Source: Armatimonadota bacterium
Lineage (GTDB): Bacteria; Armatimonadota; Zipacnadia; Zipacnadales; UBA5352
Assembly: GCA_034722055.1 (NCBI GenBank)
Contig: JAYENL010000225.1
Coordinates: 1 to 26,893 of the forward strand
Direction of reading: 5' to 3'
Length of the DNA: 26,893 nucleotides
This document shows, one piece after another, positions 1 through 26,893 of the stretch. The position numbers and the translations under genes were made by a program. Positions within the stretch are counted from its first letter, which is position 1, and each line of letters starts with the position of its first letter. The notes beneath the pieces are model-generated. The model did not search any database and was not told where the DNA came from. It was given only the letters and a program-made list of their open reading frames with translations.

Positions 1-1766
1 GGGTACCGCTCTGCGAGGTCCTGCCACTTCCAGAGCGTGGCGAAGTCCAGCTCCCGCCTCTCCTTCTGCACATTGAGTCGCTTCTCGGGGTGATCGGCGG
101 TCAGCTCCTCCATCCGATCGAAGTACGTCTGCCACCGGTGGATGCTATCCGCGGTCAGGTACGGGAATGTCTGCTCATCGTAAAGTGTGGACTTGTATCT
201 GACCCCCGGGGGAAGCTCCATCTCCTTGCGGGCCTCTTCCAGCTCCTGGATATACCTCCGCATCAGGGGCCCGGCCGCCCCGTAGTGATGGTCGGTGAAC
301 TCCGTGATGACCGCATCGGTGTCGCAGTTCACGTCCTGCATCAGCTTGAAGATCAGATAGCTCTGAAGCTCGTAGAAGCCGCTGCGCTGATTGATGCCGT
401 GATGGTCGGTAAAGACACCCTCCACGCCGGCGTAATGCATCAGCCGCATGTTGTTGATGATGCGCTCGATGTTGCCCACCGGCATCACGGCGCCGGTGCC
501 CCAGGGGTTGGGGTACATCCAGGCCCAGAGATGGGGCGCAATATCACTCCATCCCCGCAGATCGCGATAGGTCTCCTGGATATCCGCGCCACGGTTGTTC
601 CACCAGTCGGCGAAGTAGTTGTCCTCGATAGGGGCGAACGACACTATCAGGTTGTCGGGAAGCATTTCGCCTTCGGGCAGGACAATGGGATGCTGGGTCT
701 GGCTTCGGCGATAGCCCAGGGTCTTGACCATCACCTGCGGATACTGCTCCTTGAGCTGCCCGCACAGCTCGATGAGGTAGTCGAAGATGGGCCCTCCAGG
801 ATTGCGGTACTGCTGCTCCAGCGCCTCGCAGTCGGGGCAGTGGCAGAACTTCCCGCCGGTATCGGCCGCGTCGATGGTCACGATGAGTTCCTCGTGGCCG
901 GCCTGCCGTGCGTGCTCGATGTCTCTGATGACGTTTGCCGTCAGCTCCTCCCGCAATGCGGGGTTGCTGAAGCAGAGCTGTCTGTTCGGCACGCGCTGCC
1001 CGGCCTCATTCATGGTGAAGAACTCGGGGTTCGTTTCGAAGTAGTTCATCTTGTCCTGCCACTCGAAATCGTCGGCGTACCTGCTCTCCGGTGTCGGCGG
1101 GATGTAGGCGAACGACGTGTGGACGAACTTGGTCGCTGGGAGCTTCGACTGGTATTGCCCGCCCTCCGTGCGGCCCCGGCGCGTGTACCCCATATTGATG
1201 CCGTGCTGGTAGTAGAAGTCGGTCCCGAAATTGAGTTGGACCTCTCTGTAGGCGAACGTGAAGCCCCGCTTCCGGTCGAACGGCGCCAGCGTAAGTGTGG
1301 GCTTGGAGGGCAGCACCGGCTCCTCGTGCACGGAGTACCAGCGCCAGCCCAGAGAGCTCTCCAGGAACTGCATCACGGCATACAGGTTGCCGTGGATCCC
1401 CTTCCCGTAGAGGAAGATGTTGTTATCGATGCTCTTCGTGATGTGCTCCTGGTCCTCAAGCTCGGCCAGCGGATCCTGGCCGAGAACCGCGCGCGCCGGT
1501 TCGCTCAGGCCCACGAAGATGCGCTCCTGCTGTTCGTCGAGCTCTCCAGGCTCAACCACCGGGAAGGCCGCCCCCGTGATCTCCTCCAGGTAGTCGGCCA
1601 GCGTGTCAACGGCGTACTCGTCCACCGGGGTGGCATTCTCCGGGGCGACGATCCTGTGGCTGGTGGTCCCGTCCTCCGCCAGTTGCAGGTCGGCCGCCGA
1701 GGCGATGCCCAGCCCGAGGAGGCAGAACGTTACCGCGAAGATCCCACACGCGACTGTCCTCTTCAT
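1..1766 (-). CDS. Secreted DUF4838-domain protein (3' end runs off the window)
   Basis: Not in the ORF track because it is open at the edge. Read by hand from the ATG at 1766 with AAGGAG upstream: MKRTVACGIFAVTFCLLGLGIASAADLQLAEDG...EYAVDTLADYLEEITGAAFPVV...GNLYAVMQFLE...FAYRE...QLCFSNP...FCHCPDC. It has a signal peptide and the same motifs as the two paralogs on the + strand. Confidence 0.88.
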   Translation of the reverse strand, partial: MKRTVACGIFAVTFCLLGLGIASAADLQLAEDGTTSHRIVAPENATPVDEYAVDTLADYLEEITGAAFPVVEPGELDEQQERIFVGLSEPARAVLGQDPLAELEDQEHITKSIDNNIFLYGKGIHGNLYAVMQFLESSLGWRWYSVHEEPVLPSKPTLTLAPFDRKRGFTFAYREVQLNFGTDFYYQHGINMGYTRRGRTEGGQYQSKLPATKFVHTSFAYIPPTPESRYADDFEWQDKMNYFETNPEFFTMNEAGQRVPNRQLCFSNPALREELTANVIRDIEHARQAGHEELIVTIDAADTGGKFCHCPDCEALEQQYRNPGGPIFDYLIELCGQLKEQYPQVMVKTLGYRRSQTQHPIVLPEGEMLPDNLIVSFAPIEDNYFADWWNNRGADIQETYRDLRGWSDIAPHLWAWMYPNPWGTGAVMPVGNIERIINNMRLMHYAGVEGVFTDHHGINQRSGFYELQSYLIFKLMQDVNCDTDAVITEFTDHHYGAAGPLMRRYIQELEEARKEMELPPGVRYKSTLYDEQTFPYLTADSIHRWQTYFDRMEELTADHPEKRLNVQKERRELDFATLWKWQDLAERY

Positions 1767-1852
1767 TCTCGGTCTCCTTCTTTTCTGCGAGGCACCGTCC
1801 ACCGATTCGGATTGGACAGCGTACCTGTTGCCCGGCTCTCTCCCTTACGCAG

Positions 1853-1881
1853 AGTGTAGCCGATTCCGCTGGAGCGAACAA
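1853..1881 (-). promoter_or_regulatory. Candidate sigma70 promoter for the leftward DUF4838 gene
   Basis: Minus strand TTGTTC-N17-TACACT, about 87 nt upstream of the ATG. Confidence 0.4.
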
Positions 1882-1904
1882 AGGATGACGCACAGCCGTC
1901 TGCG

Positions 1905-1976
1905 GAAAGGCAGGTTTGGGCCGCTGGCGTTCCGCGAGGTCTCCCCCCGCCTCGCGGACGGCAGCGGCCTGCTTTC
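1905..1976. other. Long imperfect hairpin in the divergent intergenic region
   Basis: Nested inverted repeats GAAAG(G)CAGG/CCTGCTTTC, GCCGCTG/CAGCGGC and TCCGCGAGG(1931-1939)/CCTCGCGGA(1950-1958). Confidence 0.5.
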
Positions 1977-2287
1977 GTGGTATCACTGGGCGCGTAATCG
2001 GCGGCGACGTTCACGGTCGCCGTAGCCACGCCGGCCGGCTCGGTCAGATTGCCATCAGATGCCCCTCCCAGGCGTGCACGCGGCGGTAGACGTGAGCTGG
2101 CCCCCATTCGGTACCCAATCAATCAGGCTGAGGAGGAGAACGCACCGTGGGCCAGTAAACGACGCTGCGGGGCCGAACCGTCAGCTCACAAACGCTTCAG
2201 CGACTCGGTGGTTACGGCCCGAGCCTTCGCTGCCATGATCAAGGGGGGCGCCGATAACTACCAGCGATGCCCCAACGCCTCCCCTGG

Positions 2288-2316
2288 TTGCTGTGCGATC
2301 CGTATCGGCCTACAAT
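2288..2316 (+). promoter_or_regulatory. Candidate sigma70 promoter for the DUF4838 pair
   Basis: TTGCTG-N17-TACAAT, 77 nt upstream of the TTG start. GGAGG RBS at 2381-2385. Confidence 0.6.
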
Positions 2317-2393
2317 GATCGGGAGCGTGCCACTCGGGGAGTCCGGCGTGGTGATCTGCCGGGCAGCGCCAGACAAGCACGGAGGCGTCTGAA

Positions 2394-5300
2394 TTGAGCG
2401 GAACCACTCGCACAGGCCTCTGGACATGCGTACTGCTGCTCGGCCTGGCTGCCACCACGTGGGGCAGCACTGCGCTGTGCCAGAGCGGCGAGACGCCGTA
2501 CTGCATCGCCATCGCTCAACAGGCATCGGCCCCCGAGCGCTTTGCCGCGGAGCAGTTGCAGCAGTACCTCGCCCGCATCTCCGGGGCCCGGTTCCCCATC
2601 ACAAGCGCGCCGGCCGCCGAGCAGCCGGCCATCGTGATTGGGACCCCCGTATCCAACGCCCTCGTCCGGCAGCGTGGGGGGAGGATCAGCTTCTCGCCCA
2701 GGCAGCGTGAGTACGACGCCTTCGTTGTTCGCACCCGGGGCGACGACCTGATCCTGGCCGGGGCCAATCCCCGAAGCTGTCTGTACGCGGTGTACGACTT
2801 CCTGGAGGACGAGCTGGATGTGTTCTGGCCGAGCGTCTTCAGCCAGGAGGAGATCGTTCCCCGCCGCGACACTATCCGCCTGTCTCCGGTCGATCGCGAG
2901 GAAACGGCCTCATTCAAATACCGTGGCTACACCAGCGCCGATGTCCGCATGCTCGACCTGATGGGCAAGCGCAAGCTGAACTTCGTTGGCGTGGCCTACA
3001 GCCGCTGCGACAACGCGGAATACTGGGAGGACTACCGCACGGAGCTGCGGATGCGAGGCATCAAGACCTACAGCTACCACCACGGCTTCCACTACTTTCT
3101 CCCGCCCGAGGAGCACTTCGCCGAGCACCCGGAGTACTACGCGCTTCGCCCCGGCGATGACGGCATGAGGCGAGAGCCCAGTCAGTTCTGCACCCACAGC
3201 GCCGAGGCGCTGCGGCTCTACACGGACCGGTGCCTGACCTTCATGCGCCGGCACCGGGACGTGGACATCTTCTGCCCCGGTCCCGAGGACGGCTACGGGT
3301 GGTGCATGTGCGAGCAGTGCGGGGGCGATGAGCGCTGGCAGGTCAAGCGGGGCCTGCAGTTTGGGTCGGACCGGCTGATGCACGCGGTCAACGCCGTGGC
3401 CGGGCGGGCCGCGGGGGAGTTCCCCGACACACCTATCCTCTACCTCGGCTACGTGGCGACCGGTGAGGTGCCCAGGACGGAGAGGCCGCTGCAGAATGTA
3501 ATCGCGATGCTGGCCCTCTTCGAGCACTCGGCGAGCGATCTCACCTCGTCAGCCCGCTACTACAACTGCGAGGACATCCGAGCCTACTACCGCAACAACA
3601 TCGAGCAGTGGACGCGGCTCGTGCCGGAGGTCATCATCTACGAGTACTACTGCGGCCGAGGAGCGTGGCACGCCCGGCCCTACGCCAAGACCACGAACAT
3701 GAGGCACTCCCTGCGCTACCTGGCCGAGCAGGACGTAAAGGGGCTCATCAGCCAGGGCCTGTACAACTGGTGGCGCCCCTACCTGACCAATCACTACCTG
3801 CTCGGGAAGCTGCTGTGGAACGTGGACACGAACACGGACACGGCTCTGCGCGAGTTCTGCGACAGGCGCTACGGCTCTGCCGCTGGGCCGATGTTCGACT
3901 ACCTCCGGGACCTGGACGCCAGCGAGCTGGACGCATGTGAGATTGACCTGAAGCGCGCGGAGCGCAGAGTCGAGGATGAGCGGACAGCGAGCCTCGTTCA
4001 CTACCAGCAGATCCTGCTCAGATGGCGACAGCTCTACGATGCCATTGCCGAGAGGTACCGAGAGGCCGTGGACCTGTTCGAGGCCGGCGAGCGGTCGCGG
4101 GCCGAAGCGCTGTACGACGAGATGCTGCGGCTCGAGCGCGCGACGCAACGGCTGGCCGACAACACGCGCCTGCAGACAGTCATCAACCGCCCGGCCGGCT
4201 TCTACATCTACTCCAGAATCCTCCGCGACAGGTACGACCTCGGCGAGGCACCCAAAGAGCCCGAAGGCACAGACATCCACAAGCGCGGCGAGGGGCCGCA
4301 GGACGTGGCTGACCGTCTCTCCGCCGCAAGCACGGATGTGACCGAGCGCGCTGCGATCGTCGTCACCGCCGACCCGCCCCTGCCGGTCCCGAACCTCGTC
4401 CGCAACGGCGGCTTCGAGCGAGAGCTTCACTTCCCGGCCGGCGAGGGCATTGGCGGTCCCGTCCGGGGATGGGAGGAGCATGACACCACGGATGCCGACG
4501 GCGTGACCGGCGAGCAGGCCCACGGGGGGCGGTACGCCTACAGGCTGGTGGGCGAGAGGTCCATCTCGAAGTGCATCCGCCAGCGCCACGTGGGGCGGAT
4601 CATACTGGGAGCGCCGCTTGCGGAGGGCACCCGGGTGCTATGCAGCGCCTGGTCGAAATCCACCGGCGCCGATCCTGACGGCGGCCACTACGGCCTCACC
4701 ACCACCGGCTGCGGGCAGTACCTCGGCGGACCGAAGTTCACCAAGGGCGCCCACGACTGGGAGTACGCTGAGAGGATGCTCACCCTGCCCGGGGAGACCG
4801 CTGAGATCTCCTCGCTCTACGCCATGTACTACGACCAGAGCGGGACGGCCTACTTCGACGACATCTTCCTGGGCGTGGGCGCGACGGAGCTGACCGTGCA
4901 TGTGGACCTTCCGGGCCTGCGGCGGGTCACGGTTCTGGACGACCGTGGCGAGGAAATCCTCACCTCGGGAGCCATCGCTGACGGCACGGACAGCTTCGAG
5001 AGGACACTGCAGGTGCCCACGCGCCGGACCTACACCGTTCGCGCCGAAGACGCCGATGGCAACGCCTACATTCGGCACTATCCCGAGCGCGGCGAGCAGA
5101 TCGACCTGGCGGGGCTCTACGCAGGGGGAGGGGTGGCGGTGGAGACGACCATGACCGGCGCCAATCCTGCCTTCCCTGCCATGGGACCCGCGGCTGTGTT
5201 CGACGGGTCGATCGCGTACGGCAGCGGGGTGTATGAGGGCACCGACGATGAGGCGGTCTTCACCCTGACGCTCGACCGACCTCGCCCCATCTGCGGAGTG

Positions 5301-5555
5301 GGCATCGGCCTGAAGTCGGGCAGCCCCCAGTCGGCCCTGGTGTCGCTGCTGATCGAGGACAGATGGGAGACCATCAGGGAGTACGAAGATGCCTGCCTGG
5401 AGGCCGTTGACATCGTCCAACTGCCCATCGCAGTCACCATCGCGGGGGTGAAGGTCGAGATCTCCGACTGCCCGGGGCTGAAGGCTCTGACCGAGGTTCA
5501 ACTGTTCGAGGACCCTGGTGTGGCCCGCGTCGGTCACTCCAAGCCGAGAGAGTAG
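2394..5555 (+). CDS. Secreted DUF4838 protein with a CBM4/9-like domain and a C-terminal galactose-binding/discoidin-like domain
   Basis: 1053-aa ORF with a signal peptide. Motifs ERFAAEQLQQYLARISGA, LYAVYDFLE, HPEYY, QFC, WCMCEQC and IYEYY, followed by NLVRNGGFE...YFDDIFLG (CBM-like beta-sandwich). Confidence 0.88.
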   Translation: MSGTTRTGLWTCVLLLGLAATTWGSTALCQSGETPYCIAIAQQASAPERFAAEQLQQYLARISGARFPITSAPAAEQPAIVIGTPVSNALVRQRGGRISFSPRQREYDAFVVRTRGDDLILAGANPRSCLYAVYDFLEDELDVFWPSVFSQEEIVPRRDTIRLSPVDREETASFKYRGYTSADVRMLDLMGKRKLNFVGVAYSRCDNAEYWEDYRTELRMRGIKTYSYHHGFHYFLPPEEHFAEHPEYYALRPGDDGMRREPSQFCTHSAEALRLYTDRCLTFMRRHRDVDIFCPGPEDGYGWCMCEQCGGDERWQVKRGLQFGSDRLMHAVNAVAGRAAGEFPDTPILYLGYVATGEVPRTERPLQNVIAMLALFEHSASDLTSSARYYNCEDIRAYYRNNIEQWTRLVPEVIIYEYYCGRGAWHARPYAKTTNMRHSLRYLAEQDVKGLISQGLYNWWRPYLTNHYLLGKLLWNVDTNTDTALREFCDRRYGSAAGPMFDYLRDLDASELDACEIDLKRAERRVEDERTASLVHYQQILLRWRQLYDAIAERYREAVDLFEAGERSRAEALYDEMLRLERATQRLADNTRLQTVINRPAGFYIYSRILRDRYDLGEAPKEPEGTDIHKRGEGPQDVADRLSAASTDVTERAAIVVTADPPLPVPNLVRNGGFERELHFPAGEGIGGPVRGWEEHDTTDADGVTGEQAHGGRYAYRLVGERSISKCIRQRHVGRIILGAPLAEGTRVLCSAWSKSTGADPDGGHYGLTTTGCGQYLGGPKFTKGAHDWEYAERMLTLPGETAEISSLYAMYYDQSGTAYFDDIFLGVGATELTVHVDLPGLRRVTVLDDRGEEILTSGAIADGTDSFERTLQVPTRRTYTVRAEDADGNAYIRHYPERGEQIDLAGLYAGGGVAVETTMTGANPAFPAMGPAAVFDGSIAYGSGVYEGTDDEAVFTLTLDRPRPICGVGIGLKSGSPQSALVSLLIEDRWETIREYEDACLEAVDIVQLPIAVTIAGVKVEISDCPGLKALTEVQLFEDPGVARVGHSKPRE

Positions 5556-5585
5556 GAGCGCAGTCAGGTAAAGGAGCGCAAGGCA

Positions 5586-7607
5586 ATGGCGAGGAGTCTC
5601 GCTGTCTCACTCATGCTGGTAACTATTGCCCTCTCCGCCGCCCGCGCGGAGCTGATCCTCGCGGAGGGCGGCCGGACCGCATCCACGATCGTGACTGCCG
5701 AGGACGCCTCCGTCACCGAGGAGCTGGCAGCCCGGGAGCTCCAGCGCTACATCAAGGCCGCCACGGGCGCGGAGCTTCCCATTGTGGCAGGCCCACCGGC
5801 GGCCCCCGGCAACAGCATCCTGCTGACGCTGGTGGACGATGCCCCCGGGACCCTGGCCATTGCGCCCGGCGCGCTCGGAGATGAGGGCTTCGCCATCAAG
5901 ACCGCCGGCGATGACCTCTACCTGATCGGTGCCCGCCCCCGAAGCCTGTTGTACGCCGTCTACTGGTTCCTGAAAGACTACGTGGGCGCGCGCTTCTATT
6001 GCTTCGACGATGAGCGCATCCCGCAACTCGCTGAGCTGCGCATTGCGACGATTGACCGCACCGAGCGGCCCGCCTTCGCCTATCGGGGCCTGAAGGGGTG
6101 GAACCCGGTCGGGACGCAGTGGCACTGGATGTCGAAGATGGGCATGAACTACGTGCAGAGCAGCATGGGCTTCTCGCGGCGCGGCGCCATCGAGCCCGAG
6201 CGCTACCGGCAGTTCGTGGACGAGAAGAACAAGTGGGATATGATCTGGGACTTCGGGGGACACTACACCATGGCCCTGGTGCCGCCGGAGGAGCACTTCG
6301 AGGAGCACCCCGAGTGGTACTCGCTCATCCTCAGCGACGACCAGATTGAGCGGCTCGGCGACGACTACTACAGCAGAGACTACGACGTGTCGGACGGCGA
6401 CCGGAAGCCGGTGCAGATCTGCTCCTCATCCTCAGCGGCCGTCGAGGAGATGGTCAACAGCTTCCTGGAGCTGGTCGATACCTACCCCGACGCCGACGTC
6501 TACGCGCCATGGTACAGCGACGGCGTGACCTACTGCCAGTGTCCGGGGTGCATCCGCGAGAGGGACTGGCTGTGGCTCCACGATCATCCGTCGCTCCGGC
6601 ACTGGGTGAAGCCGCATCAGGTCATCGGCACCAAACAGCTTCTCCAGGCGATCAACCCCCTGGCCGAGGCCATGGCCCGGGAGGCGCCCTATAAGAAGCT
6701 GTTCACCATCGCCTACGTCAACACCGTCCCCGCCCCGCGTGAGATCATGCCTCACCCGAACCTGAACATACAGTTCGCCATGTTCCACCGCTGCTACAGC
6801 CGGCCTCTCGACGGGCGGGGTGACGCCAACTGCCATGAGGTCAACGAGTACTTCGACGAGAACCTGCAGCAGTGGGTTGAGCTGTGCGAGGGCGACGTGA
6901 TCATCTACTACTACGCCTGCGCCAAGTCAGCCATGGACGGCCGCGTGATGCCCTTCCCGCATATCATTGCCGGGGACCTGAAGCATCTCGACCGCATAGG
7001 CGTCAGCGGTGTCGTCAGCCAGCACGCGTGGCCGTGGGCCTTCAACCTCAACGCCTACACGCTGGCGAGAATGCTGTGGGACCCCGACCTCACCGCCGAT
7101 GCCATCATCGACGAGTACTGCCAGCGCTACGACCAGGCGGCCGATGACATGAAGCGGTACTTCCTGGCCATGGAGGACGCGATGACCGGCCTGCACCATC
7201 CCGAGTACCTGGGGGACAACTGGACCGGCCCGCCGGCCCGCCGCATGGCGAAGATGACGCGAGCCATGAAGCTGATCGACGAGGCGGAGATTGCCTTGGA
7301 CCAGGCCATCGCCCGGGGAACCACCGGACCTGCCGCCGACGCCCTCGCCCGGGACAGGGACCTGTTCACCTGGACGAGGCGCAGCTTCGAGATCTGGCAT
7401 GAGTACGCCCGCGCCAGGCTGTTCCTCGCACGGGACAGGATGCAGCAGGCCGAGGCCTCCTACCAGCGAGTGGTTGCGATGACCAGCGCACTCGAGGAGG
7501 ACTACAGGGAGCTGGACATCCACCACAACCTCTACCGGAAGTACCGCTACTGCCAGAGAGATCTCGCCGAACGAGGTCTTGGTGAGCCGCAGCCCGGGAC
7601 CGAGTAG
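5586..7607 (+). CDS. Secreted DUF4838-domain protein
   Basis: 673 aa, AAGGAG RBS, signal peptide ending in ARA. Motifs ELAARELQRYIKAATGAELPI, LYAVYWFL, PAFAYRG, HPEWY, QIC and YCQCPGC. Confidence 0.9.
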   Translation: MARSLAVSLMLVTIALSAARAELILAEGGRTASTIVTAEDASVTEELAARELQRYIKAATGAELPIVAGPPAAPGNSILLTLVDDAPGTLAIAPGALGDEGFAIKTAGDDLYLIGARPRSLLYAVYWFLKDYVGARFYCFDDERIPQLAELRIATIDRTERPAFAYRGLKGWNPVGTQWHWMSKMGMNYVQSSMGFSRRGAIEPERYRQFVDEKNKWDMIWDFGGHYTMALVPPEEHFEEHPEWYSLILSDDQIERLGDDYYSRDYDVSDGDRKPVQICSSSSAAVEEMVNSFLELVDTYPDADVYAPWYSDGVTYCQCPGCIRERDWLWLHDHPSLRHWVKPHQVIGTKQLLQAINPLAEAMAREAPYKKLFTIAYVNTVPAPREIMPHPNLNIQFAMFHRCYSRPLDGRGDANCHEVNEYFDENLQQWVELCEGDVIIYYYACAKSAMDGRVMPFPHIIAGDLKHLDRIGVSGVVSQHAWPWAFNLNAYTLARMLWDPDLTADAIIDEYCQRYDQAADDMKRYFLAMEDAMTGLHHPEYLGDNWTGPPARRMAKMTRAMKLIDEAEIALDQAIARGTTGPAADALARDRDLFTWTRRSFEIWHEYARARLFLARDRMQQAEASYQRVVAMTSALEEDYRELDIHHNLYRKYRYCQRDLAERGLGEPQPGTE

Positions 7608-7732
7608 GATCGGACCACTGCTGCCAAGCTCGTCTGCGGCCAATGCGCCCCGAGAGCATCAGGCCTCAGGTGCCGCATCTCTATTCCGGCATCCGCCCCC
7701 CCCGAATCCTGCGCCGGAGGCCGGCGCAACTA

Positions 7733-7765
7733 AGCTGCGCCCGACGAATGGCGTCGGGCGCAGCT
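7733..7765. terminator. Hairpin between convergent genes, likely a bidirectional terminator
   Basis: 14-bp perfect stem AGCTGCGCCCGACG-aatgg-CGTCGGGCGCAGCT, with a second 8-bp hairpin at 7710-7728. No U-tract. Confidence 0.55.
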
Positions 7766-7787
7766 CGACCTACGCGAATCATGCCGG

Positions 7788-8255
7788 TCAGTGCACTGGC
7801 CCGGACGGACCACCAGGGCCGAGTCTCTGCAGCAGGATCTCCACGAAGGTTCGCCGGCCCCGCTCGTGCTGCACGTCCCGGCTTGCCTCACTGAGGCCGC
7901 TGCCTGCCGGGGGCCGGACCGCGATGGTGTAGCGGCCGGTGTCGGGATGCTCAAAGCGGAAGAAGCCCTCGTCCCCGGTAGTGGCCATCCCGACAACCGC
8001 ACGGCCGCGGATGAGGCGCACCTCCGCGCCAGGAACGGGAACACGCTGATCCTGCTGATCGTCCTGAGCGGTGTCCATCCCGTCCGCCGCCGCGACCACG
8101 ATGCCGCCGATGTCCGGCTCCCCGGGTGGCACCCCGCCGCCGGTGTAGGCCAGGTCGAACGAGCCGCTGCCGCAACCAGCGAGACCCGCGACCACGACTG
8201 CGAATCCCATCAGCGCGAGCAAACGCGCCCCCATGGCTGTCGGCGGAAACTTCAT
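7788..8255 (-). CDS. Lipoprotein with a carboxypeptidase-regulatory-like (transthyretin-like) beta-sandwich
   Basis: Lipobox LAG-C. The pattern IGGIVV...VPVPGAEVRL...ATTGDEGFFRFEHPDTGRYTIAV fits this fold. ATGA overlap with the upstream regulator's stop. An alternative start exists at 8234. Confidence 0.8.
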   Translation of the reverse strand: MKFPPTAMGARLLALMGFAVVVAGLAGCGSGSFDLAYTGGGVPPGEPDIGGIVVAAADGMDTAQDDQQDQRVPVPGAEVRLIRGRAVVGMATTGDEGFFRFEHPDTGRYTIAVRPPAGSGLSEASRDVQHERGRRTFVEILLQRLGPGGPSGPVH

Positions 8256-9721
8256 TCTATGGCGTCCTCCTCATCCGCAAGCAGTGCGGCAGGTCCCTCC
8301 TCCAGGTCGCGGTAGCCCCGCTCGGAAGCCTCGTCCTGGAGCTGGTCTAACAGCGTCTCATCGGCCTCGGCGACGGCCAGCAGCATCGCCGCCTGCAGCC
8401 TCAGTCGCGCCAGGCCGAGGCGGGCCGCCCGTTGCTGGCACCGGCGCAGGTGGTAGATAGCGTCATCGCACATCCCGTCTGCCAGGAAGGCCCGGCCCAG
8501 CGCCAACTGCCCCTCGGCCACCGCCAGCCCCGGCCCCGTCTCATTCGCCAGTTCGATGGCCTCCTGAGCCAGCCGTCTGGCCTCCGCGAACTGTCCTCTC
8601 CTGGTGAGCAGCTCGGCGGTGAAGATCTCCGCGAGTGCCCGCAGCCGGCGGTCGTCCGCGTGCTCCGCCAGCTCCGACAGCCGCTCCAGCAGCTCCTCCG
8701 CCTGCTCCACCTGTCCGGAGCGGAGAGAGGCGATGGCGCGGTTCAGAATGGCCTCCCGGATCTGGTCGGGAAGTCCGGCCTCGGCAGCGAGGCGGTAGTG
8801 GGTGTTCGCCTCCGCCAAGGCCCGCCCGTAGTCACCACTCGCCAGAGCGAGGTTCACCTGGTTTGACTGCACGTAGGTGCGAGCGGTAGCCAGCGCCTCG
8901 GCCGGCGCCTCCTCCAGCAGCTCCTCCGCGCGTTGCAGATGCTCCCGGGCGACCTGCAGCCGGCCCTCCTGTTCGGCGAGGGCCGCGAGCGTCACCACCG
9001 CCGACCAGCGCGGCCACCACTGTTGAGATTCAGCGAGCTCCTCGGCCTCCCCCCGGGCCTGCTCGAGCTTCCCGGCGGCCTGCCACACCCTGACACGCTC
9101 CTGGCGCGCGGACAGCTCCGCTGCCCTGTGGCCGGACGCGCGTGCCTGCTCCAGGGCCGCCTCCAGTGCCTTCTGGGCTCGGTGCATGTCGCCCAGTCCG
9201 TACGCGGCGTGGCCGAGGTGCAGGTCGGCGGCGGCCATGGAGGCCGTGTCTCCCAACTCGGCGGCCACCTCCCGCCACCGGACGGCCGTCTCCATCAGCT
9301 CCCGCATGTCGCCGGAGCGGCGGAGGGCGTGGCACAGCTCCTGAAGGGTCTCGACAAGCGCCTGGCGAGAGGCGTGAGACTGGTCCAGTCGGGCCTGGCG
9401 CTCGGCGGCGAGGGACCGTTCCAGCTCCTCACAGCGGCTCCTGCAGCGCTGGAGGTGCTCCTCAAGCTCGGCCTCCTGCCGGGAGACGCCGCTCGGATCA
9501 TCGGCGAGAAACCACTGGAGAGGCCGGTCGGTGAGACGAGCGATCTCGGTGAGCCGATCAAGCTGAGCAAGGACCTCGCCGTTGACATACTGGTAGATAA
9601 GCGCGCGCGAGCACCCCAGCGCCTCAGCGAAGGCGGTCAGTGATGGATACCCCGCCGACGCTACCGCTGACTGTATGCGCTGTCCAAGCTCTTTGCGGCC
9701 CTCGGTCACCGTGAGATCCAT
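8252..9721 (-). CDS. XRE-family HTH transcriptional regulator with a coiled coil and TPR repeats
   Basis: N-terminal LGQRIQ...SLTAFAEALGCSRALIYQYVNGE...LTEIARL...LQWFL HTH. A Glu/Arg-rich heptad linker follows, then repeated TPR-like helices (LGHAAYGLGDMHRAQKALEAAL, LGRAFLADGMCDDAIYHL). Confidence 0.88.
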   Translation of the reverse strand: MDLTVTEGRKELGQRIQSAVASAGYPSLTAFAEALGCSRALIYQYVNGEVLAQLDRLTEIARLTDRPLQWFLADDPSGVSRQEAELEEHLQRCRSRCEELERSLAAERQARLDQSHASRQALVETLQELCHALRRSGDMRELMETAVRWREVAAELGDTASMAAADLHLGHAAYGLGDMHRAQKALEAALEQARASGHRAAELSARQERVRVWQAAGKLEQARGEAEELAESQQWWPRWSAVVTLAALAEQEGRLQVAREHLQRAEELLEEAPAEALATARTYVQSNQVNLALASGDYGRALAEANTHYRLAAEAGLPDQIREAILNRAIASLRSGQVEQAEELLERLSELAEHADDRRLRALAEIFTAELLTRRGQFAEARRLAQEAIELANETGPGLAVAEGQLALGRAFLADGMCDDAIYHLRRCQQRAARLGLARLRLQAAMLLAVAEADETLLDQLQDEASERGYRDLEEGPAALLADEEDAIE

Positions 9722-9730
9722 GTCATGGGG

Positions 9731-9759
9731 ATCATAGCATTAATCAGTCGTAGTGTAAA
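9731..9759 (-). promoter_or_regulatory. Sigma70 promoter of the XRE-TPR regulator (near-leaderless)
   Basis: Minus strand TTTACA-N17-TATGAT with an extended -10 TG. Only 9 nt separate the -10 box from the ATG, and there is no Shine-Dalgarno. Confidence 0.7.
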
Positions 9760-9780
9760 TCATTCTGCGAGGAACAGACT

Positions 9781-9805
9781 ATTTGTCTACTCTGACTGGA
9801 CGAAT
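9781..9805. promoter_or_regulatory. Candidate operator palindrome in the divergon
   Basis: ATTTGTCTACTC-T-GACTGGACGAAT, with 9 of 12 dyad positions symmetric, lying between the two divergent -35 boxes. Confidence 0.45.
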
Positions 9806-9817
9806 CCGGCGAACCAG

Positions 9818-9846
9818 TTGTGGATGGGCGGCAGTCCGGCAATAAT
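9818..9846 (+). promoter_or_regulatory. Candidate promoter for the DUF4382 lipoprotein
   Basis: TTGTGG-N17-AATAAT, with an AGGAGG RBS at 9871-9876. Confidence 0.45.
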
Positions 9847-9879
9847 GGTTCTGAGAACCAGCATACCCCGAGGAGGTCG

Positions 9880-10821
9880 ATGAGTGTGTCCACGAAGACG
9901 CTTGTAGCGATAGTATGCACGGTCATAGGGGCAATGGCCATAGCCATGCTTCCGGGATGTGGCGGGGGATCGGGCTCCGATGTCGGCAGCCCGGACGGCG
10001 GCAGCGCTGCCACGGGCACCATGCAGGTGCTCCTCACAGACATGCCGGCGGCCGATGTGCAGGAGGTGTGGGTGAACATCGCAGAGATCCAGCTCGTGCC
10101 CGCGGACGACGGCGAGGTGGTCGTTCTGGATGAGAGCCTGCTGACGAACCTGCTCGGGCCTGTGGACCTGCTGACCCTGGCCGATGCCACCCTCGAGCTG
10201 GGCGAGGCCGATGTCCCGGTGGGCACCTACCAGCAGATCCGGCTCGTGCTCTATCCGGACGGCAACAAGATCGTTCTGCCCGATGACGCCGAGCATGAGC
10301 TGACCGTGCCCAGCGGGGCTCAGTCGGGCGTGAAGGTCAATCTCGCCAGCGACGCCCTGGAGATCGTGGAGGGCTCAACGACGACGCTGCTGCTCGACTT
10401 CATGGCGGCCCCCTCCGTGCACAGGGCCGGACACAGCGGCATGTGGATCATGCGTCCGGTGATCAACGCCACGGCGATGGGCGGCGAGGCGCCGCACCTC
10501 CGGCACGTACGCGGCACCGTGCGGAACCGCGCCGGCCAGCCCGTGGAGGGCTCGTCGGGCACACCTATGGCGGTCATCCTCGAGGGAGACAACGGCCGAC
10601 AGATCGCGCACGTTGATGGCCAGGACGGCAGCTTCGAGATCCCGTCGGTGCTGCCTGGCGAGTATCAACTCGCAGTCGGTCCCGTTGACCAGGACGGAGA
10701 GCTTGCCGGGCCCCCCTTCCCCCTGGTCGTCGGCAATCAGGGGCAGGGGCCGGTGAGCGTCGAGGTTACCGTGACGGCCGACGACCCGGTGTCGGTGAAC
10801 GTCACGGCGGACGTGCCATAG
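9880..10821 (+). CDS. DUF4382-domain lipoprotein with a C-terminal carboxypeptidase-regulatory-like domain
   Basis: Start moved to ATG 9880 because of the RBS (313 aa). Lipobox LPG-C. DUF4382 hallmarks GTMQVLLTDMPA, VWVNIAEI, VDLLTL, VPVGTYQQIRLVL, LTVPSGAQSGVKV, LLLDF and WIMRPVI. Confidence 0.9.
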   Translation: MSVSTKTLVAIVCTVIGAMAIAMLPGCGGGSGSDVGSPDGGSAATGTMQVLLTDMPAADVQEVWVNIAEIQLVPADDGEVVVLDESLLTNLLGPVDLLTLADATLELGEADVPVGTYQQIRLVLYPDGNKIVLPDDAEHELTVPSGAQSGVKVNLASDALEIVEGSTTTLLLDFMAAPSVHRAGHSGMWIMRPVINATAMGGEAPHLRHVRGTVRNRAGQPVEGSSGTPMAVILEGDNGRQIAHVDGQDGSFEIPSVLPGEYQLAVGPVDQDGELAGPPFPLVVGNQGQGPVSVEVTVTADDPVSVNVTADVP

Positions 10822-10842
10822 CAGGCCTCCTCCTGCGGCCGG

Positions 10843-10874
10843 AGGCGCGAGGGCCGAGCTCGGCCCTCGCGCCT
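10843..10874. terminator. Perfect 32-bp palindrome after the DUF4382 gene
   Basis: AGGCGCGAGGGCCGAG|CTCGGCCCTCGCGCCT with no spacer, between convergent genes. Confidence 0.55.
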
Positions 10875-11126
10875 GACATGCCAAGCCCCCGGTCTTCGCC
10901 AGGGGCAGGCCACAACTGAGTCCTGCCGGGCCGCCGCCACGCTCCCAGTGACAGCATCCAGCTCCGCGTTCATCCAGTCGGCATTGTCGTGGCGCGTGCC
11001 TGCCGCCCGTCATCGCACCGTTGTGCTTTGCCGGGCGCCCCGCCCGCACCTCGTGCCCGGATCGTCGCGTCCCCCGGCCGGCGTCGTGCGAGCGCGCTCT
11101 GATCGGTAGGCCCGCAGGCCGGCCGT

Positions 11127-11891
11127 CTACGCGCTCTCCACCCACGCCCGATACAGCAGGCTGTAGATGTGGATAATGCGCTCGGCGTCGGGACTGGGCG
11201 TGTCGGACTCCACCGAGCAGAAACCGGTGTAGCCGACGTCCTTCAGCCAGCGGAACAGCAGGCGGTAGGGATACACGTTCTCCAGCTCGTGCATGTGCAC
11301 GTGCCGCAGGTAGGGGGCGATGGGGTTGAGGAACTGGCCGATGGAGCCGTAGGCCAGCTCGGAGGTGTTGCAGTTGTAAACCACGCCGACGCGCACGTGG
11401 TCGGCGATCTCCACCGCCTCCAGCGTGTACTTCCAGTACGAGAAGTCCCCGTGCAGCTCCAGGTTCACGTCCACGCCCGTGGGCTCGGCGTGCTCTGCGA
11501 TCTCACGCAGGGCCTCGCCCACGTTGCCCACCACCACGTCCCGGTCCGCGCCCTCCGGGAAGCTGTTGCCGAAGACGCGGATGCGGGGGCAGCCGATGTC
11601 CGCCGCCAGGTCGATGAAGGCCTTGGCCTCGTCGATCTGCTCCTGGCGCTCGCCGTCATCGAGCGATTCGAACCGGCAGCTCGTGCCGATGCCGGCGATC
11701 TCCAGCCGACTGGCCGCCATCTTCTCCCGGATCTCGGCGCGCTCGGCCTCGCTCGCCTCCAGCTCGACGCCGTGCGGGCCGACGCCGGAGCGGAACTCGA
11801 TCCCCTCATAGTCGTAGGCCTCACAGATGCGGATCAGCTCGTCGAGTTCGAAGTCCCGACCGAGGTTGTAGGTCAGCAGAGACAGCTTCAT
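11127..11891 (-). CDS. Sugar phosphate isomerase/epimerase (xylose isomerase-like TIM barrel, AP endonuclease 2 family)
   Basis: ATG 11891 with GGAGG RBS (254 aa). Motifs YEGIEFR, IDLAADIGCPRIRVFG, VNLELHG, HVHMHE and GYTGFCSVE. Confidence 0.9.
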   Translation of the reverse strand: MKLSLLTYNLGRDFELDELIRICEAYDYEGIEFRSGVGPHGVELEASEAERAEIREKMAASRLEIAGIGTSCRFESLDDGERQEQIDEAKAFIDLAADIGCPRIRVFGNSFPEGADRDVVVGNVGEALREIAEHAEPTGVDVNLELHGDFSYWKYTLEAVEIADHVRVGVVYNCNTSELAYGSIGQFLNPIAPYLRHVHMHELENVYPYRLLFRWLKDVGYTGFCSVESDTPSPDAERIIHIYSLLYRAWVESA

Positions 11892-11907
11892 GGACACGAC
11901 CTCCAGG

Positions 11908-11968
11908 CCGGCGCGCACCCGACGCGCGCCGGATCAGCGATAGGGCCGCGCCGCCACACGGCGCGGCC
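11908..11968. other. Two tandem GC-rich hairpins directly upstream of the epimerase RBS
   Basis: CCGGCGCGC-N7-GCGCGCCGG (11908-11932) and GGCCGCGCCG-N5-CGGCGCGGCC (11944-11968). Confidence 0.45.
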
Positions 11969-12294
11969 GCGGTCACCGGTCAGTTCGCAACTCGCGGCCC
12001 GAACCCTTCGCCGACCTGGCACGCGGGACGAGTCAGCCGATTCGGCGGCGCCTCCCGCTCCGCTGCAGGTGAGGCGCCGCGAGGCCCGGAAGCTGCCGGC
12101 GGACGGACGGCAGCCCGCGAGAGGTAGTGAGCCATGAACTTCCGGCCCTCAACCCGGATTCGCGCGGAGGCTCACGTCCGGCTGGTGTTGCACTCGCCGG
12201 ACTCGTCCGGCATCCGACGCACTTGAGGCGGACTTCGGCGCAGTTCGGCGGCTCGGGGCCGCGTGGCGTGACACGGTGACGAGGAGGGCTCGTC

Positions 12295-15200
12295 ATGTCA
12301 ATGATGGCAGTCGCACCGGTGGCAATCTCTCTGTTCGCCCTGCTTGCGCAGCCGCCGGAGCCCGCTCCGGTGCCGCGCGGCCGGGCGCTCATGACGGAGA
12401 TCGCGCTGGTCGAGGACGGGCGGCCGACTGCGGACATCGCCGTGCCGGACGACGCCCATCACCGCGCGCTGGCCGAGCGGGTGCGCGAGGCCGTCGAGGA
12501 GGCGACCGGAGCGCGCCTCCCGGTGATCGGCGATGGGCGGGCGCTCGCGACGCTGGGCGAGCGGAACCTGGTCGTCATCGGCAACCTGATGACGAACGCG
12601 GTGGCGGCGCGGCTGTATCACAACTACTACGTGGCCTCAGACGCGGCCCATCCGGAGGCCGGCCTGCCGGAGCTGCGTACCGTCCATGACCCCGAGGCCC
12701 TGGGCATCGGCGTGGTCTTCTGCGGGGGCAGCGACGCCGAGGGCCTTGCGGCCAGCGTCGAGCGGCTGCTGGCGCACATCGAGCCGGGGCGCGACCTCGT
12801 CCTTCCCCACCTCGTCGAGACCGAGACGCCGGACCTGGCCCAGCCGCTGACCGAGGAGGCGCTGGCCGAGAAGCTCGCTGACGCGGGGCCGCCCTACGGC
12901 GCCGTCGAGCTGCTCATCAGCCAGGGCCTGAGCTACTACCGCAGCGGCAACGCGGCATACCTGGAGGCCTGCCGCGCCGCGATCGCGACGCTGCTGCCAG
13001 CGCTGGCGCAGGAGGAGCACCTGACGAACCTCTACGGGATCGCATATCTCGGGCCCGTGTGGGACCAGATCGAGGAGGCACCGGTGTTCAGCGACGAGGA
13101 CCGGGCGGTGGTCTGCGGCTTCCTGCTCGGGTGCGTGGAGCGCTGCGAGCGGCTGCACGCGCTCGACGCCCCAGCCGACCGGCCGGTGCACTATGGCTTC
13201 GCGGAGAAGGGTGGGAACCTCGCGAGCCTGTACCTGAACAGGTTCTGCCCGGGGATGCCGGCGGCCGAGGAGGCCGCGCGGCGCCTGCGGCACTTCTACG
13301 AGATGCAGTCGCGCTTCTGGAAGCCTGCCAACGAGGCGAACGGCTATCAGACGACCTACGCGACCGAGATCGCGCTGTGGTGCCTGACGAACGGCGAGTT
13401 CGCCTACATGGACAGCGGCAACCTCGCCCGGCAGTGCGAGTACCAGATGAACGCAATCATCTCGAACTACCCTTACAACACCTGCTTCGGCGACTCGGGC
13501 GGGACGCTCGCGAACACCTCGACCAACCTGTTGCGCATCGGCGCGTGGTACTACGGCGACGGCCGTTACCAGTGGTTCAACGATTTCCTGGGCTGGGGCG
13601 GCCACGACTGGAACCTTCACCACAGCTACGCGACGGATGTGCCCCCGGTCGAGCCCGCGGACCTCTACGGTGTGACCGTGATCCCCGCCGAGAAGTGGTG
13701 CTATCGCGCTGGCGCCGATGAGCCCGGCGCGCCCCCGCGCGAGCGCGCCTATGACAAGGTGGTCTTCCGCTCGCGGCTGGACCGGGACGCGGATTACCTC
13801 CTGCTCGACGGGCTGTCGAACTTCACACACGGTCACGCGGACGCCAACCAGATCATCTGCTACACCGACCAGGGCATGTGGGCGCTGAGCACGGGTGGGT
13901 ACATGGTCAAGGAGCTCGCCGAGCACAACGTGGTCGTCGTGTTCCGCGATGGGCAGGGCGGCACTGGCGCAGTGCCGCTGCTCGCGGACCTGGAGCTGGT
14001 CGCTGACGGGCGGGACGTCGGCGCAGTGCGCAGCACGCTCCACCACTACAATGGGGCCGACTGGTCGCGCAACATCCTGTGGGCGAAGGGCCGCTACTTC
14101 CTGGTCATCGACGAGGTGTTTGCGCTGGAGCCTGCGGAGTTCGTCTTACAGAACTGGTGGAAGCTGTTCCGCGGGCCCACACAGCGCGAGGGGCGGACGG
14201 TAGTCAGCGGCGAGGAGACGCAGTGTCGCATCTCGGGCCTCGACACGGCGGCGGTGGCGCAGCGGGTGTCGCGCTACAATAAGGCCCAGTACCAGGAGAC
14301 CGTGACCGCGTCACTGCGGCCGGGCGAGTCGGTGGCCTTCATGAACCTGCTGCAGTGCACGAAGGCACCTCACGATGACGCGGTGCAGGCCCGCGCGTAC
14401 GGGACGACCAGCGCCACAGTGCGCTCGCCCGACGGCGCCGTCCGTCTGCTCGGGAGCCGCCCGCTCGTCGGAGAGAGGGGCCTGGCGGTGGACGCTCAGC
14501 TCTACGCGGTCGGGCCGGACGGCTTCACGCTCGTGTCGGGGCGGGCCCTGCGGTGCGGGCGGCTGCTCTTCGGCAGCGACCGGCCCGTGACTGCGGACTG
14601 CGACCTGGCCCGTGGCCGGGCGACCCTCCAGGCACACGCGCCCTGTCGGGTCACGCTGGCCTGCGGCGAGCCGGGAGCCGTGCGGCTGGGCACGCGACGC
14701 GCGGATGGCGTTGCGTGGGAGGATGGCACGGTCACGCTGTCCCTGACCGCCGGCCGGCACTGCCTTCGCTTCCCGCCGCCGCCCCCCGACACGCTGGCAG
14801 AGGTGGCTGCGGCCCTGACGGGTGCGTGGTCCGACAGCCGGGTTCCGCCGCCCGCCGCGCCCGGCCTCGAGAGTGATGCCCCGCAGATGGCGGAGCTGTG
14901 GCGCTTCGATCCGGGCGGCGATAGGAGCGCGGAGGTGCGGCTGCTCGAGCAGGCGGACGTCACAGCCGACGGGGAGCCGGAGCTGCTGCTGGGCGCCGAG
15001 GACAGCCGGCTGCGCTGCTTCGACCGCGGCGGTGGGCTTGCGTGGGAGTTCGAGGCGCCGGGCCCGGTGTGCAGCCTCTGGGTGGGCGACCTGCTGGGCG
15101 ATGGCCAGACGAAGCTGGTTGTGGGCACCGGGACCTTCCCGCACGCGCAGCCCGGCGAGGACATCTTCATCCTGGACGCGGCCGGCGAGCAGGTCCGGCG

Positions 15201-16074
15201 GATCCAGTCGCCGACCACGCCGGCGACCGCCAACGAGTCCTGGGGCGCGACGCCCGGCGCCATCGAGGTCATTCACGCCACCGACGTCGATGGCGACGGT
15301 GTGCGCGAGATCATCGCCGGCTCAACGAACATGCACCTGTACTGCCTGCGCCCCGATGGCGAGCAGGTCTGGGAGACCCTCAACTACGCGCACAGCCCCA
15401 ACAACCTGCAGCTCGCCGACGTGGACGGCAACGGCACGCCCGAGATCGTCTGCGCCACGAACTACTGGGAGACGAACGTCTTCACGCTCGCGGGCAAGCG
15501 CTTCTTCCGCGTCAAGGGGCAGGGCCCCGGGCTGGCCGTGGCGGATATCGACGGAGACGGCGTCACCGAGTTCGTGACGGGCTCACTGAAGGGCCCGGTC
15601 GCGGTCACGGAGTACGATCCCGCCCTGGAGTTCACCGACTTCCTGCACCAGCTCCCCGGGATCTGGGCCCCACAGCCGCAGTGGCTGTTCGACACCGGCG
15701 CGAACATCGATGCCCTGCGGCTCGCCGATCTCGCGGGCGATGGCTCGACGAAGATCCTGACCTGCTCGCGCAACAGCATCGTCTACGCCCTCAACCCCGA
15801 CGGCTCGGTGCACTGGGCGCGCTCCCTGGGCGACGGCGTGCGCGCGCTGGAGGTCGCGGACCTCCATGGGGACGGCGGCCCCGAGGTGCTGGCCGGCAAC
15901 GACAGCGGACAGGTCTTCGTCCTCTCCGCGGAGGGGGAGATCATCGCACAGGCGCAGGCACCGGGACTCGTGCAGTTCGTGCGCGCTCAGGACCTCGACG
16001 GCGACGGTGTGGCCGAGGTGCTGGCGGCCACGGACGGCCCAACGCTGAGCGCCTTCGCGCTGCCCGGCGGCTGA
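12295..16074 (+). CDS. Large secreted protein: heparinase II/III-like polysaccharide lyase module plus a C-terminal FG-GAP beta-propeller
   Basis: 1259 aa, GAGGAGG RBS, hydrophobic N-terminus. Motifs CFGDS, HGHADANQI and EHNVVVV as in heparinase II/III-like proteins. Eight DxxGDGxxE/K-type repeats from DVTADGEPEL to DLDGDGVAEV. Confidence 0.8.
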   Translation: MSMMAVAPVAISLFALLAQPPEPAPVPRGRALMTEIALVEDGRPTADIAVPDDAHHRALAERVREAVEEATGARLPVIGDGRALATLGERNLVVIGNLMTNAVAARLYHNYYVASDAAHPEAGLPELRTVHDPEALGIGVVFCGGSDAEGLAASVERLLAHIEPGRDLVLPHLVETETPDLAQPLTEEALAEKLADAGPPYGAVELLISQGLSYYRSGNAAYLEACRAAIATLLPALAQEEHLTNLYGIAYLGPVWDQIEEAPVFSDEDRAVVCGFLLGCVERCERLHALDAPADRPVHYGFAEKGGNLASLYLNRFCPGMPAAEEAARRLRHFYEMQSRFWKPANEANGYQTTYATEIALWCLTNGEFAYMDSGNLARQCEYQMNAIISNYPYNTCFGDSGGTLANTSTNLLRIGAWYYGDGRYQWFNDFLGWGGHDWNLHHSYATDVPPVEPADLYGVTVIPAEKWCYRAGADEPGAPPRERAYDKVVFRSRLDRDADYLLLDGLSNFTHGHADANQIICYTDQGMWALSTGGYMVKELAEHNVVVVFRDGQGGTGAVPLLADLELVADGRDVGAVRSTLHHYNGADWSRNILWAKGRYFLVIDEVFALEPAEFVLQNWWKLFRGPTQREGRTVVSGEETQCRISGLDTAAVAQRVSRYNKAQYQETVTASLRPGESVAFMNLLQCTKAPHDDAVQARAYGTTSATVRSPDGAVRLLGSRPLVGERGLAVDAQLYAVGPDGFTLVSGRALRCGRLLFGSDRPVTADCDLARGRATLQAHAPCRVTLACGEPGAVRLGTRRADGVAWEDGTVTLSLTAGRHCLRFPPPPPDTLAEVAAALTGAWSDSRVPPPAAPGLESDAPQMAELWRFDPGGDRSAEVRLLEQADVTADGEPELLLGAEDSRLRCFDRGGGLAWEFEAPGPVCSLWVGDLLGDGQTKLVVGTGTFPHAQPGEDIFILDAAGEQVRRIQSPTTPATANESWGATPGAIEVIHATDVDGDGVREIIAGSTNMHLYCLRPDGEQVWETLNYAHSPNNLQLADVDGNGTPEIVCATNYWETNVFTLAGKRFFRVKGQGPGLAVADIDGDGVTEFVTGSLKGPVAVTEYDPALEFTDFLHQLPGIWAPQPQWLFDTGANIDALRLADLAGDGSTKILTCSRNSIVYALNPDGSVHWARSLGDGVRALEVADLHGDGGPEVLAGNDSGQVFVLSAEGEIIAQAQAPGLVQFVRAQDLDGDGVAEVLAATDGPTLSAFALPGG

Positions 16075-16104
16075 ATGCTCCAGACGGCGCGGGCCCGGAA
16101 TCGG

Positions 16105-16133
16105 TGGACTTCCACTGCGCCGCGGGGTATACT
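16105..16133 (+). promoter_or_regulatory. Sigma70-like promoter upstream of the Rhs array
   Basis: TGGACT-N17-TATACT. Confidence 0.6.
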
Positions 16134-16197
16134 CGTAGCAGGCGTGGACTGCTGCCGACGTCCCCTCTGACTCTCCACGGTCCGCGCCGCAGACGCC

Positions 16198-17778
16198 ATG
16201 GGGGTGAGGGCGTTGCGACCTCAACACACTCGGGCCTGCCACCTGCTCCGCACCTCGCACCGTGCCTGCAGCCCTTCCCTCGCTGCCTGTTCTCTGCCCG
16301 CCCTCAACAACCACGCGGCGCGGCGGGTCAGCCGGATCGAGCACCGCCAGAGCGACCTGACCGAGATCGCCACGCTCGACTACGAGTACGATGGGGTGGG
16401 CAACCCCACCAAGATCGTGCGCGAAGATGGGGCCGCCACCTACTATTCGTACGACGACATCTACCAGCTCACCGGGGAGGCGCAGGTGGACGCGCAGGGC
16501 GCGCCGATCTTCGAGGCCCAGTACGACTACGACGGGGCGCACAACCGGACCGTGAAGGTGGTCGATGGCACGCCGACGTACTATGCCTACAACGAGGCCA
16601 ATCAGCTCCTGACCGAGACCACCGGGGAGGAGACTGTCTACTACTCATACGACGGCTGCGGGAACACGATCGCGAAGCAGGAGGCCGCCGGGATCACCTA
16701 CTATGTCTACGATGTCGAGAACCTGATGACGCGCATCGACTTCCCGGACGACGGGCACAGCTACTACAGCTATGACGCTGACTCGAAGCGTGTAGACCAG
16801 CGGACACCGGATGGCTTCCGGGAGTTCGTCTACCAGGGGCCGGATATGCTGAAGCTGCAACTGGAGCGGGACGAGAGCGAGACCACCGTGGCCCATTACA
16901 CCATGGGCGATGGGCTGGAGGCCATGCGGCGCGACAACGAGAGCAGCTTCTATCACTTCAATCACCTCGGCACCGCGATAGCGCTGACCGGCGCGGATGA
17001 GGCGGTGACGGATACCTACCGCCACGACGCCTGGGGCGTGCTGCTGGAGAGCACCGGCGCCACCGTCAACCCGCACACCTACGTGGGCCGCGAGCGCTAC
17101 TATCGGATGCCCAACGCGGCCATGTATCACCTCGGGCTCCGGGACTACGCTCAGGGGAGTGGGAGGCTGCTCACGCAGGATCCCCTGGAGCAGGCGGAAC
17201 GTTTCGCGTACTCGGCGAACCGGCCCACCACGTTCACCGACCCTAGTGGCCAATGGGGTTGCGACCCGCTAGCATGCGCGAAACGGAGCCGCACCTACGA
17301 CACGCCAAAGAGACCATTCGAGAGGACGTTCAAGGGCATCTGTCCGTCGGGATTCCCTGGGACTTACCATGTCATGTATGAGAAGTGGTGGGAGGTAAGA
17401 GAGGTCTGGAAGTGTGTTCCAGATCCTGACAGCTACTGGGTCTGCTACGGTAAGGAAGCTTGCCGGAGGGTGGACATCATACCGCACCGCAAGATTGGTC
17501 GGCGGCGCGGCAAGGATTGGTTCTGCATACCTGACTTCGACCGTATTCCTCCGGTCCCGACCCCTCCCGAATGGGACGAATGGCGCCGGCGATGCGGGCA
17601 TATCTGCCGAGTGTCGTGCGAGATCGTCGGCCTGATCGCCTGTGTGCTTATCTGTACGCCTGTCACTACCGTGCCTCCGATCCGCATCACATGTGACGTT
17701 GTTTGTCATGAGGTCACGAGTGCAGTTACCTGCGAGAGCTTGTGCGACGGCCTTTGCGAGGAGAACTGGCATTGGTAG
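16198..17778 (+). CDS. N-terminally truncated Rhs-repeat protein (cassette 1) with a cysteine-rich C-terminal toxin domain
   Basis: YD repeats (YEYDGVGN, YSYDDIYQLT, YAYNEANQL), Rhs core HLGT...DAWG...YHLGLRDY...QDP and the cleavage motif PTTFTDPSG (ends 17250), then a 175-aa tip with 17 Cys. Rhs similarity starts only at about 16315 and the true start is uncertain. Confidence 0.85.
   Translation: MGVRALRPQHTRACHLLRTSHRACSPSLAACSLPALNNHAARRVSRIEHRQSDLTEIATLDYEYDGVGNPTKIVREDGAATYYSYDDIYQLTGEAQVDAQGAPIFEAQYDYDGAHNRTVKVVDGTPTYYAYNEANQLLTETTGEETVYYSYDGCGNTIAKQEAAGITYYVYDVENLMTRIDFPDDGHSYYSYDADSKRVDQRTPDGFREFVYQGPDMLKLQLERDESETTVAHYTMGDGLEAMRRDNESSFYHFNHLGTAIALTGADEAVTDTYRHDAWGVLLESTGATVNPHTYVGRERYYRMPNAAMYHLGLRDYAQGSGRLLTQDPLEQAERFAYSANRPTTFTDPSGQWGCDPLACAKRSRTYDTPKRPFERTFKGICPSGFPGTYHVMYEKWWEVREVWKCVPDPDSYWVCYGKEACRRVDIIPHRKIGRRRGKDWFCIPDFDRIPPVPTPPEWDEWRRRCGHICRVSCEIVGLIACVLICTPVTTVPPIRITCDVVCHEVTSAVTCESLCDGLCEENWHW
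16524..17184 (+). repeat. Rhs core repeat copy 1
   Basis: Aligns with 18408-19086, and its 16755-17070 part aligns with 20189-20504. 16648-16838 is identical to 18532-18722. Confidence 0.9.
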
Positions 17779-17815
17779 CATAACTACGCTCTCGTCTGCA
17801 AAATAGGAGGAATAT

Positions 17816-18439
17816 ATGCGCGTAACAAGTAAGCGAGTCAATCAAGAGAAGACGAGTATGAGAGGACGTGTGATGTTCGTATTGGTGCTCACAGCAGCTC
17901 TTGTAGGCTGCAGCAGGCAGGGAGGGAGGTCCACAGACCTGCCGCGCGGCCAGAGGCATGCGCCTCCCGCACAGGAGCAGCAAGCCAAGACGAAAGGTAC
18001 CGACAGTACGCTGACTAACGAAGATGCCGCGGACCGCGTCATCGCCGATCCGAGGTACACGCAAGCCGCAGCGACACTGCTCGAGGCCCTGCGCCGCAAG
18101 TACCCGCGAATCCGCTTCGCCATCAACTGGGACAGGAAGCGGCTTCAGGTAGACATGCTGAATGTACAGATCCCCGGACCCGAAGAGCAGCCAGATGTCC
18201 GTACTGGAGGCCTGTTCCGGGATGTAATCCGAACATGCCTACGGACCCCATCTCCGCCCACTGAGGAGTTGTGGATATCGGCCCTGTCAGACGGCGGGAG
18301 AGGACAGGAACGTGGGCGATGGGCGGGCTACGAGCAAGCGGAGGGTATCGAGACCCCACATCCCGGAGACATGAGTGACAAGGCACTGGAGGGCCGGTCT
18401 TCCGCTGCGACTACGACGGGGCGCACAACCGGACCGTGA
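17816..18439 (+). CDS. Putative immunity lipoprotein for Rhs cassette 1
   Basis: AGGAGG RBS 5 nt before the ATG, 37 nt after the toxin stop. Signal peptide with lipobox LVG-C. Visibly lower GC than the housekeeping-style genes. Confidence 0.7.
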   Translation: MRVTSKRVNQEKTSMRGRVMFVLVLTAALVGCSRQGGRSTDLPRGQRHAPPAQEQQAKTKGTDSTLTNEDAADRVIADPRYTQAAATLLEALRRKYPRIRFAINWDRKRLQVDMLNVQIPGPEEQPDVRTGGLFRDVIRTCLRTPSPPTEELWISALSDGGRGQERGRWAGYEQAEGIETPHPGDMSDKALEGRSSAATTTGRTTGP

Positions 18440-19710
18440 AGGTGGTCGATGGCACGCCTACCTACTATGCCTACAACGAGGCCAATCAACTGCTGACCGA
18501 GACCACCGGGGAGGAGACCGTCTACTACTCGTACGACGGCTGCGGGAACACGATCGCGAAGCAGGAGGCCGCCGGGATCACCTACTATGTCTACGATGTC
18601 GAGAACCTGATGACGCGCATCGACTTCCCGGACGACGGGCACAGCTACTACAGCTATGACGCTGACTCGAAGCGTGTAGACCAGCGGACACCGGATGGCT
18701 TCCGGGAGTTCGTCTACCAGGGCCCGGACTGCCAGAGCTGGCCGCAGGCCAGCTCCCTGCAGCTCGAGCGGGACGAGAGCGAGGAGACGGTGGCGCACTA
18801 CACCATGGGCTCGGGGCTGGAGGCCATGCGCCGCGACAGCACCAGCAGCTTCTATCACTTCAATCACCTCGGCACCGCGCTGGCGCTGACCGCCGCGGAT
18901 GGGGCGGTGACCGACACGTATCGCCACGACGCCTGGGGCGTGCTGCTGGCGAGCACCGGCGCGACGGTCAACCCCCACACCTACGTCGGCCGCGAGCGCT
19001 ACTACCGCATGCCGAACGCGGACCTCTACCACCTGGGCTTCCGCGACTACGCGCAGCGGCTGGGGCGGTTCATGACGGTGGATCCTGTCATGCATGGCGA
19101 GCTCGCCGCATCCGATCTGGCTTGGCCAAGTGCGGACTTCGGTTGGGCGCAGGAAGCCGCGTCGCGACAGGACGTGAGCAAGTTGCGGCACGTCATGACG
19201 CTGGTACGGCGTTCCATCCCGGCCGTGTTCTCGCGGGCCAGGGTAGGCTCGCGGTCTTACACATACGCCCGGAACCTGACTCTCCGCCTCACTGACCCGC
19301 TTGGCTTGCAGCCGGGGAAGGGAGGAGGCACCACTTGCGAGGATGCCCGCGACGCTGAACTGGACACCGCGCTATGGGTATACGAGCAGATGAAGACGAA
19401 GACGAGGCAGTGGGAGCAGCGCGCATTGCAGGAGTGTAGGACGACGTGCCGGAAGAAGTTCCCGCCTACACCGGGGGATTTCGCCTATATCAGTTGCGTG
19501 CACCTGTGCGAATCTGCGGTAAGCATTGCTGCCGACATCTGGCGCGCTGGGATCTACCTGTACTACGCAGTCTCCATTGCCCTTGTTTGGGCACGCTACG
19601 CCGCTTGCATAGCGTGTAAGCCCATCAGCGATGAATTGGCGGAGATCATCCGCGGCTTGGAGTTGATGCTACAGGATCTGCGTGCCAAGCTCGGCCCAGG
19701 CAAGCCATAG
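18436..19710 (+). CDS. Orphan Rhs cassette 2 (core fragment plus a different Cys-containing hydrophobic C-terminal toxin)
   Basis: Near-identical core to cassette 1 from 18408. Motifs RFMTVDP and YTYARNLTLRLTDPLG (ends 19305), then a 134-aa unique tip. Confidence 0.85.
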   Translation: MKVVDGTPTYYAYNEANQLLTETTGEETVYYSYDGCGNTIAKQEAAGITYYVYDVENLMTRIDFPDDGHSYYSYDADSKRVDQRTPDGFREFVYQGPDCQSWPQASSLQLERDESEETVAHYTMGSGLEAMRRDSTSSFYHFNHLGTALALTAADGAVTDTYRHDAWGVLLASTGATVNPHTYVGRERYYRMPNADLYHLGFRDYAQRLGRFMTVDPVMHGELAASDLAWPSADFGWAQEAASRQDVSKLRHVMTLVRRSIPAVFSRARVGSRSYTYARNLTLRLTDPLGLQPGKGGGTTCEDARDAELDTALWVYEQMKTKTRQWEQRALQECRTTCRKKFPPTPGDFAYISCVHLCESAVSIAADIWRAGIYLYYAVSIALVWARYAACIACKPISDELAEIIRGLELMLQDLRAKLGPGKP

Positions 19711-19728
19711 TCTAAGGGAGGTGGTGAG

Positions 19729-20160
19729 GTGCGTACGGCAATCGTGATCGTATCAGCCGCAATCGCGTGGCTGCTGGTTCTCGCGATCGCCACACAACCG
19801 CTGATCGCTGCGTCCGAAGGCGCCCGCGCAGGACCATCGCTGGCATTCGCCTATCTCGCCTTCGTCGCCGCGCTCTCTCTCGTTGCGGGCCTCGCGGTTG
19901 GGCGTCTCGGATCGACGAGCCACTGGTCGGGTGCCATACTGGGCCTTGTGCTGGCGGGAGGCATGATGCTTCTGGTTCTCGCTGCTGCCGCGGGCCTGCC
20001 CGTGCCCGGGTTGTTGAGTGTCGGCATCGTCGTCGTGACCTTGATCATCCCAAGTGCCTGGTGCGGCGCGTGGCTTGGCAGTCGCCGCCACCGTGGGTCT
20101 GAGGATGAACAGAGGGGCGTGCCCGAGGTGTTTAACTCGAAAAGCACGCGACGGTCCTGA
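19729..20160 (+). CDS. Putative membrane immunity protein (about 4 TM helices) for Rhs cassette 2
   Basis: GGAGG RBS and a GTG start 18 nt after the toxin stop. Four hydrophobic segments. Confidence 0.72.
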   Translation: MRTAIVIVSAAIAWLLVLAIATQPLIAASEGARAGPSLAFAYLAFVAALSLVAGLAVGRLGSTSHWSGAILGLVLAGGMMLLVLAAAAGLPVPGLLSVGIVVVTLIIPSAWCGAWLGSRRHRGSEDEQRGVPEVFNSKSTRRS

Positions 20161-20188
20161 CAGCGCCCACCGCCTTCGCGGCGGGCGC

Positions 20189-20504
20189 GCACAGTTACTA
20201 CTCCTACGACGCTGATTCGAAGCGGGTAGACCAGCGGACCGCGGACGGATTCCGGGAGTTCGTGTATCAGGGGCCGGACATGCTGAAGCTGCAACTGGAG
20301 CGCGACGAGAGCGAGGAGACGGTGGCGCACTACACCATGGGCTCGGGGCTGGAGGCGATGCGCCGCGACAGCACGAGCAGCTTCTACCACTTCAACCATC
20401 TGGGCACGACGCTGGCGCTGACCGGCGCGGACGAGGCGGTCAGTGATACGTATCGCCACGACGCGTGGGGCGTTTTGCTGGCGAGCACCGGCAGCACCGT
20501 CAAT
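20189..20504 (+). pseudogene. Rhs core fragment (cassette 3) with no DPxG motif or toxin
   Basis: 316 nt collinear with 16755-17070 (HSYYSYDADSKRVDQRT...DAWGVLLASTGSTVN). Similarity then ends abruptly. Confidence 0.85.
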
Positions 20505-20798
20505 ACTTGGGATGAGTGTGTGTGGCATGAGTCCGACGGGAACACGCTCAGCGCTGGCTCATAGTAAGAGTACCGTACCGTGATTTCGAAAACGCCTGAC
20601 CTGCTCGGGGCCACATCTGCTGCCCGCCGAGCCCGCCGAGGATTTCCCGGGCGAGATCTTCCGCCAAGTCAGCTACTCTGGGTCGCGATGTACTCCTGCA
20701 TCTTCTTCGGACCGGCCCACCACTGCGCTGAGATGGGCCAGATAACGGCGCCGAAGCGGGGCCCCGGTAGTTCGAACAGCCATCAGGAGAGGTCAACT

Positions 20799-23700
20799 AT
20801 GCGTCTTAGGACTCTCGCCTCGATCGCGGTGCTATGTATCGCCGCGCCGGTGCCGGCCGCGGAGCAGGGCGATGTTCTGCTGTATCTGCCACTGGACGGG
20901 AGCGTGCAGCCCCGCATCGCCGCCGAGCCCACCGAGGTGTCGGTGAGCGGCCCAGAGGAGTACGCTGAGGGGATGATCGGCCGGGCGCTGGTGGTCGGCG
21001 ACGGGGCCGCCCAGCTTGAGCTGCCTGCGAAGGGCAATGTTCTGGCCGAGCGCGGCACCGTTGAGATGTGGGTCTGCCCCTTGGACTGGAGTGGAGGCGA
21101 CAGCAAGTTCCACGAGTTCTTCGCGACCTCCGGGGAGGGCTGGATCCTGCTCTACAAGTACCTCTCCCCGGGCAGGCTGCTGTTTTTGATGGCTGATGAC
21201 CGCGCGGCTCAGAGCTGGATGACCGCCGCGGCCAACATCCGCGACTGGGAGCCCGGGCAGTGGCACCACATCGCCGCGACCTGGCGCACCGGGGAGATCG
21301 CCGTCTACGTCGAACGTCAGCAAGCCGCCTCCGTCCCGGAAGCCCCGCTGTCGCCGGACGTGGGCGAGGTCATACAGCTCGGCGACCGACCGTGGCATAT
21401 CGAGCGCGATGCCCGCACGCTCATCGACGAGGTGGTCGTCTATCGACGCGCCCTGGCGGCCGCGGAAGTCGAGGCGTCGTACCGGCGCGCGCAGCCGATC
21501 GCACCCTCGGACCGTCCGCTGGTGATGCTGGGGCCCGGCGAGGCCCCCACGATCGACGGGCAGATGGATCAGGACGAATGGAACTCGGCCTGCGCGGTGA
21601 CGGGATTCGTGGACAACATTACGGGGGAGGTCGCGCGGCGCCACACGTGGGCCTACCTGGCGCGCGACGATGATGCGCTCTCCCTGGCATTCCTCAGCGA
21701 GCTGCCTGAGGGCGGCCTGGTGGACACCGTGCGCGAGGCGGATGGCCCGGTGTGGCATGACGACGCCATCGAGGTGTTCATCGATCCCAGCGCCGGTGTC
21801 GAGCGCGACGCCTACTACCACCTCATCGTCAACCCCTCCGGCGTTTGCTACACCTCGCGTGGCAAGGACAGCCCTGAGCGCTGGAGCCCTGACCTTCGCG
21901 TGGCGTCCGACGTGTCGGCCGACGTGTGGATGGTGGAGATCGCCATCCCCTGGGAGGACCTGGGCGGGCCGCCGGAGGAGGGAGAGACCTGGGGACTCAA
22001 TCTCTGCCGCGATTGGCAGAAGCCGACGCAATGGACCTCCTGGGCGCACGTGCGCAACTTCCACGATTCAGGCGGATACGGCCGACTGGTGTTCGCTGAG
22101 GCGCCCTTCGTCCAGGTGGTGGAGCTCGGCCGGCTGGAGCGAGGCCAGCTCAGGCTCACGGGTCACACTCGGGGCGCCGCAGCCAGAGAGGTGGTCCGCG
22201 TTCTGCGCCGTGACCGGGAGGTCTTCGCCGAGGAGATGGCCCTGGTGCCGGAGCCGGGAGACGTAGCCCTGTTGGACGCCGAGACTGACCTCGACGAGAG
22301 CGGCGCCTACCGCCTGGAGATCGAAGTCCGGCGCCAGGCCGATGATGCCCTGTGCTACTGGATGACCGCCCCGTTCACGTACTTCCCCGCGCTGCGGCTG
22401 TCATCCCGGCCGCGCCCGGACCTGGGAGTGTGGCGCCTGACGGCCGATGTCAGCGGCTGGCGCGGCCCACGCCAGGACCTGTCCGTCCGGCTGCAGACCA
22501 CCGATCCCGCTGGCGAGGTGATCTGGGAGGGCGCTGTCAGCGAGTTCGAGGGTGATCGCACGACCGCTGAGATGCCCGAGCAGGAGATCGGTGCCGGCGA
22601 GTACCGCATCCGCGGCCGGCTCATTGCGGATGGCGGAGAGGTGGCCGACGCGGAGATTACCCAGGTGAAGCCCGATGTGTCCGCCTGGTGGGGCAATGAC
22701 CTCTACGAGGAGCTTGAGGTGCTTCCGCCGTGGACGCCCGTGCAGGTGGAGGGCGCCACGGTGCGGACCTGGGGGCGCTCCTACGAGTGGGACGGCCCCC
22801 TGCCCGCGAAGATCAGCAGCCACGGCGAGCAGATGCTCAGTCGCCCCATGACGCTGGTCGTCACTACGGAAGATGGCGCTGTCCAGTGGCGGAACGCCGC
22901 CGCCTGGGTCGCGCAGCACCGTGATGTGTTTGCCGTCGTCGAGGGGCGAGCGGAGGGCGGCCCGGTGGCCGCGCGCACGCGCTGCACGACGGAGTTCGAC
23001 GGCATGACGCGCGTGGACCTTGAGTTGGTGCCAGACGGGACGGCGAATCTGCAGTCGGTCAGGCTCGAGATCCCCATGCGCGCCGAGAGCGCCACACTCA
23101 GACACTTCCAAGGCAGTCCCAGGAATGAGCCGGTCTCCGGGGCGATAGCCCCGGGGGGGGACAGGTCTGGTCCTCAGAGCGCTTCCGGCCCTACTACTGG
23201 CTGGGCGACGAAGAGCGCGGCCTCATGTGGTTCTGTGAGAGCGATCAGGGCTGGGTGGCGGGCCAGCGGCCGCCCATGCGCCTCGAGCGTCGCAACGATG
23301 AGGCCGTCCTCGTGATCGAGCCGATCGCAGGACCGACCACGCTCGATGAGCCCTGGGGATGGACCTTCGGGCTGCACGCGACGCCCGTGAAGCCCTTCCC
23401 TCAGCGGTGGCGCTCTCTTCGTATGCGAGGCGACGGTGGGCGGATCAGTATCCTGTGGTCCACGCCGTCGCTGCTGAAGTACTTCGGCTACGCTGAGGCG
23501 GCCGATCCGGAGGCCTTCGCAGCACGGGTTGCGGGTCTGCGCGAGGCTGCGCAGCTCGCCGTTCCCTACTCCAACCTGCGCATGCTGTCTGAGCAGAGCC
23601 CGGAGTGGCAGTACTTCGGCGCAGTGTGGGGGGTGCCCGGCCGAGCGGATCGCAGCTCCAGCGACGTCGGCGCCTTTGGCGCGCCCTTCATGGGCGTATG

Positions 23701-24553
23701 CCCAGCGGCTGAGGGCTGGGCCGACTTCGTGGTCTGGAAGAACAAGCAGTACGTGCAGACCTACGGCCTCGGCGGCCTCTATCACGACCACTCGGTGCCG
23801 GTGGCCTGCGACAATCCCCTGCACGCCTGCGGCTGGGAGGACGCTGAGGGCGCGCGCCACAGCCGCTTCCCCATCTTCGCCGCCCGCGATCTCTACCGCC
23901 GCATCTACGCCATGCTCAAGGACCAGCCCTACGAGACCTTCATGATGGGCCACATGTCGGGCCGCCTGATGATCCCGATGCTCTCGTTCTGCGACGCCTA
24001 CCTCGACGGCGAGCACTTCCGGGGTCGCGTGGTCGATGACTACACGCAGCTTCTGTCGCTCGACGCCTTCCGGGCCGAGTTCATGGGCAAACAGTGGGGT
24101 GTGCTCCCGTATCTTCTGCCGGAGTTCCCCGAGGGGGTGAGGGACGAGCGCGCCCCCACGAGGCACCTGATGTCGCTCACGGTCCTGCACGACACGCTGG
24201 TGTGGCCCTCGTGGTGCAACCGAGAGGTAGTCTTCGGGGTCCGGGAGGCCCTGGACGAGTTCGGCTACGTGGATGCACAGTTCCTGGGCTACTGGGACAA
24301 CAACGCGTGGCTGAGGCGCGGCCAGGAGGGAGTGAAGGTCAGCGCCTACACGAGGGATGGCCGGGCGTTGCTGATCGTCTCGAACCTCGCCGCCGAGCTA
24401 CAGGACATTAGGCTGGAGGTGGACGCCGCGGTCCTGGGCGTTGTTGGGGCCTCAGCGATCAACGCCGAGACTGGGGATCGGCTGCCAATCGCGGACGGGA
24501 CCGTCACGTTGAGCATCCCCGCGCGGGACCTAGCGCTGGTATGGCTGGAGTAG
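20799..24553 (+). CDS. Secreted LamG + CBM9-like + GH123/DUF6067-like protein, interrupted by a frameshift in a G8 tract at 23153-23160
   Basis: ATG 20799 with AGGAG RBS and a signal peptide. LamG (GTVEMWVCPLDW, WHHIAATW, IDEVVVY), CBM9-like (PTIDGQMD, DDAIEVFIDP, WMVEIAIPW, WGLNLCR) and TEFDGM motifs. Adding one G joins it in frame to GQVWSSERFRPYYWLGDEERGLMWFCESD...GLYHD, giving 1251 aa. Confidence 0.8.
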
Positions 24554-24729
24554 GCTGCGATCGAGGACCGAAATCCCGCTCCCAATTCCAGCGTCGGTTG
24601 CCTCGCTCAGTTCGCTCGCTACCGCCAGCAACCGGCTTCACTGGGATATCGCCCTCTACTGGGGATGGACCTGGGTCTTGAGTACCGACAATAGCCAACG
24701 CTATAAGGTCCCTGGTTGACAGAAAGCGC

Positions 24730-24965
24730 TTCCTGATGGCCGGTGACCGCCGTGGCCAACATCAGCGACTGGGAGCCGGGGCAGTGGTACCACATCGCCG
24801 CAATCTGGCGCCACGAGCAGACCGGCGGATGGGTGCGAGGAAGTGCGTTGCTGCGCGTGCCCCTGGGAGCATATCGCGCCGTCATCGGCCTCTTCGTGCA
24901 CGGGCAGGGGCCGGAGGATTGCGGATTCTTCGACCACGTGAGCTTTCAGCGGCTGACCGCCGACT
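24730..24965 (+). pseudogene. Collapsed remnant of a LamG...CBM gene paralog
   Basis: 24730-24811 is a diverged copy of 21183-21287 (TAVANISDWEPGQWYHIAAIWR vs TAAANIRDWEPGQWHHIAATWR). It is fused to a CBM-like end (GGWVRGSALLRVPLGAYRAVIGLFVHGQGPEDCGFFDHVSF). Confidence 0.65.
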
Positions 24966-24984
24966 GCCCCGAGGAGAGTGCGCA

Positions 24985-26241
24985 GTGGACTGGACCATCC
25001 AGGGCGTCATCGAGTTGGGCTGCTGGATCGGGCACTTTCCGCACCGTTGGCCGACCGGCCACGATGCCGAGGACTGCATCGACGCGCATATCGACTGCAA
25101 CATCCGCCACCTCGTGTGGGAGCTTGGGCGCAGTGTCCTGGCCTACCACAGCGACCTGCCCGGCGCGAGCTGCAAGGGCTTCCTCGACGAAGCCCTGGTT
25201 GAGGGGGCGCAGCCACGCGCGGTCGAAGCCATGTATCGCGAGCGCTGCCAGCTACGCGCTGCGCTGCAGTACGGCCGCGAGCGGGGCTGCACCGTCTACG
25301 GGCGGCTGAGCATGAACCGACATTACTCGCCCGGCAGCCCGCACCGGGGGCGCTTCGCGCAGAACCACCCGCAGCTTCTGGAGATGCATCGCGACGGCCG
25401 GCTCGACGTGACCCGGCTCAGCTTTGGTGCCCCGGAGTACCGCCGCGAGCGGGTGGAGATACTGATGGAGGCGGCGCGGATCGGCTGCGAGGGCCTCTGC
25501 CTCGACTTCTGCCGCCAGCCGCCGGCTGTCCGCTATCATCCATCGCTGGTGAACCCGTGGCGCCGGGAGACCGGCCGCGATCCGCGCGAGTTGAGGCTCT
25601 CGGCAGAGCGGGACGAGTTTCTCGCCTGGTGCGAGTTCCGCGCCCGGTCGGTCACTGCGCTGCTCGTCGAGCTGAAGGAGCAGCTCGATCAGCTCCGGGA
25701 GCGCTACGACCGCGAGATCCCCGTGCAGGTGCGCATACCAAACGACGGGATCGAGGCGAATCTGATCTGCGGCTTTGCGGTGGAGGAGTGGTGCAGTCGG
25801 GGCCTGATCGACGAGATCGCGCTTTCGGAGCTGCGCTGGATCGAGGAGTACCAGCAGTGGGATGATCAGCCCTATCTCGCCCTCGGCCGCGAGCACGACA
25901 TCCCGGTCTACGCGGGCAACAACTGCCTGCCGGTGCAGAGAGGCGGGTGGAGCGGGGAGTGCAACCCGCGCGGAGTGAACCCGTGGGTGATGGCGCGGCG
26001 GGCGCTGGCCGCACATGACAACGGGGCCGCGGGCGTGTGCGTCTACCAGTCAGACCTGGGCGTGCAGTGGCCCGGCCAGATGGAGGCGCTGGCAACGTTC
26101 GCCGATCCGGAGATGCTGCGCGGCTACGTGGAGGACCCGCAGGTGCAGGAGCGCCACCCGGTGACCGACGAGAATCGCAACTTTGGCATCGACAACCACT
26201 CGTCGCTGCCCGGTCAGTTCATCAGCGTCGATGAGCTGTGA
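24985..26241 (+). CDS. Glycoside hydrolase-like TIM barrel protein (GHL10/DUF187-like), no signal peptide
   Basis: Start reassigned to GTG 24985 because of GAGGAG 8 nt upstream (418 aa). Motifs VYGRLSMN, FAQNHPQLL, LSFGAPEYR, EGLCLDFCR, WCEFRARSVT, WCSRGLIDEI and GAAGVCVY. Confidence 0.78.
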   Translation: MDWTIQGVIELGCWIGHFPHRWPTGHDAEDCIDAHIDCNIRHLVWELGRSVLAYHSDLPGASCKGFLDEALVEGAQPRAVEAMYRERCQLRAALQYGRERGCTVYGRLSMNRHYSPGSPHRGRFAQNHPQLLEMHRDGRLDVTRLSFGAPEYRRERVEILMEAARIGCEGLCLDFCRQPPAVRYHPSLVNPWRRETGRDPRELRLSAERDEFLAWCEFRARSVTALLVELKEQLDQLRERYDREIPVQVRIPNDGIEANLICGFAVEEWCSRGLIDEIALSELRWIEEYQQWDDQPYLALGREHDIPVYAGNNCLPVQRGGWSGECNPRGVNPWVMARRALAAHDNGAAGVCVYQSDLGVQWPGQMEALATFADPEMLRGYVEDPQVQERHPVTDENRNFGIDNHSSLPGQFISVDEL

Positions 26242-26410
26242 CGGCCACGCTGTTCGCTGCCAAGACCTGACAGCAGAGAGGCGATCATCAGATGCATCGT
26301 GGCAGCCAAGGTGACGGCCACGGCTCTGGGGATACAGACGCTTTCATTCCCCGGGGCCGGGATAGGGCCGGCTCTCTCCTGCGCCGGGCGGATGTGCGGG
26401 AAGCCACAGG

Positions 26411-26586
26411 CGCGGAGACCCGTGATCCGCTGCCAATTGCGGATGATGCGCTGACGCTGAGCCTTCCCCGCGCGGGACTTGGCGCTGGTGCGGTTCCAGT
26501 AGGCTACGATAAGCGCCCCCCAATGCCGACCTCCATCCCAGCGTCGCTCACCTCTCTGCGTTCGCCCGCTATTGCCAGCAACTGGC
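26411..26586 (+). repeat. Diverged direct-repeat copy of 24463-24636 (3' end of the GH123-like gene plus its downstream non-coding DNA)
   Basis: GAETRDPLPIADDALTLS... vs NAETGDRLPIADGTVTLS...; shared ccccgcgcgggac, gcgctggt, agtaggct, ccagcgtcg, gttcgc and gccagcaac. The copy has one extra base. Confidence 0.75.
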
Positions 26587-26893
26587 GTGAGACCAAGGAG
26601 CAAACGCGACGCAATGCAAGCGCGACCGATGAGACATCTGAGAAGACCCGCGCCGGTTGTCGCGATACTCGTGAGTCTGGGTTTGGGACGCTGTGATGGC
26701 GAGGAGCCGGAAGACACTGCCCGCGCCTCCGACCAAACGCATGAGGACGAAGCCGCGGCCGCTCTTGGGAGCAGCCTCCAGGCGAGGGAAACGTGACCGA
26801 AGCGGAACTCGCCCGAGCTGGCGGCCAGCGTGTCATGTCTTCCGGGACGTGTCCAGCCGGCAGGTCATGACAGGGGCTGGCCGCCGGGGGCAT

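Follow-up and report, generated by a model that had tools for sequence, protein, structure and literature searches.

What is the function of a tandem array of truncated Rhs cores, each followed by a different cysteine-rich tip, in an Armatimonadota bacterium? Most of what is known about Rhs proteins comes from Proteobacteria with a T6SS and concerns tips of the nuclease type. We analysed a stretch of 26,893 nucleotides (contig JAYENL010000225.1; hereafter the window) that contains such an array, together with related genomes.

Organization of the array

The array spans positions 16105..20504 and consists, in order, of a promoter-like site, a truncated core with tip 1, a lipoprotein gene, a second core with tip 2, a gene for a 4-TM protein and a tipless stub. 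Every component that a preliminary description of this DNA had listed was found at the place given there. B denotes the second gene of the split carrier described below.

16105..16133, + strand: sigma70-like promoter candidate, TGGACT-N17-TATACT (1 found, 0.8 expected by chance)
16198..17778, + strand: unit 1 open reading frame, with a ~37-aa non-Rhs leader, truncated B core, DP..DPSG and tip 1
17251..17775, + strand: tip 1, 175 aa, 17 Cys
17816..18439, + strand: immunity 1 candidate, lipoprotein of 207 aa, lipobox LVG-C32, SD AGGAGG
18408..19308, + strand: unit 2 core, B core from residue ~141, DPLG at 19294-19305
19309..19710 (last codon ends 19707), + strand: tip 2, 133 aa, 7 Cys
19729..20160, + strand: immunity 2 candidate, membrane protein of 143 aa with 3-4 TM helices by hydropathy
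20156/20175..20504, + strand: unit 3 stub, B core residues ~216-325, with no start, DP motif or tip

The promoter candidate is the sole such site within 15800-21000, and since 0.8 sites are expected by chance it is plausible by position only; its placement suits transcription of the array, probably to serve the immunity genes. The 5' leader (16138-16320) shows no unusual degree of structure (z -1.2), and the genome contains no second copy of it.

Unit 1 starts with an ATG at 16198, 5 codons upstream of the start in the public gene call (P0001). Its Rhs core runs from ~16310 to a DPSG motif at 17239-17250, begins at B residue ~74 and matches P0009 at 72% from residue 74. The open frame of unit 2 spans 18379-19710, with core homology from 18408, the equivalent of 16524 (88% nt), and with a 51-aa insert between its two DP motifs. 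The stub begins at the equivalent of 16722 by blastn, with clean identity from ~16755 (83% nt). Judged by sequence, two Asp-Pro motifs ending in DPxG are the self-cleavage signature, which is present in unit 1 (DPLE..DPSG) and unit 2 (DPVM..DPLG); the stub has no such pair. The window cores match the YD/RHS families PF05593 and TIGR01643, and against TIGR03696 (Rhs_assc_core; cut-off 32.5 bits) unit 1 scores 38 bits and unit 2 32.4 bits.

Contigs from four runs of one study (X1-X4) bridge the junctions from flank to core 1, from tip 1 through the lipoprotein to core 2, from tip 2 through the 4-TM gene to the stub, and from stub to flank; the whole array in one piece was not among the matches listed. 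X1 may be the run from which the window derives. One X3 contig joins 16647 to 18532, omitting tip 1 and the lipoprotein. As 191 letters fit both sides, this junction may be a repeat collapse.

A split Rhs carrier in related genomes

In relatives (Armatimonadota, Ca. Zipacnadia), Rhs is encoded by two genes: A, a shell of ~1100 aa, and B, a cap plus tip of ~540-620 aa. Gene A has a variable Cys/Pro-rich head and a YD shell, with no signal peptide seen; intact frames have 1099 codons (G064) and 1098 codons (G055), and these two genes match RHS/YD families only, with no SpvB or TcdB-mid. DUF6531 was detected in A-type heads below its cut-off only, and the N-terminal domain of the A gene in the window's own genome had no match in 40 relatives. 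Gene B has a conserved start, a ~390-aa shell end with DP..DPxG and a variable tip, and an immunity gene then follows. B genes are often tandem and often lie behind a Cys-depleted IscU-like gene. By analogy with TcB and TcC, the A and B products would assemble together into one shell, and where B genes stand in tandem, each with its own start, several payloads would be supplied at once.

The B start recurs. The motif M[SAGN][HQ]R..F.YD opens 22 of 124 fetched proteins, and alignments begin at B residues 1-5 in 29 of 103 homologs, with at most 9 in any other 20-residue bin. At 10 of 14 B starts in loci, B begins after an A-type end and a stop codon, in three frame relations, and the SD of these B genes lies inside the last codons of A. 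Because the frame relation between A and B varies from locus to locus, we rejected programmed frameshifting and readthrough as explanations of the junction. A fused A+B form also exists (P0047), and the restriction of our homolog search to 267-853-aa proteins means that fused forms are under-counted. Many Armatimonadota Rhs proteins are full length. In a late-split form the B core is ~125 aa rather than ~390 aa, giving two split points in one phylum; this form occurs in near-complete genomes, and therefore a cultured relative may permit tests. A kept B start need not mean a live cartridge, because three B starts in G008 are stubs of 26 codons.

In the window's own genome, C13-C145 carries genes for a GT2 and a methyltransferase, an IscU-like gene, an A gene that has collapsed, a B gene of 619 aa that is intact, and an immunity gene. 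The closest intact B in this assembly is 48% identical to the window core, and relatives of the window core at 88-90% nt (C13, C42) are also truncated. The preliminary description had regarded the units as orphan-type cassettes recombining with a full-length parent. The first part is borne out, as the units have no N-terminal part and share their cores with B genes, starting at residues 74, ~141 and 216. A direct recipient or parent of the window core was not found in its own assembly (92.7% complete, 330 contigs), and in place of one full-length Rhs this lineage often has a split A+B pair as the parent. Tips do exchange between cores, since the P0002 tip is 73% identical on a 52% identical core.

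Tip 1 and its lipoprotein

Tip 1 consists of an N-terminal 7-Cys module, a Pro linker and a C-terminal 10-Cys module, the latter with a mirrored spacing (3,3,7,3,[12],3,8,3,3) and a hydrophobic stretch (KD19 2.11). The mirrored five-rung spacing of the tip-1 family has a p of about 0.01 against shuffled spacings. Structure prediction for tip 1 was poor (pLDDT 42.6), a metagenome scan with tip 1 gave no match, and an ESM Atlas search with tips 1 and 2 gave no usable match. Tip 1 scored 15.1 and 14.3 bits against the halocin C8-like models TIGR04449 and TIGR04450 (cut-offs 24 and 27; E 0.035 and 0.023), and these models had no match in four tip-1 relatives (whole proteins, E up to 5). We therefore rejected tip 1 as a halocin C8 member; the likeness lies in the ten-Cys hydrophobic C-terminal module.

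The lipoprotein gene gave no match in a word-indexed search, and its homolog came only from the genome search: at G033:C1209, a tip-1 homolog is immediately followed by a lipoprotein homolog (30%, E 1.4e-11). The pairing is thus retained on a distant core in another family, at one other locus. As far as sequence can tell, tip 1 is a small family travelling with its lipoprotein. The last 10 codons of the lipoprotein gene come from core 2, read in a different frame; the protein is not functionally cut, because the homolog stops at the same place in the domain. From hydropathy, models and gene pairing, tip 1 would be intercepted at the outer face by the lipoprotein.

Tip 2 and the 4-TM protein

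The single-sequence model of tip 2 (pLDDT 89.7) is a helical hairpin (residues 10-50 and 58-101) with a further helix at 108-128. The cysteine pairs 10/100, 43/67 and 47/63 are symmetric about the hairpin turn and include a twin CX3C motif; the mirrored spacing alone is not significant (p 0.13), and tip 2 is borderline hydrophobic (KD19 1.48). Tip 2 homologs were found neither in 78 other genomes of the class nor among 105 other tips. Foldseek gave no match at E 0.001, and the best hit of a VIA fold search was a designed bundle (Z 9.7, rmsd 4.4); the fold searches returned generic helical bundles and no specific toxin fold. PDB sequence searches returned nothing for one tip and a single chance row for the other. 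Tip 2 scores 14.6 bits against Vicilin_N (cut-off 26.7; E 0.031), sharing with plant alpha-hairpinin/vicilin-N repeats a CX3C-X15-CX3C pattern across a helix-turn-helix. The small Tim proteins are likewise twin-CX3C helical hairpins. The likeness of tip 2 to such hairpins is most likely convergence.

We modelled tip 2 together with the 4-TM protein and obtained a complex score of 0.78, compared with 0.00 for the best of 3 controls. The runs agree in at least 96% of contacts, the partner has a pLDDT of 78, and the modelled interface places tip 2 residues 73-94 on the first three TM segments of the partner. The mark used for such scores is reached by 51 of 78 solved pairs and 2 of 108 mismatched pairs, and the test was also passed by 7 of 44 blind neighbours. 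A caveat for this score is that good packing in a model may come easily to hydrophobic helices. Tip 2 would most likely insert into the inner membrane and be blocked there by the 4-TM protein.

Cysteine-rich tips and envelope-type partners across the clade

At least 6 cysteines are present in 71 of 106 clade tips (median 4.8%) and in 0 of 13 controls (median 0.6%; genome background 1.2%). The 106 tips form 76 clusters. Tips are mosaics of Cys modules. Pfam searches with 96 of the 124 proteins identified, beyond Rhs, polysaccharide deacetylase (3), SLT (2), 3D (1), DUF6973 (1) and DUF2334 (1); by their family matches, the recognised tips are wall or polysaccharide enzymes. Among called genes downstream of clade tips, 21 of 23 look exported or membrane-bound, against a control of 2 rows that are both envelope-type too; other Armatimonadota gave no rows in this census because of its search pattern.

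These results bear on three earlier proposals. Both tips had been described as unrecognised toxins, and neither reaches a family cut-off in profile and PDB searches. Their candidate immunity proteins had been assigned to the envelope, which agrees with the co-conservation of pair 1 and the modelled binding of pair 2. Action on the envelope appears to be the rule in the clade, given the wall/polysaccharide tips and the envelope-type downstream genes. The two window tips represent Cys-rich families not described before, whose target is probably the cell envelope.

Disulfides or metal

It had also been proposed that the tips are oxidatively folded, a claim that fared less well: DsbB and VKOR were not found in 5/5 genomes searched (incomplete assemblies; controls matched), and cysteine counts show no even bias. 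Even counts occur in 142 of 274 roughly called exported proteins and 409 of 848 cytoplasmic ones, and in 43 of 105 tips. In an alternative that we consider possible but doubtful, the system is the same, but in the cytoplasm its cysteines would coordinate a metal (zinc or an Fe-S fragment) instead of forming disulfides, the Cys-depleted IscU-like protein loading metal or sulfur onto the tips or the A head. Both of these results favour it, although the bias test rests on crude ORF and signal calls and a DsbA-like Thioredoxin_4 protein is present in G000 and G064. Paired CX3C motifs on facing helices would make four-ligand sites, and gene A has no visible signal peptide; the tip-1 five-rung spacing and the tip 2 pair 10/100, distant from the other pairs, suit nested disulfides instead. 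In a manual alignment, a distant tip-1 homolog has lost one Cys in each arm and has His at both sites, which counts toward metal, but paired loss also fits a disulfide and MAFFT aligns this homolog differently.

The position of the IscU-like gene also speaks for metal. In this variant, G.PG.G[NP][YF] replaces the CGD motif, so that the first cluster-binding Cys and the Asp are missing, and the YGC/FGC and HC/YC cysteines are kept; it scores 128 of 187.9 bits against TIGR03419. The variant precedes Rhs at 17 of 26 informative loci, compared with 0 of 13 for canonical IscU, and 8 of 26 variant loci have no Rhs by BLAST within 1.5 kb.

Gene A lies behind the IscU-like gene in a glycosyltransferase cluster. 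Glycosyltransferase, sulfotransferase and methyltransferase genes accompany carrier loci. For the window array, the proposed link to glycan genes was not upheld and we rejected it: the right-flank ortholog in G007 has no Rhs upstream, and the gene on the left flank belongs to a large set of paralogs.

Delivery

PAAR and VgrG, noted as absent from the window, were sought genome-wide together with TssC, and none of the three was found in 5/5 genomes including G000 (86-93% complete; controls matched). Nor was TssC found in 5 further genomes, two of them 98-99% complete. No WXG100 marker was found, and the eCIS marker PF06841 gave no match, nor did it match any control.

Function of the array

As B genes truncated at residues ~74, ~141 and ~216, the three units most likely represent a recombination reserve with expressed immunity. 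We regard as moderately likely the reading in which cartridge cassettes of a split A+B carrier, truncated at the 5' end, form a satellite array here, with the units as tip donors, immunity expressed, and Cys-stapled, envelope-acting hairpin tips. The units lack ~73, ~140 and ~215 residues from the beginning of B, including its conserved start, and would probably be unable to close a shell. They would donate new tips to an intact B by recombination, and the promoter would keep both immunity genes expressed. From models, hydropathy and gene pairing, the tips would be Cys-stapled helical hairpins acting on the target envelope.

It is unlikely that the array is instead a decaying relic, with delivery dead in this strain and the array persisting as an immunity bank or by drift. 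The collapsed A on C145, the truncation of all remaining cores, the tipless stub and the repeated-element end that abuts the C42 array fit such decay, but both tips, both immunity genes and the B on C145 are intact, contigs from 4 runs carry the array, and the assembly is incomplete and breaks at Rhs repeats. Less probable still is that the units are functional as cartridges or toxin-antitoxin modules, in which case they would be translated from the 16105 promoter and would either be loaded into a shell supplied in trans or act on the producer. Their starts would be 16198/16213 for unit 1 and GTG 18436 for unit 2. Against this, 73-140 residues of the conserved B start are missing, unit 1 carries an unrelated 37-aa leader, unit 2 would start within the lipoprotein gene, a cytoplasmic toxin would not be countered by immunity at the envelope, and the A of this assembly is collapsed. 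That the tips serve recognition or adhesion, as polymorphic modules borne by a glycosylated surface structure, with the downstream envelope proteins as receptors in kin recognition, is the least probable reading: it would suit the absence of T6SS, WXG100 and PAAR markers, the tie to glycosyltransferase, sulfotransferase and methyltransferase genes, and mosaic tips mostly outside catalytic families, but the self-cleavage motifs are retained, several clade tips are wall/polysaccharide enzymes, and polymorphic toxins share this layout of tip, partner and orphan array.

Beyond the satellite array, we tentatively propose an undescribed, T6SS-independent Armatimonadota Rhs weapon. A shared shell would take several cartridges, the IscU-derived protein would mature or adapt Cys-rich cargo (by metal, sulfur or disulfide) in the cytoplasm, linked glycosyltransferases would modify or anchor the particle, and the payloads would form a combinatorial library of Cys-stapled, envelope-attacking mini-toxins, two of them with antidotes in the window. 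In a literature search of openly accessible articles, no paper on split Rhs, on Rhs with IscU/NifU or on Rhs in Armatimonadota was among the matches listed. Dozens of unrelated Cys-rich, envelope-looking tips make up a pool of antibacterial mini-protein candidates with matched immunity. With the two-gene layout of shell and cartridge, it becomes testable that some "orphans" are live subunits and not silent donors. The IscU-like gene repurposed beside Rhs offers a handle on maturation or export without PAAR or a signal peptide.

Comparison with known systems

Among Rhs polymorphic toxins, arrays of orphan rhs-CT/immunity cassettes have been described (Zhang et al. 2012, PMC3482391; Starsta et al. 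2020, PMC7043789). They share with the window array tandem truncated cores, DPxG, a variable tip, downstream immunity and a possible internal promoter. The window differs in its Cys-rich tips outside Pfam/NCBIfam, its envelope immunity, its often split parent and the failure to find T6SS markers; none of the terms "NifU", "IscU", "disulfide" and "halocin" occurs in 300,000 characters of PMC3482391.

The putative two-gene YD shell recalls the BC shell of ABC/Tc toxins (TcB+TcC; orphan YenC3), for which PMC11067744 likewise describes interchangeable cap-plus-cargo subunits, also from distant loci. In contrast to ABC/Tc, gene A matches only RHS-repeat families and no SpvB/TcB-type domain, the B core is ~390 aa (~125 aa if late-split), and immunity genes point to bacterial targets.

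Tse5 (RhsP1)/Tsi5 of Pseudomonas aeruginosa offers a precedent for the proposed mode of action, being, according to PMC10684867, an Rhs-packed C-terminal pore-forming toxin of the inner membrane; "disulfide" has 0 occurrences in that paper. The window core is homologous to the Tse5 core (E 6e-13), but Tse5 is T6SS-delivered and a single chain, and we found no tip similarity to the window.

Finally, the best PDB sequence match of the core is a bacterial teneurin-like protein (E 1e-15). As PMC13018210 describes them, these proteins likewise have a YD shell without T6SS, and their cleaved CTD is disulfide-tethered to the shell; they mostly carry Sec signals and surface anchors, whereas the split carrier described here shows no signal.

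Anatomy and setting of the array

The source assembly (6.1 Mb, 330 contigs, 92.7% complete) contains the window as one entire contig. The array anatomy given in the preliminary description was borne out, with all elements located at their places:

16105-16133: sigma70-like site (1 found against 0.8 expected)
~16310 onward: unit 1, Rhs core; DPSG at 17239-17250; tip 1, 175 aa with 17 Cys
17816-18439: lipoprotein, immunity 1 candidate
18408 onward: unit 2, Rhs core; DPLG at 19294-19305; tip 2, 133 aa with 7 Cys
19729-20160: membrane protein (143 aa, 4 TM), immunity 2 candidate
20156-20504: Rhs stub without tip

Here, tip denotes the variable C-terminal part past DPxG. The window cores are 81-88% identical in DNA. 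Four runs labelled brine metagenome, all from one study, contain the stretch, and one of them may be its source; contigs of these runs bridge every array junction and none spans the whole array. In profile searches against Pfam and NCBIfam, both tips and both partners stay below the cut-offs; both putative toxins stay unrecognised, as first described. Relatives with the same core are, by name, Ca. Zipacnadia, Armatimonadota or candidate division WS1 genome bins. Within unit 2, an 18-nt insertion at 18730-18760 (CQSWPQASS replacing ML K), also present in G007:C35 (L042), removes an internal Met that is the gene-call start in many relatives.

The array had been described as embedded in a glycan-degradation region, a tie that gained no support: the right-flank ortholog in the related genome G007 (77%) has an oxidoreductase gene and no Rhs upstream, and the left-flank gene has 3-8 paralogs per genome. 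From these gene comparisons, the glycan setting looks incidental. A LamG/CBM9/GH123-like gene at 20796-24553 occupies two overlapping frames (the first ending at 23315, the second 23225-24553), and its ortholog in G007:C110 is a single 1252-codon frame (81% nt). Inside the glycan region, a regulator-like gene with HTH_3 plus TPR (8252-9721, minus strand) points away from a DUF4382 gene.

A carrier split into two genes

In relatives, we observed the Rhs carrier as two genes, a shell gene A (~1100 aa) and a cap-and-tip cartridge gene B (~540-620 aa), and the window units are B genes cut at the 5' end. The conserved start M[SAGN][HQ]R..F.YD occurs in 22 of 124 fetched proteins, and among homologs, with proteins over 853 aa excluded, 29 of 103 align from B residues 1-5; every other 20-residue bin contains 9 or fewer. 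Ten of the 14 B starts in loci come immediately after an A-type end with its stop codon, and the frame relation between the two takes three forms; one other start is an in-frame stub and three lack an A remnant. Because the frame relation differs among loci, recoding at the junction was rejected, and on their sequences A and B are two translationally coupled genes.

The order in G064:C14 is GT4, GT2, GT4, GT4, IscU-like, A (1099 codons), B1, lipoprotein, B2, lipoprotein; G055:C528 carries two such modules, with one A in two frames. Locus L070 has an intact B without A, then cassettes truncated at residues 73 and 208, near the window's pattern (74, ~141, 216). In three genomes, G414 (L232, on C3), G341 (L227/L228) and G151 (L254/L255), a second, later split ends the shell about 125 residues before DPxG; these B genes are Cys-rich, 250-340 aa, with their own starts, single or up to three in tandem. 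In L050 (G008:C6), three short stubs hold the A/B junction with a stop 26 codons into B, each then followed by an unrelated gene; this arrangement may mark the junction as a hotspot for insertions.

The full-length parent anticipated in the same genome did not emerge from a core search: the nearest intact B shares only 48% identity with the window core. This 619-aa B lies on C145, which overlaps C13 by 233 bases to give the order stub, GT2, methyltransferase, IscU-like, collapsed A, intact B, immunity; no further A or B starts were found in this genome. What is left of the collapsed A (L023:1556-2091) is an N-terminal piece and the final ~80 codons; this remnant is spread over two frames with a stop, through either a real deletion or an assembly collapse.

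The IscU-like gene near Rhs lacks the CGD motif and keeps two later Cys. With duplicates merged and some loci unparsed, our script recognised 40 distinct IscU-like frames among 59 locus ids; 27 of them are variant and 13 canonical. Within the 1.5 kb downstream, an Rhs frame is present for 17 of the 26 informative variants and for 0 of the 13 canonical frames, counts that are descriptive because they include kin and are not independent; four more variants precede Rhs genes by eye in longer fetches. Across Armatimonadota, variant IscU/NifU_N genes without CGD lie directly upstream of Rhs or of a small Cys-rich gene preceding Rhs, and canonical IscU adjoins IscS-type genes. Variants noted in this position are:

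L023:1148-1525, own genome (C145)
L095, L098, L121, L124, L126, L129, L134, L140, L142
L144, L192, L196, L198, L208, L210, L211

Searches for PAAR, TssC, VgrG-type and WXG100 families, each covering five genomes, found none of them, and TssC was likewise not found in five more.

The two tips and their partners

Sequence searches found five tip 1 relatives (P0002-P0006). Since the P0002 tip is 73% identical to tip 1 and its core merely 52%, tip 1 moves between cores. It comprises two modules; P0005 shares just the N-terminal module and L163 just the C-terminal module. In the latter, ten Cys stand in mirrored spacing, forming five rungs (p about 0.01 versus shuffled spacings), beside a hydrophobic stretch; the likeness of this module to halocin C8-like domains is below cut-off and does not extend to the tip-1 relatives searched, none of which matched. 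The fold prediction (pLDDT 42.6) is unusable. In G033:C1209, a remote tip-1 homolog (23%, E 8e-5), carried by a core that is also distant, has eight Cys in the module, with each arm one fewer, and directly behind it lies a homolog of the lipoprotein (30%, E 1.4e-11); judged by these matches, the pairing is conserved in this one independent case. A lipoprotein at L156:291-1166 (G038:C24) has two tandem immunity-1 domains, with no Rhs seen in the 2.3-kb locus, and is possibly a stand-alone immunity gene.

Tip 2 homologs were not found in the other genomes of the class searched or among other clade tips. In its single-sequence model (pLDDT 89.7), two helices of ~42 residues form a hairpin, accompanied by a third helix; fold searches with this model returned only generic bundles. 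Cys 10/100, 43/67 and 47/63 are symmetric about the modelled turn; the spacing test by itself is not significant (p 0.13). Co-modelled with the 4-TM protein, tip 2 scored 0.78 in three runs versus 0.00 for the best of three controls, with contacts agreeing at least 96% between runs and a partner pLDDT of 78; the score mark for such models is reached by 51 of 78 solved pairs, by 2 of 108 mismatched ones and by 7 of 44 blind neighbours. The modelled interface sets the apolar segment 73-94 against the first three membrane segments of the partner, and the model supports, rather than shows, a membrane-inserting toxin blocked within the membrane by the 4-TM protein.

A Cys-rich repertoire

The 124 proteins, together with the loci available at that stage, yielded 118 tips, of which 106 were kept after short and duplicate ones were dropped; 22 further frames yielded none, and a few distant rows may belong to other phyla. 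These 106 tips form 76 clusters with a median of 4.8% Cys and at least six Cys in 71, whereas the 13 control tips, drawn from two genomes in other phyla, show a median of 0.6% and none has six; the genome background is 1.2%. Besides Rhs families, Pfam on 96 of the 124 proteins returned polysaccharide deacetylase (3), SLT transglycosylase (2), 3D (1), DUF6973 (1) and DUF2334 (1); it returned no family of nucleases, deaminases or ADP-ribosyltransferases. Of the genes next to 29 tips in loci, 21 of 23 callable look exported or membrane-bound by crude hydropathy, as do both rows of a two-row control. Ladders of at least three rungs occur in 13 of 71 tips, against a mean of 7.7 and a maximum of 13 in 200 shuffles; ladder tips are thus a minority class, in part carried by the tip-1 family.

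By eye, tips of P0028, P0030, P0033, P0039 and P0091 contain HExxH, which we take to be metalloprotease-like, and that of P0085 HxG..GC, presumably L,D-transpeptidase-like, all lacking a Pfam match. A further orphan cassette in the own genome (L021:261-2263, on C42) pairs an exported partner with an SLT-transglycosylase-like tip (E 0.08; its relatives P0048 and P0075 reach 5e-4 and 1.5e-3); C42 begins with a 126-bp repeat present on at least eight other contigs. The Desulfobacterota bin G427 (genome of L048) has 77 Rhs-core matches, many of which lie in short tandem cassettes whose tips are Cys-poor.

The proposal that the tips are oxidatively folded is unsupported, because searches of the own genome and four relatives found neither DsbB nor VKOR (the controls gave hits) and even-Cys bias is absent from roughly called exported proteins (142/274 versus cytoplasmic 409/848) and from tips (43/105). 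One DsbA-like protein occurs in the own genome and in G064. The data fit both nested disulfides and CX3C/CX3C zinc sites.

Proposed mechanism and known systems

We infer that A and B would build one shell, like TcB with TcC. Rhs proteins are cleaved just after DPxG, where the tip would be freed. Tip 1 would then act at the outer face of the inner membrane and tip 2 within that membrane. The window units would donate tips by recombination while the array's immunity genes stay expressed. Alternatively, the units may have a live role of their own, as internal expression of orphans is reported for Salmonella (PMC7043789); this reading is conceivable, and two observations speak against live cartridges: G008 has three B starts that stop after 26 codons, and in many relatives Rhs is full length.

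In the open literature covered, including passages of PMC3482391 and PMC13018210, we found no account of split antibacterial Rhs with immunity arrays, no description of an IscU-like Rhs neighbour and none of such a set of Cys-rich tips. Three components do have precedents: orphan arrays, Rhs tips that act on membranes, and YD shells encoded by two genes. The logic proposed for tip 2 resembles that of Tse5, a membrane-inserting toxin blocked in the membrane, according to the passages covered of PMC10684867. Likewise, in the covered part of PMC11067744, orphan TcC is used in trans and the same is suggested for other RHS proteins; TcB/TcC is a two-gene YD shell to which we liken the proposed A/B shell.

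Follow-up and report, generated by a model that had tools for sequence, protein, structure and literature searches.

Most characterized Rhs tips are enzymes that work in the cytoplasm. In the window (the whole stretch of DNA analyzed, 26,893 nucleotides long and one entire contig), the open reading frame at positions 16198 to 17778 (+) encodes an Rhs tip that ends in ten cysteines in near-mirror order, and we asked what such a tip could be for. An original prediction, made from the sequence alone, had likened it to a halocin C8-like bacteriocin on an Rhs carrier, proposed that nested disulfide bonds staple it, and seen in it a possible link between bacteriocins and Rhs toxins.

A 5'-truncated Rhs cassette with a two-module tip

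The frame encodes YD repeats and an Rhs-associated core (TIGR03696, 38 bits; cutoff, 32.5) that ends in a DPxG motif and is followed by a variable tip (Table 1). The predicted Rhs carrier is thus present, although as a truncated cassette rather than as a whole Rhs protein. The shell N terminus and the delivery domain are absent from this first cassette, and the DNA upstream consists of the end of an FG-GAP protein (position 16074) and non-Rhs sequence. Since Rhs-like sequence begins only at ~16315, behind this unrelated gene, the cassette is truncated at its 5' end.

DPxG motifs in Rhs proteins are the cleavage site that frees the tip, so the DPSG motif delimits a tip of 175 residues in the window. 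This tip comprises, in order, a seven-cysteine N-subdomain, a proline-rich linker, and the ten-cysteine ladder (17 cysteines in all). Both the linker and the separate subdomain ahead of the ladder had been noted originally, and both were confirmed, the seven cysteines lying within 17260 to 17526.

Two further core copies lie downstream of the first, at 83 to 88% DNA identity. With its truncated core, DPxG motif, variable tip, small downstream gene, and tandem units, the locus resembles the orphan Rhs-CT/immunity cassettes known from polymorphic toxin loci. The source genome (92.7% complete) yielded no match to VgrG and no full-length parent Rhs, the longest Rhs frame found there being 626 amino acids (aa), so this cassette copy may be silent in its producer. 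Of 301 phylum genomes surveyed, 212 carried Rhs cores, many with 18 or more scored copies; no account of Rhs proteins in Armatimonadota was found in the open-license literature.

Table 1 Features of the Rhs cassettes in the window
Feature	Positions	Strand	Detail or basis
5'-truncated Rhs core	16315 to 17250	+	~310 aa of YD repeats and Rhs-associated core, DPSG at end; orphan cassette
DPSG motif, predicted self-cleavage signature releasing the tip	17239 to 17250	+	Sequence
N-subdomain of the first tip	17251 to 17544	+	7 Cys (17260, 17275, 17341, 17413, 17443, 17461, 17524); predicted long beta-hairpins
Pro-rich linker IPPVPTPPEW	17545 to 17574	+	Pro stretch kept in homologs
Ten-Cys mirror ladder	17593 to 17757	+	55 residues; predicted helix-loop-helix hairpin with kink; hydrophobic; net charge -3
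Lipoprotein, candidate immunity protein	17816 to 18439	+	LVGC lipobox, Cys at 17909; likely start, 17858
Second truncated Rhs core	18408 to 19305	+	88% DNA identity to first core over 678 bases
Second tip, unrelated to the first	19306 to 19710	+	7 Cys spaced 32,3,15,3,32,2 (mirror order, with one Cys left over)
Four-helix membrane protein, candidate immunity protein of tip 2	19729 to 20160	+	Hydropathy heuristic
Third Rhs core remnant, tipless	20156 to 20504	+	

DNA matching the window was found in four brine metagenome runs from one study, and no RNA run matched among the sequence runs searched. In run X3, one contig joins core 1 to core 2 across window positions 16647 to 18532, omitting 1,884 bases that hold the ladder tip and the lipoprotein gene; 191 letters at the junction fit either side, and the contig may stem from recombination that truly removed the tip or from an assembly artifact caused by the repeat. 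A GH123-like glycoside hydrolase gene at 20580 to 24553 is split into two overlapping frames (20580 to 23315 and 23225 to 24553), both of which match GH123_N; the split reflects a frameshift or an assembly error. At another locus (L031, G011:C94), a 2,309-aa Rhs frame lies beside a second long frame, and we take the two to resemble components of a Tc-type toxin complex.

The ladder family and a comparison with halocin C8

The 55 residues originally quoted, with cysteine spacings of 3,3,7,3,12,3,8,3,3, proved to be the exact translation of 17593 to 17757 (+). Five mirror pairs arose in 1.5% of 200,000 permutations of the nine spacings, which is modest evidence when taken alone; conservation of the ladder, as judged from aligned homologs, is the stronger evidence. 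Searches of 1.8 billion representatives, a 5.8-billion set, relatives, and metagenomes identified six independent ladder homologs besides that of the window (26 to 74% identity over the tip or the ladder). Five of the six keep all ten cysteines, one of these five with an extra adjacent cysteine, and the cysteine ladder is thus conserved, in keeping with the prediction. In these five rows, the cysteines of both arms lie at offsets of 0, 4, 12 to 13, 16 to 17, and 20 to 21 from a loop of 10 to 16 residues. Across the whole family the loop measures 8 to 16 residues, and the mirror register is kept despite these loop indels. The proline-rich turn around which the symmetry was thought to run is, in contrast, not conserved, with one loop proline or none in homologs P0003 and L054. 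The last of these, the sixth homolog (positions 548 to 733 in G033), has lost C4 and C7, which are predicted nested partners, together. A histidine aligns at both places, although the alignment at C7 is ambiguous and this is one case only.

The window ladder is hydrophobic (GRAVY, 1.15), as are the ladder cores of the family (0.8 to 1.4; best 19-residue window, 2.1), and six of the seven cores have a net acidic charge. AlphaFold modeling of the ladder alone, from a seven-row alignment, gave a mean pLDDT of 85.2 (76.7 to 85.2 over five models), with helices at residues 2 to 31, 35 to 48, and 51 to 64 that form a kinked hairpin whose turn lies at the loop. This prediction, a hairpin of two hydrophobic helices, agrees with the helical hairpin originally proposed. 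The model of the whole tip was poor (pLDDT, 63) and drew the center of the ladder as a beta-hairpin or strands; its better part was the N-subdomain, built of long beta-hairpins. Foldseek returned nothing at an E value of 0.001 for the whole-tip or the ladder model, VIA-align returned generic hairpin rows only (best Z score, 7.2), and a match to a saposin-like domain (Z score, 6.2; rmsd, 4.0; 65 aligned; rank 35) was not above background.

Disulfide-stapled helical hairpins are known from the twin CX3C small Tim proteins, the plant alpha-hairpinins, and saposin-like lytic peptides. Like these, the ladder has CX3C repeats and predicted nested pairs across antiparallel helices; unlike these, which have two or three pairs, it has five predicted pairs, and it shows no sequence link to any of them. 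Judging from its register, the hairpin is likely locked by five nested disulfides.

The ladder is a swappable module, since in homolog L072 it directly follows the DPSG motif without the N-subdomain and with another Cys-rich part behind it, and in P0005 the N-subdomain is present without the ladder and with a different C-terminal part instead. When 185,579 species genomes were scanned for the pattern, with a fixed 12-residue loop and a glycine required, 66 matches were obtained, 41 of them in open frames and one of them a real ladder (G228). In the phylum, matches occurred in 17 of 401 genomes, with strict ladders only in the source genome (G000) and in G228; among viral contigs, none of 121 matching stretches was a strict ladder. 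A related-locus search in genomes found none, and a plasmid tblastn search with the ladder gave one chance match only. By these sequence searches, the ladder family is small. Pfam had no family on the tip, the ladder, or the lipoprotein at E values up to 10, and the ESM Atlas had no usable match for the tip or the ladder. Our searches, in which fold comparison was minimal, recognized neither a fold nor a catalytic motif in the N-subdomain. Locus L015 was considered as a remote homolog of this subdomain and was unsupported.

The best NCBIfam matches of the ladder were TIGR04449 and TIGR04450 (E values, 0.01 to 0.04). Against TIGR04449, the ladder scored 7.9 to 15.4 bits depending on how the query was cut (curated cutoff, 24), and no ladder homolog reached the cutoff; an H. 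volcanii member, the positive control, scored 50.8 bits. The best score against TIGR04450 was 15.3 bits (cutoff, 27). Three of the four plasmid-borne halocin C8-like members compared have ten cysteines in the register 2,7,3,7,12-13,7,8,8,6-7, and the fourth has eight; the spacings of the ladder do not follow this register. Membership in the halocin C8 family, as originally suggested, therefore fails by test.

The ladder differs from halocin C8 in other respects as well. Its chain, whose N-terminal part is the Rhs core, has neither a HalI/immunity domain nor a Tat/Sec export signal; it contains a second Cys-rich subdomain, and its candidate immunity protein is a separate lipoprotein. Nevertheless, like the TIGR04449 and TIGR04450 domains, the ladder is a small, hydrophobic, Cys-rich peptide at the C terminus, ~55 to 75 residues long, with a CxxxCxxxGxxxC stretch and a hydrophobic center with a 12- to 14-residue loop. 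Its GRAVY value and charge are also in line with those of halocin C8 domains (GRAVY, 0.7 to 1.2; best window, 2.0 to 2.3; mostly acidic), its ten cysteines are shared with the H. volcanii and Halobacterium members, and release from a larger precursor, predicted for the ladder, is a further point in common. A Halorussus halocin C8-like domain (L228 to L231) has eight cysteines in the near-mirror order 2,11,7,14,7,12,5, two of the ten being missing, which hints at nested pairing in the halocin C8 family too.

The link between Rhs and halocin C8, to which the original prediction had pointed, is already in print: a preprint reports three RHS-bearing halocin C8 homologs in Nitrolancea hollandica (bioRxiv 10.64898/2026.07.27.741052, citing Makarova et al. 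2019). The ladder tip is like these fusions in having a Cys-rich hydrophobic C-terminal peptide on an Rhs carrier and, when compared by the description given there, unlike them in that they pass the halocin C8 model by the preprint's method and the ladder does not. The preprint calls the halocin C8-type mode of action not fully elucidated. By inference from the shared features, the ladder may work like a halocin C8-type stapled hydrophobic peptide.

Could the ladder instead be a true but diverged halocin C8 domain in an Rhs tip, as in Nitrolancea, perhaps acquired from brine haloarchaea? The mechanism would be the same and the ancestry different; we regard this origin as very unlikely. In its favor, TIGR04449 and TIGR04450 were the best matches of the ladder, any TIGR04449 row appeared for just one of 29 unrelated Cys-rich tips, and the Halobacterium domain scored 14.8 bits with the ladder profile, above all 500 shuffles of both kinds, a null that is lenient for amphipathic helices. 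The H. volcanii domain, however, was marginal with this profile and the Halorussus domain failed against the shuffles, and in the reverse direction a profile of three halocins placed none of the seven ladders above shuffles. An Rhs tip in L225 (positions 695 to 1075, G068) scored 18.3 bits with TIGR04449 and 18.7 bits with the ladder profile and is a possible bridge between the two; the ten cysteines, the common CxxxCxxxGxxxC stretch, and a brine habitat (one study) are likewise consistent with shared ancestry. Yet every score lay under its cutoff, hhalign gave a probability of 5 to 6% over 16 to 21 columns, the halocin register (2,7,3,7,13,7,8,8,6) differs, and none of the 301 phylum genomes passed the TIGR04449 cutoff, the two weak matches both being Rhs tips.

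Cysteine spacing and number across the lineage

The mirror pattern was also sought behind other DPxG motifs, as the original prediction had suggested. We sampled 76 tips (from L001 to L072, L103, L225, L226, and G000) and later 182 more; the first 76 were drawn largely from the same order, with additions from G228, a metagenome contig, and the pair of loci with weak TIGR04449 matches. For the mirror count, tips were clustered, and five that had been found via the query or the halocin model were dropped. Among the 35 tips that had at least six cysteines, 5 showed four or more mirror pairs, against 0.36 expected (0 of 5,000 permutations), and 9 showed three or more, against 3.0 expected. Outside the lineage, 1 of 11 tips from other classes and none of 10 from other phyla were mirror spaced; tips there are Cys poor, and this outside set comprised 50 genomes picked by a cysteine pattern rather than at random. 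Lineage tips had a median of 7 cysteines (4.4%), compared to 1 to 2 (0.8%) in the other classes and phyla sampled, and this richness sets them apart from the orphan Rhs-CT/immunity cassettes sampled there. Mirror-spaced cysteine tips thus turned out to be common in the lineage, the next tip of the window among them.

An odd number of cysteines was found in 59 of 73 tips with any cysteine and in 40 of 48 cluster representatives with at least five (P = 6e-5 against the genome's 56% baseline), statistics in which kin are not independent and tip borders are set by the DPxG rule. Within the ladder family, the exceptions are P0003 and L103, with 18 cysteines. Odd counts elsewhere amounted to 18 of 26 (8 of 13 in other classes and 10 of 13 in other phyla), and since this difference was not significant (Fisher P = 0.24), the odd-cysteine rule may extend to Cys-rich Rhs tips in general. 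As their simplest reading, the odd counts suggest pairs plus one spare thiol. The C-terminal 330 core residues were searched for a conserved partner cysteine of such a thiol, and none was found.

These patterns bear on whether the ladder might bind metal (Zn or Fe-S-like), with C4, C5, C6, and C7 as one site and the six outer cysteines as a two-metal site. A ladder of this kind would fold without oxidation, which would suit an anaerobe. The paired CxxxC motifs opposite each other fit this arrangement, as does the alignment of histidine with both C4 and C7 in L054; so does the source genome (92.7% complete), in which no DsbB, VKOR, heme-copper oxidase, or bd oxidase was found. However, histidine is common beside these cysteines, and L054 carries the ambiguity noted above. 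Moreover, several other tips have a lone cysteine opposite another lone cysteine at a spacing of 10 to 32 residues, which a four-cysteine metal site leaves unexplained, the bias toward odd numbers points to pairwise use of the cysteines, and the faces between the cysteines of the ladder are strongly hydrophobic. Metal binding is therefore quite unlikely in our judgment, and we favor disulfide pairing.

The source genome does encode a DsbA-like thioredoxin, for which no signal peptide is evident, along with a CcdA-type protein. Like the failure to find the enzymes named above, the near absence of a bias toward even cysteine numbers in its exported proteins (56% versus 53%, by a rough gene model) counts against disulfides. 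Its proteome is rich in cysteine (1.25%) and acidic (14.4% Asp plus Glu). With no disulfide-forming enzymes evident in the producer, the bonds, if formed, would likely form after release. Oxidation by the target cell has a precedent in some incoming T6SS effectors, whose toxicity needs the DsbA of the target cell according to a published study (PMC5792426). The ladder did not match the radical-SAM CxxxC peptides (for TIGR04117/04118, one of seven ladder members at an E value of 1.4), and no radical SAM family was found among 19 window frames scanned.

No description of Cys-rich, disulfide-bonded, or odd-cysteine Rhs tips was found in the open-license literature, which does not prove them unpublished. 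What is new here is the small ladder family together with the lineage-wide mirror and odd-cysteine pattern; the type of carrier and the Rhs-halocin link were already known.

Candidate immunity and proposed mode of action

The lipoprotein frame begins 37 bases past the stop codon of the ladder tip. A homolog of it lies directly behind the homologous tip of L054 (31% identity over 114 aa; E value, 1e-14), and the next gene has a lipoprotein-type start at all four loci where it is visible (the window, L054, L103, and L072). The window and L054 have this lipoprotein family in common, and the neighbor in L072 belongs to another. Given that L072 combines the ladder with another family, the candidate immunity family goes with the N-subdomain or with the tip as a whole, and not with the ladder. 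In G038 (L445, positions 291 to 1169), a lipoprotein carries the candidate immunity domain twice, in tandem, and no ladder tip was present in the 290 bases before it. The linkage seen at the window and L054 makes the neighboring lipoprotein a likely immunity protein, with L072 and G038 speaking against a strict tie to the ladder. The next gene was exported or membrane bound behind 21 of 27 Cys-rich tips and 19 of 24 Cys-poor tips by a hydropathy heuristic, and these similar rates imply that envelope immunity is general here and not specific to the ladder.

The distribution of the lipoprotein families also fits an envelope toxin in which the harm would come from the beta-rich seven-cysteine N-subdomain and the ladder would be only an accessory stapled hairpin (an anchor, a stabilizer, or an entry aid). 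The immunity family is common to the window and L054, which have both subdomains, and not to L072, which has the ladder only. Additionally, the ladder occurs with two different subdomains, and the net acidic charge of most ladder cores is unlike that of typical lytic peptides, which are cationic. We nevertheless think an accessory ladder rather unlikely: halocin C8 domains of similar size, hydrophobicity, and mostly acidic charge act alone once mature, according to the preprint (bioRxiv 10.64898/2026.07.27.741052), and the N-subdomain, for its part, showed no recognizable fold or catalytic motif in our limited searches.

It is highly improbable that the tips are not toxins at all but serve kin recognition or signaling, as ligands sensed by the lipoprotein or membrane protein encoded next to them, or that the cassette is a decaying remnant. 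The neighbors are nearly all envelope proteins, of many folds; no known toxin domain was recognized, and the truncated core has no clear start or parent. However, the reading frame and all of its cysteines are intact and conserved across genomes, and the arrays of core, tip, and neighbor with repeated core remnants match the standard layout of polymorphic toxins.

We prefer a mode of action, to which we give about an even chance, in which the tip of the orphan cassette is recombined onto a carrier, cut at DPSG, released, and oxidized to a hydrophobic hairpin held by disulfide staples. This hairpin would harm the membrane of the target cell, and the lipoprotein would provide immunity. Rhs cassettes recombine onto longer Rhs genes, and Rhs tips are cut and released. 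By the same route, this cassette would recombine onto a longer Rhs gene, and its tip, severed after DPSG, would leave the shell outside the producer. The cysteines would be synthesized reduced and remain unpaired until release; in the medium or the target envelope, the predicted nested pairs, from C1-C10 to C5-C6, would then staple the helical hairpin as five disulfides. The 17th cysteine, in the N-subdomain, may remain free for an intermolecular bond. In the weakest steps of this scheme, the hairpin would enter the target membrane and cause leakage, as proposed for halocin C8-type peptides, and the beta-rich N-subdomain would bind the target or the immunity protein. By analogy with those peptides, the ladder is likely the membrane-inserting part of a putative toxin tip directed against the envelope of rival cells.

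A broader proposal, which we offer tentatively and consider on the unlikely side, is that the Rhs cassettes of the lineage form a combinatorial library of disulfide-stapled peptide toxins, each with n nested pairs plus one spare thiol. These would be shipped reduced, within the Rhs shell, by an anaerobic producer that has no disulfide enzymes and armed by oxidation in the rival's envelope; the spare cysteine would tie the tip covalently to the target, the shell, a partner, or the immunity protein, and the ladder would be one module of the library and a distant cousin of halocin C8.

Taken by itself, the single ladder is the smaller gain, since it adds one small family, hitherto undescribed, to a type of cassette already known. 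If the tips of this lineage are small, Cys-paired modules directed at the envelope, they would supply stapled antimicrobial peptides from a source not yet exploited, and the action of halocin C8-type peptides could be tested on them in a compact format. The odd-cysteine rule, in turn, makes a simple and testable prediction, namely that Rhs delivery or immunity involves a covalent step.
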